Source of the DNA: Bacteroidales bacterium
Lineage (GTDB): Bacteria > Bacteroidota > Bacteroidia > Bacteroidales > JAIOZK01
DNA length: 64,000 bases
Direction of reading: 5' to 3'
Assembly: GCA_021740625.1 (NCBI GenBank)
Contig: JAIOZK010000008.1
Coordinates: 27,627-91,626, forward strand
Of this stretch, positions 1 to 64,000 are shown piece after piece; within the stretch, counting starts at the first letter, position 1; the number at the start of each line of letters is the position of its first letter. Under the pieces are notes generated by a model that was not told the origin of the DNA, made no database searches, and was given only the letters and a program-made list of their open reading frames with translations. A program made the translations under genes and the position numbers.

Positions 1-2
1 TT

Positions 3-1202
3 CAGCATCCTGACCCGGGGCGCATCAGGGATGCCATGAAGGAAAAGAAAGCACCCCTGAACGATTCCACCCTGGAATTGATCCGAAACGTAGAGGGTGT
101 AGCGATCGCCCACCCCGAAATCATTCTACCCTGCAAACTCGTAATGGGTGAGAAAAACACATCAACCCGTGCACAGGCCCTGCCTGCAGCCATGGGCAAA
201 TACAAGCCCTACAAAGATCTTATGGCCGGTACTTTCCTGCTTTCAGATACCGGCCGGCAAATGGTATTGAGCTGGGAAACCATGCGCAGGCTTGGTTATG
301 TTTGCATCGATGACAAACAGAACAAGCTCAGCAAGAAAGACTCATCAGAAAACAGGATTCTCGTGAATGCCGATACGATGATCGGGAAGAAGCTATTCCT
401 GGTGGCAGCCACCATTGACGTGAAAAAAGTAATGAAAAATCCCTTTGCCATGATGAATGGTGCAGGTGAAGAAGCTTTCAGTGAAGATTCAACTGTTTTC
501 ACCCTGACCGGCATTTTAAAACGTTCCGGGCCTTTTGGTTCGGGTGATATCAAAGGAGGGGCTGTGATCCCGGCAAAAACAGCCAGTGAAATCCCGACGC
601 TTGGTTTCAGCAGTATCTGGGATATTTTGAGCCCGGGAAAAGATGAAAATCAGTACAGTTCCATTTATGTGCGCGTGGGAGATATTCAGGAAATGGGTCG
701 CATCCGCAAGGAAATCGAAGACATGGATATGCATGTTTTTTCCATCAGCGATCAGCTGGAAGAGATCAAGAGAGGTTTTCTCATCATGGATTCCATACTT
801 GGCGCCATTGGGGTAGTAGCCCTGCTGATCGCAGCCCTGGGCATCATCAACACCATGGTGATGTCGATCCTGGAACGAACCCGTGAAATTGGAATCATGA
901 AAGCAATCGGCGGAAGCGACCGGGAGATCAAGACCATCTTTTTCGTGGAAGCCGGCTCCATTGGTCTTATCGGTGCCATCTTCGGGCTTTTGCTGGGATG
1001 GCTGTTTACCAGGGTGGCTACACTGGTTATCAACAATTACATCGTTCCGGATGATGAAGTGGCTGTTGACCTGTTTTATTTCCCTATCTGGTTGATTCTG
1101 GGAGCCATTGCCTTTTCAATATTGATCAGCCTGGCAGCGGGATTATACCCGGCGGCAAGGGCGGCAAGGATCGATCCGGTGAAGGCTTTGCGGCATGATT
1201 AG
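3..1202 (+). CDS. ABC transporter permease, MacB/FtsX family (5' truncated by window edge)
   Basis: Frame open from position 3; C-terminal FtsX signature 'NTMVMSILERTREIGIMKAIG' and 'GLYPAARAARIDPVKALRHD'. Confidence 0.9.
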   Translation, partial: QHPDPGRIRDAMKEKKAPLNDSTLELIRNVEGVAIAHPEIILPCKLVMGEKNTSTRAQALPAAMGKYKPYKDLMAGTFLLSDTGRQMVLSWETMRRLGYVCIDDKQNKLSKKDSSENRILVNADTMIGKKLFLVAATIDVKKVMKNPFAMMNGAGEEAFSEDSTVFTLTGILKRSGPFGSGDIKGGAVIPAKTASEIPTLGFSSIWDILSPGKDENQYSSIYVRVGDIQEMGRIRKEIEDMDMHVFSISDQLEEIKRGFLIMDSILGAIGVVALLIAALGIINTMVMSILERTREIGIMKAIGGSDREIKTIFFVEAGSIGLIGAIFGLLLGWLFTRVATLVINNYIVPDDEVAVDLFYFPIWLILGAIAFSILISLAAGLYPAARAARIDPVKALRHD

Positions 1203-1203
1203 A

Positions 1204-1330
1204 TAGAACGCGGATGACACGGATTTTGCAGATTTTAACTGATTAATGATAAATACAGCTATTGTAAAAAGGTAGTATAAAATTTTAAGGCTCCGGGTAA
1301 ATCCGCCTGATCAGCCTCATCCGTGTTCCA
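1204..1330. repeat. Imperfect inverted repeat with ~9-nt internal periodicity between convergent genes
   Basis: 1204-1235 tagaacgcggatgacacggattttgcagattt vs reverse complement of 1299-1330: 23/32 identical by manual alignment. Confidence 0.7.
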
Positions 1331-1332
1331 TT

Positions 1333-1689
1333 TCAGTACTTCCCCCAGAAACCCGTCACATCAAAATAAATGATCTTCGTTCTTTTTTTATCCTTGAGGG
1401 CAATCTCATACAGGTAGTATTCACGGCCATCCTGCTCCTTCTGGCCTTTGGAGAACATCACCCAATCGGGGCCCTGTTTGCCATAGGTTTCAGTCAGATA
1501 ATGCCTGATGGCCTTCATACCCTGGTTCATATTATCGGCATTTCGAATGACCACGGCTTTTTTATAATTTTTACCGTTCCCGCCTTCATAGCTTATGTTC
1601 CCGTAATCAAGGTTCTGGGCAGGTTTTGGCGAAGAACAACTATAAGCTGTAATGATCAAAAGCAAAGAAAAGAATCTTGATAGTTTCAT
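1333..1689 (-). CDS. Hypothetical lipoprotein
   Basis: MKLSRFFSLLLIITAYSC lipobox-like signal; ATG at 1689 overlaps pfkA stop (TAATG coupling). Confidence 0.7.
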   Translation of the reverse strand: MKLSRFFSLLLIITAYSCSSPKPAQNLDYGNISYEGGNGKNYKKAVVIRNADNMNQGMKAIRHYLTETYGKQGPDWVMFSKGQKEQDGREYYLYEIALKDKKRTKIIYFDVTGFWGKY

Positions 1690-2741
1690 TATATGCATGA
1701 TTTGCGATCTCCAAAACAAATATCCATTTTCCTGGCCTTGCGGATCAGGGCGTGGTCTGGCGGTACGGTCCTCAATTTCCCGGCAACTTCATTCAGGTCG
1801 ACGGAACCAATATTATCCCCCGTGATTTTCACCATGTGCCCGAATTTGCGTTCATGTATCAACTGCACGGCGTGTGCGCCAAACCTTGTGGCCAGGATGC
1901 GGTCGTTGGGTGAAGGACTTCCTCCCCTTTGGATATACCCCAGGATGGTTTCCCGGGCTTCCTGGTCGGTATTTTTTCTGATCTTCTTACCAATATACTG
2001 GGCTGCCGATCCACTTTTGGATTTCTTAATACCTTCGGCAACCACCACGATGGAATAAGGTTTTTTCTTGTCAGCCCTGTTCTGCAGGTATTCGTAAATA
2101 ATATCCATATCGTATTTGATCTCTGGCAGCAGGATTACATCACCGCCTCCGGCAACGCCAGAGTATAGGGCGAGCCAGCCGGCATGATGCCCCATGATCT
2201 CGATCACCATGATGCGCTTGTGGGAGTTGGCAGTGCTGTGCAGGCGGTCGATGGCATCGGTGGCGATCCACAGGGCCGAATCAAATCCGAAGGTCACATC
2301 CGTGCCCCAAACATCATTGTCGATGGTCTTTGGCAGGCCAATGATGTTGAGTCCTTCCTCGGCCAGCCTGGCTGCCGTTTTCTGGGTGCCATTGCCACCG
2401 ATGCAAACCAGGCAGTCCAGTTCGAGTTCTTTGTAATGCTTTTTGATCAACTTGGGCTTGTCGATCTGGTTCAAACCATTGCCTTCTTTTTTAAAAGGTT
2501 TTTCACGGGAAGTTCCCAGGATGGTGCCGCCCAGGGTAAGTATGCCGGAAAGATCCCTTTCGTATAACTGGGAATACTCCTTGTTGATCATCCCCAGGAA
2601 ACCGGATGATATGCCGAACACTTCCATGCCGTATTCCACAATGGCTGTCTTTCCCACTCCGCGTATAGCAGCATTGATACCGGGGCAATCGCCTCCGGCA
2701 GAAAGGATCCCAACACGCATGCCTTTGCTTGACTTGCTCAT
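1689..2741 (-). CDS. pfkA: 6-phosphofructokinase (PfkA family)
   Basis: GGDCPGINA, GGTILGTSR, GGNGT, PKTIDND, EIMGHHAGW, LGYIQRGGSP motifs. Confidence 0.95.
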   Translation of the reverse strand: MSKSSKGMRVGILSAGGDCPGINAAIRGVGKTAIVEYGMEVFGISSGFLGMINKEYSQLYERDLSGILTLGGTILGTSREKPFKKEGNGLNQIDKPKLIKKHYKELELDCLVCIGGNGTQKTAARLAEEGLNIIGLPKTIDNDVWGTDVTFGFDSALWIATDAIDRLHSTANSHKRIMVIEIMGHHAGWLALYSGVAGGGDVILLPEIKYDMDIIYEYLQNRADKKKPYSIVVVAEGIKKSKSGSAAQYIGKKIRKNTDQEARETILGYIQRGGSPSPNDRILATRFGAHAVQLIHERKFGHMVKITGDNIGSVDLNEVAGKLRTVPPDHALIRKARKMDICFGDRKSCI

Positions 2742-2846
2742 ATCTGTGGATTTACCCGGGTACTAAGGTAATAACTAATGAAAGGGAGATGTATTTTAAT
2801 TTTCAGGAATTATCAACAGGATGGCTCTGGAGCCCTGAGGTATCTT

Positions 2847-2982
2847 GCCCTTTCAGGGCGAATTTAATAAAAACCACATTTTACCCTGTGAAACGTATGG
2901 AGATTGTTTTGCCCTGCGCCCCGAAGGGGCAATATAAAACCGAAAACAAATAGTATTAATTCCCGGGTAGATTCCCGGGCCT
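2847..2982. repeat. REP-like palindrome doublet
   Basis: gccctttcagggc (2847-2859) and gccccgaaggggc (2918-2930) in inverted orientation, followed by cccggg-n-cccggg. Confidence 0.55.
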
Positions 2983-3051
2983 ATTTTCGGATACAGGGCA
3001 TAGGGGATAAAACTTTATATTCTCTCAGGGTGAAACGAAAGCGATCGAAGG

Positions 3052-4266
3052 CTATACCTTCAGCTCCTCCCCTTCCGATTTGGCAATGATCACCGCACCA
3101 CAACTGTCGCTCCACACATTGGTAGCTGTGCGGAACATGTCGAGGATACGATCGACTGAAAGAATCAGGCCCACTCCTTCCAGCGGAAGCCCTACCGCAG
3201 AAAGGATTACTGAAATCATAACAAGACCTGCCATTGGAATCCCAGCAGCACCGACAGAAGCCAACAGAGCCGTTACAACCACAATGATTTGCTGTCCGAA
3301 TGTCAGGTCGATACCATAGGCCTGAGCGATGAACATGGCTGCGACACATTCATACAATGCCGTTCCATCCATGTTGATGGTAGCCCCTAGCGGAAGTGTA
3401 AAACTGGAGATCTTATTGGATACCCCGTCATTTTCCTCCACTGCCTGTATAGTCAGTGGAAGCGTTGCACTGGAAGATGAAGTAGACCAGGCAGTCAAAA
3501 GCGGTGTGGTCACATTTCTGAAATGTTTCAGTGGTTTTGCCTTTCCGAAAAAACGGGTAAGGAGCGGGAGTGTAATGATCGCATGGACTGCGAGTGCCAG
3601 CATTACTGCCAGCATGTATTTGCCCATGCTTTGCGCCAAATCCAATATATCGCCCGATTCGCTCACCTGCAATGCAACGATCCCAAAAACACCAAGCGGG
3701 GCAAAGCGAATGATGAAAAAAGTAATCTTCATCATCACGTCGAAAACCGCATCAAAAAAATCGGTTAGGACTTTTTTCGATTTTCTGTTTGTTCTTGTAA
3801 TGAAGAACCCAAACAGAATGGCAAAGAAGATCACAGATAGCATTCTGTTCTCTACAAAAGCCTGAAAAATATTTGTTGGGATGATTTTGATCAGGGTTTG
3901 GCCAAAGGAATCAGTAATGATATCCAGGTCTTCCACATTCCGGGATAAACCCAGGTCGGCCCCAACACCAGGTTGCAATAAATTAACAAACAATAAACCG
4001 GTTACAATGGCCAGTGTGCTGGTCATGACATAATACAGTATTGTTTTTAATCCCAATCTTCCAAGGTTTTCAGCATTTCCAATATTGGTTACACCCGAAA
4101 TAATTGAGCTTAAGATCAAAGGAATGATGATCATTTTCAGGGCACGGATAAAGATATCCCCCATCCAGCTAATGTATTTCACCTGAGCCGGGAAAAAGAC
4201 ACCAAACAAAACACCAAAAACCAGGGCCAGAAATATCTGCCAGTGCAAAGGGAACTTCTTCATCAT
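3052..4266 (-). CDS. Dicarboxylate/amino acid:cation symporter (DAACS, GltP-like)
   Basis: STSSSSATLP, LPLGATINMDGT, DRILDMFRTATNVWSD motifs; multiple TM helices. Confidence 0.95.
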   Translation of the reverse strand: MMKKFPLHWQIFLALVFGVLFGVFFPAQVKYISWMGDIFIRALKMIIIPLILSSIISGVTNIGNAENLGRLGLKTILYYVMTSTLAIVTGLLFVNLLQPGVGADLGLSRNVEDLDIITDSFGQTLIKIIPTNIFQAFVENRMLSVIFFAILFGFFITRTNRKSKKVLTDFFDAVFDVMMKITFFIIRFAPLGVFGIVALQVSESGDILDLAQSMGKYMLAVMLALAVHAIITLPLLTRFFGKAKPLKHFRNVTTPLLTAWSTSSSSATLPLTIQAVEENDGVSNKISSFTLPLGATINMDGTALYECVAAMFIAQAYGIDLTFGQQIIVVVTALLASVGAAGIPMAGLVMISVILSAVGLPLEGVGLILSVDRILDMFRTATNVWSDSCGAVIIAKSEGEELKV

Positions 4267-4380
4267 GCAACCATTCGTATTTTGAGGGGTCTAAATTAAT
4301 AAAATCTGAATACCACAGGTAAAATCCGTGAAACAGCTACAATGAATTGTATTAATTTTACCAGAAGAAAAACCAGCGAG

Positions 4381-5955
4381 ATGAAAAAAAACATTTACCT
4401 TTTGGCCATGGTGTTTCTGCCTGTTTTCTTATCGGCTCAGCACACCAACATACTGATTGATGACAACCAGTTCGGTTACAAACCCTGCGAACCCTCTATC
4501 ATCATCAATCCAAAAAACACAGATCATATGGTAGCGGGTGCTATTATCAATCGATATTATTATTCAACTGACGGGGGAGAAAACTGGTCGATCGGATTTC
4601 TGGAATCCCCCTGGGGAGTATGGGGTGATCCTTCCGTTGTGGTAGATACCGCAGGAGCTTATTATTATTTCCATCTTGCCAATCCCCCGGTCGGAGTGGG
4701 AAGCTGGATAGACAGGATCATCTCTCAAAAGCTTGATCAGCCTGGCGGAAGCTGGGAACAGAAAACTTTTATGGGGCTGAACGGCACCAAGGCCCAGGAC
4801 AAAGAATGGCCTGTGATTGACCGCAGCAACAACAATATCTATGTAACCTGGACACAATTTGATGATTACGCATCTTATAGCCCGGACGATTACAGCAATA
4901 TTCACTTCTCTAAATCAACGGATGCCGGTCAAACCTGGTCCGAAGCCATGCAGATCAATGAAGTTTCGGGCAATTGTGTCGACAGCGACAATACCGTTGA
5001 AGGCGCTGTTCCGGCTGTAGGCCCCAATGGCGAGATTTATGTTGCCTGGGTAGGTCCTGCCGGACTGGTTTTTGACCGCTCCCTGGATGAAGGAGAAACC
5101 TGGCTGGAAGAAGATATTTTCATTACCGATGTTCCGGGAGGCTGGGATTATGATATTCCGGGGATTTCCAGATGCAATGGTTTGCCCATTACCAAATGCG
5201 ATCTGAGTGGCGGTGAACATCATGGTACGATTTACGTTAACTGGTCAGATCAGAGAAATGGGATGGATGATACCGACGTATGGCTGGTAAAATCCACAAA
5301 CGGGGGTGATACCTGGACAGAGCCCATCAGAGTAAACGACGATCCTCCAGGCAGCCAGCAGTTCTTCACCTGGATGGATGTGGACCTGGCAACTGGTTAT
5401 CTCTGGTTTGTATGGTATGACAGAAGAAACTATGATGACAACAATACGGATGTTTACATGGCGGTTTCAAGAGATGGAGGTGAAACTTTTCACAATTTCA
5501 AAGTCAGTGAAAGTCCGTTTTATCCTGAAACCGGATTCAACATTTTTTTCGGAGATTACAACAATGTATCTGCCTTCAACAATGTAATCCGACCCATCTG
5601 GACCAGACAGGATGCAGGAGAGTTGAGTGTTTGGACAGCCCTTGTGGATCCGTATATCGTGGGTTTCGAAGAAAATATCCCCAGCCTGCTGAGCCTGGAA
5701 CAAAATTATCCCAATCCTTTCAAGGTAAGTACGAAGATCGCCTATAAGATCATGGAGCCCGGTGATGTGAGTCTGAGTATCTATAATCTTCATGGGGAAA
5801 AAGTAGTTCAGTTATTTGAGAACAAATATCATTTTCGTGGAAAGTTTATTGAAAGTTTCAACCCGGCAGATCATGGTTTGCCTGCTGGGGTTTATTTCTT
5901 TCGGCTCTCTACCAAAAATGAAGTGCTGAAAAGGACGATGGTTTTTGTGAAATAG
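4381..5955 (+). CDS. Secreted Asp-box (BNR) beta-propeller, sialidase-like fold, with T9SS C-terminal sorting domain
   Basis: Signal peptide; five Asp-boxes (STDGGENW, STDAGQTW, SLDEGETW, STNGGDTW, SRDGGETF); 'QNYPNPF...GVYFFRL' CTD. Confidence 0.85.
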   Translation: MKKNIYLLAMVFLPVFLSAQHTNILIDDNQFGYKPCEPSIIINPKNTDHMVAGAIINRYYYSTDGGENWSIGFLESPWGVWGDPSVVVDTAGAYYYFHLANPPVGVGSWIDRIISQKLDQPGGSWEQKTFMGLNGTKAQDKEWPVIDRSNNNIYVTWTQFDDYASYSPDDYSNIHFSKSTDAGQTWSEAMQINEVSGNCVDSDNTVEGAVPAVGPNGEIYVAWVGPAGLVFDRSLDEGETWLEEDIFITDVPGGWDYDIPGISRCNGLPITKCDLSGGEHHGTIYVNWSDQRNGMDDTDVWLVKSTNGGDTWTEPIRVNDDPPGSQQFFTWMDVDLATGYLWFVWYDRRNYDDNNTDVYMAVSRDGGETFHNFKVSESPFYPETGFNIFFGDYNNVSAFNNVIRPIWTRQDAGELSVWTALVDPYIVGFEENIPSLLSLEQNYPNPFKVSTKIAYKIMEPGDVSLSIYNLHGEKVVQLFENKYHFRGKFIESFNPADHGLPAGVYFFRLSTKNEVLKRTMVFVK

Positions 5956-5989
5956 GAATTGTAGCTCACAGGGGACGAAGAAATTGTTT

Positions 5990-6081
5990 CGGGCTGAAGC
6001 CCTCATTCATCTGTACTCCGCCATGCCCCCATGCTTCAGCATGGGGTAAGTATTGTTGGAAATCAATTCTGGGCTGAAGAC
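5990..6081. repeat. REP-like palindromes
   Basis: gggctgaagccc, ccccatgcttcagcatgggg and gggctgaagacc in a convergent intergenic region. Confidence 0.55.
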
Positions 6082-6147
6082 CAGCTCTTATTTTCAAAGC
6101 GAGGCTGTATCAGGAGTTGTAAAATTGTGAAGCACAAAGTTCGCGAA

Positions 6148-6232
6148 TAAATCGCAACGGAGGCAAAGGGTTCACATTCTGAAGCGTTTTCTTTGCGTTC
6201 TTTATTGAAACCTGTCGTCCATTGCGGTTAAT
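6148..6232. repeat. Degenerate inverted repeat (cgcaacgg/ccattgcg type)
   Basis: taaatcgcaacggaggcaaag is roughly complementary to ctttgcg...gtccattgcggttaa. Confidence 0.4.
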
Positions 6233-6277
6233 CAAGCTTTTGATATAGTCTTAAATTAACATTAAACCTACAGGATA

Positions 6278-7546
6278 TTATTCTGCATAGAAATCGATCA
6301 TTCTTTGAATGGCCCGTTTGCAGGCTCCGCAGAATTCATTTCCCTTGAATGTATTCATCAGGCAGTCGTATTTGGGTCTGTAGACCCCTTTGGCAGAGTA
6401 TCCGCCTCCTTCGAAAACACCCAGTATATCCAAATAAGGCGCTTCGGCCGGGGTTGGAACGGGTACGGTATCAGACAGCAGCTCTTGCCATTTGGATCCG
6501 AAATTTACAAGTGTGCTTAGGTTGGGTTCCCAGGGCTCAACTTCGGTATTGTAAAAATCGCTGTAGGCCACTTCGTCGGCATAATATTCATCTCCCAGTC
6601 CTGCAAAACCATGCCCGAATTCATGGATAAAAATCTTGGCTGCAGCACTGTTGCTGTTTACGCTCAGGCAGTAAAAGTTATAAATCCCACCACCTCCGTA
6701 TTTGGAATCATTGGCCAGGATGTATATCTGGTCGTAAGGAGCGTTGGCGGCAAGATCTCGTATGCTTTTATTGTCGAGACTCATACAATACCTTTCCGAA
6801 TCAAAGGTATAAAAGGAAGAACTTAAGATTGTATTTTTCCAGACCGAATCTGCCGGAATATCCACACCCGAATCCTCAGAAGGAGCGAGTACGCCCCGGA
6901 TGTTGAATTTATCCATATTCTGATCATATGGACTGAAAGAAAAAAGCGCATCCATAAAAGTGTTGCAATCCTGTTGGAACAAGGCCATTTCCCGTTTTGT
7001 ATAACCATCTGGCAAAATCAATATGTCAACGCTTTCGGCCGGATCGCCGCTGATATAAGCTTCATATACGGGATATTCTAATCTTCTTTCCGGTTTGATG
7101 AAATAGGAATCTACATCCACTTCATAAGTAAATTTTATCTCAAACTCACCTTCCCAGTTTCTGCTGTAAAAATCCACCCTGACATCGTTCTTCGGAAAAG
7201 GGAATAACACACTTTCGGAAAAACTTTTGCTTGTTTCCTTTGCTTCAGCAGTGTTCTGCCATTCCCCGAATAATGTTGAATATCCCCGTGAGTAGATCAT
7301 GCTATCGCTTGCAAGGTCAATCACTTCAAAATAATACTTTCCCAACCTGAAGGTATCAACAAGGTTAATTTTTGAACCTCCCCAGTTTGGTTCGGCCAGC
7401 AATTCATCGATCGAAAAGATTTCAGATTCATGATCACCGGTATGGTAATAGTCGATGCGGAGACTTTTGTCGTGAAAATATTTTTCAAACTGGGCCTGTA
7501 AAGAAAAACTGGCCAGCAACATAAGAATTAAGAGCAGTTTTTTCAT
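6278..7546 (-). CDS. Peptidase M64 (IgA peptidase-like) family metalloprotease
   Basis: Signal peptide; HEFGHGFAGLGDEY zinc motif; GVFEGGGY..GVYRP and C-terminal C-x-M...C-x-x-C. Confidence 0.9.
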   Translation of the reverse strand: MKKLLLILMLLASFSLQAQFEKYFHDKSLRIDYYHTGDHESEIFSIDELLAEPNWGGSKINLVDTFRLGKYYFEVIDLASDSMIYSRGYSTLFGEWQNTAEAKETSKSFSESVLFPFPKNDVRVDFYSRNWEGEFEIKFTYEVDVDSYFIKPERRLEYPVYEAYISGDPAESVDILILPDGYTKREMALFQQDCNTFMDALFSFSPYDQNMDKFNIRGVLAPSEDSGVDIPADSVWKNTILSSSFYTFDSERYCMSLDNKSIRDLAANAPYDQIYILANDSKYGGGGIYNFYCLSVNSNSAAAKIFIHEFGHGFAGLGDEYYADEVAYSDFYNTEVEPWEPNLSTLVNFGSKWQELLSDTVPVPTPAEAPYLDILGVFEGGGYSAKGVYRPKYDCLMNTFKGNEFCGACKRAIQRMIDFYAE

Positions 7547-7910
7547 CTTGATTATTTTTAACAAAATTCGGAAAAAATATTTTTCACGTTAAGCCGCAAA
7601 TACATAATTTGTGGAAACGTAAGAAAATTTTACGAGCATCCTGGCTTTATATGAAGTCTTTTCACCCTCACGCTAATCTGAGAAGTATTCGGTGATCTTG
7701 CCTGTTGATTTATTTAAATAAGAAACTAACAACTCTGCGTGAAACTGGAACTTTCTTAGAATGTTTCCAAATAAAGAAAAAACTGCAAGTATTGTTTTCA
7801 TAAGCATATATCTTTCTTTATTTTTGGTTTAAGAAAAAGATTGATACAGCATTTCGAAAAAAGTTCACAAAAAAATCAGGAATTTCCATTATTAACAAAA
7901 CATAGGGATT

Positions 7911-8741
7911 TTGCGTTTCAAATTAATTTTTTCTGTCGACCGGGTAAAAAGCCCATTGCCCATATTACCGGTTCATTATCAGTACCCGGTTTCCTGCTGG
8001 ATTTATAAAACCATCCGTGAGGGCAATCCGGATTACAGGGGCTGGCTGAAAAAGAACGGATTTATTTCGAGCCGTCAGGTTTTTAAGATTTTTACCTTTT
8101 CAAATTTCCTCCTGAATGAAAACGAATATGAAATCCGCGGAGACCGGATCATGTTATTGAGTGATAGCATCGAAATGGTACTGAGCAGTCTTGTCAATAC
8201 TGATATTACTGAATATGTCAAAGCCCTTTTTACCGGACAGGAGCTTTCGCTGGGAGATAAGAAAAGCCGGGTGTTTTTTGAGCTCAGGGATGTAGTACCC
8301 CTGGATGAGCAATTGAATGAAAAGACCAGATTGAGGCTGATATCGCCGGTTGTGATCAGCCCGGATTTTGTAAAAGAAGAAAACAAAATTCCGGAAGCCT
8401 TCCTTAACCCGCAAGATGATGAATACAAATTCTACTTTTTTAAAAACCTGATCGAAAAAGAGCTGATCAAAAAGGGAAAGAACCCGGCCCAGGCCAAGAT
8501 GGACCTGGAAGATGCCGAAATGGAAATCCTCAGCAAACCCAAAAAAGTGGATACACCTATTAAATCAGGGAATAACGGAACCAAAAACATTCCGGCTTAT
8601 TCTTTCGAGTTTGAAATCAAGGCCCCCGAACATCTTATTAAAAACGGATTCTACGGAGGCTTCGGCACCCTGAACAGCAAGGGTTTCGGTTGTGCGGAGA
8701 TCGTGGAAGAGGAAGAAGAATATCCCTATTATGGCAGATAA
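7911..8741 (+). CDS. cas6: CRISPR-associated endoribonuclease Cas6-like (orphan)
   Basis: N-terminal LP.HYQY...WIY...FKIFTFS and C-terminal Gly-rich loop GFYGGFGTLNSKGFG; no other cas gene or array in window. Confidence 0.85.
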   Translation: MRFKLIFSVDRVKSPLPILPVHYQYPVSCWIYKTIREGNPDYRGWLKKNGFISSRQVFKIFTFSNFLLNENEYEIRGDRIMLLSDSIEMVLSSLVNTDITEYVKALFTGQELSLGDKKSRVFFELRDVVPLDEQLNEKTRLRLISPVVISPDFVKEENKIPEAFLNPQDDEYKFYFFKNLIEKELIKKGKNPAQAKMDLEDAEMEILSKPKKVDTPIKSGNNGTKNIPAYSFEFEIKAPEHLIKNGFYGGFGTLNSKGFGCAEIVEEEEEYPYYGR

Positions 8742-8765
8742 CAAAGCCGGTACATTGATCACAAT

Positions 8766-9422
8766 ATGCAGATGAAACGAATTTACCTCGGTTTTGAGTT
8801 TATCTTATTATTCTTTGCCATTCCCCTGTTCTTATATCTTTTCCCTGAAATCGTTTTCAGGCCCATTGCTTTCCTTCTGCCCTTAGTTCTCCTGATCTTT
8901 TTTTACTTATACAGAGCACCAGGTTTCAAATTCATGGAGCTTTTAAAGCTCAACATCGATCGAAAGATATGGTTTAAGAACCTGTTGACAATTGTCATTA
9001 CAGGAATCCTGATGCTGCTTTCGGTATGGTACTTCGATCCTGCCAATCTTTTCAATTTGCCCCGGATGAACCTCAGGCTCTGGTTCATGCTCTGCATTTT
9101 CTACCCCCTCTTTTCAGCTAGCATACAAGAGATCATTTTCAAGACTTTCTTTTTCAGGAGATACAGGGAGCTATTCAGGAGCAAAACAACCCTTATCATA
9201 GGCAGCGGCATCAGCTTCGGTTTTATGCATATCGTTTATTACAGTTGGATCTCCATGAGCTTGTCATTTTTCATGGGCATTTACCTGGCGATGGTTTATG
9301 AAAAAACAGGAAGTGTTTTATTTATAACAATCCTTCATGGTATTTTCGGAATCATGGCTTTTTCATTCGGACTGGGACAGTATTTCTGGCTGGATATGTT
9401 TGAGTATATCAATAAGTTTTGA
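8766..9422 (+). CDS. CPBP/Abi (CAAX protease-like) intramembrane metalloprotease
   Basis: QEIIFK (EExxFR-like), FGFMH and LHG motifs in a multi-TM protein. Confidence 0.75.
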   Translation: MQMKRIYLGFEFILLFFAIPLFLYLFPEIVFRPIAFLLPLVLLIFFYLYRAPGFKFMELLKLNIDRKIWFKNLLTIVITGILMLLSVWYFDPANLFNLPRMNLRLWFMLCIFYPLFSASIQEIIFKTFFFRRYRELFRSKTTLIIGSGISFGFMHIVYYSWISMSLSFFMGIYLAMVYEKTGSVLFITILHGIFGIMAFSFGLGQYFWLDMFEYINKF

Positions 9423-9514
9423 CCAACCTCACTAAAGTTTCGGGGGTTAAACGTTTTACAAAGTAGCTGGAATTAACTATGACGCGTTGGTGTTTTCTCA
9501 ATGTTAATAGATAA

Positions 9515-9922
9515 TCATTGAAACAGGCCAGTGAAAAGATCGTAGATTACGAATCCGATGAAACTGCCGATGAGCATATATATCAATCCTTCCGGGTCGA
9601 AGGTGATGCCGGGGGTGAAATGCTCCCAGGCACGGCCGGCAATGTTCCAGTCGGCATGCCGGAAGAAGGCAAATATCTTACCCAGGATTGAGGCCTCCTG
9701 AATGGCTTGCATGCCTTCTTCCAGTTCCCGGGCTCTTTGGGTAAGTTCGGGGATACCAAATTCCAGGGCGCTTCTGCGGGCTTCGTCAATATGACCGCCA
9801 AGGCGCTGCAGGTATTGTGCAATGTATTGCGGGAACTGTCCGGCCGCCACACCACCTGCCAGTCCGGCGATAGCGGTGAACAGTCTGTCGATCCTTCTGC
9901 CTGTCCATTTTTTGAATCCCAT
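9515..9922 (-). CDS. DUF2937-like membrane protein
   Basis: QFPQYIAQYLQRLGGHIDEA motif; start at MGFKK, preceded by a TATCTTTG promoter motif. Confidence 0.7.
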   Translation of the reverse strand: MGFKKWTGRRIDRLFTAIAGLAGGVAAGQFPQYIAQYLQRLGGHIDEARRSALEFGIPELTQRARELEEGMQAIQEASILGKIFAFFRHADWNIAGRAWEHFTPGITFDPEGLIYMLIGSFIGFVIYDLFTGLFQ

Positions 9923-10020
9923 ATCGCAAAGATAAACGGAAAATGATTGACCCTTGAATATTTGAAAATTAAGAAATTGAGGAATTTGTTGTGAGCCTTG
10001 GTAAGCAGGATGATAACAAA

Positions 10021-11169
10021 TCAAATCACCTTTCTTGGAATATGATTTGGCAAGCGGGTTAAAAGCTCATAATTCATGCTATTGTTCATATCACTGAAGG
10101 AACTTACGGAAATTGACGTATCACCTTGCTCTCCGATCAGTACCACCTCATCCCCTACTTTTACATTTTTCACATCCGTAACATCGATCACCACCATATT
10201 CATATTGACAGTGCCTACAACCGGCACCCGTTTTCCGCTGACCAGCACATGGCCATTGTTGCTCAAAGTCCGGCTGAATCCGTATCCATAGCCAACCGGT
10301 ACCGTAGCGATCAAACTGTTTCGGTTGGTAATATAGCTTCTCCCGTAACTTACATATTTCCCTCTGGGTACTTTGTTTACACTCATGATCTCGCTCTTCC
10401 ACGACAAAACTCTTTTGAGGGGATCTTCTTCAAAGCCTTCCTCTTTCATGTGCATCATCTTTGTTTCATCGCTGGGCCAGAAACCGTAATTGGAAATGCC
10501 TACCCGCACCATATCCATGACAGAGTCCGAATAATTCAAAACACCGGCCGAACAGGCCAGGTGCCTGTACCTGGGATCAAAGCCTTCATCGTGAAACCAG
10601 TCGCATAATTCATGAAAAGTTCTTATTTGTTCAAGGATTCGTTTATAATTCACAATGCTTTCGGCTCCGGCCAGATGCGAACAAATGCCTTCAATTTCCA
10701 AGTACACGAAATGTTGTTTTAACAAACTCACCACTTCTTCGAGCTGGTATTCACAAAAACCGGTTCTATGCATACCGGTTTCAATTTCCACGTGGATCTT
10801 TGCTTTCTTTTCTATTTTGCGGGCCATCTCTATGGTATGTTTGAGGCGGTGAAGGCTAAAGACGAAAAATGAAATACCTCTTTCGATCGCCCATTCAAGG
10901 TAATCATCATCCACAAAACCCATGATCATCAGATCGCAGTAGTCTTTTTTGATCTCATAGGCCCGCATGGCTTCGGCTACACTGAATACGGAAAAATGAT
11001 CCACACCACATTCCTCAATCATGGGCAGGATTTCCTCAATTCCATGTCCGTAAGCATTTGCTTTAACGACCATGGAATACTTTACATCCTTGTTCATCCG
11101 GCTTTTGATGTACTGGATATTGTTGTTTAATGCGCTTTTGTCCAATTCAATATGAGATGTATGCAGCAT
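10021..11169 (-). CDS. alr: Alanine racemase
   Basis: VVKANAYGHG (PLP lysine), ETGMHRTG, VSYG, PVGYGYG, GTVNMN. Confidence 0.93.
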   Translation of the reverse strand: MLHTSHIELDKSALNNNIQYIKSRMNKDVKYSMVVKANAYGHGIEEILPMIEECGVDHFSVFSVAEAMRAYEIKKDYCDLMIMGFVDDDYLEWAIERGISFFVFSLHRLKHTIEMARKIEKKAKIHVEIETGMHRTGFCEYQLEEVVSLLKQHFVYLEIEGICSHLAGAESIVNYKRILEQIRTFHELCDWFHDEGFDPRYRHLACSAGVLNYSDSVMDMVRVGISNYGFWPSDETKMMHMKEEGFEEDPLKRVLSWKSEIMSVNKVPRGKYVSYGRSYITNRNSLIATVPVGYGYGFSRTLSNNGHVLVSGKRVPVVGTVNMNMVVIDVTDVKNVKVGDEVVLIGEQGDTSISVSSFSDMNNSMNYELLTRLPNHIPRKVI

Positions 11170-11232
11170 AGCTTTGAAGGTTCTAAGACCCAAAAATACA
11201 AAATCCTTCCGGGCTTCAGGGTCTAAGGTCCT

Positions 11233-12021
11233 TTAGGAATAAACATGCACACTGTTTTGTGCCGATGGAAGATAATTGATGCCAAACCAGCAAATCAGCA
11301 AAACGACGAAAGCCAGGGACAATATCCAGAGAGAAGATTTCACGTATTTTCTTTTGTTTACCCTGAAATGGATGTACAGCAAATAGACCAGCCAGGTGAG
11401 AAAGGCCCATGTTTCTTTGGGATCCCAGGTCCAGTAATGACCCCAGGCTTCTTTTGCCCACAAGGCCCCGAAAAGCAAACCGAATGTTAAAAAAGCAAAT
11501 CCGATGTAAACAATGTTGTCTGCCAGTTTTATGGTTTTATCCGTGGATTTGTTCCTGTACATCAGGTAGAGTCCTTTCAGACCCATCAAGGATGAAACAG
11601 CCAGGAAGGCATATCCTATGATATAGACGATCACATGGGGGATGAACCAGGGGCTCCGGAGGGCGGGCATCAGGGTTTTATCGAAAGTATCGGGATTCAT
11701 ATAATTGATGAACAAGAACAATATGGCCATCAATAGGCTGTAGGCAAGCATCCAGAGGAGCTTCCAGCGATAATAAATAATGATACCTATTAGCGAGATG
11801 AATATCGCATACCAGAGCCTTGTTTCGGCCAGTGTTCGGAAAGGGGGCCTTTCCAGGTTCAACCACAAGCCAATGGTGAATATTACAATGGATACAACAC
11901 CTCCGAGCAGAAAAATATCAGGAATCACTTTTACTTTCCTTGGCAAAACGAGTATAATCAGGGCAAGTATCCAAAGCCCTGATGATAAGATCATATAAAT
12001 TGAATAATCAGTCCAGTTCAT
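11233..12021 (-). CDS. ccsA: Cytochrome c biogenesis protein CcsA (system II)
   Basis: WWD domain GALWAKEAWGHYWTWDPKETWA; conserved His in WFIPHV and VHVY. Confidence 0.95.
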   Translation of the reverse strand: MNWTDYSIYMILSSGLWILALIILVLPRKVKVIPDIFLLGGVVSIVIFTIGLWLNLERPPFRTLAETRLWYAIFISLIGIIIYYRWKLLWMLAYSLLMAILFLFINYMNPDTFDKTLMPALRSPWFIPHVIVYIIGYAFLAVSSLMGLKGLYLMYRNKSTDKTIKLADNIVYIGFAFLTFGLLFGALWAKEAWGHYWTWDPKETWAFLTWLVYLLYIHFRVNKRKYVKSSLWILSLAFVVLLICWFGINYLPSAQNSVHVYS

Positions 12022-13246
12022 TTTCAGTCTTTTTCGTTGTTCTTCCCATCCAGACCAGGTAGAGCGATCCCAGCAGCATCATAAAGATTCCCACATAAAC
12101 GACGGGCAGCCAGGGGTCTTTCACGATCTCAACAATACTCACCTGCGACCATTTGCCCATCCTTTCATCATATCCGGTCTGGTAAAGGGTCCATCCATTT
12201 ATTTTAGCGGGTTTGTTCACCTTGATGGTGATATCCTCATATTCTTTCATGGATGTAAAAAAGCGTATTTCGGAACTGTATTCCATGGGTGCGGGTACCC
12301 GCATAGCGATCGCCCAGCGGTCAGAGAGATGCATGAATTTGTTCGGCACAATAAAACTGCCGCTGGTCAGCCACCCCGCTTTAATTTCGTCCGTAATTGT
12401 GTTTCTAACCCTCATATGCACCACCGGGGGAGCCCCGACCCGCTCACTCTCGGTATATCCTGTACTGTCGGGGAATCCGGATTCGTAATATTCATCTATA
12501 TTTATTTCCCACTGGCCGAATTCGGTGTTGAGTCCTTTTTCAACTGCGATCAGTTGTCCCATTTCGTCAATGGCAAACTGACCGGTATTTTTATCGACCA
12601 GCCCGATGCTGGGAGGATATTCCTTGATATGAAAATCGAGTAATTTTATGGCAAAGGGAAGCTGGTATGCCCTGCCCTCACCATCATATGCTCTGAAAAC
12701 GGCCTGGTTCTCCTGCAATGTCATATTTAACCGTCTCAGATCGGATGAACCCAGGGAGGCAGCAACGATGACAATCCATAAACCGGCATGATTCAGGAAA
12801 AAAGCAAAATTTTTAAGGTTCAGGGGGAATGAACGGCGCACTGTGGTATAGCCCAGTATGATCAGCAAATAAAAGGATAACAAGATATAGGGCCAGCTCC
12901 TTGTTACATGTGTCAGACCCAGATCAACCAGCAGTGAACCTCCCGATTCATCTGTTTGCGGAATAAAACCGAGTAACAATACCAGGATGGTAAACAAAGA
13001 AATGGAGGATATAGCTGCAGGCACACTGGACAGCCATTTCATGAAGGGATGTTTCACCATCCTGTAGGAAATATATATATAGGCGATCAAAACGAGGATC
13101 AATATAAAATTGAAGGGCCACCTGGGCAAATAGATCGCATCAACTGGTGATACAAGCTCAATAAAAAAACCCAGAAACAATAATACAATCCCAATGGTAA
13201 AACTTTCCCTGTATCCCCAGGGGTACTCCCAGAACCTTCTTCTCAT
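12008..13246 (-). CDS. resB: Cytochrome c biogenesis protein ResB/CcsB (system II)
   Basis: TM N-terminus, FFLNHAGLW conserved His, periplasmic domain, C-terminal KDPWLPVVYVG helix; overlaps ccsA start. Confidence 0.85.
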   Translation of the reverse strand: MRRRFWEYPWGYRESFTIGIVLLFLGFFIELVSPVDAIYLPRWPFNFILILVLIAYIYISYRMVKHPFMKWLSSVPAAISSISLFTILVLLLGFIPQTDESGGSLLVDLGLTHVTRSWPYILLSFYLLIILGYTTVRRSFPLNLKNFAFFLNHAGLWIVIVAASLGSSDLRRLNMTLQENQAVFRAYDGEGRAYQLPFAIKLLDFHIKEYPPSIGLVDKNTGQFAIDEMGQLIAVEKGLNTEFGQWEINIDEYYESGFPDSTGYTESERVGAPPVVHMRVRNTITDEIKAGWLTSGSFIVPNKFMHLSDRWAIAMRVPAPMEYSSEIRFFTSMKEYEDITIKVNKPAKINGWTLYQTGYDERMGKWSQVSIVEIVKDPWLPVVYVGIFMMLLGSLYLVWMGRTTKKTENELD

Positions 13247-13277
13247 TTTCGATCTTCTCAGTATTGCAAAGTATAGA

Positions 13278-14777
13278 TTAGTATAAATCCCTGTGACATT
13301 CGGCGCAATATGTGGTTTTCCATTCTTCACCAATATCAACGGGGTGCCTGAATTCAAGCGATTCTTCAGCCATAGCATATTCCTTGTTTCCGGGTGTACC
13401 TTGCGCCTTGATCTCGTGGCAGAGATTACAATCTCTTGAAATCACCCTGTTTCCTTTTGAAATGTGTTTATCATTGTGACACCTAACACATCCTTCGGTA
13501 TTCAAATGGCCGATATGATCGGGATATACATCCCACTTCACCTTCATTTCAGGAAAAATATTTTTTTTAAACTCTTCCTGCAAAACAGCAATTGCATTTT
13601 CAATCACAGCCTTATTGGTATCATAGATATCAGGATATAAAAACTCATAATAAAATCTGATTTCTTGTTCAATGTACTCCATGGCACTGTCGGTGGTTGG
13701 GAAATCATTGTTCAAAATATCCATGGCTGCAACTTTAATATCGGGAAGATCTTTGGGTATTCTGCCTGCCGTAATGGCATTATCCACAAACTCCTGCGGA
13801 GGATGGTATTTGTGTGAAGGTCTGTTGTGGCAATCCATACAATCCATTACACGAATTTCGGACTGGTTTATTTTTGATATATCAATGCTGGTATCAGGAT
13901 CCTGGTAAACGACTGACTTGCCGGTTTTCAAATCCGTATACCTCACCCATGGGATGTTCTCCCTTTCCCGGTCGGTGGCATAATATTCAATTTTAACATC
14001 CGGATTGATGTGCCAGTGAATGCCTTCTTTAAATCCGAGGGCTTCATAATTGGAGCCAATCTTCATCTGCATGCTAATATCCCATTCGGTATTTTCGGTA
14101 TTGGCAATATAGTGCTTGCGGTATTGCAGCTTTCTCGAGTAAAACTGTTCCGGCCAGTGGCATTCTTCACATGTTTCCCTGGCAGGGCGCAGGTTCCTTA
14201 CCGGAGTAGGAATGGGTTTGGGATAATTCCCCGTTGTAACAGCATAAACCTGGTACAGGCCCGACATTTTGGATTTTACGTACCAGTCGGCACCAGGACC
14301 TACATGACAATCCACACAGGCTACTCTTGCATGGGGTGATTCCTGGTAAGCTACATACTCAGGTTTCATCACTTTGTGGCATACCTTACCACAAAACTCT
14401 ACCGACTCGGTATAATGATATGCTTCATAGCTTCCGATGGCCGAAAGCATCAAAAAAATAACGGTTCCAAAAGTGAAAATAAAAAAAGCATTTCTGTAAC
14501 GTTTATCATTCAGATCGATTTTGGGCCAGCCACTTTTATGCGCAGGCTCCTTTTTCTTCTCACGTTTCTTTTTAACAAAGGTCCCAATGGGAATCAGGAT
14601 GAGCCCGATCACCAGAAACGCTGGCAATATAATATAAATGAACAAACCGAGGTAAGAACTCCCCTGGTCGAAGATTACGGATACCAGAAAAAGAAATACA
14701 ATAATAAAAAGGCTGACGAGTGCAATGATTGCTCCCATCAGTGATGTCCAGTTGTTAAATGATCTTGGCAGTTTCAT
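13278..14777 (-). CDS. 7-heme NapC/NirT-domain inner-membrane cytochrome c (ImcH-like)
   Basis: Three N-terminal TM helices; CGKVCH plus CVDCH, CEECH, CMDCH, CVRCH, CNLCH, CAECH. Confidence 0.85.
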   Translation of the reverse strand: MKLPRSFNNWTSLMGAIIALVSLFIIVFLFLVSVIFDQGSSYLGLFIYIILPAFLVIGLILIPIGTFVKKKREKKKEPAHKSGWPKIDLNDKRYRNAFFIFTFGTVIFLMLSAIGSYEAYHYTESVEFCGKVCHKVMKPEYVAYQESPHARVACVDCHVGPGADWYVKSKMSGLYQVYAVTTGNYPKPIPTPVRNLRPARETCEECHWPEQFYSRKLQYRKHYIANTENTEWDISMQMKIGSNYEALGFKEGIHWHINPDVKIEYYATDRERENIPWVRYTDLKTGKSVVYQDPDTSIDISKINQSEIRVMDCMDCHNRPSHKYHPPQEFVDNAITAGRIPKDLPDIKVAAMDILNNDFPTTDSAMEYIEQEIRFYYEFLYPDIYDTNKAVIENAIAVLQEEFKKNIFPEMKVKWDVYPDHIGHLNTEGCVRCHNDKHISKGNRVISRDCNLCHEIKAQGTPGNKEYAMAEESLEFRHPVDIGEEWKTTYCAECHRDLY

Positions 14778-14883
14778 AAGTTCATGATTCTTGTTATTTA
14801 CAATGCCCTGCCCTTCTACCTTTGCGTTCAGCTATTTGATAATAAAAATATTTTCAATCATGCTGCTTTTGCAGCACATTCAA

Positions 14884-15504
14884 TCAATCGTGTGTTTTAT
14901 GCCAGCCGTTAAACATGGCCTTAAAGTGGCTCAGGGGTGTGGCCCCGATGGTGCTGAAGTAAATATGAACGATCAGGAAAACCGAAACAAAAAACCCGAT
15001 GATCAAATGCAGGAGGTCTGTCAGATGCAAACCACTGACACCAAATACGTCATGTATGGTGATCTCGGGAAAAAGCAACGCCCAACCCGTAATAATAAGC
15101 AGGGGTATAAATACGTACATAACCACTGCATAGGATATTTTCTGTAGAGGATTGAATTTCCTTTTTTCATTGATCGGGAAAGGCGGCTTTTCGCCCCTGA
15201 ACAATCCAAGCGTGTAATATTTGAACTGTTTCATCAATTCAGTGCTGATGGTACGCAGGTTCAGATGGTAATATCTACCATTACCGGTAATCATGTTCCC
15301 CACAAGAAAGATCAGATAGCTCGCAGTTAAGAGTATACCGGTAATGTTGTGGATGGAAACAGCCAGATCGAAACGCATGAAGGGGAAATCGGGATTCGAA
15401 TATTGCATGCTCAGTCCTGTCAGGATCAAAAGAATGCATAAAACAGCATTTAACCAATGCCAGAACCTCAACCACAGCGGATAGAAATAATATTTTACTG
15501 CCAT
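14884..15504 (-). CDS. Diheme cytochrome b (HydC/FdnI-like, Ni_hydr_CYTB family)
   Basis: RFWHWLNA, SIHNITG, KFNPLQK, LHL...VHIY; four TM helices with paired His. Confidence 0.9.
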   Translation of the reverse strand: MAVKYYFYPLWLRFWHWLNAVLCILLILTGLSMQYSNPDFPFMRFDLAVSIHNITGILLTASYLIFLVGNMITGNGRYYHLNLRTISTELMKQFKYYTLGLFRGEKPPFPINEKRKFNPLQKISYAVVMYVFIPLLIITGWALLFPEITIHDVFGVSGLHLTDLLHLIIGFFVSVFLIVHIYFSTIGATPLSHFKAMFNGWHKTHD

Positions 15505-15513
15505 CTCCTTTTC

Positions 15514-16476
15514 CTATTTATTAATGATACGCAACACTATATGAACACCAATACCCAGCACTACCAATCCAAACAACACAATACTGATGAGATTAAGATA
15601 ATAGTTCCGGTTGGCTCCCACCACATAATATTCACCCAGCAATGCAGAATTGAAGAATCCTGCCTTATTTCTTTCTTCTTTAGCCTGGTAGCGGTAAAGA
15701 GAAGCCATCAGCAATGAATTATCAGAATGACATTCGACACATTTTTTTACAGCCTTTTCTTTGGGTAGTATGTTATGGGCTACCAACAGGGTATCACTTT
15801 GCTCGGCATGGCATTCGATACAGCGCACACTTTTAAAATGCAATGCCTGGTTGGGAAGCCAGTCATGTGTTTCCAGCACATTCGGGTTTTCCCTTTCGGC
15901 TATGAACATGAATTCATCAATATCAGCATGACAATTCAGACAAATTGCATTGTCATAGGCAATTACTTCTTTGATATTTTCTTCAGTTCTTGCGCTGATC
16001 TTATACTCGTGCGGATTATGGCACATCCAGCAACTGAAGGTTTCATTGTGCTTTTGAGAGTGGATGCTTTTTTCGTATTCCGATTGAATTTCTTCGAAAT
16101 TAAATTTGGCCCATTCATCCCCGAATCCATGACAATCCATACAGGAATAGGAAGGTTCCATCCGCAGGTAACCTGGGTGCGGAAATTCTTCATATTCGTA
16201 TGAATGGCAATCAATGCATGTGAAAGTTTTATGGTTGGAATTGTAATATTCTGCAGAATCGATCACATAAAACGGATTCATCCTTTCTCTCACATCTCCT
16301 TCCACCCAATCGTTATAATAACTGTAGTATTTATTCCCATGGCATTTTAGGCATTTTTGGTTTTCCTTAACATTTTCAGGTATGCTGTCAGTTTGCTGAG
16401 CAAACAAACCTGCATTAGCAATCATGAAAAAGAACATCCAAATCAATGCCTGAATTCTCATCCCTTTTATCATCAT
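15514..16476 (-). CDS. 7-heme periplasmic cytochrome c with C-terminal membrane anchor
   Basis: Signal peptide; CLKCH, CIDCH, CMDCH, CWMCH, CLNCH, CIECH, CVECH; C-terminal hydrophobic helix. Confidence 0.9.
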   Translation of the reverse strand: MMIKGMRIQALIWMFFFMIANAGLFAQQTDSIPENVKENQKCLKCHGNKYYSYYNDWVEGDVRERMNPFYVIDSAEYYNSNHKTFTCIDCHSYEYEEFPHPGYLRMEPSYSCMDCHGFGDEWAKFNFEEIQSEYEKSIHSQKHNETFSCWMCHNPHEYKISARTEENIKEVIAYDNAICLNCHADIDEFMFIAERENPNVLETHDWLPNQALHFKSVRCIECHAEQSDTLLVAHNILPKEKAVKKCVECHSDNSLLMASLYRYQAKEERNKAGFFNSALLGEYYVVGANRNYYLNLISIVLFGLVVLGIGVHIVLRIINK

Positions 16477-16554
16477 CTGTTCAGTATGTTTAGGAAAAAA
16501 TGAATGAGGACATCCAGCCAACAATGCCGGACATCCCCATTGATCACAGGCAAA

Positions 16555-16962
16555 TTATTTTTTCAGTGACCTGATGTAGTTTACCACTGCCCAGCGATCT
16601 TCGTCATCAGGGATTTTGCTTTCAAAATTGGGCATTTCATCCCTGCCGATGATGGACATATAATAGATTTCACCATCGTTATATGCTGCCTGAAAATCCT
16701 CCGACGAAAGGTCAAACATAGGCACATCGATCTGTTTGGCCCTGGGTCCGTCGGCTTCACCCTTGTTTCCGTGACAGGACTTACAATTCTTTGCATAAAG
16801 CATTTTTCCGATCCTGTCGAGGCCTTTATCGCCTTTATAAGGATTTTCCATGTTTTTATACTCATCCGGAATTTCCCAGGGGGTTTTATCCCCTTCGGGA
16901 AGTCCGAACGACATCATCAGAAATGCAAAACCTGCAATGAGTGTAATACTTGACTTTTTCAT
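16555..16962 (-). CDS. Monoheme class I cytochrome c
   Basis: Signal peptide, CKSCH, distal Met in EMPNF. Confidence 0.9.
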   Translation of the reverse strand: MKKSSITLIAGFAFLMMSFGLPEGDKTPWEIPDEYKNMENPYKGDKGLDRIGKMLYAKNCKSCHGNKGEADGPRAKQIDVPMFDLSSEDFQAAYNDGEIYYMSIIGRDEMPNFESKIPDDEDRWAVVNYIRSLKK

Positions 16963-17159
16963 ATTTTATTCTCCTTTATTATAGATTATTTTGTGAATAT
17001 CTGCAATTAATTCTTATTCAACCCCAAGGCCGGACCCATTTTTCTGATGCCGGACATTGGGCAAACTTATCTGACGGCAATCATGTTAAATCATACCTCT
17101 CGTCCGCACCCTGCCACTGAAGCTTCAGCATAAGCGTTCGAAGCAAATGCGAATAAGGA

Positions 17160-18020
17160 TTAAAAACTCCACAATCTCGTAATATTAAACCCGAACATGA
17201 TGCCACCATCGAAAAAATCATTGGTATTGTGCATCATGTTATACTGTGGTACCAAGGCCCTTCCGCTGGATACGAACATCTGGAACACGTGGGTACTGGT
17301 AGAGATCTCCCAGCCGATCCCAATGTTGGCCTTGGGTTTTAAAGCCGGTTCATGATGTTCATAAATGCCTTCTATTTCAAGGGGTTGATTCCACTGCAAA
17401 GTTATGGAAGATTGCGGGCTTATCCTGGCCCTGCCGCTGAAAGCGATACCGATCTTGTCGTGCTCATATTCTTTCTGCACTTTATTGATGTGGGAGAAGG
17501 TTGGGGCCACCTGTACGGATATACCATAGCTTATTTTCCGGGAAATGATAAGCGCGGCATAGTAGCTAAAGCGGTTGCTAAACTTGTAATCTTTACCGAA
17601 AACATCTTTCTCCCTTCCATCGATGGCCATGTTTCCATAAAAGGCTACACCTACCGGAATGGTATTTTCACGTGTTTGCTCAAAAACAATATATTTCGCC
17701 CTGAAATCCTGAAGTTTTTGGTCTTTTGTTGTGCCGAGGCCGATCATAAGATTATCCAGCAAACTGTAGTTTAAAGCAAGTCGAATATTGGAGGCCGCAT
17801 AAATCCCCCACAGGTCTTTATGATCTTTTATTTCTCCAAATCTGTGTTCGATCACAAATTCAAGCGTTTTTTTCGTAGGTACAATGACGGTCTGGTTATC
17901 GATTAAAATCCCGCTTTCGAAAGGTGCCCTGACGGGTTTATCTTTTTTCTTCTCTTCCTGTGCAAGCAATGAACCCGCTCCTATGAGCAAAGCAAATAAT
18001 ATGATTGTAAATTTCTTCAT
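17160..18020 (-). CDS. DUF5777-like outer-membrane beta-barrel
   Basis: Signal peptide; HRFG, THVFQ motifs; C-terminal GFNITRLWSF with terminal aromatic residue; paralog at 47380-48288. Confidence 0.75.
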   Translation of the reverse strand: MKKFTIILFALLIGAGSLLAQEEKKKDKPVRAPFESGILIDNQTVIVPTKKTLEFVIEHRFGEIKDHKDLWGIYAASNIRLALNYSLLDNLMIGLGTTKDQKLQDFRAKYIVFEQTRENTIPVGVAFYGNMAIDGREKDVFGKDYKFSNRFSYYAALIISRKISYGISVQVAPTFSHINKVQKEYEHDKIGIAFSGRARISPQSSITLQWNQPLEIEGIYEHHEPALKPKANIGIGWEISTSTHVFQMFVSSGRALVPQYNMMHNTNDFFDGGIMFGFNITRLWSF

Positions 18021-18049
18021 TTTCCCTTTTTTTAAAATGAACAATAGGA

Positions 18050-18430
18050 TTAATTATTTTTGGCACCCTGTTGTATCCATATCAGTACTTTGGCGGCATT
18101 ATCCACACTATATTTATCATGCTGTTCCGCACTATTGGGATCGGGAACAACATACAGGGGGCTGCTTTGAGGATTGGCAGTATCAACAAGATTGTTATTC
18201 TGAATACTCTGGTAAGCCTGTGCTTCCTCGAGCGAAAATGCGATACCTGTAGTACTGTGGCAGGCAACACATCCATCATCCTGGAAGATCGGAACAATAT
18301 CCGATTTAAAGCTCAGGGGAACATCAGGATCTATATCTGGTTTTTTAAGTTCGATAAACTCGTATTCACAGGCACTCAGGAAAGCGATGACCGTGAAAAG
18401 CATGCATATTTGTATAATTTTTTTCATCAT
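18050..18430 (-). CDS. Monoheme cytochrome c lipoprotein
   Basis: Lipobox LSAC; SF..DI.PIF...CVACH...WIQQGAKNN module. Confidence 0.8.
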   Translation of the reverse strand: MMKKIIQICMLFTVIAFLSACEYEFIELKKPDIDPDVPLSFKSDIVPIFQDDGCVACHSTTGIAFSLEEAQAYQSIQNNNLVDTANPQSSPLYVVPDPNSAEQHDKYSVDNAAKVLIWIQQGAKNN

Positions 18431-18461
18431 ATCAGGTCTTTGAATATTATTACAAATTACG

Positions 18462-18495
18462 AAAAAGGCCTCATTGCGCAAACGAAGCCTTTTTT
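18462..18495 (-). terminator. Intrinsic terminator after the hexaheme lipoprotein gene
   Basis: Minus strand aaaaaggcttcgtt-tgcgc-aatgaggccttttt stem-loop with U tract. Confidence 0.7.
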
Positions 18496-18511
18496 CAATA
18501 TGCAATGAACT

Positions 18512-19543
18512 CTATTGCAATGATTCGATTGAGTTTGTCAGGAGGGCTTTGGCGTATTTCATATTGTGTGTTCCGCCGCTTCTGTCCTCAAGTACAAATT
18601 TATAATTGAAAACACCACCAACCTGATCCATTGAAAGGGTAATACCCTCATCTCCGACGGGTACATAACCTGTGCTGTCAAGTGCTCCCTGTGCAATCAG
18701 CAAGCCTTTTAAATCCTCGAGCAGATTATCTATTTCATTTTTGGATTCTTCGATCATGGTTTCAAGATCATCACCTTCGTGGCATTCAACACAGCCTGCT
18801 TCATTTACAACTGCATGACCATGGTAAATATAGCTCGTTCCCATGGTATGTCCTCCTGCCTGGGTTCCATAGGCTGTTGCCATGTGACAGGTAACACAAC
18901 CATCTTCTATCAGTTCGGTGTGTAAAGAATTGTTGTAGCCCATGCTACCGGCAACTTCATAACCGCCACTGCCTGCAAGCATATTTCCCTGGGGACCGTG
19001 ATGGGGACCATACCGCATATTGTCAACCAATACATCACCTCCTCCCGGAACCGGCATTGGATCGGGTACCCGTGACTGATGACAACTTGCACAAAGGTTT
19101 CCTTTGCCCATATCAGCCACTGCCCCATTGATCCAGAACTCAACCGGTTCGGATGTTGTAAATGCCCAGTCTTCTACTGTGTAAGTTTCGTGGATCTTGT
19201 GACATGCATAACAATTAACAGGTGCCGGATTGTTGATCGGCTCGGCTGTCTCCATAGCACCGGTTTCAATAACTTCAACAAATCCCTGACTGGTATGACA
19301 TGGTGCACAACTGGTTCCGTTCCTTTCAAAATTACCACCTGTAGCGTGGGTAGATGCTTCCCACTGAACAGAGGCAGCAAAGATCATCTGGGAATCATCA
19401 TGACATTTGACACATCCTGCTGTTCCGTCTTGCCCATCTTTTCCGTCGGCACCCGCTGGCCCTTCTTTCGTACATCCTGAAATGATCAATGCTGCTGCAA
19501 AGACCATCGCAGTGGATAGTGATAAGAGTTTAAAGTTTTTCAT
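18512..19543 (-). CDS. Hexaheme cytochrome c lipoprotein
   Basis: Lipobox ISGC; GPAGADGKDGQDG linker; CVKCH, CAPCH, CYACH, CASCH, CVTCH, CVECH. Confidence 0.9.
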   Translation of the reverse strand: MKNFKLLSLSTAMVFAAALIISGCTKEGPAGADGKDGQDGTAGCVKCHDDSQMIFAASVQWEASTHATGGNFERNGTSCAPCHTSQGFVEVIETGAMETAEPINNPAPVNCYACHKIHETYTVEDWAFTTSEPVEFWINGAVADMGKGNLCASCHQSRVPDPMPVPGGGDVLVDNMRYGPHHGPQGNMLAGSGGYEVAGSMGYNNSLHTELIEDGCVTCHMATAYGTQAGGHTMGTSYIYHGHAVVNEAGCVECHEGDDLETMIEESKNEIDNLLEDLKGLLIAQGALDSTGYVPVGDEGITLSMDQVGGVFNYKFVLEDRSGGTHNMKYAKALLTNSIESLQ

Positions 19544-19678
19544 AATCTATTCGTTTTATTTGTTTGTTTTTCACCCTGTTGTTAAACGCTTAACAATAAT
19601 AATCATAAATTACATCTAGGAACCGCAAATCAATATGATTTGAATCAGGATAATTAAATAACTAAATACATTGATTCA

Positions 19679-19692
19679 TTGATAAAAATCAA
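19679..19692. promoter_or_regulatory. FNR/CRP-family box TTGAT-N4-ATCAA
   Basis: Exact ttgataaaaatcaa; near matches at 19635-19648 and 19700-19713; lies between the cytochrome operon and the Crp/Fnr gene. Confidence 0.75.
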
Positions 19693-19792
19693 TATATTTG
19701 TGATCAGGGTCAATTGTGAAAACGATAAGTATTTGATTGGTTGGGCTATATAACGACCTGGTTTGTAGCTATTTAGACTAATTTTAAATAAG

Positions 19793-20488
19793 ATGGTGGA
19801 AAGATTCAGGAATTTAATGTGTAAAGATTGTCTCTTCAAGCAACCCTTGTTCAACATTTTGAATCCAAATGAGCTTGAAACATTGAACCAAAATAGATAT
19901 GAAGTCAGGTATAAAAAGGGAGAAACGATATTCAAGCAGGGTTCTGCATTAACGCATATTGCATGTTTTACACACGGCATGGCCAAAATATATATTGAAG
20001 GACTGAACAACAGGAATTTGATCATCAAGATTGTTAAAAGAGGTGAAATGGTTGGCGGTCCGGGTATGCATACTGACTTCAAACATCATTTTACCGTAAC
20101 AACCCTGACGGATACACAGGTGTGTTTAATCGATGCCGAAACCTTTCAGGATGTTGTAAAATCAAACAACAAGTTTGCCCTTGCAATGATGAAAAAAATA
20201 AACACACAGGGCATTAAGAATTTTGAGAAATTTATCAACCTGACCCAGAAACAAATGCCGGGCAGGATCGCAGATGCCATCTTCTACCTTTCAGACTTTG
20301 TGCATGAAAGCGATCATTTCGATGTTGTGATTTCGAGGCAGGACCTGGCAGATATGACGGCCATGACAAAAGAAAGTGCTATCAGGATCCTAAAGGAATT
20401 CAAAGATGCAGGATTGATCAGTGTTGAGGGGAATCATTTTGAGATCCTGGACAAAGAAACGCTCAGAAAGATATGCCGCACCGGCTAA
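19793..20488 (+). CDS. Crp/Fnr family transcriptional regulator
   Basis: N-terminal CKDC, cNMP-binding barrel, C-terminal HTH 'SRQDLADMTAMTKESAIRILKEF'; start may be 19817. Confidence 0.92.
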   Translation: MVERFRNLMCKDCLFKQPLFNILNPNELETLNQNRYEVRYKKGETIFKQGSALTHIACFTHGMAKIYIEGLNNRNLIIKIVKRGEMVGGPGMHTDFKHHFTVTTLTDTQVCLIDAETFQDVVKSNNKFALAMMKKINTQGIKNFEKFINLTQKQMPGRIADAIFYLSDFVHESDHFDVVISRQDLADMTAMTKESAIRILKEFKDAGLISVEGNHFEILDKETLRKICRTG

Positions 20489-20548
20489 ACTGTTTTTTTG
20501 AACCAATTACTCCAGGTTGACTACATTTGCAGTTTACAAAAGATCGTT

Positions 20549-22069
20549 GTGAAACACTTCAAAACAAAGGAGATCAGGATCGGTAATATTTCAATCGGAG
20601 GAGGACAGCCCATGCTAATTCAATCCATGACCTCCGCCGATACACTTAATACCAAGTCTACAGTGCAGCAATGCATCAAAATGTTCGAGACAGGTTGCAA
20701 ACTGATCAGGATTTCGGCTCCATCTGTTAAAGCAGCCCAAAACCTATCCGAAATCAAAAAGGAACTGGCAAAGCAGGGGTATAACATTCCGCTCGTTGCT
20801 GACATTCATTTCAACCCGAAAGCTGCTGAAATTGCAGCCCGCATCGTAGAAAAGATCAGGATCAATCCTGGTAATTTTGCGGATTCAAAAAAGAAAGCCA
20901 AGCGGACAGACCTGACGGTGCAAAATGAATTGGAAGAGATCAGCAGCAAATTGATCCCTTTGCTGAACGTTTGCAAAAAACATCATACGGCAATCAGGAT
21001 TGGTGTAAATCATGGTTCCCTATCCAAAAGAATATTATTTCAGCATGGAAACACACCCGGGGGAATGGTGGAATCGGCACTTGAATATTTACAGATCTGC
21101 CGGCAAAATGATTTTCATGACATCGTACTTTCCCTCAAAGCAAGCAATATCATCACCATGATACAATCCAACCGTTTGATGGTAAAAAAGATGCAGGAAA
21201 GAGGATGGGATTATCCCCTGCACCTGGGAGTTACCGAAGCCGGCAATGCAACAGAAGGAAGGATCAAATCAGCAGCCGGCATCGGAAGTTTGCTCCGGGA
21301 GGGCATCGGAGATACCATCCGGGTTTCCCTCACAGAAAATCCGCTTCATGAAATCCCGGTAGCAAAAAAGATCATTCAGTATGCACAAAAACAGCCTGCA
21401 CACTTGGAAACCTGGTGGATGGAAAGACCCGATGATACAGAGCTTCCATTGGTTTTGAACAATAAAAAAAACATGGCTGATTTATTCGTCAGGGATGAAC
21501 TTGCTTATGACCAGATGCAACATAGATATGCAATGGAAAAAGCACAAAGATCAGCCAGTGGCAAATTGTCCGGGAAATTGAAAATCCTGAAAGCTTCATA
21601 TCCCGGTCTTGCTCTTGAAGATATTATGATCCGTGCCACCATGGATTTCACAAAGCCCCTGATAACAAATCAATGCGATGGCATCTGGATTGAAGGGGAT
21701 GAGGAGATCCCGGCAGATAAAATTAATGAGATCGCTTTTGGCATACTGCAGGCTACGAAACGCCGAATCACGAAAACAGAATTCATTTCCTGCCCCTCTT
21801 GCGCCCGTACACTCTTTGATATTGAAAAACTGCTGGAGAAAGTCAAAAAAAACACCTCTCATCTGAAAGGTCTTAAAATCGGTGTGATGGGCTGTATTGT
21901 GAATGGGCCCGGCGAAATGGCCGGTGCGGATTACGGACTTGTTGGGTCGGGAAAAAACCAGGTGACTTTATACAAAGGACAAAACATACAGAAAAAAAAT
22001 ATCCCCCTGGAAAAGGCTGTTAAAGAACTGATCAAGCTGATCAAAGAAAACAAAGAATGGCAAGACTGA
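20549..22069 (+). CDS. ispG: 4-hydroxy-3-methylbut-2-en-1-yl diphosphate synthase
   Basis: IQSMT, LVADIHF, RINPGN, GDTIRVSLT, CPSCART, GCIVNGPGE; TACATTTG promoter at 20522. Confidence 0.95.
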   Translation: MKHFKTKEIRIGNISIGGGQPMLIQSMTSADTLNTKSTVQQCIKMFETGCKLIRISAPSVKAAQNLSEIKKELAKQGYNIPLVADIHFNPKAAEIAARIVEKIRINPGNFADSKKKAKRTDLTVQNELEEISSKLIPLLNVCKKHHTAIRIGVNHGSLSKRILFQHGNTPGGMVESALEYLQICRQNDFHDIVLSLKASNIITMIQSNRLMVKKMQERGWDYPLHLGVTEAGNATEGRIKSAAGIGSLLREGIGDTIRVSLTENPLHEIPVAKKIIQYAQKQPAHLETWWMERPDDTELPLVLNNKKNMADLFVRDELAYDQMQHRYAMEKAQRSASGKLSGKLKILKASYPGLALEDIMIRATMDFTKPLITNQCDGIWIEGDEEIPADKINEIAFGILQATKRRITKTEFISCPSCARTLFDIEKLLEKVKKNTSHLKGLKIGVMGCIVNGPGEMAGADYGLVGSGKNQVTLYKGQNIQKKNIPLEKAVKELIKLIKENKEWQD

Positions 22070-22240
22070 AAGTTGCAATATATCATATGTCAGCATTACT
22101 TTTTTCCTCTGTCATGGTTCCGTGATCGCCCTGATCATTATTCTGCATTCCTCTGCGCTTATCTTCATTCTAACCAAAGAGCACACCTGGCATGCGCAAA
22201 GCGCGAGGATCATAGAAAAGGTTCTCCTCCCAAGTGCAGG

Positions 22241-23212
22241 CTACTCCCCTTTCAGAAATTTCTTGTTTACAATCACCTTAACACTCGATGGGATGATCTC
22301 GAATTCCAGCGGGCTGTGGCCCAGTGATTCCCCATCGGTTTCGAGGAAGACCGATTTCTCAGGTATGGAAACTACGCGTATGTAACTTCCCCGGAAAGTT
22401 GAAACCTCATCCAGTTTCACAAAGGAACCATCGTAAAGATTCTTAATATTTCGAATGATCTTGAATTTGCTGGTTTTACGGATCACGGTCAGGTCGAAAA
22501 GACCGTCATCCGGGATGGCATCTGGCAATTGCATCATACCGCCACCATTGTATTTGCAGATGCCCAGGCTCATGCTAAAGACATCTCCATCAAAAACATC
22601 TTTGTTGTCCACATCGATTTTCAAACGGGTGATCTTATACTGAAACAGACCTGTCATCAGGTTGTAAAGATATGCAGTTGTTCCGCCCCTGCCCTTTTCT
22701 TTCAGGGCATTGGTCTTTTGCGCCACCAGCGCATCGAAACCCATGCCGGCCATGTTTACGAAATAGCGATTTTCTGTGTTACCATTTAGCTGATACCGGA
22801 CTTTTCCGGCATCCTGAACAAAAGTTTTTCCTTTTTTCAATACCTTGATGGCTTTCTTGTATTTGAATGGAATGCGATACATCCTGCCCCAGTCGTTGCC
22901 GGTCCCTACAGTAATCATCCCGATGGTAATATCTTTTGTGGGATATTTTTTCTGGATGAAAACACCGTTTACCACCTCATTCAATGTTCCGTCGCCACCC
23001 ACCACGATGATCTTTCTGCAACCCTTTTCAATTTGATCTTTTGCAATGTTGATTGCATGGAATCGGGCTTTGGTAAGTACCTCCTTAAAACGGAATTTTT
23101 TCTCAATCAGCAACTTCCTTATGCCCGGCCAGTCTTTTCTTCCTTTGCCCGAACCTGCATGCGGATTTACGATCACCAGCCATCTTTCCTCAGGTTTATC
23201 ATTTTCTTTCAT
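22241..23212 (-). CDS. Diacylglycerol kinase family lipid kinase (YegS/BmrU-like)
   Basis: VNPHAGSG, GGDGTLNEV, GTGNDW, YNGGG, DGE motifs. Confidence 0.92.
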   Translation of the reverse strand: MKENDKPEERWLVIVNPHAGSGKGRKDWPGIRKLLIEKKFRFKEVLTKARFHAINIAKDQIEKGCRKIIVVGGDGTLNEVVNGVFIQKKYPTKDITIGMITVGTGNDWGRMYRIPFKYKKAIKVLKKGKTFVQDAGKVRYQLNGNTENRYFVNMAGMGFDALVAQKTNALKEKGRGGTTAYLYNLMTGLFQYKITRLKIDVDNKDVFDGDVFSMSLGICKYNGGGMMQLPDAIPDDGLFDLTVIRKTSKFKIIRNIKNLYDGSFVKLDEVSTFRGSYIRVVSIPEKSVFLETDGESLGHSPLEFEIIPSSVKVIVNKKFLKGE

Positions 23213-23224
23213 CCACAGTTCATG

Positions 23225-24313
23225 TTAATCAGCAAATTTTTCCTGTAACAGGCGGTCGAGCGCCTTCACCGATACTTTTAATTCAAAATTCCTTGCTGCG
23301 ATTTCACGGCCATTTTTTCCCATTTCTTCTGCTCTATCTCTTTCTTTCAGCAATAGAATCTTTTCCACCATACCCTGGATATCACCTAATTTCACCAGAT
23401 ATCCATTGATCCCCTCTTTCACTAGTTCCGGATTGCTGCTCACATCAAAAGCAATTATGGGTTTCTTCGCCGCCATGGCCTCGAGTAAAACATAACCGAA
23501 TCCTTCCCAGAGGGATGTCAGAACAAAAATATCCATGTCAAACATAAAGGATTTCATATCCTCCACAAAACCCAAAAACGCAAAATGATCTTCCAGCTTA
23601 TGAGCGCTTACTTTATGTTTCAACTCTTTTTCCAGGGGACCTGATCCGGCAATACGGATCAGAAAATCGATGTTTTTATTTTTCAGCTCCACGGCCAGTT
23701 CAATCAGATAGAATTGTGCTTTTTGCTTCACAAGGCGTCCGGCATTTCCGATGATCAATTTCCCTTCCTTGGCTCTATTTTCTTTTGTTATGCTTTGATA
23801 ATCGTATTTTTCCAGATCGATCCCGTTATAGATCACAGCCATGGATTTTTCCGGAAAGAGTTGTGGATTGTTCCTGAGAATGGTTTTCCGGGTTTGTTCC
23901 GAATTGGCCAGGATCAGATCGATATTCTTACGAAAGATTTTCCGGTTCAGCCAGGTGTTCCGCACCGGGATTGCACTTCCCCGCCGGTAAACGCTTTTGA
24001 TCCCGAGTTTTCTATTGATGGGCGAGCATATCTTGAGCTCCGAAGGCGCATTGATGATCATGACATCGGGAGCGATTTCTTTTAACAGCCGTTTGTATTT
24101 CAACCTTTTCCATGGACTGACAAAGCTTAGGTTCCCAATAGGCAAATGATATACATGCAGTCCGGAATCCCGGGCGAGGCTTGCCAGTTTGCTTCCTTTG
24201 GCAGCAATCAAACTAACATCATAAGATCCCGCTTGCAGTTGCCGGGCCATTTCAAGATGCCATTTTTCACCTCCGCCCCAGGCCCTGCTCGTATTCACAA
24301 AACAAAGCTTCAT
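23225..24313 (-). CDS. Glycosyltransferase family 4 (GT-B)
   Basis: WGGGE N-terminus; GRLVKQK; SLWEGFGYVLLEAMA. Confidence 0.9.
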   Translation of the reverse strand: MKLCFVNTSRAWGGGEKWHLEMARQLQAGSYDVSLIAAKGSKLASLARDSGLHVYHLPIGNLSFVSPWKRLKYKRLLKEIAPDVMIINAPSELKICSPINRKLGIKSVYRRGSAIPVRNTWLNRKIFRKNIDLILANSEQTRKTILRNNPQLFPEKSMAVIYNGIDLEKYDYQSITKENRAKEGKLIIGNAGRLVKQKAQFYLIELAVELKNKNIDFLIRIAGSGPLEKELKHKVSAHKLEDHFAFLGFVEDMKSFMFDMDIFVLTSLWEGFGYVLLEAMAAKKPIIAFDVSSNPELVKEGINGYLVKLGDIQGMVEKILLLKERDRAEEMGKNGREIAARNFELKVSVKALDRLLQEKFAD

Positions 24314-25083
24314 AGGGTGGATTTTTGTTTCTCAGCCTTTTGTAGTTTATACAATTTGCTGTATTTCAGAAAAGTTGAATGTGCACTGTTCCTACAGATC
24401 AGGTACCCATGCAAACCATCCAGGAATCCAAGTTTGAAAAGATAATTCTGTATGAAGGTAAAAAAAGGTCGGCAGACAATCTTACACACACTGCTGCGCT
24501 TTCCGTCTTCGAACATAACCTCTGCCTTGATGCCCGAAAACTTGTTGATCTGATTGCTGTGCTGTTCGATGGAATAAAAAGAATAGTGCAACAATTCTCC
24601 CTCCAGAAAGGCTGTTTTCGACCCTTTCTCCAGGAAAAGCTTCTCATGTATCTTTTTCCCGTCCCATTTCGCTTTCCTGCGGTCGAACAGCCGTATTTTG
24701 CGGTCGGGATACCAGCCTGAATGCCGGATCCACTTGCCACAATAATTGGTAAGCCGGTTCATAAAATAAGCATCATATTGCCAGTTTTCTTTTACCAACA
24801 ATATAGATTTCCTTAATCTTTCCGACAGGGCTTCATCCGCATCCATTGACAGAATATGATCATGGCTTGCCAGTTTGTTCGCAAAATTCTTTTGTTCAAT
24901 ATAACCTTTAAACTTATTTTGATGGAAACAGACATTGTATTCAAGGCAAATATCCCGGGTTTTATCGTTTGAATGGGAATCCACTACAATGATCTCATCG
25001 GCCACATCCCTGACAGACTCCAGACAACGCCGGATGTTCTTTTCCTCGTTGAAGGTGATAATGACAACTGAAAGTTTGATCAT
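24310..25083 (-). CDS. Glycosyltransferase family 2 (WaaE/KdtX-like)
   Basis: ITFNEEKNI, VVDSHS.D, QKNFA, DADE, WYPD, LLHYSF. Confidence 0.9.
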   Translation of the reverse strand: MIKLSVVIITFNEEKNIRRCLESVRDVADEIIVVDSHSNDKTRDICLEYNVCFHQNKFKGYIEQKNFANKLASHDHILSMDADEALSERLRKSILLVKENWQYDAYFMNRLTNYCGKWIRHSGWYPDRKIRLFDRRKAKWDGKKIHEKLFLEKGSKTAFLEGELLHYSFYSIEQHSNQINKFSGIKAEVMFEDGKRSSVCKIVCRPFFTFIQNYLFKLGFLDGLHGYLICRNSAHSTFLKYSKLYKLQKAEKQKSTL

Positions 25084-25132
25084 ACTATTCCTATTATCTT
25101 TTCAAAAGTAAGGATTTTATCCTCCTTAAATT

Positions 25133-26593
25133 TTACTTCTTCCAGAATGCCGGTGTTAAAATGATCAGCACTGTAAAAAGTTCCAGTCTGCCCAGCAGCA
25201 TCAGGAAGGACAAGAACCATTTTCCGAAAACCGGAATACTTGCATAATTCCCGGTAGGCCCAACTTCCCCGATTCCCGGACCGATATTGCCCAGGGTTGC
25301 TGCCGAAGCACCAATGGCCGTTTCGAAGTCAAGGCCCAGCATCGACATCACCAAGATACCGAAAGCAAAAATAATGATGTAGATCAGGAAGAAGGCCATC
25401 ACCTTGAAGATGATCTCCTGGTTGACCGCTTTACCATTCAGCCTTACCGGTATCAGTGCATTGGGATGTACCAGGCGTTTGAGCTCCATGCCACTGTTCT
25501 TGAACAACAACAATTGTCGCACGACCTTGATTCCACCGCCGGTGGAACCCGCACTGCCACCCACGAACATCAGCAGGAAAATGACCATCCACAATATCCC
25601 CGGCCACAGCAGGTAATCGGCAGAAACGTATCCGGTGGTGGTAATAATGGAAACCACCTGGAAGAGAGATTCGCGAAATGCCAGTTCCAGTTCTTCATGT
25701 CTGAGCAACATAAGTGATGCGGTAAGCAATAGGGTTACGATGGAAAAAAGATATATGTATTTCCTGAATTCTTCGTTTTTCCAGACCCTTCTGAATCTAC
25801 CGTGCAACGCAAAATAGTGCAAAGTAAAATTGGTCCCGGCCAGGATCATGAAAATGATGATCACATATTGAATGAAAGGAGAATATCCGGCAATGCTGGT
25901 ATTCTGTGTTGAAAAACCCCCTGTGGCAACTGTTCCAAAAGTATGGCAAAGAGCGTTCAAGAGGTCCATGCCGCCAAACAGCAAAAGAGCTGTTTGTACT
26001 ACTGTTAGCAATAAATAGATCGCCCACAATCTTTTTGCTGTTTGCGTAATCCTGGGGTGCAGTTTATCCGGCTGTATGCCGGGCATTTCGGCAACAAAAA
26101 GCTGCATACCGCCAATTCCCAATACAGGCAGAATGGCAACCGAAAGCACGATGATCCCCATGCCTCCGATCCAGTGCGTAAGGCTTCTCCAAAACAAAAT
26201 ACCCCTGGGCAATGATTCTATGTCGGTGAGTATGGACGCTCCTGTTGTTGTAAATCCCGACATGGTTTCAAAAAAGGCATTTGTAAAAGCGGGTATGGCA
26301 CCACTGAATAAGTATGGCAGGGTGCCGAAAAGAGAGATCACCACCCAGGTAAGTGATACGATGATGTAGCCTTCCCTTTTGCCGATGTTTTTGTTTTTCG
26401 GATTCCAGGCGATCAGCATCATCAAACCACCCGCCCCTGCGGTGATCAATCCGGAATAGATCAGGTCATAACATTTATCACAATAATAAAGCGAAAAGGG
26501 AATCCCGGTAAACATAAAACCACCTTCCACAATCAGCAGGAAGCCGATCACCCTGGTGATCATAAGCACGTTGATACCCAGCCCTGATTTCAT
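25133..26593 (-). CDS. trkH: Trk system potassium uptake protein TrkH
   Basis: SGFTTTG, ATGGFS, ITTTGY, GSAGSTGGGIK, LGNIGPG, GRLE pore motifs. Confidence 0.95.
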   Translation of the reverse strand: MKSGLGINVLMITRVIGFLLIVEGGFMFTGIPFSLYYCDKCYDLIYSGLITAGAGGLMMLIAWNPKNKNIGKREGYIIVSLTWVVISLFGTLPYLFSGAIPAFTNAFFETMSGFTTTGASILTDIESLPRGILFWRSLTHWIGGMGIIVLSVAILPVLGIGGMQLFVAEMPGIQPDKLHPRITQTAKRLWAIYLLLTVVQTALLLFGGMDLLNALCHTFGTVATGGFSTQNTSIAGYSPFIQYVIIIFMILAGTNFTLHYFALHGRFRRVWKNEEFRKYIYLFSIVTLLLTASLMLLRHEELELAFRESLFQVVSIITTTGYVSADYLLWPGILWMVIFLLMFVGGSAGSTGGGIKVVRQLLLFKNSGMELKRLVHPNALIPVRLNGKAVNQEIIFKVMAFFLIYIIIFAFGILVMSMLGLDFETAIGASAATLGNIGPGIGEVGPTGNYASIPVFGKWFLSFLMLLGRLELFTVLIILTPAFWKK

Positions 26594-26633
26594 GCAAAAT
26601 GATTTTGTGCGAAATTATAAAATAATAAGGATT

Positions 26634-27974
26634 CTAGCTGAATAGCTTTTCAACTTTATGAATGGCATGGGGCAGCGTGAAAACCACCACATGGTCGTTT
26701 TCCGCAACCTGGAAATCTCCGGTTGCAATATGGCTTTCATCTCCCCGAACGATTCCCCCGATGATTGCACCATCTGGGATCTTCAATTTCCTGATGGGTT
26801 TCTTCGTAATTTGTGATCCTGGTTTTGCCACCAGTTCCATGGCTTCGGCATCGATACCACTCAGGCATTTGATGGATGTGACCTCTGCTCCCATGGTAAA
26901 ACGGATGATATAGCTGGCCGTGATCAGCTTTTTATTGATGATTGTATCGATTCCTATATTCTGTGAAATATCTATATAATCGATGTTCTCCACCAGGGCA
27001 ATGGTTTTCTGAACGCCGTATTTGCGTGCATGCAAACAGGTCAGGATGTTGGTTTCCGAATTATCGGTCACAGCGATGAAAGCATCCATGCTTCTGATAT
27101 CTTCATCTTCCAGCAATTGAATATCCCGTGCATCCCCGTTGATGATTAAAGTATCTTCCAGGTAATCCGTCAGGTAAATGCAACGTTCCTTATCAAACTC
27201 AAACAATTTGATGTTCAATTCTTTTTCCAGGCGCTTTGCCGCCGTACGACCAACCCTGCCACCACCCACGATCATGATGTTGCGAATGTCAATCTTCTGC
27301 TTGCCGCCCATCCTCATTAGTTCCTCAACCCCGCTGGGTTTGGAGATGACATAAGAAAGATCGTTCTCCAGGAATACATCTTCCCCTTTGGGAATGATGG
27401 TGGTGGAATTGCGATGGATGGCCACAGCCCGGAAATCCAGGTGGGGAACCTCGGAAGCAATCTCATTCAGTGTTTTGTTCAGTACCATGGCTCCTTTTTC
27501 AAGCTTGATCAGAAACAGGGACAATTTCCCTTCAGAAAACTCGAATATCTCTGTAGCCGCGGTTTGGTGCAACAGGGTGATAATTTCCTCGGCAGCAATG
27601 GCCTCAGGGCAAACCAACGCATCTATGCCCAATTCATAAAAAACCTTGCGGTTTTCTTCATCCAGGTTTTCCATGCTGTTGACCCGGGCAATGGTTTTTT
27701 TTGCACCCAGTTTTTTCCCAACAATGGATGTTATGATGTTGATCTGCTCATCGTGCACCACGGAGATCAGCAGATCGGCCTTTTTAACGTTGGCATTTCT
27801 CAGCACATTGATGGAAGTGGAATCACCTGTAATGGTCATCAGGTCCGTATGGGATTCCACCATTTTGAGCAATTCCTCGTGGGGATCCACAATGGTAATA
27901 TTGTGATTTTCATTTGCCAGTTCCTTGGCAAGATGCAATCCTACTTCTCCGTCTCCTGCAATGATGATGTTCAT
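26634..27974 (-). CDS. trkA: Trk system potassium transporter TrkA
   Basis: Two RCK N/C pairs; GDGEVG and GGGRVG dinucleotide-binding loops. Confidence 0.95.
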   Translation of the reverse strand: MNIIIAGDGEVGLHLAKELANENHNITIVDPHEELLKMVESHTDLMTITGDSTSINVLRNANVKKADLLISVVHDEQINIITSIVGKKLGAKKTIARVNSMENLDEENRKVFYELGIDALVCPEAIAAEEIITLLHQTAATEIFEFSEGKLSLFLIKLEKGAMVLNKTLNEIASEVPHLDFRAVAIHRNSTTIIPKGEDVFLENDLSYVISKPSGVEELMRMGGKQKIDIRNIMIVGGGRVGRTAAKRLEKELNIKLFEFDKERCIYLTDYLEDTLIINGDARDIQLLEDEDIRSMDAFIAVTDNSETNILTCLHARKYGVQKTIALVENIDYIDISQNIGIDTIINKKLITASYIIRFTMGAEVTSIKCLSGIDAEAMELVAKPGSQITKKPIRKLKIPDGAIIGGIVRGDESHIATGDFQVAENDHVVVFTLPHAIHKVEKLFS

Positions 27975-28089
27975 AAAATTTCAAATGAAATTTTTTGCAA
28001 AGATAAGCTTTATCCGTCTTTCTTGTCCAAATCACCATTTCTTCTTTCTAGCCGGAGCCTGTCCGTAAAGTACCCTTCTTATCATTAAC

Positions 28090-28180
28090 AGCCTCGAAGC
28101 CTTTAGTCTCCGGAGGGGGAAATACACACGCACCCACAGGCTTGGCTGATTCTCCCCTTTAAGGGAGTTAGAGGGGTGTC
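28090..28180. repeat. Intergenic G/C-run hairpin (REP-like)
   Basis: ctcccctttaagggag followed by ttagagggg. Confidence 0.35.
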
Positions 28181-28217
28181 TAACGGATAGCCACTGTAGG
28201 GATAATATCTAACTGAA

Positions 28218-29012
28218 TCAGTGATGGATTGTAAAATTATCCCAGTCGGCACCAACGTTGAAACTTTTACGAAATTCTTTTAAATCACCTGCTGACAGGC
28301 GGGTACTGATGGATTCTTCTTTTCCCGCTCCGGCTGCTGAAAGGACCTTGCCATCCGGGCCGATCAGCATGCTGTCGCCCGAATAGGACATGCCTTTATC
28401 GTCTACCCCTACCCTGTTCAGCCCGATCACATAGGACTGGTTTTCCATGGCCCTGGCGATCAGCAGTTGTTTCCAGGGATAATTGCGGATCTCAGGCCAG
28501 TTGGCCACGAAGATCAGCAGGTCATATTCAAATTTTCCATCCCGGTAGGTGTTTTTCACCCAGACCGGAAACCGCAGGTCGTAGCAGATCATGGGGCTAA
28601 TCTTCCAGCCATGCAAATCACAGATGATCTTCCCCATCCCTTTTGAAATAAATCCCGACTCCTCACCCAGGTGGAATACATGGCGTTTAAAATAAGTTCT
28701 ATAATTACCGGATGGTTCCATCCAGACCAGGCAATTGAAATATCTGCCATCATCTTCTATCATCAGACTGCCTGTGATTACGGCATTCGCCTGTTTTGCG
28801 CTTTCGTGCATCCATTCAAATGTCGGCCCGTCGATCTTTTCAGCAAATTGCCGGGGATCCACCGGGAAAGCTGTATTGAACATCTCGGGGAGGATGATCA
28901 GATGATCCCCGCTTTTCAGTTTGGAAATTTTGTCTGCAAATTTCTTCCGGTTCTCTTCAGGATCTTCCCAGACAATATCGGATTGAATGAAACTTATTTT
29001 CAGATCTCGCAT
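28218..29012 (-). CDS. Nitrilase-family omega-amidase (YafV/MtnU-like)
   Basis: LPEMF, Y.KRH.F, ICYDLRFP catalytic E-K-C triad. Confidence 0.9.
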   Translation of the reverse strand: MRDLKISFIQSDIVWEDPEENRKKFADKISKLKSGDHLIILPEMFNTAFPVDPRQFAEKIDGPTFEWMHESAKQANAVITGSLMIEDDGRYFNCLVWMEPSGNYRTYFKRHVFHLGEESGFISKGMGKIICDLHGWKISPMICYDLRFPVWVKNTYRDGKFEYDLLIFVANWPEIRNYPWKQLLIARAMENQSYVIGLNRVGVDDKGMSYSGDSMLIGPDGKVLSAAGAGKEESISTRLSAGDLKEFRKSFNVGADWDNFTIHH

Positions 29013-30157
29013 AAGATGTCAGCAGCTTTTTTCAGGGTTTCTTCCTTTTTCGCAAAGCAGAAACGCAGCATTTTTGGATTGTGGTTGTTATGATAAAAGG
29101 GTGATAGCGGAATACTGGCAATGCCATGCTCCCGGATTAGCCTTTCGGCAAATTCCATGTCCCCCTCATCGGTAATATCGCTGTAATCGAGTAACTGGAA
29201 ATAGGTGCCGTATGAAGGGATGATCCTGAATCTGGATTTTTTGAGATGCCTGACAAAGAAGTTCCTTTTCTTCTGGTACATCTTGCCGACATTGTTGTAG
29301 TTCTTTTTGTATTTAAGGAAATCGGCAATGGCCAGTTGCACGGGTGTATTGCATGTAAATACTACGAATTGGTGGGCTTTCCTGAATTCCACCATCAGGT
29401 TTTTCGGGGCCAGCACATAGCCCATCTTCCAGCCGGTGGCATGAAAGGTTTTCCCGAAGGAGCCGATGGCAAAACTTCTCCTGGCCAGTTCAGGATATTT
29501 GCAAACGCTCTGGTGGATCTTGCCGTCAAAGATGAGGTGTTCATATACCTCATCGCTGAGAACAATAATACTGGTATTGCGGGTGAGCTGCTCCAGCTTC
29601 TTCATGTCATCCTCTTCCAGGACCATTCCTGAAGGATTATGTGGGGTATTGATGATGATCATTTTGGTGTTGTGGGAGATCATCCCGGTGAGTTCCTCCC
29701 AGTTGATCCTGAAATCTGGAGTGCTTAGCCTGGCATATTTTACCGTTCCCCCGTTCAGGATCACCGCAGGAGCATAGCTGTCGTAAGCCGGTTCAAAAAT
29801 GATGGCCTCATCTTCTTCTTTGAAGATACATGATATGGCGGTATATATGGCCTGCGTGGCACCGGCGGTGATATTGACCTCTGTTTCCGGATTATATTCC
29901 GCGCCATGCAAATCTTTCACCTTCTTTGCGATCCGTTCGCGGATGATACGGGTGCCGGTCATGGGTGCGTACTGGTTATGGCCTTCTTTCATATAATGAT
30001 AAACCCGGTCGATCAGATCGGGGTTCACATCAAAATCCGGGAAACCCTGGGAAAGATTGAGCGCCTTGTTTTCATGGGCAAGCTTGCTCATGACAGCAAA
30101 GATGGAAGTGCCTGCATTGGGTAGTTTGGAAATGATACGTTCTTCGAATTGCTCCAT
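29000..30157 (-). CDS. Methionine/glutamine aminotransferase (YbdL/MtnE-like, class I/II)
   Basis: NLSQGFPD, NTPHNP.G, SDEVYEH, SFGKTFHATGWK, RFCFAK. Confidence 0.9.
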   Translation of the reverse strand: MEQFEERIISKLPNAGTSIFAVMSKLAHENKALNLSQGFPDFDVNPDLIDRVYHYMKEGHNQYAPMTGTRIIRERIAKKVKDLHGAEYNPETEVNITAGATQAIYTAISCIFKEEDEAIIFEPAYDSYAPAVILNGGTVKYARLSTPDFRINWEELTGMISHNTKMIIINTPHNPSGMVLEEDDMKKLEQLTRNTSIIVLSDEVYEHLIFDGKIHQSVCKYPELARRSFAIGSFGKTFHATGWKMGYVLAPKNLMVEFRKAHQFVVFTCNTPVQLAIADFLKYKKNYNNVGKMYQKKRNFFVRHLKKSRFRIIPSYGTYFQLLDYSDITDEGDMEFAERLIREHGIASIPLSPFYHNNHNPKMLRFCFAKKEETLKKAADILCEI

Positions 30158-30277
30158 AACTATTGCTTTATGCTTAACAAATATATCAATTAATCGGAGT
30201 CTTTATTCATACTTTTTCAGACTTTTCTTCAGATAAAAAACCATCTTTTGCTAAAAAAATATATAGTTTAAGGAGAA

Positions 30278-30317
30278 AAAATGAACTACCCCGCCGCAGA
30301 GCAGCGGAGTATCAAAA
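30278..30317. repeat. Dispersed hairpin repeat, copy 1
   Basis: aaaatgaactaccccgccgca identical to 59975-59995; imperfect palindrome taccccgccgc-aga-gcagcggagta. Confidence 0.65.
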
Positions 30318-30418
30318 GAAAAAACTTGTCCGCCTACTGGCGGATTAAAATTTGAAATACCGGCCTACAGTTTTCCTGCTAAAATTGTAATTTTGAATAT
30401 CTAAAAACCAAAATTTTT

Positions 30419-31615
30419 TTGAACATGAAAAGCATAGACAATTATAATTTTGAAGGCAAGAAAGCAATCATACGTGTGGATTTTAACGTACCCCTGAATG
30501 ATGAATATAAGATCACCGATTCCACAAGGATTGATGCAGCCATCCCGACCATAAAAAAGATCCTGGAAAAGGGGGGTGCAGTAATATTGATGTCGCACCT
30601 GGGCCGTCCCAAATCAGGACCGGAAGAAAAGTTTTCACTCAAACATGTGATCCCTTATCTTTCCGAACAACTCGGGCAGGAAGTAAAATTTGCAAGCGAC
30701 TGCATTGGTGAAGAAGCTGAATCCATGACCTCAGCCCTGCAAAACGGTGAAGTCTTGCTGCTGGAAAACCTCCGTTTCCACAAAGAAGAAAAAGGCGGCG
30801 ATGAAGCATTTGCAAAAAAGCTGGCCGGCCTTGCAGATGTTTATGTGAACGATGCTTTTGGCACGGCACATCGTGCCCATGCATCCACGGCAGTGATCGC
30901 CCGTTTCTTCCCGGAAGAAAAGCTATTCGGCTATATCATGGAAAACGAGATCAAAAACATGGACAAGGTGCTGGAAGATCCCCGGAAGCCATTTACCGCA
31001 ATTTTAGGCGGCGCCAAGGTTTCCGGCAAAGTGGAAGTGATCGAGAACCTCATCGACAAAGTGGACAACCTCATCATCGGGGGCGGTATGATGTTTACCT
31101 TTATCAAGGCCCTGGGCGGCAATGTGGGAAAATCCCTGGTAGAAGAAGACCTGATCGACCTGGCCAACGAGGTCATTGCCAAGGCCCGAGAAAAAGACGT
31201 TACCCTCTATCTTCCCAAAGATACCATTGCAGCTTCGGAGTTCGACAATGATGCCGAAAGAAAGCAAACGCCTTCGCACAACATACCTGAGGGATGGATG
31301 GGGCTGGACATTGGTGAAGAAGCCATCAAGACTTTTTCGGAAGTGATCCGGGACTCCAAAACGATTCTATGGAACGGTCCCATGGGCGTATTTGAAAAAC
31401 CGAATTTTGCAAAAGGAACCAAAGCCATAGCCGAAGCCATTGCGGATGCCACAGAAAAAGGTGCCTATTCACTGGTAGGTGGAGGAGATTCGGTTGCGGC
31501 CATCAAACAAATGGGGCTGGCCGACAAAATCAGCTATGTTTCTACCGGCGGCGGTGCCATGCTGGAATATATCGAAGGCAAACAGCTGCCCGGGGTTGAG
31601 GCGATCAGGGGGTGA
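30419..31615 (+). CDS. pgk: Phosphoglycerate kinase
   Basis: [40 protein letters not shown]. Confidence 0.97.
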
Positions 31616-32053
31616 TGATAAATACACATCATGTGAACATAACACTTCATATTTGGCAATTACATTTATAAACGATTTAGAAAAAAGGGTTCAATGATTA
31701 ATTTCGTTGTTCTTTGCGACAAATTGGACGTATAAAAAAGAACAACTGAGCACAATTAACGATAGCGTGTGGAAGGTTAACAGCCACTACCAAAACGATT
31801 CAGGATTCTTGGTGTTTGGGTTCAACAAACCTTATATGGGTGAAGAAATTGTAACAAAAGAAGAATTGATCGGAATCGTAAAAAAATAGATTTGAGTAAA
31901 TTTGAATAAACGAAACAACTTTGTTCTGCTTTACGATAAGGCCAGGGCCCTATTTTAATGACCCCTTCACAATTTGATTTCCGCAGAAAAATACCTTATA
32001 TTTGTTTAATCTTAAGAGAGAACTATTCTCCTGTAAGTATAATTTTCCAAAAA

Positions 32054-32473
32054 ATGAACAGGGAAGAAATCGGAAATAAAATAAAGGAAAAGGGCCTGAA
32101 GATCACCCCACAAAGAATGGTGATTCTTGAAGCTATTTTCAAATTAAACAATCACCCAACGGCAGACAGTATCATCGACTATATCAAAAAAGAACATCCG
32201 GAAATTGCAACAGGTACTGTTTATAAAGTCCTGAATGTACTGGTGGAGCATGAGCTGATCAAAAGGGTGAAGACCGAAAAAGATATCATGAGATATGACG
32301 GCATTGTTGAAAAGCATCATCATTTGTACGATACAACATCAGATGTGATCAAAGACTTTTTTGATGATGAACTGGATGAAATCCTTAGAAAGTATTTTAA
32401 AAAAAAGAATATACCGGATTTCAGGATAGAAGATATTGTTCTTCATATAAAAGGGAGTTTCAGAAAAACATAA
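32054..32473 (+). CDS. Fur/PerR family transcriptional regulator
   Basis: KITPQR..IL, HPTA, ATGTVYK.L, RYD...HHHL; directly upstream of katG. Confidence 0.88.
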   Translation: MNREEIGNKIKEKGLKITPQRMVILEAIFKLNNHPTADSIIDYIKKEHPEIATGTVYKVLNVLVEHELIKRVKTEKDIMRYDGIVEKHHHLYDTTSDVIKDFFDDELDEILRKYFKKKNIPDFRIEDIVLHIKGSFRKT

Positions 32474-32496
32474 GTATAAACCAATAAAATGAATAA

Positions 32497-34707
<2,211 letters not shown>

Positions 34708-34781
34708 GTGCGAAAGAGAATAACTTTGCAAATTTAAATTTCAACACAAGCGGAGTTTTTTCTTAAGCTGTAATAAAAGGA

Positions 34782-34850
34782 TTTCACGCAGAGCCACCAA
34801 GTCGCAAAGAAATAACCTTAAAAACTGCGTCTTCGCACCTCTGCGTGAAA
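34782..34850. repeat. Inverted repeat with 8-nt periodicity (possible terminator role)
   Basis: tttcacgcagag (34782) / ctctgcgtgaaa (34839-34850) perfect 12-bp arms plus degenerate extensions. Confidence 0.7.
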
Positions 34851-35217
34851 AAATATTTGTGTGGATACGAATGGGGCCTGCTCGCCGGAAAATTCAATAA
34901 ATCACACACTTTCAGCAAATATTCGTATATTTGCATATTATTATTACTTTCAGTGAGCATAAATATCGTCACTACTTTATAATCCGGCTCGAACCGGGCA
35001 TTTGCAAAATGCCGGATCAACAAGGGTCGGCGCTTCCCGCATTATTTCCCTGAGGCATTTTGAAAACAAATGAACAGATCCATTTACAGCCCGGCTGTAT
35101 TGGAAATGCTGCAAAATGAATGCACAATTGCCTGCAAATTAAGAGAATTCGGAATGGATGAATGGTTTATGAAAATGACGTGATTGTCAGGAACCTAAGA
35201 TATATATTGAAAATGCA

Positions 35218-36039
35218 ATGAATAAAAAACCACTTATATTATTTAAGTATGGCGGAAACGCCATGACAAATGCATCTTTAAAAAAGGATGTGATCAGGAA
35301 GATCATTTCTCTGAAACAAAAAGGTTTTGATGTGATCATCTCGCATGGCGGTGGGCCCTACATCAAAAAGATACTTAAACAGACAGGTATTGAATCCGAA
35401 TTTATCGACGGACAGCGTGTAACCACACCTGAAGCTTTTGTATTCATTGAAATGGCGCTGAAAGGCCAGGTGAACAGCGATCTCGTCAATACGATCAACA
35501 CAAACGGCGGCAAAGCGGTGGGTTTGTCAGGAAAGGATGGTAAAACTGTTATCGCTGCAAAAAGAAAGCATAAAAGATATATGGACGGGAAGGAAGAACT
35601 GATCGACCTGGGACAGGTGGGCGATGTCGCCAGCGTGGACAGAACCCTGATCGATGCATTGCTTGAAAAAAACTTCATTCCTGTAATTGCCTGCATTGCC
35701 GCAGACGAAAAAGGCAACGGTTACAACATCAATGGCGATAACTTTGCCGGAACCCTCGCAGGAGCCCTGCAGGCAGATCAGTTCGTTATACTGACCGATG
35801 TGGATGGTTTGCTCCAAGACAAAGACAAGCCGGATACCATTATCAGGAGCCTGCACCTGGAGGAGATTAAAAAGCTTACATCTGATGGGACAATAAAGGG
35901 CGGTATGATCCCCAAAATGGAAGCCTGTGAAAATGCCATGCTCAAAGGAGCCTTATCCGCAAAGATCATCAACGGGACAAAACCCGAACAGATATTATCC
36001 ATAGAGGAAAACAAATTCGGAACATTGATCAAAAAATAA
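35218..36039 (+). CDS. argB: Acetylglutamate kinase
   Basis: KYGGNAM, HGGGP, GLSGKDG, NINGD, GGMIPKM. Confidence 0.93.
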   Translation: MNKKPLILFKYGGNAMTNASLKKDVIRKIISLKQKGFDVIISHGGGPYIKKILKQTGIESEFIDGQRVTTPEAFVFIEMALKGQVNSDLVNTINTNGGKAVGLSGKDGKTVIAAKRKHKRYMDGKEELIDLGQVGDVASVDRTLIDALLEKNFIPVIACIAADEKGNGYNINGDNFAGTLAGALQADQFVILTDVDGLLQDKDKPDTIIRSLHLEEIKKLTSDGTIKGGMIPKMEACENAMLKGALSAKIINGTKPEQILSIEENKFGTLIKK

Positions 36040-36051
36040 ATATCGTATACC

Positions 36052-37242
36052 ATGACAAATAAAGAAAATTCTGATTTAGATAAAAAGTACTATCTGCAAG
36101 CTTTTAAAAGATATCCCATCACACTTGCCCGCGGACAGGGCAGCCATGTTTGGGATGTTGAGGGGAATGAATACATCGATGCACTGGGTGGCATCGCTGT
36201 GAATGCCCTCGGTCATAATCATCCTGACCTTGTGAAATCCTTACAGGAACAGCTTTCCAGATTAATCCATGTCTCAAATTTCTATCTAAGCGAAGCACAG
36301 GTAAAACTCTCGGAAAAGCTTGTTCAGCTTTCAGCTTTGGAGCGGGTGTTTATCACCAACAGCGGCGCTGAGTCAGTTGAGGGGGCCATCAAAATTGCAC
36401 GCAAATATGCACACAGCATCGGCAGAGGCGGTGAGGTCATTTCCTTTACGGGAGCTTTCCACGGGCGCACCCTGGCCAGCCTTGCCGCCACGGGTAAAAA
36501 ACAAATGCAAAAAGGATTCGATCCAATGCCCGGTGGTTTTAAGCAAATTCCTTTTAACGATATTGAAGCTGCAAGAAATGCAATTTCAAAAGAAACAGCA
36601 GCTTTTATTATCGAACCCATACAGGGAGAAGGCGGTATTCATCTTGCAGATCGGGATTTCCTGCATGCATTGAGAAAGCTTTGCAATGAACACAACATTG
36701 TGCTTATTTTCGACGAGATACAATGCGGCATGGGACGAACGGGAAAGATGTTTGCCCACGAGCATACGGGTGTCAAACCCGATATCATGACCCTGGCAAA
36801 AGCACTGGGTGGAGGTGTTCCGATGGGGTCCATCCTGTCCAGCGAAAAGGTGAGTTCAGCCATCGATTTTGGGGATCACGGGACAACCTTCGGTGGGAAC
36901 CCACTGGCATGTACAGCCGGTCTGGCCACCCTGGAAGCAATTGAAAAGGAAGATCTTTTGAGCAGGGCGGGAAAAAAAGGAAACTGGCTTAAAAACAAAA
37001 TAAACACATTACAACTGCCAGGATTTAAAGAATTCAGGGGCAAAGGACTGATGATAGGAGTTGAATTTGAATTCGGCACAAAACCCCTGGTGGCGAAAAT
37101 GCTTGAAAAGGGAGTCCTGGTGAATTCTACGGCAGATACCGTATTGCGCATGCTGCCCGCGCTGAATATTCCGCAAGAAGACCTGGAAAAAGTAATTGAA
37201 GTATTGATTGAATCACTAAATGAACTGAAAACACATGACTAA
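36052..37242 (+). CDS. argD: Acetylornithine aminotransferase
   Basis: GGIAVN.LGH, NSGAES, FHGRT, EPIQGEGG, DEIQCG.GRTG, AKALGGG. Confidence 0.93.
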   Translation: MTNKENSDLDKKYYLQAFKRYPITLARGQGSHVWDVEGNEYIDALGGIAVNALGHNHPDLVKSLQEQLSRLIHVSNFYLSEAQVKLSEKLVQLSALERVFITNSGAESVEGAIKIARKYAHSIGRGGEVISFTGAFHGRTLASLAATGKKQMQKGFDPMPGGFKQIPFNDIEAARNAISKETAAFIIEPIQGEGGIHLADRDFLHALRKLCNEHNIVLIFDEIQCGMGRTGKMFAHEHTGVKPDIMTLAKALGGGVPMGSILSSEKVSSAIDFGDHGTTFGGNPLACTAGLATLEAIEKEDLLSRAGKKGNWLKNKINTLQLPGFKEFRGKGLMIGVEFEFGTKPLVAKMLEKGVLVNSTADTVLRMLPALNIPQEDLEKVIEVLIESLNELKTHD

Positions 37243-38272
37243 GAAAAAAATTGGAATTATCGGTGCAACAGGATATACGGGTTCCGAACTGGTCAGGATC
37301 CTGAAAAAACATCCTGAAGTTGACATAGAGATCATAACCTCTGAAAGCAGATCCGGGGAAAAGTTTTCGGAAGTACATCCTTTCTTTCAGGCCATAGAAG
37401 AACAAAAACTGAAATCTCTGGAAGAAATAGATCAATATGATCTTGACCTGGTTTTTCTGGCCCTGCCACATGGCGTTTCCATGAACTTCGTAAAAGAACA
37501 TGCCGGCAAAGATTTTAAGATCATTGATCTTTCGGGTGATTTCAGGATAAAACCCAAAGATGTATACGAAGAATGGTACAATACCGAGCATGTTTTCAGC
37601 CAGGGGATAGAGGATGCTGTATTTGGCAGTCCCGAGCTTTTCGCGGATAAAATCAAAACGGCCGGTCTTGTGGCCAACCCGGGTTGTTATCCCACCAGTG
37701 CGATCCTGGCATCAGCTCCTTTGCTGATGGCTGAATATGTGGATTCAAAATCTATTATCATCGATTCAAAATCGGGTGTAACAGGTGCAGGGATCAAGGC
37801 AAAGCCCACAAATCTTTATTCAAATGTGAATGATAACTTCAAGGCCTACGGATTAAAAACGCACAGGCACACCATCGAGATCCAGAACATCCTTGAAAAA
37901 GTAACAGGAAACAATGTGATGGTCCAGTTCACACCGCACCTGCTGCCGGTCGACCGGGGCATACTTTCCACAACTTATTTGCGTCCCCTGAAAAAAACGG
38001 ACGAAAATGAATTGATCAACATTTATAAAGAATTTTACGCGGATGCACCCTTTGTAAGGATCCGTGAATTCCCACCCGCAATCAAAGATGTGAAAGGGAC
38101 AAATTTTTGTGATATTAATATCAACCATGATCCGAGAACGAATATGATCATCATCATCAGTGTGATCGACAACCTTGTAAAAGGAGCAGCCGGGCAGGCT
38201 GTACAAAACATGAATCTCATGTTCGGTTGGGACGAAAAAACGGGATTGACCCAAATACCTGTCAACCCGTAA
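37235..38272 (+). CDS. argC: N-acetyl-gamma-glutamyl-phosphate reductase
   Basis: GATGYTG, LALPHG, DLSGDFR, ANPGCYPT, DNLVKGAAGQA.QNMN. Confidence 0.96.
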   Translation: MTKKKIGIIGATGYTGSELVRILKKHPEVDIEIITSESRSGEKFSEVHPFFQAIEEQKLKSLEEIDQYDLDLVFLALPHGVSMNFVKEHAGKDFKIIDLSGDFRIKPKDVYEEWYNTEHVFSQGIEDAVFGSPELFADKIKTAGLVANPGCYPTSAILASAPLLMAEYVDSKSIIIDSKSGVTGAGIKAKPTNLYSNVNDNFKAYGLKTHRHTIEIQNILEKVTGNNVMVQFTPHLLPVDRGILSTTYLRPLKKTDENELINIYKEFYADAPFVRIREFPPAIKDVKGTNFCDININHDPRTNMIIIISVIDNLVKGAAGQAVQNMNLMFGWDEKTGLTQIPVNP

Positions 38273-38307
38273 AATATTTTTCCAAATTTTAATAAACAGA
38301 AAGTAAT

Positions 38308-39519
38308 ATGATTAAGAATTTAACCAATGTTAGAGGAATCAAATGCTGGGGAGCACATACCGGCGTAAAATCTTTAAGAAGAGACCTGGCCATCATATAC
38401 TCGACTGTTCCGGCAAGTGCAGCAGCCGTCTTTACACAAAACCAGGTTGTGGCGGCTCCTGTTAGCCTGTCGAAAAAACACATCAAAAACGGCAAAGCAC
38501 AGGCCATTGTAATCAATGCAGGAAATGCCAATGCCGCCAATGGCGAACAGGGCATGCGCGGAGCGGAAGCAATGGCTGAAATCCTGGCCGGGGAACTGAA
38601 AATAGAAAAGGAAATGGTGCTGGTATCTTCAACCGGTGTGATCGGCGAACCCTTTCCAACCGAAGAAATCGTGCAGGGCATCAAGGAAAATGCGGGCAAA
38701 CTGACCACCAAATCCAATGCCGGTACTTTTGTGGCCAATGCCATCCTGACCACGGATACTTTTGCCAAAGAAGGTTTTGTGGAATTCGACCTGGAGGGTT
38801 ATGAAGTGAACATGGCCGGTATCGCAAAGGGATCCGGCATGATCCATCCCAATATGGCAACCATGCTTTCTTTTATTGTTACGGATGCGGCTATAGATCC
38901 CAAACTACTTCAAAAAACCGTAAAAGAAGTAGTTGATGTTACTTTCAATATGATCACGGTGGATGGTGATACTTCCACCAACGACATGGTGGCTGTGCTT
39001 GCCAACGGCAAAGCACAGAATGATGAGCTGAAAACAAAGGAAGACAAAGGTTATCGCGTGTTCAGGAAAAATCTGGAAGATATGATGATGCACCTGGCAC
39101 AACAGATCGTGTCGGATGGGGAAGGGGCCTCCAAATTCATCGAATACGAGGTGGTGAATGCAAAAAGTGTTAAAAAAGCAAGGACGATTCTCAGGTCTAT
39201 TTCAACCTCAACGCTTGTCAAAACAGCCATGTTCGGCCGGGATCCCAACTGGGGTAGGATCATCTCAGCAGCCGGGAATGCAGGCGTTCCCTTTAATTAC
39301 GAAAAGGTAGACCTGCACCTGGGTTCGGAAAGTAAAACGGCAATTATCCTGAAAGACGGCGTCCCGGTGGATGTGGACAAAAGTTACCTGAAGAAACTGC
39401 TTCGTGAGTCTCACATCCACATCAAACTGGATATGAAAGAAGGCAAAGCCAATGCAAAAGGCTGGGGTACGGATCTGACCACAGACTATGTGATGTTCAA
39501 TTCCATTTACACCACTTGA
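38308..39519 (+). CDS. argJ: Bifunctional ornithine acetyltransferase
   Basis: NAGNANA, STGVIG, TTDT, KGSGMIHPNMATML autocleavage site, DGDTSTND, DPNWGR. Confidence 0.95.
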   Translation: MIKNLTNVRGIKCWGAHTGVKSLRRDLAIIYSTVPASAAAVFTQNQVVAAPVSLSKKHIKNGKAQAIVINAGNANAANGEQGMRGAEAMAEILAGELKIEKEMVLVSSTGVIGEPFPTEEIVQGIKENAGKLTTKSNAGTFVANAILTTDTFAKEGFVEFDLEGYEVNMAGIAKGSGMIHPNMATMLSFIVTDAAIDPKLLQKTVKEVVDVTFNMITVDGDTSTNDMVAVLANGKAQNDELKTKEDKGYRVFRKNLEDMMMHLAQQIVSDGEGASKFIEYEVVNAKSVKKARTILRSISTSTLVKTAMFGRDPNWGRIISAAGNAGVPFNYEKVDLHLGSESKTAIILKDGVPVDVDKSYLKKLLRESHIHIKLDMKEGKANAKGWGTDLTTDYVMFNSIYTT

Positions 39520-39951
39520 TAATTTTTTCTTCCTGCCAATCTCTTTTATCTGATCTTTGCATCATTGGTTGATGAAGCATATTTATTCTTGTGTAATTTC
39601 CATAGATTACAAATTGAAATAAATATCTTCAATGTCATTTTTTATTAGTTTATTCTTTTGGCAATTCATCGTAGCCATATTCATTAAGTTTTATCAATGA
39701 GCCCAATAGAAAAAAGGCAAGACAGATCGTATTGGATTACCTGGAGCTGGATCAGAACAAATATGTCCTCATCTTTCTAAACCCCCGCCGGGCCAATATC
39801 CTGGAAACAGCTTGAAAGCGCATCTTTAAGGCGCTTCAGCTCATCAAAAAATATGGAAAGGATATTTTCCGTGATCATCCTCAGGATAAACAACCTGCCA
39901 GGGAAAAGAAAGACAAGGATGGACAGAATAAGAGAATTCAAGAGGAAATAG

Positions 39952-40500
39952 ATGCCTTCATTGAAGCTGCCGGCCAAAAAGCATGATATCAAAACCGAAG
40001 AGGAAGAATACCAGCTCTTCAGGGAGTACTACACCATTTTTTTCAGGAAAACAAAATATAAGGCAGATGATATGGAGGCACTTGCAGATGAACTTGCCAG
40101 GGACATCGTGTACAATGACGGGAAGTTCACATTCTTTGAAGATGTGGAAAGCACCCTTGAGAAACTTAAGGACCATTATAAATTGGGTATCGTTTCCGAT
40201 TCCTGGCCTCCCCTGAGGCGCGTTTACAAAAACAAAGGCCTACTGGATTTCTTTTCGTGTTTTGTGATCTCCTCCATGTATAACAGCAGGAAGCAAAAGT
40301 GAAAACTTTTTGAAATTGCGCTTGGCGAATTAAATGTAAAACCTCAGGCAGTGCTTTTCATCGATGACCTGGAGCATAATCTCAGGGCCGCAGAAAGATT
40401 GGGGATCGTGGCGGTTAAAATGGATAGATATAAGCGTCATAAATTCAGATCAAAGTATCCTGTCATTGCTTCATTAAGGGATTTAACCGTGAATGGATAA
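39952..40500 (+). pseudogene. HAD-family hydrolase pseudogene
   Basis: HAD motifs II (VSDSW) and IV (LFIDD) share one frame but are split by TGA at 40300-40302; motif I N-terminus missing. Confidence 0.7.
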
Positions 40501-40606
40501 TAAACAGTACATATAATTTTAATTTTTTTTAAGAAATAACCTTATGTATTCTGATAATAAGAGTTCGTGATTTTATGTTATTCAATAAATCCCAAATCAA
40601 ATTAAG

Positions 40607-41923
40607 ATGAACCAAAACATGCGCTCCTGGATACGAGAATCCATCACTTTCAAATTCATCATCATTTCCATCCTTGTTTTACTATTGCTTATCCCTACCG
40701 GGATGATACAATCCCTGATCAGAGAAAGACAACAAACAAGAAATGAAGTCATCGAAGAAGTAAGTTCAAAATGGGCTCATGACCAGTTATTGATCGGACC
40801 CATGATCAGCATTCCCTATTTCACAACTTATGTGGATGATGATAAGATCAGGAAATATAAGAAATTCGCACATTTCCTTCCGTCCGAATTAAAAATACAT
40901 GGGACAGTTAATCCACAAATCAGATATCGCAGTATATACGAGGTGATCGTTTATTCCTCGGAATTTAGTTTTTCAGGTTATTTTGATAAGCCTGATTTTT
41001 CCAAATGGAAGATCAATGAAGAAGATATTCTTTATGATGAAACCACTATTGTTTATGGACTTAGCGATATGCGGGGCATCAACAAAGTCATTAACATTGA
41101 TTTCAACGGTAGGTCCTACGAAACAGGTCCGGGTATTCCTTCAAAAGAGGTCTTCCAATCGGGGATCTCCGCAAATCTGGGAAAACTGGAAAAAGAAAAA
41201 AACGAATTCAGCTTCACAATAGATTTCAATGGAAGCCAGGAGTTGAGTTTTGTCCCAATGGGTAAAACTACAAATGTAAAGCTGAACTCCAGCTGGACGG
41301 ATCCCAGTTTTATGGGTGCCTTCCTGCCCGATAATAGAAACATTGACAAAGATGGATTTACAGCAGAATGGTTCATACTGGAGCTCAACAGAACTTATCC
41401 GCAAAAATGGCTCGGTGATGCATACAATGTTACCGATTCAGCATTCGGAGTTGAATTCCTGTTTGGTGTCGACATATATCATAAAGCCGAAAGATCAGCA
41501 AAATATGCAGTCATGTTCCTGGCCTTGACCTTTCTTATTTTTATCATGTCTGAGATCATCAATAAAAAAAGAATACATCCGATCCAATACCTGCTTATCG
41601 GGATTGCACTTTCGGTTTTTTACGTTTTGCTGATCTCCCTGGCAGAGCAAATTGGTTTTACCTGGGCATACCTGATTGCGAGTATTGCCAACATTACACT
41701 TATCACTGCCTATACTGCCAGTATATTGAATAAGAAGAAAATAACTTTTTTTGTTGCACTGGCATTGGTCATCTTATACTCATTCCTTTTTACGATATTG
41801 CAGTTACAAGATTACGCACTTTTGATGGGCAGTATCGGATTGTTCATTGTTGTGGCCATAACCATGTACCTATCGCGCAAAATAGACTGGTATGGTACAA
41901 TCGATCAGGGGGATAATCCTTAA
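40607..41923 (+). CDS. creD: Inner membrane protein CreD
   Basis: LLLLIP...LIRERQ, YRSIYEVIVY, KYAVMFLALTF, IHPIQYLLIG, SRKIDWY. Confidence 0.92.
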   Translation: MNQNMRSWIRESITFKFIIISILVLLLLIPTGMIQSLIRERQQTRNEVIEEVSSKWAHDQLLIGPMISIPYFTTYVDDDKIRKYKKFAHFLPSELKIHGTVNPQIRYRSIYEVIVYSSEFSFSGYFDKPDFSKWKINEEDILYDETTIVYGLSDMRGINKVINIDFNGRSYETGPGIPSKEVFQSGISANLGKLEKEKNEFSFTIDFNGSQELSFVPMGKTTNVKLNSSWTDPSFMGAFLPDNRNIDKDGFTAEWFILELNRTYPQKWLGDAYNVTDSAFGVEFLFGVDIYHKAERSAKYAVMFLALTFLIFIMSEIINKKRIHPIQYLLIGIALSVFYVLLISLAEQIGFTWAYLIASIANITLITAYTASILNKKKITFFVALALVILYSFLFTILQLQDYALLMGSIGLFIVVAITMYLSRKIDWYGTIDQGDNP

Positions 41924-42067
41924 AAATCCTTAAAAAACACAATAGTTTTCATCAGGAACCAGTTATTCAATTAATCGCTTCACCTGAAAACGAACAAAAT
42001 CAATGCGGATGAATTAAAATTACGTTTCGATCATTCAACAGATTTGCTAACTTAATTTTAATTCATC

Positions 42068-44290
42068 ATGAAAAACTTCATTCAAACCCACCTGCTCCTG
42101 ATCGCCATCATTGCAGGTTTTCAAGCATTTTCACAGCAAGGTGAAACAAACGAAGACAAAGTCTTATCCCCCTATTTCCTGGTAAAAAGCGATGATCCGG
42201 ATACCGACCGGCTTCCGCTCAAACATACCTCTGCCGAGGTGAACATTGCCGGGATGATCGCCGATGTTACCATCCACCAGGTATACGCCAATGAAGGCAA
42301 AAATGCACTGGAAGCCATTTACACATTTCCCGCCTCTGCCAATGCAGCCGTTTATGCCATGGAAATGAAGGTAGGCGAAAGAATAATCAGGGCTAAAATA
42401 GAAGAAAAGCAAAAGGCAAGAGAAGATTATGAAAAAGCTAAGAATCAAGGGAAAAGGACTTCCCTGCTGGAACAATCCAGGCCCAATGTCTTTCAAATGA
42501 ACGTGGCCAACATCATGCCCGGGGATGCGATCAAGGTCAGCCTCCGTTATACCGAGATGCTGGTCCCCGAAAAGGGCATTTATAGCTTTGTATACCCTAC
42601 TGTCGTCGGCCCGAGATATTCCACTGAAAAGCAGAACGACGACAATCAAAACAGTTATATCAATACACCCTACCTGCATGAAGGGGAAGATGCCACCTAT
42701 GATTTCGATATCGAGGTCTTCCTGAATGCAGGCATGCCCATACAGAATATCGATTGCAAAAGCCATGAGGTGGTCACGCATTATCCGGCCCTCGATCAGG
42801 TAAAAATTAACCTGGATCCCACTGAGAACAAAGGAGGCAACCGGGATTTTGTCCTGGAGTACCAGCTGGCAGGCGAAGAGATCTCTTCCGGAATGATGCT
42901 CTACGAACACGAGGACGAAAATTTCTTTTTGATGATGGTGCAGCCGCCCAAAAGGATAGAAAATGAAGATATTCCCCCAAGGGAATACATTTTCATCAAT
43001 GATGTTTCCGGCTCCATGAACGGCTATCCCATGGATGTATCCAAAAAGATCATGCGCAACCTGGTGAGCAATCTCCGGCCGGTGGACAGGTTCAACGTGC
43101 TGGTTTTTGCCGGCAATTCCGGCTGGTGGTCCGATCAGTCGAGACCGGCCACACGGGAGAACATCAGCAAAGCAATCAATTTTATCGATTACCAGCGGGG
43201 CAGTGGGGGTACTGAAATTCTTCATGCACTCCGCAAGGCCATGAGCTTCCCCAGAGAATTCGAAGAACTGTCGCGTACATTTGTCATTTTCACCGACGGA
43301 TATATAAGCGTGGAAAAGGAAGCCTTCGACCTCATCCGCAACAACAGCGACCTGGCCAATACTTTCGTTTTCGGTATCGGCAGTTCTGTGAACCGTTACC
43401 TGATCGAAGGCATGGCGCATGTCGGGATGGGCGAGCCCTTCATCGTCCTCAATAAAGAGGAAACCAATGAAAAAGCGGAACGCTTCCGGGAATACATCAG
43501 CAACCCGGTTCTGACGCAGATCAAGATGGATGCTTCGGGATTCGATGTTTATGATGTTGAGCCCTTCAGCATCCCCGATGTGTTTGCAGAAAGGCCTATT
43601 ATCATATTTGGCAAGTACAGGGGAAAACCTGAAGGGAGCATCACCCTGAAAGGATATTCGGGACGAAAACGCTGGAAGACCAGGATTGATGTATCAGAAA
43701 GCAAAGCAGATGAAAAGAATGTTGCTTTGCGCTACCTCTGGTCCCGCAAACGCATTCAGCTCATCGACGATTATGCCAGGGTGGATCACCAAAACGATAC
43801 AAAGGAAGAAACAACGCAGCTTGGATTGAAATATAATCTTCTGACAAAATACACATCATTCATCGCCATTGAAGAAGCCCGGACCAACGATGGAGAGATC
43901 AAAACCGTAAAACAAGCCCTTCCTTTGCCACAAAATGTATCAGATTATGCCGTAGGTTTTGAAATGGCCATGTGTAAAATCAGTCCCCGCAAGATCATCC
44001 TGTACAGACAGGTTCATGTTATCACATCCATGGATGCTGCCAGAAAGATCAAAATCAGGAAACAAATCGAGAACAAATACATGGCGAGCCTGAACAACTG
44101 CCTGATGATGCCGCATGATATAGAATCATTCACCATAACGGTGAATCAGGACGGCAAGGTGGCCGGAGTCACCTTTAAAGGTGGGATCAAGGCCAAAGCC
44201 GTCAGAAAATGCATACGTGAAATCGTCAGCAAATGGAACTTCAGCAATTTTTCTTCCGCCGGCGGATTTGAATTGCAAGTGAAATTATAA
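42068..44290 (+). CDS. Secreted VIT + VWA domain protein (inter-alpha-trypsin inhibitor heavy chain-like)
   Basis: Signal peptide; VIT 'LEAIYTFP..A.AAV'; MIDAS DVSGSM, GGTE, FTDG. Confidence 0.9.
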   Translation: MKNFIQTHLLLIAIIAGFQAFSQQGETNEDKVLSPYFLVKSDDPDTDRLPLKHTSAEVNIAGMIADVTIHQVYANEGKNALEAIYTFPASANAAVYAMEMKVGERIIRAKIEEKQKAREDYEKAKNQGKRTSLLEQSRPNVFQMNVANIMPGDAIKVSLRYTEMLVPEKGIYSFVYPTVVGPRYSTEKQNDDNQNSYINTPYLHEGEDATYDFDIEVFLNAGMPIQNIDCKSHEVVTHYPALDQVKINLDPTENKGGNRDFVLEYQLAGEEISSGMMLYEHEDENFFLMMVQPPKRIENEDIPPREYIFINDVSGSMNGYPMDVSKKIMRNLVSNLRPVDRFNVLVFAGNSGWWSDQSRPATRENISKAINFIDYQRGSGGTEILHALRKAMSFPREFEELSRTFVIFTDGYISVEKEAFDLIRNNSDLANTFVFGIGSSVNRYLIEGMAHVGMGEPFIVLNKEETNEKAERFREYISNPVLTQIKMDASGFDVYDVEPFSIPDVFAERPIIIFGKYRGKPEGSITLKGYSGRKRWKTRIDVSESKADEKNVALRYLWSRKRIQLIDDYARVDHQNDTKEETTQLGLKYNLLTKYTSFIAIEEARTNDGEIKTVKQALPLPQNVSDYAVGFEMAMCKISPRKIILYRQVHVITSMDAARKIKIRKQIENKYMASLNNCLMMPHDIESFTITVNQDGKVAGVTFKGGIKAKAVRKCIREIVSKWNFSNFSSAGGFELQVKL

Positions 44291-44303
44291 AACCCTGCAC
44301 AGC

Positions 44304-45359
44304 ATGAAACGAAAGAGCATCCGGCAAAATATTTTGGGTATTAACATGATTCTGCCATGGATGATGGTTTTGATGTTTCCTGTTCCGTTGCGAACGGAAA
44401 TATCAAAACCATTTCACGCTACCCCATCCCAGCGACAAAACATTACTTTCATCCTTGGTGAGGACCAAGGTTTAAAGAACCCTTTTTACAGCAAAGCAGA
44501 GCAATACTACCGCATGGATGAAAAAGAAAAAACCGAATTTGTGATAACATCCTGCAGATCTCTGGCTGAAGTGCAGGAATATCTACTCAGGCATGTTCCC
44601 AGAGATCAGCCGTGGGGCCTGATCAATCTGGTTTCCCATGGCAATCCTTACCAGGGTTTGCGCGCGAAAGTAACACTCAATGGAAAAAGAGCAAGCCCGG
44701 AAAGTATTTTTGAAGGTGTAACAACAGGCAAGCTGAAAAAGATGTCTTCCCGGATCGTTGATAATACGACCCGGATCGTCCTGCATGCCTGCGGCCTTGG
44801 CTACAATCGTGAGCTGACAGAAGCCGTGCAAGCAGCTTTTTCCGGGCCTGTAGATACCCCGATTGTAAAAAGCAGCAAATATTTTGAATACTATGTTGGT
44901 GATGCGCATGCTGAAAGCAATATCCGAAAATTCATGGCTGATTACTGGTTCATCTCTTACAAGATGGGATACAGGCCTTCCGACAGGATCATTTCCAGGA
45001 TGTTCAGGTACAAATACCCCGGGCAGAAAATCAACTGGCGTGAAGCGCTGTTAAAGGAAAGAGCGAACAAGGCAGGTGAAGTTTTTCATTACACCTTTGA
45101 TGTTCCCGTAAAATGGGTTTTTCCTTACAGTTCCCGCGATTCGGTACCTGACCTGAGAAGCCAGCGGGAATGCCTGGAGTGGGTGAACCGGAACAGCCGA
45201 ATACTTCAGGATCTAAAAACTTTGGATATACCCCCGGAAAAATTCAACTGGTGGATGCGTCGGATTTACCTCAGGAATGATGATGGCTCAAGCACCCCTG
45301 CCCTTTGGGTTAAGGGATACAGCACGATACTGTGTGTACTGAAATTGCTACCGGCATAG
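44304..45359 (+). CDS. Hypothetical exported protein with possible clan CD cysteine-peptidase dyad
   Basis: N-terminal hydrophobic segment; LVSHG and VLHAC motifs. Confidence 0.6.
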   Translation: MKRKSIRQNILGINMILPWMMVLMFPVPLRTEISKPFHATPSQRQNITFILGEDQGLKNPFYSKAEQYYRMDEKEKTEFVITSCRSLAEVQEYLLRHVPRDQPWGLINLVSHGNPYQGLRAKVTLNGKRASPESIFEGVTTGKLKKMSSRIVDNTTRIVLHACGLGYNRELTEAVQAAFSGPVDTPIVKSSKYFEYYVGDAHAESNIRKFMADYWFISYKMGYRPSDRIISRMFRYKYPGQKINWREALLKERANKAGEVFHYTFDVPVKWVFPYSSRDSVPDLRSQRECLEWVNRNSRILQDLKTLDIPPEKFNWWMRRIYLRNDDGSSTPALWVKGYSTILCVLKLLPA

Positions 45360-45617
45360 CATCCTTTGTGAAACTCTAATAATAAAGACTTTCCAAAATA
45401 TCTAAGGTATTTACCTTAGTTAAATACGTTGATTGCCTGATTGCTTTCCGCTTTTGCATATTGTACTTTTATTCCGTTGATCTTCAAAGCTCAGAACTTA
45501 AAAGAAATTATTGCAGGGTTTCTTCAATCCATAAGTTTTGAGCTTGATCAACGCAAAAAACGGATGAGGCCCTGCTTTTTTCGTTAAAGAAATGATGTTA
45601 TACCAAAACCAAAAAAG

Positions 45618-47237
45618 ATGAAAAATTTAGTTTTATTATTAAGTCTGTTGCTCTGCTGCATTTTTTCAAATATCTATGCAGGAGGTGAAAAACTCTGGAC
45701 ACAGGAATATCCCAAAGAGATCAACTGGATGATGGTCAGCGATGCCGGCATCCTGATCCTCGGTACGGATGAAGCCCTGTATGGGGTCAATCCCGAAACG
45801 GGCGAAGAGCTCTGGAAACGGGAAGATCAGAAAAAGATCGACAGGGAATACGTGGAGGTGATCGATGTAACGCCGGTGATCCTGGTCACACGCAAAGGAC
45901 TGCGCAATGAGGCAGTCGCCATCAACACCCTGACGGGGGAAGCGATCTTCAGCACCAAGGATTACAACTTCATGCCCATGCACGGAGCCATGCCGGTATA
46001 CGATAATCTGACATTCCTGTTGGCAGGCGTGGAAGGAAAAAGCCGGAGTACCTTTTACAACGTGGATATGGCTACCGGTGAAGTGAACTGGAAACAGGAC
46101 GAATGGCTTGGTCCCAAATCCGGCGATCCGCAACTGGTGGCCCTCAACCAGGAGAAAACATTCTCCAAAGTCGGTTTAATCGGTAATCAATACGTGGTTT
46201 TCGATACGGACAATACCTTTTTTGCCCACCTGGCCAAAGATCATCTGGCAAAATACAATATGAATACCGGTGAGATGATCTGGCAGGCCAATTTCAAGGA
46301 TTACAAGATTAAACCCAAACCGGAGGGTGCAAGCTCCCTTGCTTACGGATATGCACAAATGAGGTACAATGAAGCCAACAATACCCTCTATGTTCCCATA
46401 TCAAACTCACTGGTGGCTTTGAATGCTGATGACGGTAGCTTTGTGTGGGGTGAAAAACCCGAAGACCTGAAAGGTAAAGTTTCCAATATGGAATTCATCG
46501 ATGAGGGAATACTCGTGAAAACCACCGGGGAAAAGCCCATTATTACATTGCTGGACTACAACACGGGAGAACCCCTCTGGGATAAAGAGTTCAAGAAATT
46601 CCAGGACAATGGCGTGGTACTGTTCGAAGAGGACAAGATCCTGCTGCTGACCGGCAACGATCTTTATGAGATCAAACCTGTAAATGGAGAATATGAAAGG
46701 GTGGCCAAAAATATCAAATTCAAAGGAGAAGATCCCATGATGATGTCTATTGTTGAGGACGTGCTTGTATTTACAGCCAATCAGAACATCATGGGCATGG
46801 ACCCGGATACCTACGAAGTGATTTACCAGGAATATTATGCAGCCCCCGGCCTGGGTGCGCTGGAGATCGTAGGCCGGGCTCTGGCAGCAGCCGCGGCAAA
46901 TGCCATGAGTTATGCTTCTGCCCGTCATGCTGCCATGAGTGGCGGCGCCAATTATGATCCCATCTCCAATACATTTGAATATGATGTGGTGAGCGCAAAC
47001 CTCGGCCAGCGTTTCAGCAAATCCCTTGAAACCAACAAATATCATTATGTAAATACCAAGGAATGTGTTGTGGAGGGTAATAAAGACAAAGGGGTTATCT
47101 GTATCAATAAATTAACCGGTGAAATTGACGGTGCTGTGATCCTGGAAGACCGTAAACCGGAATATGAAGTGGATCAGGTGAGCAACCTGCTCTTCTTCAA
47201 ATCGGGAAAAAAGGAAGTGACCTGCTACAAACTGTAA
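45618..47237 (+). CDS. PQQ-like (BamB-type) beta-propeller repeat protein
   Basis: Signal peptide; repeated 'TGE.LW' blade motifs. Confidence 0.8.
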   Translation: MKNLVLLLSLLLCCIFSNIYAGGEKLWTQEYPKEINWMMVSDAGILILGTDEALYGVNPETGEELWKREDQKKIDREYVEVIDVTPVILVTRKGLRNEAVAINTLTGEAIFSTKDYNFMPMHGAMPVYDNLTFLLAGVEGKSRSTFYNVDMATGEVNWKQDEWLGPKSGDPQLVALNQEKTFSKVGLIGNQYVVFDTDNTFFAHLAKDHLAKYNMNTGEMIWQANFKDYKIKPKPEGASSLAYGYAQMRYNEANNTLYVPISNSLVALNADDGSFVWGEKPEDLKGKVSNMEFIDEGILVKTTGEKPIITLLDYNTGEPLWDKEFKKFQDNGVVLFEEDKILLLTGNDLYEIKPVNGEYERVAKNIKFKGEDPMMMSIVEDVLVFTANQNIMGMDPDTYEVIYQEYYAAPGLGALEIVGRALAAAAANAMSYASARHAAMSGGANYDPISNTFEYDVVSANLGQRFSKSLETNKYHYVNTKECVVEGNKDKGVICINKLTGEIDGAVILEDRKPEYEVDQVSNLLFFKSGKKEVTCYKL

Positions 47238-47286
47238 TATCCGACCCAAAATGATGCCTTGGTCTGTTCCTGATTGAGGTGAAGGC

Positions 47287-47314
47287 AACCCCCGGTATTT
47301 TCCGGGGGTTTTTT
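47287..47314 (+). terminator. Rho-independent terminator
   Basis: aacccccgg-tatttt-ccgggggtt perfect 9-bp stem followed by T run. Confidence 0.85.
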
Positions 47315-47379
47315 GCTTAAAATGTCCATGTTTTGCCAAAGTTTCAGCCAGAGCAAATTTCTTATTGTAAATGGAAAAA

Positions 47380-48288
47380 CTACCACTTCTCCCCTTCTCC
47401 TGGCTGTTTTGGCTTTTGAATCACAAAGGTCCGGTTGATGTTAAACCCGAAATGTATATCACCTTTGCCCCAACTGCCGGTGGTTTCGGCAATGAAATAT
47501 TCTTCGATCATCCCGGCCGAGTTGCTGAAGAAAAGCTGGAAAACATGTCCGCCGGTTTCAATATCCAAACTCAAGGACAATGAGTTTTTGTATTGATCGG
47601 CTGTTTCTCCTGGTAAGAGATAAAAGTATTCCGCATTGATCGACATGCGCTGGGTGATCTTGAAACGGCCACCCGCCCCAAGGGCAAATACATCATGCTG
47701 GTCTTCTTTTGCAGGCACCAGATTGCGATGGATATAGGTTGGTGTGAGCTGCAGCGACAGGCTGTTGCTGAATTTCCGGGCGATCAGCAACTGGTGGGCG
47801 TATTGCATGCGGGAGGAAAAGAAATTGTTGCGTTCGGGATCGGTCCACCTCAACCCGTTGATAATGGTATTGCCGAAATAAGAAAGGCTGAAAGGCATGT
47901 TGCGGGCACCGGAGCTCTGTCGCAGGATCTTGTATTTGACAAATCCGTCAACGGTTTTTTTGAGTGAGCTTCTGCCGATGCCCATGGTCAGTCGTTCGGT
48001 AATCCCATATTCCAGTCCAAGATGTATGGTCGCCTGGTCCAGGCCGAAAAACTCGTAAGAGCCTGAGTTCAGCCTGCCAAATTGGTGGCTCACAATGAAC
48101 AGGAGGTTTCCTTTTGCAGGATTCTCAACAGATTGACCTTTGATGATGCGGGTTGCTTTAAAAGTAGCATAGGTATATTCAATGGTCTCCTCATCGTCTT
48201 CAAGCAGGCCCATCAGGTCGTCCTGTGCATGAACAGGATATACCAAGAACATCAGCAGGATTACGATTATGTATTGATTCTTTTTCAT
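47380..48288 (-). CDS. DUF5777-like outer-membrane beta-barrel
   Basis: Signal peptide; TFKATRII..QSVE, SHQFG, ETGGHVFQLFFSN, FGFNINRTF. Confidence 0.85.
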   Translation of the reverse strand: MKKNQYIIVILLMFLVYPVHAQDDLMGLLEDDEETIEYTYATFKATRIIKGQSVENPAKGNLLFIVSHQFGRLNSGSYEFFGLDQATIHLGLEYGITERLTMGIGRSSLKKTVDGFVKYKILRQSSGARNMPFSLSYFGNTIINGLRWTDPERNNFFSSRMQYAHQLLIARKFSNSLSLQLTPTYIHRNLVPAKEDQHDVFALGAGGRFKITQRMSINAEYFYLLPGETADQYKNSLSLSLDIETGGHVFQLFFSNSAGMIEEYFIAETTGSWGKGDIHFGFNINRTFVIQKPKQPGEGEKW

Positions 48289-48313
48289 GTTAAATTATTT
48301 ATTTAATATGCAT

Positions 48314-48364
48314 CTTTGTGTGCTTTTTGCCACCAAGGCACCAAGGCACAAAGTACACACAAAG
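48314..48364. repeat. Inverted repeat with cacaaag/caccaagg tandem units
   Basis: ctttgtgtg / cacacaaag arms enclosing caccaagg-caccaagg-cacaaag. Confidence 0.65.
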
Positions 48365-48368
48365 TTTT

Positions 48369-48743
48369 TTAATTGTTTGGTTTTCCTTCTTCTATCCAGA
48401 TCTTTAATTTTTTGATTGTACAATCATCAAGTTTTTGACCCGGAGGCATGAGCTGGGGATCACCCACCGGTTTCGAGATCCTTTCATACATTTTTTCCGC
48501 AGCCGCACTGATCTGATCATAGGTTTCCAGGTTCAGGTTTCCAGAGGGCGTAGCTCCGCTGTGGCAGCTCTGGCAAAAATTATCCGCCATGCTCAGGATA
48601 TCCCCCGAAAAGGTAATCTCTGTTGTGTCGCATATCTGTCCTGTAGGATATAACTCTTCTTCATTGTCATAATAACAGGAGGTCATCATTCCTCCAACCA
48701 TCATCAGCAATAAAATCAATTGAAATAATTTCCTCATCCTCAA
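48369..48743 (-). CDS. Monoheme cytochrome c lipoprotein
   Basis: Lipobox MTSC; CDT...CQSCH...MPP...C...WIEEG.PNN. Confidence 0.85.
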   Translation of the reverse strand: MRMRKLFQLILLLMMVGGMMTSCYYDNEEELYPTGQICDTTEITFSGDILSMADNFCQSCHSGATPSGNLNLETYDQISAAAEKMYERISKPVGDPQLMPPGQKLDDCTIKKLKIWIEEGKPNN

Positions 48744-48768
48744 ATTATTATTTGTTAATTATTGTTTG

Positions 48769-50031
48769 TTAATTATTCGGCATTCCTTCTTCAATCCAAA
48801 TCTCAACAGCTCTCCGGTCGCACACGGACCACTGGTTTCCATTCCGGGGCATGTTGGCATAGCCGGCTTCCCAGTTCAAAGCACCCATTAACTGGCCTGT
48901 TTCTGCCACGGCCACCAGGTCGGCATGGTTTTCAAGCGGAATTCCTCCTGAAGGATTCCCTCCGCTGTGACAGCCGAAGCATGAGTTCTGGACCATGGGC
49001 CAGACGGTTCCGCCAAAAGTCACATTCACCGTATCGCAATCTTCATCACAATGTAAATCCTGGGCTCCCTGTGCGATCCATTTATACACCATATTGATCT
49101 GTTCCTGTGTTAATGGGTTGTTGGGTGGTGGGGGCATGCGTTTGTCGGGATCGGTTTCGATCAATACTTCATACAGGTCACTGCCTTCGGGATCAAAAGG
49201 ATCTACATCTGCGGTAGCCATGACTGAGGCATAATCTGTTAACTGTACACCATCTTCCTGAGTTATATCATCATGGCAATTGGCCAGGGCGCAACTGGAT
49301 TGCAGCACAGGTAAAAGATCTTTCTCGAAATAAATCGTATCCGGGTGACAGGGATCACCCCCGGGCGGATTGTTGAAGGACGTATCGTTTACCCATTTCT
49401 CGATCTGTGCAATGGAACAGCTATCGAGTTTGCTTCCGTTCTGTGGCATTGGAACGTAACCGGGTTCATGTTTGATCACCCCGAGCAGGGCGCCGTTCTG
49501 GGCCAGTGTTGCCACCTGGCTGTAATCACTCAGGTCTATTCCTGCTTCAGGATTCTGTCCGCTGTGACATTCAAAGCATTTGGCCTGCAATATGGGTTGT
49601 ACCGTACCCGGAAATGTAAGGTTGCTGGTATCGCATTCAATTTCTTCAAAGGTGGTATCATTGATCCAGATCTCGATGGTCCTGATCTCACAGACATTAA
49701 GTGGCTGCTGGTCTTTCGGCATGGGGTAATAGCCTTCAAGCCGTTTCAGTGCACCCAGCAAGGTGCCATTCTGTGCGATGGCGGCTACATCACTGTAATT
49801 GGTCAGGTCGATACCATAATCGGGATTGGGGCCGCTGTGGCACGACAGGCAATGATTTTCAAATATGGGATAAACAGAACCCTTATAGCTTACGTTGATG
49901 GTATCACATGTGCCAGGTTCGTTCCCATTATTATCATCCGGCATAAAATCCTGCGGTTCATGCTCACAGGCAATGAGAAACAGTATCCCTGCAGCGAGGT
50001 AAAAAAGTTTGCGATTCGATCGTGATTTCAT
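48769..50031 (-). CDS. Lipoprotein with four tandem monoheme cytochrome c modules
   Basis: Lipobox LIAC; CLSCH, CFECH, CALANCH, CFGCH, each followed by an MP motif. Confidence 0.88.
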   Translation of the reverse strand: MKSRSNRKLFYLAAGILFLIACEHEPQDFMPDDNNGNEPGTCDTINVSYKGSVYPIFENHCLSCHSGPNPDYGIDLTNYSDVAAIAQNGTLLGALKRLEGYYPMPKDQQPLNVCEIRTIEIWINDTTFEEIECDTSNLTFPGTVQPILQAKCFECHSGQNPEAGIDLSDYSQVATLAQNGALLGVIKHEPGYVPMPQNGSKLDSCSIAQIEKWVNDTSFNNPPGGDPCHPDTIYFEKDLLPVLQSSCALANCHDDITQEDGVQLTDYASVMATADVDPFDPEGSDLYEVLIETDPDKRMPPPPNNPLTQEQINMVYKWIAQGAQDLHCDEDCDTVNVTFGGTVWPMVQNSCFGCHSGGNPSGGIPLENHADLVAVAETGQLMGALNWEAGYANMPRNGNQWSVCDRRAVEIWIEEGMPNN

Positions 50032-50225
50032 ATGATTGATTCTTGATTTTTCCGACTTGCTCAGGATCACAAATCTAGATATTTAAATGTATTTAAGTGA
50101 CGGTTTTTCTTCTGAATAAGGATTTTTTCAAGATCAACCCGAAAAAATTCTGACAAAATTTATATAATAAATTTGGTTAGCTAACTAACGTTTGTTAGTT
50201 TTGCATCAAATTTTGAAATAAACAC

Positions 50226-50822
50226 ATGAACAACAGGGATAAGATATTGCATGAATCCATTAAGCTGATCGGGGAACATGGCTTTGATGCTGTTTCCATC
50301 CGGCAGATCACAAGGACGGTCGGGATCAGGGAAAGTTCTTTTTACAATCATTTTTCGAGCAAAGAAGGTCTGTTGCTGGAGATATTCACACAGATGCAGA
50401 AGGATCTGGAAGCACACCGCCCTTCACAGGAAGAAATCACAAAACTCACGAGCAAAATGGACCTCAAGGAATTTCTTGATTACAGGTTGAAACTCTTTCT
50501 GGAAGGATGGTCGAATGAAATGGCCCGTTTGCTCTGGTACGTGGTTTCACAGCAACAATATAAGAACAAACAGGCAGCCGGTCTCATTGTCGAGGAAACT
50601 GAAAAATCAATACGCATGTTCGAAACTGCTTTCCGTACCCTGATGGGCAGCGGCAAAATGAAAAAAGGCAATCCTGCCTACCTGGCCATGTTGTATGGAT
50701 TCTCTGTACGTGCCATTCACCTGGACTATACCTATCGTCAGTTTACTGAAGGTATTGAAGAAGTGGATTTTAAACGCATGTATCAATTGAAAGAAAAATT
50801 TGCAGAAGAACATTCAATTTAA
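50226..50822 (+). CDS. TetR/AcrR family transcriptional regulator
   Basis: GFDAVSIRQI...VGIRESSFYNHFSSKE HTH. Confidence 0.92.
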   Translation: MNNRDKILHESIKLIGEHGFDAVSIRQITRTVGIRESSFYNHFSSKEGLLLEIFTQMQKDLEAHRPSQEEITKLTSKMDLKEFLDYRLKLFLEGWSNEMARLLWYVVSQQQYKNKQAAGLIVEETEKSIRMFETAFRTLMGSGKMKKGNPAYLAMLYGFSVRAIHLDYTYRQFTEGIEEVDFKRMYQLKEKFAEEHSI

Positions 50823-50840
50823 TAACCAAAAACAAGAACT

Positions 50841-51284
50841 ATGATAACGAAAGAAACAAACATGAAAAAGCTGAAATCAATGATGATCATGCTGGCAATC
50901 CTGCAGACCTTTAATGGACTGAGCGGCCTGGCAGGAGGATTCGGCCTGATAAACGATCCCAGTGGTGTGGCACTTGCCATGAAACTCGAATGGCTTCAAT
51001 CTACACCTTTTCAATCTTATCTGATACCGGGACTAGTGTTATTTACCCTTAATGGCATTGGGAATATTATTGGTCTGGTATTGAGTTTGAAAAAACATCC
51101 CCGTTCGGGTCAGTATGCCGGACTTTTCGGCGCTGTTATGATGATCTGGATCATCGCCCAGGTTTCCTGGTTGGGATACCTGAGTTTTCTGCAACCTCTA
51201 TATTTCTCCACGGGATTATTGCAGCTTGTGATGGGTATAGCCCTGGATAGAGCACACAAAAAGAATTACACTGCAGTTTCATGA
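50841..51284 (+). CDS. Four-TM membrane protein (unknown function)
   Basis: Four hydrophobic segments; 'PFQSYLIPGLVLF' motif. Confidence 0.7.
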   Translation: MITKETNMKKLKSMMIMLAILQTFNGLSGLAGGFGLINDPSGVALAMKLEWLQSTPFQSYLIPGLVLFTLNGIGNIIGLVLSLKKHPRSGQYAGLFGAVMMIWIIAQVSWLGYLSFLQPLYFSTGLLQLVMGIALDRAHKKNYTAVS

Positions 51285-51667
51285 AAAACATAAAGATCAG
51301 CAGAAGAGAACAGCAAGGAGTATATGTGCTGGAAAAACTGGGATGGAAATTCCACCACATGGGCATCCCGACAAGCAAACCCATGAAAAATGAACGCTAC
51401 ATACCCCATCTGAAAATGTATGTTTCCGGCTTTGAAAGCAATCCCTATGGAATAGAATGGATGCGCTTTGAAGAAGATTGTCCACTGCCGGATATCATCA
51501 AAGAAGTCCCGCATCCGGCTTTCGAGCTTGAAAACCTGGATGCTGTTCTTTCCGAATTTGATTTTGATATTTTGGTGGAGCCCAATGCGCCCTCTGAGGC
51601 GGTCAGGGTTGCAATGATTTTACACAATGGAGCGCCGGTGGAGTTGATGGAGTTCTCGAAAAAGTAA
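51281..51667 (+). CDS. VOC/glyoxalase-like protein
   Basis: FHHMGIP, IEWMRF, PHPAFEL, APVELMEF. Confidence 0.65.
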   Translation: MKNIKISRREQQGVYVLEKLGWKFHHMGIPTSKPMKNERYIPHLKMYVSGFESNPYGIEWMRFEEDCPLPDIIKEVPHPAFELENLDAVLSEFDFDILVEPNAPSEAVRVAMILHNGAPVELMEFSKK

Positions 51668-51670
51668 AGT

Positions 51671-51805
51671 TGGAAATTACAGATTACAGATTCCAAAAAG
51701 CCCATGCTAACTACATTATTAATTATATCAATTGATACCTTAGAGCCTGGATCTTGAAAACATGCCAATTATCTGATATTTGGAATCTGGAATCAGGAAT
51801 TCCCA
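51671..51805. repeat. Inverted repeat with 7-nt periodicity between convergent genes
   Basis: 51671-51696 vs reverse complement of 51780-51805: 22/26 identical by manual alignment. Confidence 0.75.
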
Positions 51806-51808
51806 GGA

Positions 51809-52441
51809 TTATTTAATCAACTCCAGCCCTTCCTGCGCCGATTCATCCTCCGGACTGATAAGCAAAGTCTTTTGAAACAGCACTTTGGCTTCCCGGAGTT
51901 TTTCCAGTTTCAGCTTGGTCCAGGCCAGCATGATGACAGCATCGTAATCGAAAGGATAAAGATTGACTACCTTTTCAAAGTATTTTTCTGCTTTCTGGAA
52001 ATCTTCCCTGCCATAATAAATATTACCAAGCCTGTAATTGGCATAGGTATTTTCGGGATCAATTTCCAGGATCTTGTTGTACTGATTGATCACCTGTTCC
52101 CAGTTGCCCAGAGAGGATGCGGGATAAGCGATCCCAAAACGCGCTTCAATGGATATGGGTTTCAGGCTGATGGCCTTCTGATAATAGGCAATGGATTCGG
52201 TGAACAACCCGGAAAGATAGGCCAACCAACCCAGCCGGAGATTTATTTCGTAGGAGTTTTCATCATAAACTGTCTTCATGGTTTCCGATGCTTTGGAATA
52301 TTCTCCCTCTTTTTCCAGTTCGTAACTCAGGCTGAATGCCTCTTTAACTTCTTCAAATTGCTGGGCAAAAAGCATGGTACTGCTCAATAACAGCATCAAT
52401 AAAATCATGCTCACTTTGAAATATATTTTTACATTTTCCAT
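51809..52441 (-). CDS. Exported tetratricopeptide repeat protein
   Basis: Signal peptide; several TPR-like helical repeats. Confidence 0.85.
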   Translation of the reverse strand: MENVKIYFKVSMILLMLLLSSTMLFAQQFEEVKEAFSLSYELEKEGEYSKASETMKTVYDENSYEINLRLGWLAYLSGLFTESIAYYQKAISLKPISIEARFGIAYPASSLGNWEQVINQYNKILEIDPENTYANYRLGNIYYGREDFQKAEKYFEKVVNLYPFDYDAVIMLAWTKLKLEKLREAKVLFQKTLLISPEDESAQEGLELIK

Positions 52442-53910
52442 GTTAATCCTCCTATGATCATTTGTTCGGTATAATTCGTATTGATCGTATTATCGTTTGG
52501 CCTTTGCACAAAATCATTATAATAATGCAGCAGCCATCCTTCCTTTTCCCTGTACTGATATCGGATGCTTAACTCAAGTTTTTCCGTTAAAAGCATCAGC
52601 AGGTTAAGCTCTGCAATATATTTAATTTTATCGTACACATTGTAAACCACAAATGATTGGTCCCAATATGTGTTTTCGAGTTCTCCCTGCATGTATTTGC
52701 CTTCCAGCCAGATCCTTGGGAGTATTTTTAAACTGACCGATTGAGAGAACAGGAACTTATTCTCCTGGTGATTTTCTATGATATAATAAGAAAAACTTGT
52801 TGCACCGTAAAGATTCAGATTGCCGAAAGGGTAGTAATGAACACCGGCACTAAATCCAAGCTGATCTCTTAAATTCAGCCTCGAAAAGGATGCTGCCGCT
52901 GAAACTCCCAGGCATTGAAAATTCTTGTTTGCCGAAAGCCCGATGATGTAGTCATTCAAGACTGTATCCTTTTGATTGAAAATGTACTCATTTCTGATAT
53001 AATCGAAATAATTGTAGGTTCCATTAAATTTATCGTAATATTCGATTTCCTTTTCCTCATGGGGAATATAATTCACATCAAATTTCTTATAGTTTACCCG
53101 TAGATAATGCCCGTATGCAGCAATATTCCAGTCTTTTCCCAGATAAAAATCTGCTTTGAGGTATAGCTGGATTTGCCTGATATTCGACCGGAAAGTCATT
53201 TCTTCCTGCTGTAAAGTATAGTAGTAATCACTGGTAAAGGTAGTTTCAACAATGGAATCGAGTGCAAGATCCGTATAATAGCGGTATTTGTTCTTTTTCC
53301 TTCTTTGAATATAGCTCATACCGGAGTAAAGAGAAATGTCGGGTGACAGGTTCATTTTCAAACCGGCATGTGAATAAATTGAATTCCCTGTTAGCTGGTT
53401 TTCGAGGTAAATGGTGCTGTCGGTCCACTGCTTTTGCAAATCCCCGTTGTTTTTGTCATCATTGCCAAAAAGAATTCCTCCTTCTAAATAAATTTTATCC
53501 ACAAAACCCAGGTCATCGTCAATTTGCAGTTCCTTTCTCCGGGCTTCCGGGATCTTTTGAGCAAAATTCCGTGCTTGTTTATCCCTGTTCAGGTATAGGT
53601 TGGTATAATACAGGTATGTCAGCAGAGCATTGTCGTTCTGGTTGAATTCATATGCTTTTCCAAAATGCAGTTTTGCCTTAATATAATTTTTCATGGAATA
53701 ATAGGCCACCCCCATGCGATAGCGCAGGTAATAATAATCAAAACCCTGTTTGATCCCTGCCTTCCCCAGGTCAACCAGTGAGTCCCATTTTTCTTCCTGG
53801 TATAAACGATAGGTTTCCCTGTCCAGTGTCTGAAAGTCGATCTCCTTTGCAGCCATTAGATTCATGCACAATCCTGTCATCATTAAAACCAAAAAACCAT
53901 GTTTACTCAT
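52429..53910 (-). CDS. Exported protein with N-terminal TPR and probable C-terminal beta-barrel
   Basis: Signal peptide, TPR-like repeats, aromatic beta-strand pattern ending GGLTWKM. Confidence 0.65.
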   Translation of the reverse strand: MSKHGFLVLMMTGLCMNLMAAKEIDFQTLDRETYRLYQEEKWDSLVDLGKAGIKQGFDYYYLRYRMGVAYYSMKNYIKAKLHFGKAYEFNQNDNALLTYLYYTNLYLNRDKQARNFAQKIPEARRKELQIDDDLGFVDKIYLEGGILFGNDDKNNGDLQKQWTDSTIYLENQLTGNSIYSHAGLKMNLSPDISLYSGMSYIQRRKKNKYRYYTDLALDSIVETTFTSDYYYTLQQEEMTFRSNIRQIQLYLKADFYLGKDWNIAAYGHYLRVNYKKFDVNYIPHEEKEIEYYDKFNGTYNYFDYIRNEYIFNQKDTVLNDYIIGLSANKNFQCLGVSAAASFSRLNLRDQLGFSAGVHYYPFGNLNLYGATSFSYYIIENHQENKFLFSQSVSLKILPRIWLEGKYMQGELENTYWDQSFVVYNVYDKIKYIAELNLLMLLTEKLELSIRYQYREKEGWLLHYYNDFVQRPNDNTINTNYTEQMIIGGLTWKM

Positions 53911-56120
53911 AGAATTCCGTCTTTCGAGATATTGATCGCCTCTGTTTTTTGTTTCCCCTGTCGAATGACAAATTTTTTCAATTCATTCTCCCCGAAATAC
54001 ATTACAAAATTTAGAGCCCTCACCACCTTCCCTCCTATTTTTAATTCAGCAGTTGAATGCAGTTCAATCGCACTGCCAGAAATGTCTTCTGAACTCTTGT
54101 GATATAACAGGCTGTATTTTGGCCTGATGAAAATATAAAAAGGTGCAAGAAAATCCTGCAGTATCTTCCATCCTCCCAGCTTTATCCCGCTTACCGGGAT
54201 CTCATCCTCAACTTTCAATCCCCTGTAAAAACCATTCACAATCTTGAATGCACCCAGGTAGAAGTAATAAAGCAAGGTATTCTTCTTCCCCATGTAGTTG
54301 ACGAAGGAATGAATATCCCCTTCATTTTTCAGGTAAGCCTTTGCCCCGCTTGTTTTGCATAAAATGTAAGTATTGTTCAGGATATCCGTTTGTACTTCCC
54401 ATTCGAAAATTTGCTCACGACCGGATTCATCCCTGACTTCGAACTTCATCTTTTGTCCGGCAACAAAATGCAGGGCCTTTTTCAGGGTATCATTGGATCC
54501 TATGTTCGAGATTAACTGGTCTTTTTCAGGTAGGCGGAATGTTTTCAATTCATATTTTCCGGAGTGATTCAGGATATAATGTGACACAGGATAATCAACG
54601 GTTTTGGAACCCACATGTGGGGTTTCCTGCAACTGAAAATGTATATGAGGTTCCGGAGAGCGGCCCGAGTTGCCGCAATAAGCCAGCACATCGCCTTTTT
54701 TCACAAACTCCCCCCTGGTCACCTTGAATGAATCTGCTTTGATATGGCTGATCTGACTGAATACTTTTTCACGATGTTTGATCACAATGGAATTCCCCCA
54801 GTTCCTCTCCAGGTTCATATCCCCAATTTTATTGTCTTCAATGCCGTCCACGATTTCCTGCACATAGCCGTCGGCAGGGGCTACGATGGGTTTGTTATAG
54901 GCATAATAATCTTCCGGGGTATTTCCCCTGCCTTTGAATTTCTGACCTTCATCATCGAAAATCTCAAAATCCCAGGCATGTTTCCAGTCGGATTTGTGAG
55001 TCATTTCACCATCATGGGCCTGTGTCACTTTCCATTCTCCCCAGAAAGGCAATCCAATGGACACATGATCCAGGTCGTGAAAACGTTTGTGAAAATTTCT
55101 TTGCACGTACAGGTTCTTCTCCGGTGAAAACTGCTGCACCGCAACCAGTTCGGGTGATTTGAAGTATCTTTCCCTGAACTTCATCACATACAGGAAAAGC
55201 AATACGATGATATTGAAAGGCAGAGAAAAGATCGAAAGCTGGAAAATGGAGAACAATGCACTGGTGCTTGTGATGGTGATCGACAAAAGGGGTGTAAGCA
55301 GGATCACCCAGAGTACTGATAAACGTGATGGAACAACAAAGAAGCCACCCACGGCAATGGCCGAAAGGATGTAATTGAAACCGATGTAACTATAACTCAA
55401 CTCACTGATATCGGCGCCAATGAAATGATAGAAATAATAGGCTGCATAAAACCCGATGATCGAAAGCAGGAAAGCGATTCGGGAATATATCAGCAGACCC
55501 AGAGCAATCAGCAAGCCGGCAAACAAATGATACTGAAAAAAGATGGCTCCCAGTGAACGAAAATAGATCTTGATGCTTTCATGCAGGGGCAGGTTGTTGA
55601 ACCATTCGTAAATATTTACCATGGACAATCCGCCCAGCATGTACATTTCGTTCAGGTTATAAATACCCCTTTCACTGATCTCCAGCGCCGAGAATTCCCG
55701 TGCTGCCAGGGTCACCATCCAGATGCCGAACAAAAAAGAAATGCTCAGGTAGGGCAGCCCGTATTTGCCAATGATCCCTTCCAGTGAAACTGTGATGAAC
55801 AAAGTCAGAATGGCCGTAAAAATCAGGAATACATAAAACTCCACGGAAGGCTGGAAGAAAACACCAACCCCCAGTCCAACCAGCAAAGAATTGAATCCGT
55901 AATAGCCGGATCTGATATTGAATCGGTTAAATCCCAGCACAAAAGCCATGGCATTTGAAATGATCACGGCCAGCATCCCGCTGATACCGGCATAAAGATC
56001 GAAAAAGGAAACAATGATCAATGCCAGCGCAAAAATTTTATTGTTCGAGAAGAATACCTGTGTATAACTGTTTAACAGGCTTTCGATAAAGGCAGATATT
56101 TTGATCTTGCTGCTGTTCAT
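53907..56120 (-). CDS. Urea transporter (UT) domain fused to peptidase M23 domain
   Basis: N-terminal ~320 aa TM with QVFF, GYYGFNS.LVG, GAIFFQ, LPF motifs; M23 H...D (AWDFE) and GNSGRSPEPHIHFQ. Confidence 0.85.
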   Translation of the reverse strand: MNSSKIKISAFIESLLNSYTQVFFSNNKIFALALIIVSFFDLYAGISGMLAVIISNAMAFVLGFNRFNIRSGYYGFNSLLVGLGVGVFFQPSVEFYVFLIFTAILTLFITVSLEGIIGKYGLPYLSISFLFGIWMVTLAAREFSALEISERGIYNLNEMYMLGGLSMVNIYEWFNNLPLHESIKIYFRSLGAIFFQYHLFAGLLIALGLLIYSRIAFLLSIIGFYAAYYFYHFIGADISELSYSYIGFNYILSAIAVGGFFVVPSRLSVLWVILLTPLLSITITSTSALFSIFQLSIFSLPFNIIVLLFLYVMKFRERYFKSPELVAVQQFSPEKNLYVQRNFHKRFHDLDHVSIGLPFWGEWKVTQAHDGEMTHKSDWKHAWDFEIFDDEGQKFKGRGNTPEDYYAYNKPIVAPADGYVQEIVDGIEDNKIGDMNLERNWGNSIVIKHREKVFSQISHIKADSFKVTRGEFVKKGDVLAYCGNSGRSPEPHIHFQLQETPHVGSKTVDYPVSHYILNHSGKYELKTFRLPEKDQLISNIGSNDTLKKALHFVAGQKMKFEVRDESGREQIFEWEVQTDILNNTYILCKTSGAKAYLKNEGDIHSFVNYMGKKNTLLYYFYLGAFKIVNGFYRGLKVEDEIPVSGIKLGGWKILQDFLAPFYIFIRPKYSLLYHKSSEDISGSAIELHSTAELKIGGKVVRALNFVMYFGENELKKFVIRQGKQKTEAINISKDGIL

Positions 56121-57068
56121 TTAAAAACCGGCTTGTTCTTCAAATTTAAACAATTCCGAAAGCCTGAATTCCCTGAGGTGGTTTGCCAGTGCATCACCGC
56201 AAACAAATCCTGACTCCAGGATAAATCCGTTTAACAGATCATTGGGTATATCCTCGAAATAGAAATTCAGCAGCCGGACATTCGGTGCTGCATTTTTCCA
56301 GAGTTCATCAGCATCCTTTTCCTCCTCTGTTTTCAAAACTTCAAACAATGCAGGAGGGAGGTCTTTTTCATTGATCAGTTTTCGGCTGTCGGACAAAACA
56401 TAGGCGGCTTTCCCCGAATCATGAAACAGGCGTGCATAAAGATGCGTTCCTGTTTTGTTGACAAAGTGATCCGTAAAAATACCATCGCTGCCAAAGAGGG
56501 CCAGGTCCATTTCATCTGCAAAGCGGGCAACGGATGCATCGCTAATCACTCTGACCATAAACCCCATCTCCGCCAGCTTTTCAGCCTGTATTTTACCTTC
56601 TTCTGCCGGATAGGAAATCGTCTGGTAGATCCGTGGAAAAACAGACTTTTCCGACAATACCTCCAGAGTTTTCAAAACAACTGCAGTGTTGCTGTGCAAG
56701 AGTATGGTTTTCCGGGAAAGATCTTCTTTTTCCAGTAAGTGTTCTGCAATCTGTTGTTCAATTCCCTGCCATTGATTTAGATATTCTGCCAGGAAAGAGA
56801 GCAGTTCTTCTTTTGCAGCATCGCCCTTGCGCATCAATGCTTTGTCTTCAATCCGCAAAAAGAAGCTGTTGATAAAATGGAAAAGCACGATCATACCGGA
56901 ATGGGCTGAAAACAAACGATTCAACTGATCGACCAGGCGGCCGGTTTGCAGGGATGAGGACTTTCTCAAATGTTCCTGCAGTGCCTGAAGCGTTTTTTCC
57001 AGGATCCCTGTCGAACCGCTCCGGTTATCGTGCATGATTGCTTTCAGTTTTTCTTCCCAGTTATTCAT
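56121..57068 (-). CDS. eIF2B alpha/beta/delta-like (MtnA/R15P isomerase family) protein
   Basis: DNRSGS, LLHSNT, YPAEEG...AE.L, GSDGI....VNKTGT, FEDIP..L..GFI.E.G. Confidence 0.8.
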   Translation of the reverse strand: MNNWEEKLKAIMHDNRSGSTGILEKTLQALQEHLRKSSSLQTGRLVDQLNRLFSAHSGMIVLFHFINSFFLRIEDKALMRKGDAAKEELLSFLAEYLNQWQGIEQQIAEHLLEKEDLSRKTILLHSNTAVVLKTLEVLSEKSVFPRIYQTISYPAEEGKIQAEKLAEMGFMVRVISDASVARFADEMDLALFGSDGIFTDHFVNKTGTHLYARLFHDSGKAAYVLSDSRKLINEKDLPPALFEVLKTEEEKDADELWKNAAPNVRLLNFYFEDIPNDLLNGFILESGFVCGDALANHLREFRLSELFKFEEQAGF

Positions 57069-57072
57069 ATTG

Positions 57073-58431
57073 TTACAATTCGAATTTTTTCAAATGTTCC
57101 GGCACCTTTTCAAAATGGTTGATGCTTTCCATGCTTTCTTTTTCGCGGATCAGGTGGTGCTTGCCTTTCTCATCGATCATCACGATGTTGGGCCGCAATG
57201 TAATGAACTGCATCCATTGTGTCATATTGTAGGCACCCACGGAATGCACAACCACCTGCTCTCCTTTGTTCAGCAAGGGAAGGTTGGCGTTCTCACGGAT
57301 CACATCGATGTTCATGCACAAAGGACCGTAAAGCACCGTATCTTCGGTATACTGGGTAAAAGGCTGTGCTGGCGAAATTTTATGATCGTACCAGAAAGAG
57401 GTAAACAGCAGGTTTACACCAATATCGAGTATGGTGGTCCTTTTGCCATCTGCCAGCCGTTTATTGGAGATCACCGAGCCGATCAGGAAGCCGGCATCAT
57501 CGATTAGGGCACGGCCTGTTTCGAGTATCAGCAGGGGTAATTGATCCGGCTTGAAGTCGCTGTTGATCAAAGCACTGGTGATGGCCTCGGCAAAATCGTC
57601 GAAAGTGGGATTGGTATCCGATCCGGGCAGGTAAGCGCCTTTCAGGGTGTTTTTGGAAGAAAAACCGCCGCCCATGTCAATGTATTTTATTTCGTGATTG
57701 TATTTTTTCTGTATGCCCAGGGCAAGGTCAGCCATCTTATATGCCGCCACAGAATAGGCGTTGGCTGAAAGCATAAAGGTACCGATATGTGTATGCAAAC
57801 CGACCAGCTCCAGTTTCTCCGAACGCACAATCTTGTTGAGGGCATCCCAGGCCTGCCCGTTCTCGTAGTTGAAACCAAAACGATCCCACATGGGATATAT
57901 ACCGGTATCCATGTTCACACGAATGGCGACTTTGGGTTTTTTATTCATTTTGCCGGCCAGTTCGATGATGGTATACAACTCATCCAGGTGATCGATGTGG
58001 ATGAGGGAATCGTTTTCAATGGCCATTTCCAGGTCATCCACCGTTTTATCGGGACCGTTGAAAATGATCTTTTTTCCATCCACGCCGTTCAGCAACGCTT
58101 TCTGGTATTCAAATCCCGAAACCACCTCGGCCCAGGATCCTTCCTGGTGAAACACATTGCAAACCGCGCTCAGGTAATTGGTTTTATAAGACCATCCGAA
58201 TTGCACTTTGGGATAGCGCGTGCTGAATGCCTTTTTGGCTTCCCGGTAGGTTTTTCGTATGGTTTTCTCCGAGATCACAAAAAGTGGTGAACCATATTCC
58301 TTTACCAGCTCCTTCACCGCCACACCATCAATATGAGTCTTGGGTGTATATTCCGTTTTTGTACCGAATTTATTCGGCATATTGGTTTCCAGCTTCTTGA
58401 TCACCGGACGTTCGTATCTTTGTTTTTGCAT
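57073..58431 (-). CDS. Fold-type III PLP-dependent decarboxylase (LysA/BtrK-like)
   Basis: SYKTN PLP lysine, IFNGP, HTHIG, DMGGGF, ETGRAL, GPLCMNID, GAY. Confidence 0.88.
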   Translation of the reverse strand: MQKQRYERPVIKKLETNMPNKFGTKTEYTPKTHIDGVAVKELVKEYGSPLFVISEKTIRKTYREAKKAFSTRYPKVQFGWSYKTNYLSAVCNVFHQEGSWAEVVSGFEYQKALLNGVDGKKIIFNGPDKTVDDLEMAIENDSLIHIDHLDELYTIIELAGKMNKKPKVAIRVNMDTGIYPMWDRFGFNYENGQAWDALNKIVRSEKLELVGLHTHIGTFMLSANAYSVAAYKMADLALGIQKKYNHEIKYIDMGGGFSSKNTLKGAYLPGSDTNPTFDDFAEAITSALINSDFKPDQLPLLILETGRALIDDAGFLIGSVISNKRLADGKRTTILDIGVNLLFTSFWYDHKISPAQPFTQYTEDTVLYGPLCMNIDVIRENANLPLLNKGEQVVVHSVGAYNMTQWMQFITLRPNIVMIDEKGKHHLIREKESMESINHFEKVPEHLKKFEL

Positions 58432-58468
58432 GACTATTTTATGTGTTACTGATTATCTTATTTTTTCT

Positions 58469-58546
58469 ATTGTTCGATTGTTCCATTGTTTCATTTTTAT
58501 CCGATCTTGCTTTTAACAATAGAGCAATCGAACAATGGAACAATTG
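58469..58546. repeat. Inverted tandem 8-mer repeat inside the operon
   Basis: attgttcg-attgttcc-attgtttc vs aacaatag-agcaatcg-aacaatgg-aacaattg. Confidence 0.75.
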
Positions 58547-58549
58547 AAT

Positions 58550-59602
58550 TTACAATTCCCCATAAGTTGATATTTGTTCAAATTCTTTGATATCCACGAT
58601 CATATCGTATGCATACCGGATAAACATTTTACCGATATCGTAGGTTTTGTATGGCTCGACTTTCTCGCCCATGGCCAGGTTCACAAGGGCTTCTGGAATG
58701 TTTTGCCCGACACCTACTGCCAGATAGACCCATGCAGGAATTCTTGGATTGATCTCCAGGATATAGAAATCATTCTTTTTGTCCTTCATCAGTTCAAGTT
58801 CAAAACCGCCCCGCCATTTGGTCTGGCTGATAAACTTATCCGTGAGTTCCAGCATCTTTTTATCTGCAATGGAAATGCCGCCCCATGCTTTTCCTTTATC
58901 CGTGATGTATTGCTTTCGCATGGGTACGGCAGAAATGGTGTTCCCTTTTCCATCCCCCAGTCCTGTCACATTGTATTCTGTACCATGTACAAACTCCTGT
59001 ATGATGATGGGCAACCCCCATTTGGCTGAAATCTTGTTAAAAGCACTTTTGGCCTGCTCCGAATTGTACACAATGCTGGCATCATAATACTTTCCTTTTA
59101 CCACCAGCGGGTATTCAATACCTTCCGGCAAACGATAAAGATCATTCACTGTATAAATGGGTTCACTTCGGGGCACATGCAAATCGTACTTTTTGCCGAA
59201 TTCCGGGAGGTTGTGTTTGTGTCTCTCTTCAAATTGTTTCATGGTCGGTAAAAAAGTATGCATGCCGATCTCCTTCAATCTTTTCTCAAGTTTGATAAAG
59301 GAATACAATTCCGCATCAAAATTGGGAATGATCATATCGATCTTTTCGATGGAACTGATGTGTTCAAGTCTTTTGAAAAGATTCTCAATGCCGGTGGTAG
59401 GATAAGGCACATGATAGGTTTTATCCACCAGGTCGTGCATGTAGATGCCCGGCTCAAGCGATTCGTATGCCAGGCCGATGATCCGCACATCAAAAGAAGC
59501 CGCCTCCCGTAAAGCCCTGATCACCGCTACACCCGGTCCCGGACTGTCGATCGCATTCAATCCGCTGACAGCAATGTTATACTTCTTTTTCATTGTTTTC
59601 AT
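58550..59602 (-). CDS. ATP-grasp ligase (carboxylate-amine ligase family)
   Basis: YPLVVKG, IIQEFV.G.EY, FELE....FYILEINPR. Confidence 0.9.
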   Translation of the reverse strand: MKTMKKKYNIAVSGLNAIDSPGPGVAVIRALREAASFDVRIIGLAYESLEPGIYMHDLVDKTYHVPYPTTGIENLFKRLEHISSIEKIDMIIPNFDAELYSFIKLEKRLKEIGMHTFLPTMKQFEERHKHNLPEFGKKYDLHVPRSEPIYTVNDLYRLPEGIEYPLVVKGKYYDASIVYNSEQAKSAFNKISAKWGLPIIIQEFVHGTEYNVTGLGDGKGNTISAVPMRKQYITDKGKAWGGISIADKKMLELTDKFISQTKWRGGFELELMKDKKNDFYILEINPRIPAWVYLAVGVGQNIPEALVNLAMGEKVEPYKTYDIGKMFIRYAYDMIVDIKEFEQISTYGEL

Positions 59603-59840
59603 CTATTATTTGATATTGCTTCAGCATACTGATGAAATCATTGAAATCCTTTTCCAGGGTTTCGGCATCCACCTGGTATTTTTCAAGCAATTCCTTTTCA
59701 ATCTCATCAAAACTTTTGTTTTCCTTCAGCATATTGAAGATCTCGGCTGCAACCGGATTCACGGAATAGGATTCACCTGTAATGGGGTTGAACACAAATC
59801 CCGATTCGCTGACGGCCACATTGGATTTAATTTTTGTCAT
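59577..59840 (-). CDS. PqqD-family protein (RiPP recognition element)
   Basis: 88 aa; FVFNPITGESYSVNPVAAEIFNML...LLEKYQVD...EKDF..FI..L winged-helix pattern. Confidence 0.85.
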   Translation of the reverse strand: MTKIKSNVAVSESGFVFNPITGESYSVNPVAAEIFNMLKENKSFDEIEKELLEKYQVDAETLEKDFNDFISMLKQYQIIDENNEKEV

Positions 59841-59974
59841 TGAATAAAATGTTAAAGATTCATTTTGCAAGGATAAGATGAATTCAGCAAAAAGCTGTTA
59901 TAAAATTTTCAGAAAGATGTATAAGATTTCCGGCTTTTCAACTCTTGATGTAAAATCAAAAGAGCAGCTATTAC

Positions 59975-60133
59975 AAAATGAACTACCCCGCCGCATAGCA
60001 AAGAGGTATCATCTTAAATGTGCCACAGAGCGGCGGGGAACCTGACCGTCAGGCAAGTTAAACCCATGAGTTCACTCAACTATCGCTCGGGATCCCTGCC
60101 TCGCCGTCAGGCATGGAGTTCGGCTAAATGATT
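59975..60133. repeat. Dispersed hairpin element, copy 2 (longer)
   Basis: Shares aaaatgaactaccccgccgca with 30278; ccccgccgc (59986-59994) pairs with gcggcgggg (60030-60038). Confidence 0.65.
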
Positions 60134-60328
60134 TTGATTACAAAATCATGGTCTCACTGATTTAACTGGCAGGCATGTTTTTTCTAATCAGCAACCCATA
60201 TCTCTAAATAGAGTCTGTTCATAAACTTATTGTACTTCCCACATTCCTCTATAAAAGCAATTTGTTGCATAAAAAATCAAAAATCTTTAACTTTACGGAA
60301 CCTTTCTTTGGGGGGATAGATAAATTTT

Positions 60329-61384
60329 ATGAAAAACCAAAACAAAAAAATCCAGGAATTGATAACTGCATCCCGCTCAGAAATTGCGGAAGAGATTGTA
60401 AACCTGCAGTATGCAAAGAATCCTGAGGCGTGGGAAAAATACGGGCCTGCCGGCAAAAAACTCAGCATCCGGGATGCCGGATATCATTTACCTTTCTTAA
60501 CAGAAGCTATTGTTTCTGAAGATGATTCTATTTTCAGGGAATATGTGACCTGGGTAAAAAAGCTGTTCACAGGATTAAACCTGCCACAGGATACCATGAA
60601 AGTTACCCTGGAATGTACCCGGGAGGTCCTTCAGCATTATCTTTCGGAGGAAATGGCAAAAACTACAAATCACTTTATTGAATCAGGTCTTGAGCAATTA
60701 AAAAAGGAAGTAACTGATGACAAACCTTTTATCAATAAAGCGGATTACCTGGGGGAGGCTGCATATCAATATATTAATGCTTTGTTAAATGGTGACAGGA
60801 TGCAGGCCGGAGAGATCATCATGCAAACTGTTGAATCAGGGAAACCGGTCAGGGATATTTACATCCACATTTTCCAGAAATCTCAATATGAGGTTGGCCG
60901 ATTATGGCTGAATAACAAAATAACAGTAGCCAAGGAACATTTTTGCTCGGCGGCTACCCAACAGATCATGTCGCAGTTGTACCCCTACATTTTTACAACC
61001 GACAGGATCGGGAAAACTTTTGTGGCTGCTTGTATTGGAGGCGAATTGCATGAGATTGGGATTCGTATGGTAGCCGATTTTTTTGAGATGGAAGGATGGG
61101 ATACCTATTATCTGGGAGCCAATTCACCAACCAGCAGCATTGTCCAGGCCATAGAAGATAAAAATGCAAATCTTCTGGGTCTTTCCGTTGCCATGCCCTA
61201 TCACAGGAATTTACTCAGGGAGGCCATTGATGAAATCAGACAGGAAACCAACAATAAGATCAAGATCATGGTTGGTGGAAATGCCATGAATACCCATGAT
61301 GATGCATGGAGGAATTTTCGGTCGGATGCCTATGCGCCTGATGCCATCAAAGCCATTGAAATTGCAAAACAATTGCTGAATTAA
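60329..61384 (+). CDS. Cobalamin-binding sensor: helical N-terminal domain + CarH-type B12-binding module, no HTH
   Basis: W-x9-EH (WLNNKITVAKEH), ELHEIG, GLSV and VGG motifs. Confidence 0.85.
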   Translation: MKNQNKKIQELITASRSEIAEEIVNLQYAKNPEAWEKYGPAGKKLSIRDAGYHLPFLTEAIVSEDDSIFREYVTWVKKLFTGLNLPQDTMKVTLECTREVLQHYLSEEMAKTTNHFIESGLEQLKKEVTDDKPFINKADYLGEAAYQYINALLNGDRMQAGEIIMQTVESGKPVRDIYIHIFQKSQYEVGRLWLNNKITVAKEHFCSAATQQIMSQLYPYIFTTDRIGKTFVAACIGGELHEIGIRMVADFFEMEGWDTYYLGANSPTSSIVQAIEDKNANLLGLSVAMPYHRNLLREAIDEIRQETNNKIKIMVGGNAMNTHDDAWRNFRSDAYAPDAIKAIEIAKQLLN

Positions 61385-61389
61385 TCAAT

Positions 61390-62577
61390 ATGAAGGATCA
61401 TGCAATAAACGGACTGGCAGTTTTATGCGAAGAGAGCGGGAAGATCGAAAAGGTTCTCCGGGATGATTTTGGTGCACTGCAAAATGCAGGCGGAAAACAA
61501 TTCTCAAATATCATCGACCCCGGCTCGCGAGAGAAATCACTGAATTTCATCCTGGAAATTAAAAAGAAGAACATTGCATTTGACTATCAATTGAACATGT
61601 TGATCGATCAGAAGCTGAAAACACTTTATTTCATCGGGATACACCTTGATGAAAAAATTATGCTCATCGGAGCCGATAATCACAAGGAAGCCCTCGAATT
61701 CACCAATCATTTGCAACAAATATCCAACGAGCAAGCCAACCAGATCAGGGATTTACTAAAACAGCAGGCCATTAGGTCAAACAACAATGATAAGGAAACA
61801 GCACACCTGTTTGACGAGTTGACCCGCCTGAACAACGAATTGGTAAACCTTCAACGTGAGCTCTCGAAAAAAAACATTGAGCTTGAAAAGCTGAATGATC
61901 TGAAAAACCAGTTCATGGGGATGGCAGCACATGACATGCGAAATCCCCTGGGTATTATTCAAAACTACACTGAATTTCTGATTGAAGAGATTGCTGACGA
62001 TCTTGAAGAAGATCACCGCATGTTTTTAAATACCATCTATGAATCGACTGATTTCATGTTAAAGCTGATTGAAGATTTGCTCGACTATTCCAAAGTCGAA
62101 TCAGGGAAAATACAGTTGAATCCTTCCAGCTTTGATCTTGTTGAACTAATGCTGGATAATATCAAACTGAATCAAAGTCTCGCCAATAAGAAAGATATCA
62201 GGATTCATTTCGAGCATCCCGGCAAAATACCAATATATGCCGATCAGCATAAACTTGTTCAGGTGTTGAACAATCTGCTGAGCAATGCCATCAAATTTTC
62301 TGAAAACGGATCGAACATCAACGTTAAACTGCTCCTTGAAGGTAATAAAATTACACTCCGGGTAAAGGACGAAGGTATCGGGATAAAGGAGGAAGACCTT
62401 GAAAAGTTGTTCGTTCCTTTTTCCAAAATCTCCAGTACAGGCACCGGAGGAGAAAAAGGAACAGGATTGGGCTTATCCATTGTTAAAAAAATCATTGAAA
62501 GTCATAATGGAAGCATACAGGTGAAAAGTAAATATGGCGAGGGAACAGAGTTTTCAATCCATATGCCAACAAAGTAA
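61390..62577 (+). CDS. Cytoplasmic sensor histidine kinase
   Basis: No TM; coiled coil, AAHDMRNPL, NNLLSNAIKFS, DEGIGI, GTGLGLSI. Confidence 0.95.
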   Translation: MKDHAINGLAVLCEESGKIEKVLRDDFGALQNAGGKQFSNIIDPGSREKSLNFILEIKKKNIAFDYQLNMLIDQKLKTLYFIGIHLDEKIMLIGADNHKEALEFTNHLQQISNEQANQIRDLLKQQAIRSNNNDKETAHLFDELTRLNNELVNLQRELSKKNIELEKLNDLKNQFMGMAAHDMRNPLGIIQNYTEFLIEEIADDLEEDHRMFLNTIYESTDFMLKLIEDLLDYSKVESGKIQLNPSSFDLVELMLDNIKLNQSLANKKDIRIHFEHPGKIPIYADQHKLVQVLNNLLSNAIKFSENGSNINVKLLLEGNKITLRVKDEGIGIKEEDLEKLFVPFSKISSTGTGGEKGTGLGLSIVKKIIESHNGSIQVKSKYGEGTEFSIHMPTK

Positions 62578-62585
62578 ATTGAGTA

Positions 62586-63764
62586 TTGAAAAAAGATTTT
62601 AAAATATTGATTGTTGATGACGATCCTGATATTATTCAGGTCATTGAGCGTTCTTTGCAATCGGAAAATTACAAAACAGCATCCTGCCGGGATCTGAATT
62701 CAGCAATGGAGCTGATCAGGGAAATAAACCCCAACTTGCTTATTCTTGATGTAATACTACCAGATGGAAACGGAATTGAAGCGGCTGCAAGTATCCTGGA
62801 AAATCAGCCCAACCTGGATATGTATATCTTTTTGATCTCAGGCAATAGAAAGTCCGGGGATGATCTGGAAAAGGCTTATCAATCGGGTGTCCTGGATTAT
62901 GTACTCAAACCCATCAACCTGAAAGAACTAAGCAGAAAGATCAAGCTGATTTATCGCATAACAAAACTTAAAGAAAAACAAAAGCTTGCTGAAGGGAAAT
63001 ATATGCACCTGATCAAGCATTCGAATGATCTGATTTTCTCAATTGATAGCAAACAAAAGATATTGCTGCTCAATACCAGTTTTGAAAATGTAACGGGTCA
63101 TACAACCTGGTCATTGAAAAACAAAACTTTTGAAAAGATAGTATGCGCGGAAGATCAGTTAGAATGGAATGAATATTTGAAAGCCATCTTAACAAACCAG
63201 GCCAGCAATGCTCATGAAATTCGAATTCTTGACAAGGATCAGCAAATAATACCCCTGAGAGTTTTTCTGTCAAAAATAAAGCATGATAATGAAGAGATTG
63301 GTTTTCTTGGTATTGCAAAAGATCTGAGTGAGCAAAAACTGCTCAACCTGGAAAAAGGTTCCGGGGAAAATTCGCGCAAGCGGGAAATGAGGTCCTGGTC
63401 TGTTTTATCCGACAGCCAGACCTCAAAAACGTCGGATATCTACGAAGGAGCTTCTCCATTTAAAACAGATCCGGAGATATACGAACGACTTTTCAAAGAC
63501 TACCAGCAGATTCTTGATAAAAGCGTTGAACAAAGGATATACAAGGTCCATTTCAACGGAAAAGAGAAGCTGATAAAAATGGCAAGCGAATTTGGTTTTC
63601 TAAAAGCCTCCCCAAGGGAGGTGATCAAGTTAAACAGCATGGTCCTTAAGGAAAAAATGAAAACAAAACACCCCAGGAAGTTAATCGTATACCATGAAGA
63701 AGCCAGGCTGATCATGCTGGAATTGATGGGTTACCTGGCATCCTATTACAGAAACAGAATTTAA
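62586..63764 (+). CDS. Response regulator REC-PAS with KaiA-like C-terminal helical domain
   Basis: ILIVDDD, LDVILPDG, KP; PAS segment; C-terminus RLIMLELMGYLASYYRNRI; TTG start. Confidence 0.8.
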   Translation: MKKDFKILIVDDDPDIIQVIERSLQSENYKTASCRDLNSAMELIREINPNLLILDVILPDGNGIEAAASILENQPNLDMYIFLISGNRKSGDDLEKAYQSGVLDYVLKPINLKELSRKIKLIYRITKLKEKQKLAEGKYMHLIKHSNDLIFSIDSKQKILLLNTSFENVTGHTTWSLKNKTFEKIVCAEDQLEWNEYLKAILTNQASNAHEIRILDKDQQIIPLRVFLSKIKHDNEEIGFLGIAKDLSEQKLLNLEKGSGENSRKREMRSWSVLSDSQTSKTSDIYEGASPFKTDPEIYERLFKDYQQILDKSVEQRIYKVHFNGKEKLIKMASEFGFLKASPREVIKLNSMVLKEKMKTKHPRKLIVYHEEARLIMLELMGYLASYYRNRI

Positions 63765-63775
63765 ATGGAATAAAC

Positions 63776-64000
63776 ATGAATAAGTACACATTCAAATTGT
63801 TTTTAACCGGTAAATCCGCCCGATCGGAGGGAGCGGTTAAAACCATTAAACAGATTTTAAAAGATGAATCCGGTTTGGAATTCAAACTGGATATCATCGA
63901 TGTACTTGAAAGTCCTGATATTGCTGAACAGAATAAGGTACTGGCAACACCAACACTCATCAAATTGTTGCCTCCTCCGGTCAAACGTCTGGTTGGTGAT
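63776..64000 (+). CDS. kaiB: Circadian clock protein KaiB (3' truncated; not in ORF track)
   Basis: Manual translation MNKYTFKLFLTGKSARSEGAVKTIKQILKDESGLEFKLDIIDVLESPDIAEQNKVLATPTLIKLLPPPVKRLVGD; IDVLxxP, LATPTLIK and PxxRLxGD are KaiB signatures. Confidence 0.93.
   Translation, partial: MNKYTFKLFLTGKSARSEGAVKTIKQILKDESGLEFKLDIIDVLESPDIAEQNKVLATPTLIKLLPPPVKRLVGD

Follow-up and report, generated by a model that had tools for sequence, protein, structure and literature searches.

A conserved Bacteroidales operon that probably connects the quinone pool with outer-membrane haem lipoproteins

Overview of the operon

A nine-gene operon in a Bacteroidales genome encodes a well-supported chain from quinol to the outer membrane, along which respiratory electrons probably travel from membrane quinones to the haem lipoproteins located there. 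That these electrons then pass outward is, judged from the sequence, a proposition for which the chances are about even. The operon occupies positions 11233-19543 of the window (the whole stretch of 64,000 nucleotides that was analysed), with all genes co-directional on the minus strand. Families were assigned with Pfam and NCBIfam profiles, and gene starts were revised from orthologues and inter-gene hairpins, which moved the start of the small lipoprotein to 18430 (126 aa rather than 151 aa), of the barrel to 18020 (286 aa), of the anchored seven-haem protein to 16476 (320 aa), and of ResB to 13246 (412 aa). From 5' to 3', the genes are as follows.

18512..19543, minus strand: six-haem lipoprotein, 343 aa, candidate terminal reductase (lipobox ISGC, six CXXCH)
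18050..18430, minus strand: one-haem lipoprotein, 126 aa (lipobox LSAC, CVACH, C-terminus WIQQGAKNN)
17160..18020, minus strand: outer-membrane beta-barrel of the DUF5777 family, 286 aa (12-stranded, with a signal peptide and Phe as the C-terminal residue)
16555..16962, minus strand: periplasmic class I monohaem cytochrome c, 135 aa, His/Met (Pfam Cytochrome_CBB3, Cytochrom_C)
15514..16476, minus strand: CbcA-like anchored seven-haem cytochrome, 320 aa (seven CXXCH, signal peptide, C-terminal membrane helix)
14884..15504, minus strand: CbcB-like dihaem cytochrome b, 206 aa, four membrane helices (Pfam Ni_hydr_CYTB, E 2e-27)
13278..14777, minus strand: ImcH-like, NapC-type seven-haem inner-membrane cytochrome, 499 aa (Pfam, NCBIfam and published ImcH features)
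12008..13246, minus strand: ResB/CcsB-type cytochrome c maturation protein, System II, 412 aa (Pfam ResB)
11233..12021, minus strand: CcsA-type haem lyase, System II (Pfam Cytochrom_C_asm, E 1.6e-34)

An earlier note on this DNA had listed nine genes in this order with 22 haem c motifs, and both the order and the total are confirmed. The 21 CXXCH are divided among the six-haem lipoprotein (6), the small lipoprotein (1), the periplasmic cytochrome c (1), the anchored cytochrome (7), and the NapC-type protein (6), the last of which also carries the single CX3CH (CGKVCH). The whole 4.0-Mb genome holds just 12 open reading frames with at least two CXXCH, and 4 of the 12 lie inside the 64-kb window; the clustering of haem sites is therefore far beyond chance. 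The same note had called the cluster complete and envelope-spanning, which as stated is not supported, since nothing accounts for passage through a 12-strand barrel whose partners have one haem each.

From these genes we infer an FNR-controlled, low-oxygen respiratory branch that would run from menaquinol to outer-membrane cytochromes. Menaquinol would be oxidised by a CbcBA-like complex and, in this genome, also by a parallel inner-membrane module, the ImcH-like protein; the soluble His/Met monohaem cytochrome c would ferry electrons over the periplasm, and a one-haem lipoprotein on the 12-strand DUF5777 barrel would hand them on at the outer membrane. The putative end point is a terminal reductase, the lipid-anchored six-haem relative of OcwA on its collagen-like stalk, and the acceptor at or beyond the outer membrane could, for example, be a mineral of Fe(III) or Mn(IV), a humic quinone, an electrode, or a partner cell.

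Two quinol-oxidase-type modules at the inner membrane

The quinol-oxidase-type modules of extracellular respiration that the earlier note proposed can be recognized as an ImcH-like protein and a CbcBA-like pair. Published hallmarks of ImcH are three helices, an adjacent CX3CH, six CX2CH, NapC/NirT homology, and a length of 495-519 aa, and ImcH homologues have to date been reported solely in Fe(III) reducers (PMC6295460). In the 499-aa protein, three hydropathy peaks (17-35, 44-62, and 97-115) mark the N-terminal helices. The CX3CH occupies residues 129-134, 14 residues past helix 3, and this motif and all six CXXCH are invariant in 30/30 homologues. Its NapC/NirT homology is evident from Pfam Cytochrom_NNT (E 1.4e-12), the NrfH model TIGR03153 (E 7.6e-15), and a profile match to the PDB NrfH chain 2j7a_C (E 1.4e-4), while the NCBIfam profile search returned no match to an ImcH-specific model. 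By its sequence, then, the protein displays every published hallmark of Geobacter ImcH, a likeness drawn from published features and not from alignment.

In Geobacter, CbcBA acts as a quinol oxidase, in which CbcB is a four-helix dihaem cytochrome b with conserved haem-ligand histidines, usually annotated as "thiosulfate reductase"-like, and CbcA is a periplasmic cytochrome that has seven haems and ends in a membrane helix bearing a histidine. The cytochrome b and seven-haem pair encoded here carries these hallmarks, again as likened by published description and not by alignment. In the CbcB-like protein, His16, His52, His166, and His180 are invariant in 73/73 sequences, His202 is invariant too, and the best NCBIfam match is of the PhsC type (169.5 bits, under the curated cut-off of 204). 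The CbcA-like protein combines seven CXXCH with seven invariant distal histidines and has its C-terminal helix at 296-314, within which His312 is invariant in 73/73.

The arrangement differs from that in Geobacter in that counterparts of ImcH and CbcBA are here encoded side by side within one operon. The ImcH counterpart is accessory to the array, its gene occurring in 29 of 83 related loci, invariably with six CXXCH and one CX3CH. According to the authors who described CbcBA, homologues of cbcBA occur in Prolixibacter, Marinilabiliales, and Labilibaculum; the last is a cultured Bacteroidetes genus in which Fe(III) and Mn(IV) are reduced by an unexplained mechanism. If electron flow through the operon is outward, it could explain the reduction of Fe and Mn minerals by these sediment-type fermenting Bacteroidota.

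Conservation of the array and its relation to porin-cytochrome-like clusters

The earlier note had suggested a survey of cluster conservation, and the same gene array does recur at 83 loci from other genomes, with the barrel in 83, the small lipoprotein in 82, CbcA in 77, the six-haem lipoprotein in 76, CbcB in 73, and the periplasmic cytochrome c in 71. Full-length homologues of the six-haem lipoprotein also end porin-cytochrome-like clusters elsewhere in the phylum, in Ignavibacteria-type genomes that lack DUF5777 (37% identity, E 2e-59, for the one pair compared). Those clusters start with ImcH, followed by a cytochrome b with an 11-haem protein and then a porin-like protein of ~430 aa, and they finish with a 12-14-haem protein, a 6+1-haem lipoprotein, and lastly the six-haem homologue. 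This order implies that entry and exit proteins are shared but that the outer-membrane unit differs: by sequence comparison, the large porin and its 12-14-haem partner appear to be replaced here by the DUF5777 barrel, the 126-aa one-haem lipoprotein, and the His/Met monohaem cytochrome c.

With the porin-cytochrome conduits (OmaB-OmbB-OmcB and ExtABCD of Geobacter, MtrCAB of Shewanella, and the OmbB-like systems of Ignavibacteria), the operon shares the logic of a quinol oxidase, a carrier, a barrel, and lipoproteins. In MtrCAB, Pcc, and Ext, however, a large porin (26 strands in MtrB) encloses a multihaem cytochrome, whereas the barrel here has 12 strands in 286 aa, its partners have one haem each, and there is no multihaem periplasmic cytochrome to thread it. 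The exit in those systems is an outer-membrane multihaem lipoprotein, a place for which the six-haem lipoprotein is the candidate here, its outward orientation being putative.

The periplasmic carrier and the two lipoprotein cytochromes that the earlier note described are all present. The carrier is the only non-anchored periplasmic cytochrome of the cluster and has a single haem, with CKSCH and Met110 invariant in 84 homologues. Class I cytochromes c with His/Met ligation are usually of high potential; the carrier thus sits oddly between low-potential bis-His chains, which counts against an outward chain. It has paralogues elsewhere in the genome, one of which, on contig C24, matches weakly (29% identity). 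That contig also encodes an ActA-like cytochrome of Alternative Complex III.

A six-haem lipoprotein related to OcwA

The putative terminal reductase consists of an ISGC lipobox, the residues C-T-K-E-G-P, five collagen-like G-X-Y triplets (5-11 in orthologues), six CXXCH, and a C-terminal helical bundle. Its AlphaFold2 model (mean pLDDT 79.8) gave as best Foldseek match OcwA, 6i5b (E 5.6e-6, 301 columns, query-normalised TM 0.49), and a profile search of the PDB likewise favoured OcwA 6i5b (E 8.4e-13) over NrfA (~2e-4), with the OcwA match spanning the C-terminal haem pair and the three-helix bundle. In Thermincola potens, OcwA (PDB 6I5B) serves as a terminal reductase on the cell surface; it has nine haems and belongs with NrfA, MccA, and c554. 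Since OcwA is the best match by both sequence profile and predicted fold, we assign the six-haem lipoprotein, at the level of sequence and model, to the NrfA/OcwA superfamily. It differs from OcwA in having six haems instead of nine, in its N-terminal lipid anchor and collagen-like stalk, and in sitting in a Gram-negative envelope.

The earlier note had stated that no NrfA-type catalytic subunit is encoded here. This stands insofar as the six-haem lipoprotein has no CXXCK, the motif of the open-site catalytic haem in NrfA, and has six non-motif histidines, 100% conserved, for its six haems, but it needs amending in that the protein itself falls in the NrfA/OcwA superfamily. The six conserved distal histidines fit a pure electron-transfer protein and suggest that none of the haems has an open coordination site, although haems 2 and 5 of OcwA are five-coordinate even though OcwA has enough histidines.

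The optimal export signal for Bacteroidota lipoproteins is C-X-K-(D/E)2-X after the lipidated cysteine. The C-T-K-E-G-P of the six-haem lipoprotein matches it in part, with one acidic residue (Lys in 65/77 and Glu in 63/77 orthologues), and this partial match is the one feature from which surface exposure of the lipoproteins is argued. At the corresponding position the small lipoprotein has C-E-Y-[DE]-aromatic-[IV].

The DUF5777 barrel and its one-haem lipoprotein

The barrel matches Pfam PF19089 (DUF5777) over its full length (E 2e-73, 247.1 bits, model positions 1-247) and, as the earlier note had held, is unrelated to MtrB/OmbB. Its AlphaFold2 model shows 12 strands (mean pLDDT 91.2), and Foldseek returned generic 12-14-strand barrels only (FapF, a COG4313 channel, OmpG, and NanC, TM ~0.5). 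The gene of the one-haem lipoprotein adjoins that of the barrel in 82/83 loci, which makes this lipoprotein its obligate partner. The lipoprotein has a conserved C-E-Y-[DE]-aromatic-[IV]-x-P at its lipidated cysteine, and the profile search yielded no significant Pfam family, class I cytochrome c and PSCyt1 being matched only weakly. Many orthologues use His/Met ligation, whereas the protein in the window falls in the His-type (bis-His) subfamily.

A paralogous module lies elsewhere in the window.

47380..50070, minus strand: paralogous barrel-cytochrome module (433-aa lipoprotein, 124-aa one-haem lipoprotein, second DUF5777 barrel)

Its 433-aa lipoprotein consists of four tandem one-haem modules, its barrel is 29% identical to the first and scores 332.9 bits against DUF5777, and three histidines are invariant in both barrels. 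The module has no inner-membrane partners, and the same "type 2" module is found in other Bacteroidota (L086-L089). In 167/401 Bacteroidota genomes sampled, DUF5777 occurs together with a haem lipoprotein, in most cases with no quinol oxidases, so that the unit is not peculiar to extracellular respiration.

As modelled, the 12-strand barrel is too small to enclose a cytochrome, and one haem is unable to span the membrane. An outer-membrane crossing by such a small barrel with one-haem partners is without known precedent, and no paper describing this outer-membrane unit was found in the literature searched. Candidates for the crossing could be (i) a cofactor bound to the invariant histidines of the barrel or (ii) the N-terminal segment of the lipoprotein, conserved and rich in aromatic residues, if it lies inside the barrel. 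We put forward only tentatively, as possible but rather doubtful, that barrel and lipoprotein together make up a new and minimal unit for electron transfer at the outer membrane, widespread in Bacteroidota, with an unprecedented crossing to a six-haem reductase that a collagen-like, probably trimeric, stalk holds off the membrane. In Geobacter and Ignavibacteria-type relatives, the role proposed for this unit is filled by a 12-14-haem cytochrome threaded through a large porin.

Other readings of the outer-membrane step

Both lipoproteins might instead lie on the inner leaflet of the outer membrane, with the six-haem protein reducing a small soluble substrate (for example an oxyanion of nitrogen or sulfur, Fe(III) in chelated form, or a shuttle resembling a quinone) that arrives via the DUF5777 barrel or at its mouth. 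A soluble substrate is possible because OcwA, from the same superfamily, reduces nitrite and hydroxylamine as well; the export signal is matched just partially, and the barrel, which has no room for a haem wire, looks like a small channel for substrates or polypeptides such as FapF, a COG4313 channel, NanC, and Tsx. We nevertheless regard confinement to the periplasm as unlikely: a protein with six distal histidines for six haems bears no CXXCK or other catalytic-haem signature, small solutes need no dedicated barrel that is paired with a haem lipoprotein in 82/83 loci, and the array includes no conserved soluble-substrate reductase or transporter across the 83 loci. In addition, the homologous lipoprotein ends porin-cytochrome-like clusters, and the lipoproteins of the Geobacter Pcc and Ext complexes face outward.

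The chain could also run inward, the barrel and one-haem lipoprotein accepting electrons from Fe(II) or a reduced shuttle outside, in the manner of Cyc2, and the His/Met cytochrome c then feeding a terminal oxidase under micro-oxic conditions or the quinone pool. As in Cyc2, one haem c domain is paired with a small outer-membrane barrel and followed by a His/Met cytochrome c of class I; control by FNR would be in keeping with micro-oxic conditions, the His/Met ligation of many small-lipoprotein orthologues implies high potential, and the weak paralogue of the carrier shares contig C24 with the ActA-like cytochrome. We hold this direction to be decidedly improbable, given that ImcH homologues are so far reported solely from Fe(III) reducers, that CbcBA is a quinol oxidase, and that the small lipoprotein of the window is bis-His. 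Moreover, Cyc2, an iron oxidase, is one fused polypeptide of monohaem cytochrome and porin with a barrel predicted at 16 strands, whereas here a 12-strand barrel inside a quinol-oxidase operon and a lipoprotein cytochrome, neither with detectable sequence relationship to Cyc2, are separate genes in 82/83 loci, and inspection of four DUF5777 reading frames of unusual length showed N-terminal extensions or a tandem double barrel and no cytochrome-barrel fusion. Very unlikely, finally, is a non-redox barrel that, as a dedicated translocon or anchor like Slam or FapF, places the lipoprotein cytochromes on the surface while electrons take another route. The best Foldseek match of the barrel is FapF, a 12-strand polypeptide exporter, the barrel gene lies beside its lipoprotein gene, as in Slam, and the conserved C-E-Y-[DE]-aromatic-[IV]-x-P could be a recognition or threaded segment; however, a TM of ~0.5 is generic barrel resemblance only, the three invariant histidines suggest a bound cofactor or specific interface and not a plain pore, and the crossing would be left unexplained, with the large porin and 12-14-haem partner of related clusters absent.

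Regulation and cytochrome maturation

Upstream of the operon lie a divergent regulator and a predicted binding site, and a hairpin follows the first gene.

19793..20488, plus strand: divergent Crp/FNR-family regulator, 231 aa (Pfam cNMP_binding, HTH_Crp_2)
19679..19692: FNR-type box without mismatch (TTGAT-N4-ATCAA), 149 nt ahead of the first gene
18462..18494, minus strand: terminator-like hairpin, 14 pairs with a T-rich tail, just 3' of the six-haem gene

Cys10, Cys13, and Cys111 of the regulator are invariant in 65/65 orthologues and Cys58 is present in 51/65, and a regulator homologue occurs within 63/83 related loci. An FNR-type box with at most one mismatch was found in 60/78 orthologous upstream regions, compared with 64 of 2000 random 263-nt windows drawn from the same loci. 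The operon is thus predicted to be oxygen-regulated in the FNR manner, whereas CbcBA of Geobacter is sigma-54-dependent with a BccR-like response regulator. Partial termination after the six-haem gene is possible at the hairpin, which comes from a consensus scan only, the count of such sites in the region not exceeding the shuffled expectation.

A dedicated ResB/CcsA pair would mature the cytochromes of the operon. ResB has six hydrophobic segments above threshold in a simple hydropathy scan, and CcsA scores 151.6 bits against TIGR03144, under the curated cut-off of 187.6. A second, distant ccsA is located elsewhere in the genome, on contig C24.

Gene content and conservation of the operon

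Nine open reading frames (ORFs) run in tandem on the minus strand, from 19543 down to 11233, and there is good support for their encoding a chain that takes electrons from quinol to cytochromes of the outer membrane.

Genes of the operon in order of transcription (window coordinates, strand, product)
18512-19543, minus: six-heme lipoprotein, 343 aa; lipobox ISGC; six CXXCH; first transcribed
18050-18430, minus: one-heme lipoprotein, 126 aa; lipobox LSAC; CVACH
17160-18020, minus: barrel, 286 aa; signal peptide; no heme site; Pfam DUF5777, E 2e-73
16555-16962, minus: class I cytochrome c, 135 aa; signal peptide; one CXXCH
15514-16476, minus: seven-heme cytochrome, 320 aa; C-terminal membrane helix
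14884-15504, minus: cytochrome b, 206 aa; Ni_hydr_CYTB; top NCBIfam model of PhsC type, 169.5 bits, below the cut-off of 204
13278-14777, minus: NapC/NrfH-related protein, 499 aa; three N-terminal helices; one CX3CH and six CXXCH
12008-13246, minus: ResB; System II cytochrome c maturation
11233-12021, minus: CcsA; System II heme lyase; last transcribed

The earlier note had described this cluster as holding 22 c-heme motifs; the observation is confirmed, with the nine ORFs giving the same number of sites on recounting and the starts of four genes slightly corrected. Across the 4.0-Mb genome, only twelve ORFs have at least two CXXCH motifs, four of them inside the window.

A profile of the barrel retrieved 80 loci from named assemblies, and together with three further loci these formed the set of 83 related loci (L003-L085) over which the genes were tallied, several absences being contig ends. 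The barrel was present in all 83 and the small one-heme lipoprotein in 82, followed by the CbcA-like (77), six-heme lipoprotein (76), CbcB-like (73), monoheme cytochrome c (71), and regulator (63) genes; ImcH-like, CcsA, and ResB genes were found in 29, 17, and 11 loci, respectively. Cultured carriers include Carboxylicivirga mesophila, C. taeanensis, Carboxylicivirga sp. A043, Ancylomarina sp. DW003, and 'Bacteroidales bacterium 6E', and many metagenome-assembled carriers belong to Lentimicrobium, Prolixibacteraceae, Mariniphaga, and Saccharicrinis.

A long hairpin with a T-rich tail stands behind the monoheme cytochrome c gene (16503-16541, minus strand) and another behind the six-heme gene (18462-18494, minus strand), and the two may set differing expression levels within the operon; terminator-like hairpins were no more numerous than expected from shuffled sequence. 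The maturation genes in the window are split (ResB, 412 aa; CcsA, 262 aa), and several related loci (L035, L057, L074, L077-L080, and L082) have a single frame of ~1020-1075 aa matching CcsA beside the array. A second, distant ccsA lies on another contig of the same genome (C24). A link between ResB/CcsA and the odd CX3CH or CX4CH sites was dropped, as inspection of the loci revealed no consistent co-occurrence.

Inner-membrane modules

The NapC/NrfH-related protein and the cytochrome b with its seven-heme partner are assigned as ImcH-like and CbcBA-like, a putative membership that rests on the defining features as described rather than on measured identity to Geobacter sequences. According to Zhong and Shi, ImcH homologues have three N-terminal membrane motifs, an adjoining atypical CX3CH, and six CX2CH, with a length of 495-519 residues in the Geobacter group (PMC6295460). 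All four features are present in the 499-aa window protein and likewise in all 29 homologues from the related loci. CbcBA was described by Joshi, Chan, and Bond as a four-helix diheme cytochrome b, usually annotated as 'thiosulfate reductase'-like, with a seven-heme cytochrome whose C-terminal helix anchor seems to give a b heme one of its histidines (bioRxiv 10.1101/2021.04.15.440034). The window cytochrome b has four helices, and the histidines within them are each invariant in the family; its seven-heme partner has seven invariant distal histidines, and His312 of its C-terminal helix is kept in 73 of 73 sequences. Unlike that of Geobacter CbcBA, the regulator here is not of the sigma-54 type. 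The pair was also considered as a split CbcL, which was dropped for CbcBA because the four-helix cytochrome b, the seven hemes, and the C-terminal-helix histidine fit the latter. Among solved structures, NrfH alone matched, at the N-terminus of the ImcH-like protein, and there was no match to the cytochrome b. The same CbcBA study noted homologues in Prolixibacter, Marinilabiliales, and Labilibaculum (bioRxiv 10.1101/2021.04.15.440034), the only such remark found in the literature on these groups.

An OcwA-related candidate exit lipoprotein

The six-heme lipoprotein belongs to a family of which our search found 1591 proteins, all named 'hypothetical' at source except one 'collagen-like protein' and one with a generic cytochrome label. 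In all members from the related loci, the lipidated cysteine opens the motif C-[TV]-K-E-G-P or the shorter C-E-G-P, followed by 5-11 G-X-Y triplets, a collagen-like stalk that suggests a trimer standing some nanometers off the membrane. No paper was found combining 'collagen-like', 'multiheme cytochrome', and 'lipoprotein'.

When an AlphaFold2 model of the protein (mean pLDDT 79.8) was compared with the PDB using Foldseek, the top match was OcwA of Thermincola potens (6i5b; E 5.6e-6, 301 columns), and octaheme and pentaheme nitrite reductases came next. The family profile also matched OcwA (E 8.4e-13) over the last two hemes and the helical bundle, with NrfA at ~2e-4. OcwA is the proposed terminal reductase of the Thermincola cell surface (PMC6703420) and reduces iron oxides; the window protein is a newly recognized, putative exit lipoprotein related to it. 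Six histidines outside the heme motifs (His66, 118, 181, 208, 232, and 326) are fully conserved in the family and would make all six hemes bis-His, a point in favor of electron transfer over catalysis as the function of the protein, although OcwA shows that histidine counts can mislead. One of the six sites is CX4CH rather than CXXCH in 22 of 74 orthologues inspected (L014, L018-L020, L027, L028, L035, L041, and others).

The DUF5777 barrel and its one-heme partner

The barrel was modeled with confidence (mean pLDDT 91.2, 12 strands), and its neighbors in the PDB are generic small barrels (such as FapF, a COG4313 channel, OmpG, and NanC) at a TM of ~0.5; a barrel with the 12 strands predicted could not hold a cytochrome. 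A tentative count by strand parity puts its invariant His59, His177, and His244 on the lipid face near strand ends. No paper mentioning DUF5777 was found.

The small lipoprotein adjoins the barrel in 82 of the 83 loci and has a strikingly conserved start, C-E-Y-[DE]-aromatic-[IV]-x-P. Its orthologues fall into two co-varying forms, one with CXXCH and a conserved His ('..S.TH..WKKY') and the other with CX4CH (CN..GCH) and a conserved Met ('GS-MK.Y'), implying bis-His versus His/Met ligation and, if so, very different potentials between lineages. The protein had no significant Pfam family, matching class I cytochrome c and PSCyt1 weakly, and a match to FoxE (E 0.12) was not significant.

A second barrel in the window (47380-48288; 302 aa, 29% identical) belongs to a minus-strand module at 47380-50070 with a 124-aa one-heme lipoprotein and a 433-aa lipoprotein consisting of four one-heme modules in tandem, one of them with CX4CH (CALANCH). 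This module has no inner-membrane partners, and a TetR-like gene lies upstream. Similar modules (type 2) occur in other Bacteroidota genomes, and the unit is therefore general, the window operon having a specialized copy of it. In one type 2 locus (L087:3873-5693), a 606-aa frame consists of two DUF5777 barrels fused in tandem, beside a one-heme lipoprotein and unassigned proteins of 181 and 198 aa.

Probable exchange with porin-cytochrome-like clusters

Of 401 Bacteroidota genomes sampled, 58 had a homologue of the six-heme lipoprotein (E <= 1e-15) and 167 had DUF5777, and the best homologues were in genomes without any DUF5777. One directly compared pair was 37% identical over residues 44-343 (E 2e-59). 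Eight such loci (L090-L097) were fetched and have an array in common: a bc-type cytochrome b with an 11-heme cytochrome (five of the eight), a small three- or four-heme cytochrome (c554-like Pfam match in L090), a ~430-aa protein without heme, a 12-14-heme cytochrome, a 6+1-heme lipoprotein (8+1 in L091; Geobacter CX4CH/CXXCH domain in L090), and the six-heme homologue, again with a lipobox and G-X-Y triplets. In all eight, the last site of this homologue is CX4CH (C..[ST]GCH or C..TDCH). The ~430-aa proteins form one family with a signal peptide, a C-terminal Phe or Leu, 12-18% aromatic residues, and a barrel-like, period-2 amphipathicity. ImcH homologues are present in six of the eight loci, three of these homologues being truncated where the fetched sequence stops.

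The predicted layout of these loci is that of a porin-cytochrome cluster. The homologues are named at source mostly as Ignavibacteriaceae, Ignavibacteriales, or unclassified Bacteroidota, and OmbB-like porin-cytochrome clusters have already been reported from Ignavibacteria (PMC4245776, PMC7399161). Judged by gene content, a shared entry (ImcH) and a shared exit lipoprotein are thus joined to one or the other outer-membrane unit: in the Ignavibacteria-type loci, a large porin and its many-heme partner; in the window operon, the DUF5777 barrel with a one-heme lipoprotein and a one-heme soluble cytochrome. This replacement, an argument from gene context, is the strongest one for the DUF5777 unit serving the outer-membrane step. 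A 19-heme cytochrome of ~930 aa adjoins the array in L027, L045, and L067, and one of 666 aa occurs in one of the eight loci (L096:365-2365).

Regulation

A Crp/FNR-family gene (19793-20488) is divergent from the operon. All 65 orthologues examined keep its Cys10, Cys13, and Cys111, whose spacing resembles that of three of the four residues that bind the iron-sulfur cluster in Escherichia coli FNR. The sequence at 19679-19692, 149 nt 5' of the first gene, is a perfect TTGAT-N4-ATCAA box, and a box with at most one mismatch was found in 60 of 78 orthologous upstream regions versus 3.2% of windows drawn at random from those loci. Therefore, the FNR-like regulator and conserved box make it very probable that the operon is switched on at low oxygen. 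Matches in a sigma-70 promoter scan were no more numerous than the shuffled expectation; the consensus may not suit Bacteroidota, whose promoter consensus differs from it.

Proposed direction and acceptor of electron transfer

The operon is real and conserved, and no paper found describes it. By its gene content, the system is a variant of the porin-cytochrome kind, with known inner-membrane modules, an OcwA-related putative exit lipoprotein, and a DUF5777 outer-membrane unit. We favor a reading in which electrons pass outward to an external acceptor, and give it an even chance. The reasons are as follows: (i) the ImcH and CbcBA features, (ii) the kinship with OcwA, (iii) the exchange of the porin and DUF5777 units, and (iv) the reduction of Fe(III) and Mn(IV) by Labilibaculum, for which the mechanism is unexplained (PMC5760507). 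Against it stand the very small predicted barrel, a soluble carrier of the His/Met type, the frequent occurrence of DUF5777 away from operons of this kind, and a match to the Bacteroidota lipoprotein export signal, C-X-K-(D/E)2-X (PMC5080379), that is only partial.

A reductase confined to the periplasm and acting on a soluble substrate is unlikely. In its favor, OcwA also reduces nitrite and hydroxylamine (PMC6703420); against it, no soluble-substrate reductase is conserved beside the array in the 83 related loci. A Cyc2-like chain that takes electrons inward is more doubtful still. Natural lipoprotein-barrel fusions would have supported it, but the search found none: the four DUF5777 frames of unusual length that were inspected have N-terminal extensions or, in one case, two barrels in tandem. 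That the barrel only exports or anchors the lipoproteins is the least probable account.

Anoxic sediments, digesters, and anode biofilms are rich in fermentative Bacteroidota, Labilibaculum among them, some of which reduce Fe(III) and Mn(IV). The operon, present in named cultured Carboxylicivirga and Ancylomarina, is a concrete and widely conserved candidate for this activity. If electrons do pass outward, metagenomic surveys keyed to large porins and many-heme cytochromes miss a phylum-level route, and the outer membrane can be crossed with far fewer hemes than current models require. A six-heme cytochrome on a collagen-like stalk is absent from any paper found. If the outward reading is false, the cluster is still an uncharacterized anaerobic branch of the Bacteroidota respiratory chain.

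Other genes in the window and genome

Elsewhere in the same genome, an octaheme cytochrome (547 aa, C-terminal helix) precedes a second cytochrome b, which shares 31% identity with the one in the window (C25:12057-14287 for the two), and other contigs hold an NrfH-NrfA pair (C1:30507-32682) and an Alternative Complex III ActA-like cytochrome (C24:33075-34337). Within the window, a Cas6-family gene (Pfam Cas_Cas6_C and Cas6_I-A) and then a CPBP/Rce1-like protease gene lie at 7911-9422.

Follow-up and report, generated by a model that had tools for sequence, protein, structure and literature searches.

A predicted quinol dehydrogenase of the ImcH family and a CbcBA-type bc module encoded side by side in a conserved Bacteroidales cytochrome cluster

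Introduction

Do the three adjacent cytochrome genes found at one Bacteroidales locus encode inner-membrane quinol oxidases of the kinds known from Geobacter extracellular respiration and, if so, which ones? In Geobacter, ImcH, CbcL and CbcBA set which acceptor potentials a cell can respire, and a missing piece, in the words of Levar et al. 2014, is 'what proteins interact with ImcH'. CbcBA, the third inner-membrane route of Geobacter, is natively made of two genes, and cbcBA clusters have already been noted in Bacteroidetes, namely Prolixibacter, Marinilabiliales and Labilibaculum (Joshi et al. 2021 preprint). The genes considered here, called E, F and G, lie in a window of 64 kb (the whole stretch of DNA that was analysed). 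An original prediction, made from the letters of this window, had read G as ImcH-like and the E-F pair as a CbcL split into two genes, with both potential-dependent routes, encoded at separate loci in Geobacter, packed into one operon.

Results

Layout of the cluster

All genes of the cluster are on the minus strand and are described here from upstream to downstream. Gene A (18512-19543) encodes a hexaheme lipoprotein cytochrome with six CXXCH, a lipobox and a 36-bit match to the Pfam MtrC/MtrF domain II/IV; B (18050-18505) encodes a monoheme lipoprotein-like cytochrome with one CXXCH, the start of which is probably internal, near 18430; and C (17160-18044) encodes a DUF5777 outer-membrane beta-barrel (PF19089, 247 bits). 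They are followed by D (16555-16962), the gene of a periplasmic monoheme class I cytochrome c (PF13442 and PF00034) that is a candidate electron shuttle, and then by E, F and G, with spacers of 9 nt between E and F and of 106 nt between F and G. Downstream of G lie two System II genes, H (12008-13246, PF05140; the ORF is open to 13378 and its likely start is 13246), for a ResB-like cytochrome c biogenesis protein, and I (11233-12021; PF01578, 120 bits; TIGR03144, 152 bits), for a CcsA/CcsB-like heme-handling protein. The position of H downstream of G is shared with the genus-mate G375. A Crp/Fnr-family regulator gene (19793-20488, plus strand; PF00027 and PF13545) is divergent from the cluster. 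All features that the original prediction had ascribed to E, F and G were found in the sequence at the positions given here, and the heme motifs are not chance occurrences, the seven of G and the heme-motif histidines of E being all kept in 19 syntenic Bacteroidota loci.

G belongs to the ImcH family

Proteins of the ImcH family have about 495-520 aa, three N-terminal transmembrane (TM) helices, one CX3CH and six CXXCH (PMC6295460). G (13278-14777, minus strand), annotated here as an ImcH-family heptaheme menaquinol dehydrogenase, has 499 aa and three N-terminal TM helices, whose hydropathy maxima lie near residues 17, 44 and 97 (16, 46 and 99 in the Geobacter homologues). Its CX3CH (CGKVCH, at 129) adjoins TM3, as in ImcH (GSU3259) of G. 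sulfurreducens, a protein of similar size (about 500 aa) and helix number, and is followed by CXXCH at 154, 203, 313, 430, 450 and 491; all seven motifs have aligned counterparts in Geobacter ImcH and do not vary among 22 homologues. Heme 1 of ImcH has His/Gln ligation, and E127, K173 and Y188 are conserved near its quinol site (10.1101/2023.05.03.539133). The residues of ImcH around this heme, E127, H137, K173, Q179 and Y188, align with E124, H134, K170, Q176 and Y185 of G, the first four of which are invariant in the 22 homologues, the position of Y185 being Tyr in 17 and Phe in 5 of them. The C-terminal tail of G is shorter than that of Geobacter ImcH.

Searches were carried out against three Geobacter genomes, those of G001 (a near relative of G. 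sulfurreducens), G. hydrogenophilus and G. argillaceus. They served as references because a PpcA query for G. sulfurreducens, an approximate sequence, had its best match at 92% identity and none at 100%. The N-terminus of the Geobacter ImcH partner reads MALRKT, compared to the MTLRKT determined for G. sulfurreducens ImcH. In each of the three genomes G had one full-length match (41-42% identity, E 1e-132 to 1e-136), blastp against Geobacter ImcH gave 41% identity over 487 aa (E 1e-145, 417 bits), and the reverse search with Geobacter ImcH found G as the sole match in the window's own genome. The reciprocal check, run here with these Geobacter genomes, thus left each protein as the only match of the other and, together with the matching architecture and residue signatures, bears out the ImcH-like character proposed for G.

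The grouping of G with NrfH or NapC, which would have spoken against that proposal, was not seen in the model scores. G matches the Pfam NapC/NirT N-terminal region with 48 bits, but its scores fall short of the cut-offs of the NrfH model (55 against 134 bits) and of the NapC/NirT model (16 against 311 bits), and it is nearer to ImcH (417 bits) than to NrfH, NapC or CymA. In the same genome, genes other than G encode NrfH and a 5-heme NapC-like protein, and a search of solved structures matched only NrfH, to the first part of G (E 1.4e-4). Judged by its sequence, G is an ImcH orthologue. It differs from GSU3259 in its surroundings: G is part of a cytochrome cluster, with a bc module as neighbour and ResB/CcsA genes downstream, whereas imcH stands alone among unrelated genes in G. 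sulfurreducens-like genomes. Geobacter ImcH is required for reducing acceptors above about -0.1 V, and by analogy a corresponding role is predicted for G.

E and F form a CbcBA-type bc module

The ORF of E spans 15514-16524 on the minus strand from a TTG (336 aa); a probable ATG at 16476 gives 320 aa, as in homologues, and the gene is placed here at 15514-16476. Its product is a CbcA-like heptaheme cytochrome c with a signal peptide, CXXCH at residues 58, 103, 128, 165, 195, 235 and 262 (numbering of the 336-aa ORF) and one TM helix, near the C-terminus (about residue 312). A histidine of this anchor helix is kept in all of 25 sequences, among them three Geobacter CbcA and forms in which E and F are fused. 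Immediately downstream, F (14884-15504, minus strand) encodes a 206-aa CbcB-like diheme cytochrome b of the PhsC family (PF01292, 96.5 bits) with four TM helices, whose H16, H52, H166 and H180 are likewise invariant in 25 sequences, including those of Geobacter and the fused forms. CbcA has been described as a protein with seven hemes and a His-bearing C-terminal TM helix, and CbcB as a 4-TM protein annotated 'thiosulfate reductase-like' (Joshi et al. 2021 preprint). The pair examined here has the same organisation as CbcBA of G. sulfurreducens (GSU0593/GSU0594, Cbc5): the c gene precedes a tightly coupled b gene, the heptaheme c bears a signal peptide and one C-terminal anchor helix with its histidine, and the separate diheme b is of the PhsC-like class, with four TM helices and the same four histidines.

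Sequence comparison agrees with this organisation. In the three Geobacter genomes the sole match of E was the 7-heme gene directly upstream of cbcB, that is CbcA, and the only match of CbcA in the window's own genome was E. E and CbcA are 24% identical; six of the seven CXXCH of E align, the seventh site is displaced, and E is without an insertion of about 60 aa present in CbcA. F and Geobacter CbcB are 31-32% identical (E 1e-30 to 1e-36), and CbcB matched F and a paralogue on contig C25 of the window's own genome about equally. The identity of F to real PhsC (Salmonella and plasmid-borne E. coli) is slightly higher, 35.5-36.5%, and a maximum-likelihood tree of 18 b subunits left the F clade, Geobacter CbcB and PhsC in a polytomy. 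Support for orthology with CbcB thus comes from the c subunit and the architecture, by which E and F are classed here as a CbcBA-type bc module. Searching solved structures with E or F gave no useful match. Stop-codon read-through joining E and F was also considered: the two genes are in frame here (TAG plus three codons), but this holds in only 5 of 20 related loci, about the chance level, and the idea was rejected.

That F could instead be the PhsC-type anchor of a sulfur-compound reductase (for thiosulfate, polysulfide or tetrathionate), with E as electron-transfer subunit, is suggested by its 169.5 bits on the PhsC model NF011582, by its 36% identity over the whole length to Salmonella PhsC, with which it shares the 4-helix, 4-His pattern, and by the paralogous pair on C25, in which the gene of a CbcB-like b comes after that of an 8-heme cytochrome with a C-terminal anchor. 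However, the PhsC score is under the cut-off of 204 and Geobacter CbcB scores on this model too (122-125 bits). Moreover, PhsC is the anchor of the thiosulfate reductase PhsABC and has PhsA and PhsB, with molybdopterin and FeS, as partners, whereas the partner of F is an anchored heptaheme c; a molybdopterin/FeS catalytic subunit or a catalytic heme motif is absent in or beside the cluster, and no molybdoenzyme is encoded nearby. We consider a sulfur reductase very unlikely.

E-F is not a split CbcL

CbcL (GSU0274), MtoC and MtrH link a periplasmic multiheme c to a HydC/FdnI-superfamily b, in the order seen in the fused E-F proteins. Some observations recall the proposed splitting of CbcL, and with it a locus uniting a high-potential route (ImcH) and a low-potential one (CbcL). 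Like CbcL, the pair runs from a c domain through an anchor helix to a b domain; by tblastn, CbcL of G. argillaceus aligns across E into F (22.7% over 453 aa, E 1.5e-8); E has weak similarity to the c domain of CbcL (E 4e-10 and 2e-7); and fused E-F homologues, colinear with E-stop-F, exist in other genomes. By contrast, F has no detectable similarity to the b domain of CbcL (E 0.65-3.7), which the tree places apart, on a long branch, and a single CbcL polypeptide carries 9 hemes and 6 TM helices, compared with 7 hemes and 1+4 helices in two genes for E-F, a pair that matches CbcA and CbcB. Two separate genes are moreover the native state of Geobacter CbcBA. Further evidence comes from sister genomes, in which true CbcL homologues of about 930 aa and 19 hemes are located in the F-G gap of the same cluster. 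They are 36% identical to Geobacter CbcL over 617 aa (E 3e-112), and their b domain reaches 44-45% identity (E 1e-85 to 1e-89). This coexistence makes E-F and CbcL distinct families and, with sequence, heme count and helix count, led us to reject the split-CbcL reading, which we regard as scarcely credible. No CbcL homologue was found in the window's own genome.

The wider idea of several redox-tiered routes in one locus holds for the clade, where CbcL stands beside ImcH in sister genomes, and fails for E-F as CbcL. The separate loci supposed for Geobacter are those of the G. sulfurreducens-like genome, whereas cbcBA, imcH and cbcL of G. argillaceus lie within 17 kb.

The cluster is conserved in the order

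In a sample of 401 genomes of the order, genes for ImcH and for CbcB-like proteins tend to be found together (odds ratio 26, p 2e-26), and in 25 of 49 genomes they are no more than 7 kb apart. The gene order Crp/Fnr regulator, hexaheme lipoprotein, monoheme lipoprotein, DUF5777 barrel, (cytochrome c), CbcA, CbcB, variable slot, ImcH is kept in 18 loci from many families of the order and in GCA_034521425.1. Within these 18 syntenic loci the barrel gene is always present (18/18), the B-type monoheme gene is always directly upstream of it, and D is found in about half. The Crp/Fnr gene is beside the cluster in 16 of the 18 and also in L108. In the literature collection searched, no paper on DUF5777 was found.

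Regulatory signals

The sole exact FNR/CRP-box match of the 64-kb window, a perfect TTGAT-N4-ATCAA, is located at 19679-19692, within the promoter region from which the regulator gene and A diverge. Equivalent boxes are found upstream of A in relatives and, in some of them, upstream of imcH; within the window there is none before E or G. The sigma-54 BccR-type regulator typical of Geobacter cbcBA is absent beside the cluster, where the neighbour is of the Crp/Fnr type, and sigma-54 regulators were seen at the Geobacter loci only. A Bacteroidetes-type TAnnTTTG box is present only in the C-D spacer, and a scan for sigma-70-type promoters gave counts equal to those of shuffled controls. The D-E spacer contains a strong terminator-like hairpin followed by a U-run (16503-16541, minus strand; 16-bp stem, -24.7 kcal/mol, z -2.95), and a weaker hairpin lies between F and G. 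Transcription as a single operon, as originally predicted, may occur, although the two hairpins and the lack of an FNR box before E or G speak against taking it as shown.

Discussion

The families to which the proteins belong, their architecture, their conserved ligands and the conserved linkage of their genes are direct observations, and they make it probable, in our judgement, that E, F and G form two distinct inner-membrane menaquinol:cytochrome c oxidoreductases, of the kinds used in Geobacter extracellular respiration, that feed the outer-membrane set. The cluster would then probably connect the membrane quinol pool to the cell surface, conducting respiratory electrons outward; we infer this direction of flow, the dependence on potential and the partners of each enzyme. 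In G, a NapC/NrfH-like quinol site at the first heme, which has His/Gln ligation, would lead into a seven-heme wire, and F would be a four-helix diheme b of the PhsC/HydC class onto which the C-terminal helix of E, with its invariant histidine, is predicted to pack. Both the ImcH-type G and E-F would oxidise menaquinol, with periplasmic carriers, for instance the monoheme D, taking the electrons on to the outer-membrane set of DUF5777 barrel (C), monoheme lipoprotein (B) and hexaheme lipoprotein (A). The Fnr-like regulator would govern expression, that is at scarce oxygen. By analogy with Geobacter, G may serve acceptors of higher potential, and the bc module, moving electrons across the membrane via its b hemes, may work nearer the thermodynamic limit.

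A function outside extracellular respiration, in which the two enzymes would be general anaerobic or micro-oxic quinol:cytochrome c oxidoreductases feeding periplasmic reductases or oxidases via D, appears unlikely, though less so than the other alternatives. D resembles the cbb3-subunit-III-type monoheme c, Fnr-type control is compatible with any anaerobic respiration, and other classes of Bacteroidota commonly have ImcH homologues as lone genes, leaving room for a broader role of ImcH. The genome also encodes NrfHA, qNor and a heme-copper cytochrome c oxidase. However, NrfA has its own NrfH and the oxidase an adjacent ACIII-like set; with the aerobic chain, qNor and NrfHA already present, the cluster would constitute an extra branch. 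Besides, about half of the clusters have no D, and E, F and G are linked throughout the order to the barrel and the two lipoprotein cytochromes, without a catalytic reductase. Electrons could also flow inward: a Cyc2-like barrel/monoheme pair would take them up from Fe(II), a cathode or a partner and pass them to cytochrome c, from which they would reach quinone via the bc module and/or ImcH. The B and C pair recalls a split Cyc2, class I cytochromes c take part in Fe(II) oxidation and D, by analogy, is of this kind, and the CbcL/MtoC family has been implicated in both directions (PMC6295460). Against this, ImcH has so far been implicated in quinol oxidation only (PMC6295460), the potential range concerned is ill suited to taking up electrons from Fe(II) and reducing menaquinone without energy input, and the cluster has no sign of energised reverse flow; we hold inward transfer to be improbable.

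If electrons flow outward through E-F and G, as we favour, the linkage of both enzymes to a small periplasmic and outer-membrane cytochrome set and to one regulator would define a compact candidate pathway that is genetically testable and could explain Fe/Mn reduction and electroactivity in Bacteroidota. More tentatively, and with less confidence than for the three enzymes themselves, the clade-wide cluster might represent an undescribed modular, Fnr-controlled trans-envelope system, made of a CbcBA and ImcH core, a swappable slot and one minimal outer-membrane outlet. The slot would take either a CbcL-type 19-heme protein or an NrfCD-type module, so that the set could tune quinol oxidation to the acceptor potential, and the shared new outlet would be the DUF5777 barrel with the monoheme and hexaheme lipoproteins. 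Were this the case, Bacteroidota would hold all three redox-tiered Geobacter entry routes in one compact locus, together with a conduit that is neither Mtr nor Pcc.

For annotation, a pair composed of a heptaheme c and a small cytochrome b should be named CbcBA-type and not split CbcL, and the natural E-F fusions provide independent support, of the Rosetta-stone type, for a physical CbcA-CbcB complex. The association of several quinol oxidases with an outer-membrane conduit in one cluster has a precedent in the mtr cluster of Rhodoferax ferrireducens, which carries two cymA and one mtrH (PMC6295460). The families there, CymA, MtrH and MtrABC, are other than those described here, and the putative outer-membrane part of the present cluster is a small DUF5777 barrel with lipoprotein cytochromes.

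Identification of an ImcH-family gene in the cluster

Nine closely packed genes, designated here A to I, occupy 11.2-19.5 kb of the window on the minus strand. Gene E (ORF 15514-16524, probable start at 16476) encodes a protein with a signal peptide, seven CXXCH motifs and one C-terminal helix. Gene F (14884-15504) begins 9 nt past E and encodes a 206-aa protein matching PF01292 cytochrome b with 96.5 bits. Gene G (13278-14777), separated from F by a spacer of 106 nt, encodes a 499-aa protein with three N-terminal hydrophobic helices, a CGKVCH motif at residue 129 followed by six CXXCH motifs, and a NapC/NirT N-terminal Pfam match. The association of these three genes is real and their features are those of the original description. 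At its longest, the ORF of the ResB-like gene H shares 101 nt with the 3' end of G (stretch 13247-13378); its true start is likely the internal Met at 13246, which lies 31 nt past the G stop codon.

Geobacteraceae genomes were located with a PpcA query, and three served as references. They comprised a Desulfuromonadales MAG (G001, PpcA homologue 92% identical to the query), G. hydrogenophilus (G002) and G. argillaceus (G003). In each of the three, G had exactly one match, a full-length one (41-42% identity, E about 1e-132 to 1e-136). In the reverse search, G was the sole match of the Geobacter ImcH proteins in the 4.0-Mb genome from which the window comes. The G001 partner has 503 aa, three helices, one CX3CH and six CXXCH motifs. 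Its N-terminus, MALRKT, compares with MTLRKT as determined on the purified ImcH of G. sulfurreducens. The ImcH residues E127, H137, K173, Q179 and Y188, proposed to belong to the heme-1/quinol site (10.1101/2023.05.03.539133), all align to identical residues in G, and the E, H, K and Q did not vary across 22 homologues. Scores of G on the NrfH and NapC models were far under the cut-offs, and G possesses every family-defining feature of ImcH given in PMC6295460. The description of G as ImcH-like was right, and the predicted protein is a new member of this known family.

E and F resemble CbcA and CbcB

E and F had been read as a CbcL split into two genes. Geobacter CbcL homologues were recognised as proteins of 618-634 aa with nine CXXCH motifs and 5-6 helices, and F showed no significant similarity to them (E 0.65-3.7), yet in each of the three Geobacter genomes it matched a small cytochrome b (31-32% identity, E 1e-30 to 1e-36) whose gene adjoins that of a 7-heme, C-terminally anchored cytochrome. 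Downstream in this Geobacter locus lies a 12-heme gene and upstream a sigma-54 regulator, an arrangement that fits the cbcBA operon of Joshi et al. (2021 preprint). The CbcA gene was the only match of E in the Geobacter genomes and, reciprocally, a search of the window's genome with CbcA gave E alone; six heme motifs of the two proteins are aligned and the seventh is displaced. According to Joshi et al. (2021 preprint), CbcBA and CbcL are not homologous in sequence, the usual annotation of CbcB is 'thiosulfate reductase-like', the anchor helix of CbcA holds a heme-ligand His, and Bacteroidetes are among the carriers of cbcBA clusters. The four His of F and the anchor-helix His of E, which is residue 312 in the 320-aa form of the protein, were invariant in 25 sequences. 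These comparisons contradict a split CbcL, and E-F should be called CbcBA-type, the two proteins being new members of known families. Regarding the placement of F, it is equally close to genuine PhsC (35.5-36.5% identity) and to CbcB; in an 18-sequence tree the branching order of the F clade, CbcB and PhsC was unresolved and the b domain of CbcL lay far off.

Within the window, E and F are in one reading frame. Programmed read-through showed no sign, because E and F are in frame in only 5 of 20 loci. Homologues in which E and F are fused are encoded in a different class of the phylum; these are 50% identical, have 521-554 aa with seven hemes and five helices, and align colinearly with E-stop-F. 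A few genomes of the window's order have long open frames that suggest further fusions. Such natural fusions support a physical E-F complex. At two loci of another Bacteroidota class (L111 7180-11019 and L112 5284-8997), the fused CbcA-CbcB gene is followed by that of an octaheme protein of 714-716 aa that has a helix at its N-terminus, and no ImcH gene is nearby.

Conservation of the cluster and its variable slot

The gene order is the same in the close relative GCA_034521425.1. Among 401 genomes of the window's order, 65 encode an ImcH homologue, 88 an F-type gene and 50 both (odds ratio 26, p 2e-26). Of the other 49 such genomes, 25 have the two genes on one contig at most 7 kb apart, usually with F upstream in the same orientation. 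ImcH is common in the phylum's other classes too, but there an F-type gene never adjoins it. Eighteen syntenic loci from many families share the order Crp/Fnr gene (usually divergent), hexaheme lipoprotein, monoheme lipoprotein, DUF5777 barrel, optional monoheme cytochrome c, CbcA-like, CbcB-like, variable slot and ImcH. The pairing of the DUF5777 barrel with a small monoheme lipoprotein gene ahead of it (window 17160-18505) is kept in all 18. In one relative (L116 13698-19590, genome G292) the cluster is followed by four tandem paralogues, each about 480 aa long, that carry C-terminal sorting domains for type IX secretion.

The slot between the CbcB-like and ImcH genes is empty in the window's genome and in six others. 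Some genomes carry there a 4Fe-4S protein and an NrfD-type protein. At L124 9495-12699 (G344), and also in G320, G371 and G367, the slot holds a 4Fe-4S dicluster protein, an NrfD-type protein of about 10 TM helices and a 295-aa Ig-like protein, which would be a fourth kind of quinol-interacting module. In other genomes the slot encodes a 19-heme protein of 931-961 aa that is, by its similarity (36% identity to CbcL over 617 aa, E 3e-112, with a b domain 44-45% identical), a genuine CbcL homologue. Roughly half of the genomes with ImcH encode this protein, often adjoining imcH, but it is absent from the window's genome and its genus-mate. At L123 9172-12632 (G330), and also in G489, G327 and G559, the slot contains it together with a 4-heme c554-like protein, so that these sister genomes have the three Geobacter-type quinol oxidases next to one another. 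In Geobacter the three routes do not always occupy separate loci, since in G. argillaceus (L088, G003:C4 34-51 kb) cbcB, cbcA, a sigma-54 regulator and imcH are followed by cbcL 8.5 kb on, all within 17 kb.

The families themselves are known. None of the papers searched describes the conserved linkage of ImcH and CbcBA-type genes with each other, with the optional CbcL and NrfCD modules, and with a putative outer-membrane set. The cluster fits best among known multi-oxidase clusters for electron export, as a variant of these.

Regulatory features and transcription units

A single perfect TTGAT-N4-ATCAA box is present in the window, in the spacer that separates the Crp/Fnr gene from gene A, and relatives carry boxes of this type at the same place and sometimes ahead of imcH. 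Strong terminator-like hairpins follow A (18462-18494) and D (16503-16541), and the F-G spacer of the window holds a weak hairpin only. This spacer measures 46-61 nt in four relatives, which favours co-transcription of E, F and G. The genes from A to I are at most a candidate single operon.

Other respiratory genes of the genome

The window's genome also encodes an ACIII-like set adjoining a heme-copper oxidase, qNor, NrfHA and a second anchored-cytochrome/CbcB-like pair, so that the cluster would be an additional, probably anaerobic, branch rather than the principal connection to the oxidases. The ACIII-like set (FeS protein, NrfD-like protein and monoheme c) lies by a fused CcsBA-like gene and the heme-copper oxidase (contigs C24:34380-50485 and C33:20283-22550, where a quinol-type nitric oxide reductase is also present); the organism is therefore not a strict anaerobe. 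The second pair, outside the window (C25:12057-15043), consists of an octaheme c of 547 aa, which has a C-terminal TM helix, and a 446-aa protein whose first 215 aa are CbcB-like (35% identical to Geobacter CbcB) and whose remainder is a repeated, sensory-looking extension; a 946-aa gene comes next.

Follow-up and report, generated by a model that had tools for sequence, protein, structure and literature searches.

An uncharacterised six-gene cassette of Bacteroidota combines a stand-alone RRE, an ATP-grasp ligase, a PLP decarboxylase and a urea-transporter/M23 fusion

In the butirosin pathway of Bacillus circulans (BtrI/BtrJ/BtrK), an ATP-grasp ligase is paired with a DAPDC-clade decarboxylase whose substrate is an amino acid attached beforehand by its distal group, and the same pathway encodes a small accessory protein. 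In rhizoferrin biosynthesis (FslA/FslC of Francisella, also FigA/FigC) and in the SbnH and AcsE pathways, ligation comes first and decarboxylation of the conjugate follows, and FslC, SbnH, AcsE, MccE and BtrK all use conjugates as substrates (PMC7857480). The discrete RREs of lasso peptide systems (TbiB1, TfuB1 type) read the leader motif [Y/W]xxPx[L/V/I/F/A] (PMC13381572). Urea transporters (dvUT, UT-A, UT-B) have a 10-helix UT fold, with intracellular N- and C-termini (PMC11589576). A processing peptidase fused at the cytoplasmic side is found in peptidase-containing exporters such as the PCAT ABC transporters, whose C39 domain is cytoplasmic, and a periplasmic TPR arm joined to an outer-membrane beta-barrel is found in PgaA, BcsC, AlgK/AlgE and Slam. 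The locus compared with these systems here lies in a window of 64,000 nucleotides (the whole stretch of DNA that was analysed) from a Bacteroidales bacterium. Its core is an uncharacterised six-gene cassette that matched no published pathway, and no description of it was found in the literature searched.

Seven ORFs were called between 51809 and 59870 of the window, all on the minus strand (Table 1), and their positions and junctions agreed with those of the initial annotation. The PqqD stop and the ATP-grasp start overlap by 26 nt, the UT::M23 and 493-aa genes by 4 nt (53907/53910), and the 493-aa and 210-aa genes by 13 nt (52429/52441). The eIF2B-like and UT::M23 genes abut (56120/56121), a 4-nt gap separates the decarboxylase and eIF2B-like genes (57068/57073), and the only larger intergenic gap, 118 nt, lies between the ATP-grasp and decarboxylase genes. 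From this tight packing on one strand, the seven genes are predicted to be a real operon. The Pfam gathering score served as the cut-off, and every domain call was above it.

Table 1. Coordinates of the operon, its protein domains and the adjoining intergenic region in the window
Feature	Position	Strand	Size or residues	Remarks
Divergent intergenic region	59871..60328	.		between cassette and B12/Kai operon
PqqD-like ORF	59577-59870	-		
PqqD-like stand-alone RRE	59577..59840	-	87 aa	from ATG 59840 (likely start); upstream TTG 59870 possible
ATP-grasp ligase	58550..59602	-	350 aa	PF15632
PLP decarboxylase	57073..58431	-	452 aa	alanine-racemase fold; DAPDC/FslC/BtrK clade
Decarboxylase N-terminal extension	58342..58431	-	~30 residues	leader-like motif [YF]x[RK]Px[IVL]...G..xK[FY]G
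eIF2B-like protein	56121..57068	-	315 aa	inserted at decarboxylase/UT-M23 junction
UT::M23 fusion ORF	53907-56120	-		
UT channel domain	55161..56120	-	1-320	PF03253, 191.5 bits
UT/M23 linker	55059..55160	-	321-354	conserved stretch from K314
M23 metallopeptidase domain	54561..55058	-	~355-520	PF01551, 54.9 bits
C-terminal beta-rich domain	53910..54560	-	521-737	
Outer-membrane protein	52429..53910	-	493 aa	signal peptide, TPR arm (26-127), beta-barrel (137-492)
Secreted TPR protein	51809..52441	-	210 aa	N-terminal signal peptide

The window holds one copy of a conserved cassette whose six genes encode the PqqD-like RRE, the ATP-grasp enzyme, the PLP decarboxylase, the UT::M23 fusion, the 493-aa protein and the 210-aa TPR protein; an accessory eIF2B-like gene is added here. 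About 100 independent loci from many families share the cassette's gene order, which puts the arrangement far beyond chance. In the loci that were fetched, the PqqD gene was present, upstream of ATP-grasp, in 77/77, the decarboxylase in 71/71 and UT::M23 in 55/57; the 493-aa protein was found in 46/49 closer loci and was diverged or missing in distant ones, and the 210-aa TPR protein was found in 46/49 and 17/20 loci. The initial annotation had proposed a joint pathway on the understanding that it would fall if the genes did not occur together in other genomes, and the per-gene co-occurrence of 94-100% removes that objection. ATP-grasp relatives were found in at least 597 species genomes, with thousands of homologues at >70% identity, and the cassette ranges over Bacteroidota sensu GTDB, including Ignavibacteria, Kapabacteria and Chlorobia. 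It is kept intact across hundreds of Bacteroidota species.

Public annotation labels such genes 'urea transporter', 'carbamoyl-phosphate synthase large subunit' and 'ATP-grasp domain-containing protein', and no canonical lysA scored above cut-off elsewhere in the 95%-complete genome, as might be expected if housekeeping genes (lysA, urea transporter, CPSase-like, TPR) had come together by chance without joint function. However, among 301 sampled Bacteroidota genomes the ATP-grasp and decarboxylase genes occurred in the identical 26 (26/26), adjacent in every one, and the set was missing from 91% of the sample. The shared gene order, the overlapping stop and start codons and a decarboxylase active site that differs from that of LysA also argue against chance juxtaposition, whose probability is close to nil and which the co-occurrence data effectively refute.

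The eIF2B-like gene is an occasional add-on outside the conserved set. It was missing in 23/23 of the first loci, the nearest relative (L030) included, and the same slot was occupied only in three others (L055, L057 and L058, at 33-37% identity). Homologues were found in 4/301 genomes, one copy (G079) lying in an unrelated context. The seven-gene unit proposed earlier is therefore a six-gene cassette; of about 100 loci, 4 carry the eIF2B-like gene as an accessory. The protein matched PF01008 (IF-2B, 71.1 bits), and its scores for ribose-1,5-bisphosphate isomerase (46 against a cut-off of 314) and MtnA (23 against 279) fell far short.

The initial call of a stand-alone RRE was upheld, with PF05402 at 53 bits (cut-off 23.4). 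The nearest solved relatives of the family profile were the lasso B1 RREs TbiB1 (1.7e-12) and TfuB1/FusB1 (7e-8), together with PbaB1 and LppB. The protein fell under the NCBIfam cut-offs of all named PqqD subfamilies, the lasso-PqqD models included (32.5 against 70 and 29.8 against 80), and the cassette, unlike lasso systems, has no lasso cyclase, B2 protease or precursor peptide. Its beta-strand region is conserved across the family and its C-terminus is not, so that a role as a LysW-like carrier was rejected. The ATP-grasp protein scored 39.7 bits with ATPgrasp_Ter (cut-off 29.1), and no NCBIfam model reached its cut-off. Family and structure searches found no characterised close relative, the nearest solved structures being CPSase-type domains and the orphan 2pn1 only. 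E283, N285 and R287 of an 'EINPR' stretch, with further residues, are invariant across the family.

The decarboxylase scored 103 bits with Orn_Arg_deC_N and 45.9 bits with Orn_DAP_Arg_deC (Pfam). Its best PDB matches were FslC (4e-54), which is the closest characterised relative, DAPDC (2e-42) and BtrK (1e-27), the last a significant homologue yet only about the ninth-best match. The catalytic residues K83, H213/H215, GGG, E304, R307, C372 and Y401 are invariant. Where FslC has its citrate-binding H357 and R387, the enzyme has I375 and Q405, both invariant, and T344 takes the place of the helix Arg of DAPDC. Judged by these residues, the enzyme is predicted to be catalytically intact, with specificity residues of its own. 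Identity with FslC was rejected on the replaced citrate-binding pair and on the NCBIfam score (227 against 500). The possibility raised earlier that the enzyme is simply LysA was also discarded, since it scores below the lysA cut-off (223 against 297.9), has lost the DAP-specific residues and is confined to the cassette; in the 301 genomes, orthologues were found in all ATP-grasp-positive genomes and only there. Of the BtrJ/BtrK logic suggested by the initial annotation, ligation followed by decarboxylation fits the decarboxylase clade (PMC7857480), but no BtrI-like carrier protein is present in the cassette; unlike the butirosin pathway, it has no acyl-carrier protein, and its small protein is an RRE of PqqD fold.

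The relationship to FslC, and the presence of SbnH and AcsE of siderophore pathways in the same clade, could also point to a metal-linked small-molecule pathway. Its product would be a metallophore or a polyamine-type amide, made by an ATP-grasp ligase in place of the NIS synthetase of rhizoferrin- or staphyloferrin-type pathways. An FslC/SbnH-like decarboxylase would trim the conjugate, the envelope proteins would export it, and the RRE would be an assembly adaptor only. We consider this pathway unlikely: the citrate-binding residues are replaced, a metallophore is too large for the UT pore, and the roles of the RRE and of M23 are left unexplained.

The decarboxylase carries an N-terminal tail that precedes the alignment start of all solved relatives. 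The tail motif is kept in 24/24 orthologues and was found in 0/4 outgroup LysA-like enzymes, and its pattern fits the motif read by discrete lasso RREs; unlike lasso leaders, the candidate 'leader' here belongs to a 452-aa enzyme. When the core Y[ED][RK]Px[IVL] was sought at the N-terminus of substantial ORFs, the decarboxylase was the sole match in the genome. No conserved small ORF that could encode a precursor peptide was found within or beside the cassette, compact loci such as L001 leave no space for one, and no convincing unlinked small ORF with the core motif was found in the genome, in agreement with the earlier remark that no small precursor gene is evident. These absences bear on a classical RiPP pathway, in which the precursor would be encoded elsewhere or be too small to detect, the RRE would present the peptide to the ATP-grasp enzyme, M23 would remove the leader and the envelope proteins would export the product. 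Such a pathway would be in keeping with a stand-alone RRE translationally coupled to a modifying enzyme, with the resemblance of RRE, peptidase and ATP-dependent amide-forming enzyme to lasso pathway logic, and with M23 enzymes known to cut Gly-rich bonds. However, the UT pore cannot pass a peptide, and a PLP decarboxylase of the free-amino-acid type would have no obvious role on a ribosomal peptide unless an amino acid was first attached through its side chain; together with the missing precursor, this makes a RiPP quite unlikely.

In place of the MFS transporters of rhizoferrin/SbnH/AcsE-type export, the cassette encodes the UT::M23 fusion. The UT domain aligned over all helices with dvUT and the human UTs, its top Foldseek matches were UT structures, and most pore residues are kept (Q21, V22, F24, F76, S126, F129, F248, S299 and F302). 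This part of the model was of low quality (pLDDT 50-80). Unlike dvUT, UT-A and UT-B, the domain has an invariant alanine (A192) at Q(Pb) and serine for both pore threonines, and it continues into a peptidase and a beta domain. It scored below the bacterial urea-transporter equivalog cut-off (118 against 274.6), and the cassette has no urease or urea-metabolism genes. In the M23 domain, H375, D384, H459, H492 and H494 are invariant, and its confident model matched M23 folds (EnpA at a target-normalised TM-score of 0.79). The linker region holds the invariant residues K314, F315, R316, P323, Q329, P333, E334, N336, Y338 and R346; segments 310-334 and 342-350 had pLDDT below 50 despite this conservation. 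The C-terminal domain, conserved across the UT::M23 family, had no Pfam family even at E <= 1 and was modelled confidently as all-beta (pLDDT mostly 85-92, and 62-82 over residues ~640-690).

M23 domains are classically extracytoplasmic, which counts against a cytoplasmic placement here. On the other hand, the domain directly follows the last UT helix (5b), no TM segment was predicted after residue 313, and a positive cluster, KFRERYFK, lies just past the last UT TM helix. From the conserved UT topology and the positive-inside rule, the M23 domain is most likely cytoplasmic. A peptidoglycan role, as in the cell-wall modification suggested by the initial annotation, is therefore unlikely. Remodelling of the cell envelope, with a periplasmic M23 acting on peptidoglycan and the cytoplasmic enzymes making an amine-bearing precursor for wall modification, would draw on the classical peptidoglycan endopeptidase activity of M23 domains, on partial NCBIfam matches to Pgp3, MepM and ShyA, and on the periplasmic TPR and outer-membrane components. 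PBP2 and RodA genes also lie upstream of the cassette in 11 loci. However, all NCBIfam peptidoglycan-hydrolase scores were far under their cut-offs, and the PBP2/RodA adjacency appears to be lineage synteny because it is confined to one subclade and a regulator intervenes. With the cytoplasmic C-termini of UTs, these points make envelope remodelling improbable.

The 493-aa protein gave an AlphaFold2 model with pLDDT 90.3, and Foldseek matched it to FadL, OmpG, BcsC, AlgE and other outer-membrane barrels. It is modelled as a TPR arm with an outer-membrane beta-barrel, so that only the 210-aa protein, with multiple TPR Pfam matches and a hydrophobic N-terminus ending ..LFAQQ, stands as a plain TPR protein of the two called earlier. 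It differs from PgaA, BcsC, AlgK/AlgE and Slam in that the barrel belongs to no sequence family (no Pfam match) and is smaller and generic, its best matches being FadL and OmpG; the cassette has no polysaccharide synthase. The predicted barrel and the secreted TPR protein support the envelope-spanning layout proposed earlier; it is doubtful that a peptide crosses both membranes, since the narrow pore of a urea-type channel would not admit one. The butirosin pathway has neither a channel-peptidase fusion nor outer-membrane components.

We tentatively propose an adaptor-assembled, ligate-then-decarboxylate pathway whose small polar product is released at the urea-type channel. The RRE, translationally coupled to ATP-grasp, would bind the decarboxylase at its [YF]x[RK]Px[IVL] tail, holding ligase and decarboxylase in one complex, with no separate precursor peptide. 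The ATP-grasp enzyme would join a carboxylate and an amino acid as an amide, or load an amino acid via its side chain, and the decarboxylase would strip the free alpha-carboxyl of the conjugate, as FslC, SbnH, MccE and BtrK do. M23, tethered at the cytoplasmic mouth of the channel, might then hydrolyse an amide bond to give a small polar amine or amide, which would leave through a UT pore slightly widened by the changes of T to S (twice) and Q to A (once) and pass the periplasmic TPR protein and the outer-membrane TPR-barrel. PCAT exporters offer an analogy only: M23 and UT are not related to C39 and ABC, nothing points to a peptide cargo, and the cassette pore suits urea-sized solutes. A urea-sized product is a poor fit with TPR-barrel outer-membrane proteins, whose usual cargo is polymers or lipoproteins.

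About one locus in four (24/86) has an AraC-type regulator gene ahead of the cassette, which suggests that expression is inducible; none was found at 59871..60328 of the window. The regulator carries a conserved Cys motif at its N-terminus and matched HMA weakly. One locus (L003) is flanked by genes for RND CzcA/CzcB-type efflux and a ZIP transporter, and RND genes occur in 6 loci. These neighbours would suit the metal-linked pathway considered above, with control by a metal- or thiol-sensing AraC regulator; this too is unlikely, as the HMA match was below threshold (E 0.04, 1/4 proteins) and neither regulator nor metal gene adjoins the cassette in the window. The intergenic region presumably holds the cassette promoter. 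It had no Rfam match, its folding was not exceptional (z = -1.2), and it contains dispersed short repeats, 35-60 nt segments with ~20 occurrences in the genome.

All seven minus-strand ORFs that the initial annotation had assigned to one operon were found, each where it had been placed. The PqqD and ATP-grasp ORFs overlap by 26 nt, the UT::M23 and 493-aa genes by 4 nt, and the 493-aa and 210-aa genes by 13 nt. The eIF2B-like gene lies 4 nt from the decarboxylase gene and abuts the UT::M23 gene, leaving the 118 nt between ATP-grasp and decarboxylase as the sole real gap. Every domain assignment in the operon passed its Pfam gathering score. None of the seven proteins scored above an NCBIfam equivalog cut-off, so that no curated, named functional family includes any of them.

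The distribution of the cassette was examined in other genomes. Homologues of the ATP-grasp protein number in the thousands and share more than 70% identity over the best 120 clusters, and this level of identity spans many families. Unrelated assemblies share one gene order, from PqqD through ATP-grasp, decarboxylase, UT/M23 and a protein of 440-500 aa to a TPR protein of ~200 aa. ATP-grasp was present in 26 of 301 sampled Bacteroidota genomes (~9%), from 21 of 144 genera. The decarboxylase orthologue occurred in the identical 26 genomes, each time beside ATP-grasp, and in this sample the search scores fell from 471 to 147 bits at the ordinary LysA-type paralogues. Individual genes were counted by tblastn searches with the seven proteins, run on 20 loci of the 301-genome sample and 80 loci from named genomes, the denominator for each gene being the loci whose contig extends far enough. 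PqqD was found in 77/77 loci, the decarboxylase in 71/71, UT::M23 in 55/57, and the 493-aa protein and the 210-aa TPR protein in 46/49 each. A scan of genome contigs showed ATP-grasp relatives in at least 597 species genomes, nearly all of them MAGs. Carriers belong to Bacteroidales, Lentimicrobiaceae, Prolixibacteraceae/Draconibacterium, Rikenellaceae, Cyclobacteriaceae, Flavobacteriales, Chitinophagales, Ignavibacteria, Kapabacteria and Chlorobiota. Among the remotest loci the gene for the barrel (the 493-aa protein) is absent or unrecognisable, which leaves as the minimal core the genes for PqqD, ATP-grasp, decarboxylase and UT::M23, in most cases joined by that for the TPR protein. Full-text literature searches found no paper describing the set of PqqD, ATP-grasp, urea transporter, M23 and decarboxylase genes. 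The cassette is real, conserved and undescribed.

The eIF2B-like gene was considered as a core member and rejected. It was missing from the first 23/23 loci, including L030, the nearest relative locus (ATP-grasp 90% identical); among the further loci only L055, L057 and L058 carry it in the matching slot, with 33-37% identity. Homologues were found in 4/301 genomes, one in an unrelated context (G079) and one on a contig other than that of the cassette (G283). The protein scored 46.2 against the cut-off of 314 for ribose-1,5-bisphosphate isomerase (TIGR00511) and 23 against 279 for MtnA (TIGR00512); the superfamily model PF01008 alone passes. The seven-gene operon had been described largely correctly, but as a unit it consists of six genes and one accessory. 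The junction between decarboxylase and UT::M23 is a hot spot for accessory genes. In four loci it holds a class-I PLP aminotransferase-fold enzyme, whose best NCBIfam likeness is to the guanitoxin cyclodehydratase GntC (173-216 bits vs a cut-off of 415), with a likeness to methionine aminotransferase that is also under cut-off. Two of these four loci have a sensor histidine kinase in the same slot. A flippase-like membrane protein, DUF302 and a sigma-factor-like gene are further inserts at this junction.

Coordinates of features in the window and in other loci (L, loci of other genomes; C45, contig of the source genome)
Feature	Location	Strand	Remark
eIF2B-like gene	window 56121-57068	-	between decarboxylase and UT::M23
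Decarboxylase N-terminal tail	window 58342-58431	-	~30 residues
UT::M23 linker	window 55059-55181	-	residues 314-354
Convergent ORFs directly 3' of cassette	window 51281-51667 and 50841-51284	+	bound the 3' side of the operon
GC-rich intergenic stretch	window 59975-60125		5' of PqqD
B12-sensor/Kai operon	window 60329 onward		divergent neighbour, upstream side
Cytochrome c lipoprotein and DUF5777 barrel	window 47380-50031; L030:17451-20100		shared downstream neighbours
AraC-type regulator (examples)	L001:9131-9673; L005:9023-9613		directly 5' of PqqD
UT and M23 called as two genes	L003:12967-15154		
Aminotransferase-fold inserts	L053:7638-8789; L056:13339-14499; L062:12184-13344; L065:12180-13328		
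Second LysA-like decarboxylase	C45:47160-48719		outside the window; 519 aa with internal insertion; 236 bits vs 297.9

The small PqqD-like protein belongs to the PqqD/RRE superfamily (PF05402, 53 bits vs a cut-off of 23.4). It scored 24.1 bits against the cut-off of 46 for the PqqD of the PQQ pathway (TIGR03859), and no pqq genes were found in the cassette. The nearest solved structures to the family profile were the lasso B1 RREs TbiB1 (1.7e-12) and TfuB1 (7e-8), which rank well above PqqD proper. The lasso B1 models themselves were not reached (NF033530, 32.5 vs 70; NF033536, 29.8 vs 80). The strand region is conserved as N-[ILV]-A-x-S-[ED]-x-G-F-x-F ... T-G-[ED]-[ST]-[FY]. The protein was also considered as a LysW-like carrier with an acidic C-terminus; this was ruled out, because the C-terminus varies in both length and sequence.

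Discrete lasso RREs recognise a [Y/W]xxPx[L/V/I/F/A] leader motif (PMC13381572). The initial annotation had noticed no small precursor gene, and no conserved small ORF was found in or near the cluster, where a RiPP pathway should have its precursor peptide gene. A sequence of leader type was found on the decarboxylase. Its N-terminus carries a tail of ~30 residues, absent from all solved relatives, on which the motif [YF]x[RK]Px[IVL]...G..xK[FY]G was present in 24/24 orthologues and in 0/4 outgroup LysA-type enzymes. The tail motif fits the lasso B1 leader pattern [Y/W]xxPx[LVIFA] and is invariant. Among the sampled enzymes it occurred on cassette decarboxylases alone (26/26, against 0/4 of the outgroup). 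In the source genome, the decarboxylase is the only substantial ORF with an N-terminal Y[ED][RK]Px[IVL]; the remaining matches were internal to long ORFs or lay in ORFs of <55 aa. An unlinked precursor was likewise sought there, and no convincing small ORF with the tail core motif was found.

The nearest characterised relative of the decarboxylase is FslC/FigC (4e-54), followed by archaeal and bacterial DAPDCs and then BtrK. The catalytic residues are invariant in the family. The specificity positions are unlike those of both FslC and DAPDC and do not vary in the family. H357 and R387, which bind citrate in FslC, are I375 and Q405 here, and the NF041039 (FslC/FigC) score was 227 vs a cut-off of 500. 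The DAP-specific pocket of LysA has an Arg in its specificity helix and a loop of sequence CESxD; in this family the Arg is replaced by T344 and the loop by CMNID, both family-invariant. The LysA model TIGR01048 gave 223.3 vs 297.9. The orthologues do not have the distribution of a housekeeping LysA, being confined to the 26/301 genomes with the cassette. The score below the lysA cut-off, the lack of DAP-specific residues and the cassette-only distribution together indicate that the enzyme is not simply LysA, with the caveat that the source genome, 95% complete, yielded no lysA above cut-off. Its only other LysA-like gene, on contig C45, was tried as the housekeeping lysA that would clear the cassette enzyme, but it is rare (1/81 genomes of the class) and itself falls below the cut-off. 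Plain LysA, the objection that the initial annotation had raised against its own reading, does not hold in general.

FigC, SbnH, AcsE, MccE and BtrK form one clade with DAPDC, and all its non-DAPDC members use an amino acid conjugated via its distal group (PMC7857480). A conjugated substrate is thus predicted for the decarboxylase, and ATP-grasp would be able to supply it. The ATP-grasp protein passed PF15632 (39.7 vs 29.1) and PF02655 (31.9 vs 23.2), and its Mg-ATP motif (E283, N285, R287) is invariant. It scored below the CPSase large-subunit equivalog (TIGR01369, 31.6 vs a cut-off of 1027), and PRK12767 models gave 56-93 vs cut-offs of 218-390. The only solved relatives are CPSase-/carboxylase-type domains and the orphan structure 2pn1, so the substrates cannot be read by homology. 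The BtrJ/BtrK logic put forward in the initial annotation can be kept in modified form. In the BtrJ/BtrK pathway the acyl-carrier protein BtrI is the covalent carrier, whereas an ACP is absent from every locus of the cassette and the small protein has the PqqD fold with a variable C-terminus.

The UT part of the UT::M23 fusion passed PF03253 with 191.5 bits. Residues 7-323 align over all helices with dvUT and human UTs, giving the full 10-helix fold, and the best Foldseek matches were UT structures. The bacterial urea transporter equivalog TIGR03441 scored 118 vs 274.6. Urea is recognised by the motif Q(Pa)-T(5a)-T(5b)-Q(Pb) (PMC11589576); Q21 is kept, both T are replaced by S126 and S299, and Q(Pb) is A192. 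The residues of hUT-A2 that PMC11589576 names were used to map the pore. Q67, V68, F70, Y123 and T176 correspond to Q21, V22, F24, F76 and S126, and F179, Q231, F287, T338 and F341 to F129, A192, F248, S299 and F302. This mapping indicates that the pore lining is retained, except that at three positions the side chain is smaller; these changes are invariant or almost so in the family. The last UT helix is followed by a KFRERYFK cluster and a conserved linker, predicted to be disordered (pLDDT <50), in which about ten residues are invariant (KFRER..P.....Q...PE.N.Y.......R). The linker may be a second docking motif.

The M23 domain passed PF01551 (54.9 vs 28.7), and its model matches M23 structures. 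H375, D384, H459, H492 and H494 are invariant, and the first motif has a non-canonical spacing. No Pfam family was found for the C-terminal beta domain. UT termini are intracellular (PMC11589576) and no further hydrophobic segment follows the last UT helix, which makes it most likely that the M23 and C-terminal beta domains are cytoplasmic. Peptidoglycan M23 enzymes are extracytoplasmic, a location that the M23 domain of the fusion most likely does not share, and the models for peptidoglycan M23 endopeptidases (MepM, ShyA, Pgp3 and others) gave 15-45 vs cut-offs of 242-900. The cell-wall modification proposed in the initial annotation is weakened by this predicted placement and by the low equivalog scores, and the proposed peptide export has also lost ground. 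In locus L003 UT and M23 were called as two genes, but the tblastn halves are contiguous and in different frames, indicating a frameshift, pseudogene or assembly error and not a natural split. Directly upstream of this region lies an inserted DUF302 gene. The confident model of the 493-aa protein (pLDDT 90.3) shows a TPR arm and a beta-barrel behind a signal peptide. The model resembles FadL, OmpG, BcsC and AlgE; no Pfam family was found for the barrel. The 210-aa TPR protein is secreted.

The tight translational coupling of RRE and ATP-grasp implies a complex. The decarboxylase tail is suggested as the target of the RRE, because it is the only conserved leader-like sequence and the compact loci leave no room for a precursor. 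An intact peptidase that most likely sits at the inner mouth of a likewise intact small-solute pore points to a small polar product that is released and exits there; as a counterpoint, a urea-sized product fits poorly with the outer-membrane TPR-barrel. We tentatively propose, as a possibility that falls well short of probable, that an RRE outside any RiPP pathway reads the tail motif and steers ATP-grasp there, and that M23 frees the product at a urea-type channel. The RRE-directed ATP-grasp would either assemble a metabolon or covalently load the substrate onto the tail as a built-in carrier. The product would then be freed by the cytoplasm-facing M23 peptidase docked on the channel. If so, hundreds of species would possess an unrecognised channel-docked, envelope-spanning biosynthetic machine, and many sediment, groundwater and digester Bacteroidota would make a small amine or amide metabolite. 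RRE action would extend beyond ribosomal precursor peptides, via a leader that forms part of an enzyme. An M23 peptidase would be assigned a cytoplasmic role, and bacterial UT channels would gain a function other than urea uptake. In public annotation the cassette proteins bear only generic names that mislead, for example 'urea transporter' or 'carbamoyl-phosphate synthase'.

The surroundings of the cassette were also compared. The B12-sensor/Kai operon on the upstream side is unrelated to it. The GC-rich stretch 5' of PqqD is built of segments of 35-60 nt that recur ~20 times, on many contigs of the source genome, and represents an intergenic family of dispersed repeats, REP/MITE-like. It was considered as a structured RNA and rejected, since it had no Rfam match and its folding was not exceptional. 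A search for RNA families or riboswitches in the cassette and its leader gave just one sub-threshold match to a miRNA model. Promoter-like sites were not above those in shuffled sequence, and the promoter and terminator scans were uninformative overall. PBP2/RodA genes were found near 11 loci and RND efflux genes near 6; these adjacencies look like lineage synteny. The sole strongly recurrent neighbour is an AraC-type regulator of ~180 aa, on the same strand and upstream in 24/86 loci (28 loci in the census). A ferredoxin-like domain with a conserved xCxCC motif forms its N-terminal part. HMA was considered for this sensor domain and set aside, having reached only a sub-threshold E of 0.04 in 1 of 4 proteins. 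In L003 the AraC-type regulator precedes an RND CzcA/CzcB efflux pair instead. The regulator is absent from the window. L030 shares the downstream neighbours of the window, but its upstream side differs, with a T9SS-tail protein and the AraC regulator where the window has the Kai operon.

Follow-up and report, generated by a model that had tools for sequence, protein, structure and literature searches.

Why should a full-size metabolic enzyme begin like the leader of a ribosomal precursor peptide, in an operon that resembles a RiPP cluster lacking its precursor? The established role of RREs is to read free ribosomal precursor peptides, and they serve as a class-independent handle in RiPP genome mining. 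The question was raised by a first-pass annotation of the stretch of DNA analysed here (the window: 64,000 nt of a Bacteroidales bacterium, GCA_021740625.1, contig JAIOZK010000008.1, positions 27,627-91,626 of the forward strand), which had noted a YxxPxI-type N-terminus ahead of a LysA-type decarboxylase fold and a PqqD/RRE gene two genes upstream, and both of these observations stand after our analysis. We propose that residues 1-32 of the decarboxylase are probably a flexible built-in leader, and that the RRE of the operon binds this arm and thereby couples itself and an ATP-grasp ligase to the decarboxylase. In the window the decarboxylase is surrounded by ATP-grasp, eIF2B-like and urea-transporter/M23 genes and by TPR proteins (Table 1), in what is a six-gene system present in about 9% of sampled Bacteroidota genomes. 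In the literature on PqqD or RRE together with ATP-grasp and decarboxylase we found no description of such a system.

Table 1. Features of the decarboxylase operon, in positions of the window
Feature	Position	Strand	Basis
Urea-transporter-like membrane domain fused to M23 peptidase; last core cassette gene	53907..56120	-	PF03253, PF01551
eIF2B-like protein, optional cassette insert	56121..57068	-	PF01008
Fold-type III PLP decarboxylase body (Orn/DAP/Arg decarboxylase family)	57073..58335	-	PF02784 + PF00278
N-terminal arm, decarboxylase residues 1-32	58336..58431	-	conserved; predicted disordered (AF2); LysA match begins at residue 31
NKFG, residues 20-23, second conserved arm element	58363..58374	-	translation, tail statistics
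YERPVI, residues 6-11, leader-type RRE recognition motif [Y/F/W]xxPx[I/L/V/F]	58399..58416	-	translation, conservation
Inverted repeat in the 118-nt spacer between ATP-grasp and decarboxylase	58469..58536	.	22-nt arms, 2 mismatches
ATP-grasp ligase, AG1 type, adjoining PqqD	58550..59602	-	ATPgrasp_Ter, ATP-grasp_3, weak PylC-like_N
Discrete PqqD-family RRE, 87 aa from probable start Met at 59840	59577..59840	-	PF05402 E=4.5e-14, Foldseek, profile matches
Phe69 of PqqD	59634-59636	-	contact-residue alignment
Asp65 of PqqD	59646-59648	-	contact-residue alignment
Asn28 of PqqD	59757-59759	-	contact-residue alignment

The N-terminal arm of the decarboxylase

The decarboxylase is encoded by an ORF of 452 aa (57073-58431, minus strand) whose N-terminus reads MQKQRYERPVIKKLETNMPNKFG and whose translation starts as MQKQRYERPVIKKLETNMPNKFGTKTEY, 58372-58431 being its codons 1-20. 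Since an in-frame stop lies just seven codons upstream of Met1, this is the sole start that includes the motif. The LysA model first matches at residue 31 and the Pfam model at residue 58, and the arm is therefore an N-terminal extension of the known fold; a search of Pfam and NCBIfam with it, at E up to 10, gave no match. In the AF2 monomer the pLDDT of the arm is 64 for residues 1-10, 47 for residues 11-20 and 56 for residues 21-30, and no secondary structure is predicted there; the fold scores above 90. Such a low-confidence arm outside the LysA fold is as would be expected for a short linear docking motif.

The first-pass annotation had made its proposal depend on conservation of the motif among homologues from similar operons, and this conservation is extensive. 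The pattern [Y/F/W]xxPx[I/L/V/F] is present in 95 of 98 diverse homologues drawn from many phyla, at a fixed distance of -40/-41 residues from the FGSPLFV block, and is carried by all 26 orthologues found among 301 genomes of Bacteroidota, the phylum of the window; further arm-bearing homologues are labelled Desulfobacterota, Planctomycetota, Omnitrophota, Armatimonadota and Chloroflexota. In 185 tails the motif Tyr occurs in 96%, the Pro in 100% and a hydrophobic residue at +5 in 96%, and in alignment A2 neither the Tyr nor the Pro varies. A second element follows at positions +14 to +17 after the Tyr (N 63%, K 77%, F/Y/H 78%, G/A 64%), and its Lys21 is a possible acceptor or contact residue. 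Synonymous differences at the codons of R8, P9, I11 and G23 are found in 52-113 of 147 orthologues, a set picked by a pattern already requiring several of the examined residues, and because these codons vary synonymously the conservation of the arm acts at the protein level. The window's YERPVI fits the published recognition motif [Y/W]xxPx[L/V/I/F/A] (PMC13381572).

The body behind the arm belongs to the Orn/DAP/Arg decarboxylase superfamily (PF02784 103 bits, PF00278 45.9 bits, both above cut-offs), with the PLP-binding Lys (K83) and the GGG of G254-G256 invariant in alignment A4. It was rejected as LysA proper (TIGR01048, 223.3 bits, below the equivalog cut-off of 297.9) and as N-citrylornithine decarboxylase FslC (NF041039, 227 bits against a cut-off of 500), FslC (7kh2) being the top structural match, followed by LysA, DokD and BtrK. 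A second, more distant homologue elsewhere in the genome matches residues 31-258 only, and the canonical LysA genes of another phylum carry no such arm.

The PqqD-family RRE and its contact residues

The PqqD-family ORF (59577-59870), separated from the decarboxylase by the ATP-grasp gene, scores 53 bits against the PF05402 cut-off of 23.4 and is the sole PF05402 gene in the genome. Its AF2 model (pLDDT 83) has strands followed by helices at 29-39, 44-54 and 59-75, and thus the three beta-strands and then three helices of the RRE winged-helix; Foldseek superimposes it on the TbiB1-leader complex 5v1v with TM 0.85 and rmsd 1.4 A. The best matches of its profile in the PDB are TbiB1 (4e-13), TfuB1 (3.8e-10), PbaB1 and LppB, all of which were solved with [Y/W]xxP leaders, and PqqD proper matches less well (E about 0.02). 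Residues N28, D65 and F69 align with identical spacing to N33, D70 and F74 of LppB, where N33 fixes the kink at the leader Pro, D70 hydrogen-bonds the Tyr and F74 splits the two pockets (PMC13381572). N28 never varies within the window's PqqD family, and D65 and F69 are conserved at 90% or more, which places all three among the most conserved positions.

The nearest known counterparts, in sequence and in structure, are the lasso B1 proteins (TbiB1-TbiA, 5V1V/5V1U; TfuB1/FusB1-FusA, 6JX3; PbaB1-PbaA, 9X90), likewise discrete PqqD-family RREs of about 85 aa that read the [Y/W]xxPx[L/V/I/F/A] motif through Asn, Asp and Phe contacts (PMC13381572). Unlike lasso systems, the window locus has no B2 leader peptidase, lasso cyclase or core peptide, and its 'leader' forms the N-terminal end of a 452-aa PLP enzyme; this stretch lacks both the Gly and the penultimate Thr known from lasso leaders. 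A lasso precursor or cluster was accordingly rejected, in agreement with the first-pass annotation: a YxxPxL-type motif is there, but a 420-aa enzyme follows it, and precursor, Thr, B2 peptidase and Asn-synthetase-like cyclase are lacking. That discrete YxxP-reading RREs work outside lasso pathways is known from LppB-LppA of the LPP family of Bacillota (9X8Z; PMC13381572), in which D70 and N33 correspond to Asp65 and Asn28 of the window; LppA, however, is a free precursor with signal-peptidase-like processing, and the partners in the window are an ATP-grasp ligase and a decarboxylase.

Fused and split systems, and co-variation with the RRE

PqqD and ATP-grasp genes are adjacent to 118 of 120 motif-bearing decarboxylases, counting only loci with at least 1.5 kb of upstream sequence. 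Two loci, L106 and L141, have the motif without an adjacent PqqD, and in the genome of L106 a PqqD is present elsewhere. In the census of the 301 Bacteroidota genomes a strong match to the PqqD subfamily was found in 26 of the 26 genomes with an arm-bearing decarboxylase versus 0 of the 275 others. Family members without a nearby PqqD (L111, L112, L199/L200 and L201) also have no arm, and the motif is thus far from being equally common in decarboxylases without an RRE neighbour, a possibility that would have weighed against the original proposal. As L199/L200 and L201 keep an adjacent ATP-grasp and yet are without the arm, it is PqqD that the arm tracks and not the ligase. A contig scan with the diverse alignment returned close orthologues only (67-85% identity), which inform on conservation of the operon and not on the comparison with and without PqqD, and in a metagenome scan seeded with arm-less decarboxylases most matches were arm-bearing.

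Three further loci (L113, L114 and L195) have the PqqD and an arm-less decarboxylase, and each of them contains an ORF of 72-75 aa that overlaps the 3' end of ATP-grasp 1. The products start with ..YERPTI, ..YTRPAI or ..YECPTI, continue with G.KL..G.FPF, and have CKLG or SKLA at an offset similar to that of NKFG in the arm; none of the three matched Pfam or NCBIfam at E up to 10. Between the L113 and L195 peptides there are 2 non-synonymous changes in the first 41 residues and 15 in the tail. In these same two loci several genes lie between the decarboxylase and the gene of the motif-bearing peptide, which is next to PqqD and ATP-grasp 1. Altogether two independent lineages of such split systems were found; 401 genomes of the phylum of L110 gave nearly all canonical LysA plus three systems, with no further split example, and one free peptide, P0455, had no match in the one genome against which it was searched. 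The first-pass annotation had suggested that a built-in leader would account for the missing precursor gene, and this pattern fits the suggestion, fused systems being without a peptide gene and split systems with one; a scan of the operon strand of the window for another candidate peptide found none. The arm is probably derived from, or ancestral to, the free-standing peptide gene surviving in the related systems.

The arm also changes together with the RRE. A Tyr in the arm is paired with Asp65 of PqqD in 134 of 135 loci, and where the arm has Phe position 65 is Tyr, Ser or His (15 of 15) and never Asp (0 of 15), an association that corresponds to about 2-3 independent events on the tree. A weaker pairing joins Lys or Arg at arm position +2 to Asp/Glu68 of PqqD (132 of 136) and Pro at +2 to a non-acidic residue (6 of 6). 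Co-variation and the split and fused arrangement lend indirect support to an ability of the operon's PqqD to bind a [Y/W]xxPx-hydrophobic peptide and, taken with co-occurrence and the free peptides, they indicate that the chaperone probably grips the decarboxylase itself and not a separate peptide.

Proposed docking and other readings of the arm

By analogy with lasso B1 proteins and LppB, arm residues from about 3 to 13 would most likely lie in the beta3/alpha3 cleft of the RRE as an additional beta-strand. Tyr6 would then enter the first hydrophobic pocket and form a hydrogen bond with Asp65, Asn28 would hold the kink at Pro9, and Ile11 would lie in the second pocket bordered by Phe69. Docking of this kind would tie the decarboxylase to the RRE and, by way of the RRE, to the ATP-grasp ligase, which an RRE ordinarily serves; ligation could in this way be coupled to decarboxylation, or both could be switched on together. 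PqqA leaders also have a W-x-x-P-x-hydrophobic pattern. The logic is that of PqqD-PqqA, where the leader at the partner's N-terminus is bound by a small chaperone and passed to the modifying enzyme (PMC10906245). The PQQ system differs in having a radical SAM protein as partner enzyme and, in PqqA, a free peptide of 23-29 aa.

Peptide and enzyme in one chain or in separate genes occur also in borosins of the OphMA type and in split borosins, with the difference that there the core and not the leader is fused, C-terminally, and an RRE is absent; the NKFG element is the lone hint of a possible borosin-like self-modification of the fused segment in the window. Engineered fusions of leader and enzyme (LctM, LynD) give a constitutively assembled or activated system. 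Those are man-made; the window has a natural fusion, between a leader and a downstream enzyme of the tailoring type.

A rather unlikely reading, which refines the docking explanation and does not exclude it, makes the arm a covalent substrate or carrier, with a swinging-arm logic like that of BtrI/BtrJ/BtrK or LysW/LysX: the RRE would present the arm, the ATP-grasp ligase would load an amino acid on it, most plausibly at Lys21, the decarboxylase would act in cis on the tethered group, and the M23 domain (in other phyla SIR2 or amidohydrolase) at the urea-channel-like protein would release the product. It would be in line with RiPP logic, in which the RRE delivers the post-leader segment to the modifying enzyme, and the segment does contain the conserved N-K-[F/Y]-G with its frequent Lys, as the free peptides retain [C/S]KL[G/A] and G.FPF past the leader and are constrained over their first 41 residues. 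The enzymes could also suit such a role: the structural relative BtrK decarboxylates a carrier-tethered amino acid loaded by an ATP-grasp, the ligase of the window has a weak PylC-like N-domain match, PylC being an enzyme that acylates the epsilon-amine of Lys, and an amide-cleaving M23 or amidohydrolase gene comes after the decarboxylase. The idea that the arm has a universal acceptor, Lys or Glu, was nevertheless rejected, as no post-leader residue is universal among the homologues and arms of the NPFRLG, NTFAG and LDRAMTLR types have no Lys there; the fused arm, moreover, has no free C-terminus, and a stoichiometric self-carrier requires a release step that is only guessed. The butirosin side-chain enzymes BtrI/BtrJ/BtrK and the rhizoferrin enzymes FslA/FslC are alike in that ligation is followed by a LysA-fold decarboxylase working on an acylated or tethered amino acid, and differ in that the window system has neither ACP nor NIS synthetase and scores below the FslC and LysA cut-offs.

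There is a slighter chance still that the arm serves the decarboxylase alone, for instance by contacting the other subunit of the dimer, covering the active site as a lid or acting as an autoinhibitory pseudo-substrate, and that PqqD reads another ligand and is associated by shared operon ancestry. Decarboxylases of this kind are obligate dimers, and an AF2 monomer is blind to packing of the arm on the partner subunit; the Lys of NKFG could mimic a substrate of the Orn/Lys type, and the co-occurrence is partly phylogenetic since all arm-bearing enzymes fall into one broad clade, in which the operon is present as well. It is difficult to reconcile with this explanation that split systems encode the motif peptide beside PqqD and ATP-grasp 1, in L113 and L195 with several genes between it and the decarboxylase, that the arm Tyr/Phe co-varies with the very RRE residue shown by crystal structures to touch the leader Tyr, that the motif is the published recognition sequence of the nearest solved relatives of the RRE, and that other peptide candidates are absent from the operon. 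A chance resemblance (similar short motifs occur in 34 of 7771 small ORFs scanned, about 0.4%) or an untranslated motif, the start being mis-called and the true one Met18, can be practically dismissed, given the fixed position across phyla, the synonymous variation at conserved residues and the orthologues without Met at position 18.

If the arm is, as we favour, a docking leader, the RRE of the window appears to read a leader built into a full-size metabolic enzyme, and the fusion would explain a widespread operon that looks like a RiPP cluster without a precursor. As a free-peptide version survives in related systems, machinery for peptide recognition seems to have found a second use, either in assembling enzymes with one another or in serving a carrier borne by an enzyme. 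Some of the 'orphan' RREs in mining pipelines may then have protein ligands. Were the carrier reading true, the operon would represent a protein-templated small-molecule pathway, in which the recognition machinery of RiPPs has been turned to a carrier that is part of an enzyme.

The ATP-grasp of the window scores slightly higher against the PqqD-adjacent AG1 copies of two-ligase systems than against their AG2 copies. The urea-transporter/M23 gene is directly downstream of the decarboxylase in nearly all loci, and the eIF2B-like gene was confined, among the loci examined, to L035-L037 and the genome of the window. The inverted repeat with 22-nt arms in front of the decarboxylase is unique in the window, its number expected by chance being 0.

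The N-terminal arm of the decarboxylase

A motif resembling a RiPP leader had been reported by the first-pass annotation at the decarboxylase N-terminus (58372-58431), and our analysis confirms it, this stretch being the first 20 codons of the ORF. Both Orn/DAP/Arg decarboxylase domains are found in the product, which scores below the curated cut-offs of the LysA (223 bits, cut-off 298) and FslC (227 bits, cut-off 500) models, and since both models match it no earlier than from residue 31, the first ~30 residues can be regarded as an extension. Structurally, the nearest neighbour of the body is FslC (7kh2), followed by LysA, DokD and BtrK. In an AlphaFold2 model (146-sequence alignment, mean pLDDT 92) the motif sits on a disordered arm, residues 1-32 having pLDDT of 47-64 and no secondary structure in this monomer; in the dimer, the arm might instead pack against the other subunit.

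Features of the decarboxylase operon
Feature	Position	Strand	Remark
Decarboxylase	57073-58431	minus	452 aa; N-terminus MQKQRYERPVIKKLETNMPNKFGTKTEY
YERPVI motif	58399-58416	minus	within decarboxylase N-terminus
NKFG element	58363-58374	minus	within decarboxylase N-terminus
PqqD-family protein	59577-59870	minus	operon gene; probable start 59840
ATP-grasp ligase	58550-59602	minus	operon gene
eIF2B-like protein	56121-57068	minus	operon gene
Urea-transporter/M23 peptidase fusion	53907-56120	minus	operon gene
Two TPR proteins		minus	operon, after the urea-transporter/M23 gene

The annotation had asked whether the motif is conserved among operon homologues. An orthologue is encoded in 26 of 301 genomes of the phylum, all 26 with the N-terminus [K/R]x[Y/F]E[R/K]Px[I/V/L]...NKFG, and in 95 of 98 further homologues (some labelled as Deltaproteobacteria, Planctomycetota, Omnitrophica, Armatimonadetes or Desulfobacterales) the motif keeps its distance from the FGSPLFV block. 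In an exhaustive search across 1.84 billion representatives, alignments start at residue 1-5 for the closest relatives and only at residue 30-40 for more distant ones; [Y/W/F]xxPx[ILVMF] lies 40-42 residues (occasionally 47) ahead of FGSPLFV, and is absent from representatives with shorter N-termini. Across 185 arms Tyr is found in 96%, Pro in 100% and a hydrophobic residue at +5 in 96%, with basic residues at -3, +2 and +7 and a second element, N-K-[F/Y]-G, at +14 to +17. Many orthologues have synonymous differences at the conserved codons, therefore the constraint acts on the protein.

The PqqD-family neighbour as a probable YxxP-type RRE

The operon neighbour, the product of the only PF05402 gene in this genome, is predicted to be an RRE of the YxxP type. 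Its model (strands, then three helices; pLDDT 83) superposes on leader-bound TbiB1 (5v1v; TM 0.85, rmsd 1.4 A) and also on TfuB1. A profile built from 31 family members matched, in the PDB, TbiB1 (4e-13), TfuB1 (3.8e-10), PbaB1 (2e-6) and LppB (3e-3), each solved with a [Y/W]xxP leader, and PqqD proper at only ~0.02. Discrete lasso RREs recognise [Y/W]xxPx[L/V/I/F/A]; in LppB, D70 makes a hydrogen bond to the leader Tyr, N33 holds the kink at the leader Pro, and D70A and N33A weaken binding, while a conserved Phe (LppB F74, PbaB1 F83) separates two leader pockets, and PbaB1, which reads a Trp leader, accepts a Tyr leader after G42N/Q79D (PMC13381572, 2026). By HMM alignment N33, D70 and F74 of LppB correspond, at identical spacing, to Asn28, Asp65 and Phe69 of our protein, and in PbaB1 the positions of Asn28 and Asp65 are occupied by Gly and Gln, in agreement with that paper. 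Across the aligned family N28 never varies, and D65 and F69 are each kept in at least 90% of sequences.

Among 150 loci with both arm and PqqD, arm Tyr is accompanied by Asp65 in 134/135 (the exception is Asn), and arm Phe by Tyr, Ser or His in 15/15, with Asp in none. The concordance is perfect and falls on precisely the residue touching the leader Tyr in crystal structures; on the decarboxylase-body tree it amounts to few independent events, about three Tyr/Phe and two Asp/non-Asp changes. Co-variation is weaker at arm +2, where Lys/Arg goes with Asp/Glu68 (132/136) and Pro with a non-acidic residue 68 (6/6).

Co-occurrence of arm and RRE, and split forms

We sampled 201 loci from genomes, metagenomes and contigs found via exact protein. 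PqqD and ATP-grasp genes adjoin 118 of the 120 motif-bearing decarboxylases whose upstream sequence extends over 1.5 kb or more; the other two are L106, whose genome has a strong PqqD-subfamily gene on a separate contig, and L141. All 26 genomes with an arm-bearing decarboxylase have a subfamily match at E<=1e-18 (on a different contig in two), and none of the other 275 scores better than 1e-11. The annotation's expectation that the motif should be rarer without an RRE neighbour is borne out by PqqD-less relatives (L111, L112, L199/L200, L201), which are arm-less; as L199/L200 and L201 do have an adjacent ATP-grasp gene, the arm goes with the RRE rather than with the ligase. Another phylum yielded a few canonical LysA genes, whose N-termini are short and lack the motif. 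The co-occurrence is partly phylogenetic.

The operon strand holds no other plausible motif-bearing small ORF. At three loci with PqqD (L113, L114, L195) the decarboxylase begins directly at the fold (M..IDG), and each has a 72-75 aa ORF that overlaps the first ATP-grasp gene at its end. The starts of these ORFs are MSYTEEYERPTIQKHS..., MRAKISYTRPAIRKLS... and MSYTEEYECPTIRKHS..., followed in all three by G.KL..G.FPF; the frequency of the motif, loosely defined, is ~0.4% among small ORFs in these loci. In L113 and L195 the peptide gene lies beside PqqD and ATP-grasp 1, and the decarboxylase several genes off with a second ATP-grasp. Their peptides differ by 2 non-synonymous changes in the first 41 residues and 15 in the remaining ~30, so the constrained part equals the arm. 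The PqqD partners keep N28, D65 and F69, and in two-ligase systems that lack this small ORF (L108, L110, L119, L129) the arm is on the decarboxylase. This complementary pattern, seen in two independent split lineages only, is the picture expected when a functional module has undergone gene fusion or fission.

Proposed docking and variable surroundings

Under the best-supported reading, the RRE would bind the decarboxylase arm, tying itself and the ATP-grasp ligase to the decarboxylase. Arm residues ~3-13 would lie in the beta3/alpha3 cleft, with predicted contacts Tyr6-Asp65 and Pro9-Asn28 and with Ile11 in a pocket beside Phe69, and recognition would work as with lasso B1 proteins and leaders or LppB-LppA. 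The link might merely assemble or activate the ligase-decarboxylase pair. Alternatively, the arm itself may be loaded by the ligase, Lys21 of NKFG being the obvious candidate acceptor; conservation of the second element and constraint on the 41-residue module of the free peptides favour loading, and the absence of an acceptor residue universal among arms is evidence against it. A lasso cluster is rejected, in accordance with the annotation's own view that this is not a lasso precursor, as peptidase, cyclase and core are all absent.

The nearest known concepts for an enzyme-fused peptide element are borosins and engineered leader-enzyme fusions. Neither this gene set nor any natural fusion of leader and enzyme that is read by an RRE turned up in full-text literature searches.

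The ATP-grasp and decarboxylase genes abut or overlap in most orthologous loci. Here a 118-nt spacer (58432-58549) contains a 22-nt inverted repeat (58469-58490, 58515-58536) of GAACAAT-like units with no other copy in the window; it might act as an attenuator or operator, or be a small insertion. The eIF2B/ribose-1,5-bisphosphate-isomerase-like gene, between the decarboxylase and transporter-M23 genes, is limited, among the loci examined, to this locus and three close relatives (L035-L037). One Cytophagales genome has the cassette scattered: its arm-bearing decarboxylase (L106) follows dnaA, and the cognate PqqD (L233:6434-6694) stands alone on a different contig, lacking an adjacent ATP-grasp gene.

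Many non-Bacteroidota versions, L108, L110, L119, L129, L113, L114 and L195 among them, have two paralogous ligases, AG1 by PqqD and AG2 by the decarboxylase; Bacteroidota have a single AG1-like copy, and the window ligase is slightly nearer AG1 than AG2. A natural fusion of ATP-grasp and decarboxylase also occurs among the representatives (P0129, 871 aa), with the motif, here AYVRPSI, in its linker. In other phyla the urea-transporter-like protein has SIR2 instead of M23, fused to it or following it (L108:7358-9268; L110:7414-9923), in L110 together with a Macro-domain gene, and in L114 an amidohydrolase comes after the decarboxylase; the end or release module is thus interchangeable. Nucleotide-cyclase genes adjoin split-type loci (L197:5163-6589; L198:4186-5612; L113:2646-3752), with a PycTM-type effector in L197 and L198 resembling Pycsar defence modules, and are probably an unrelated neighbourhood.
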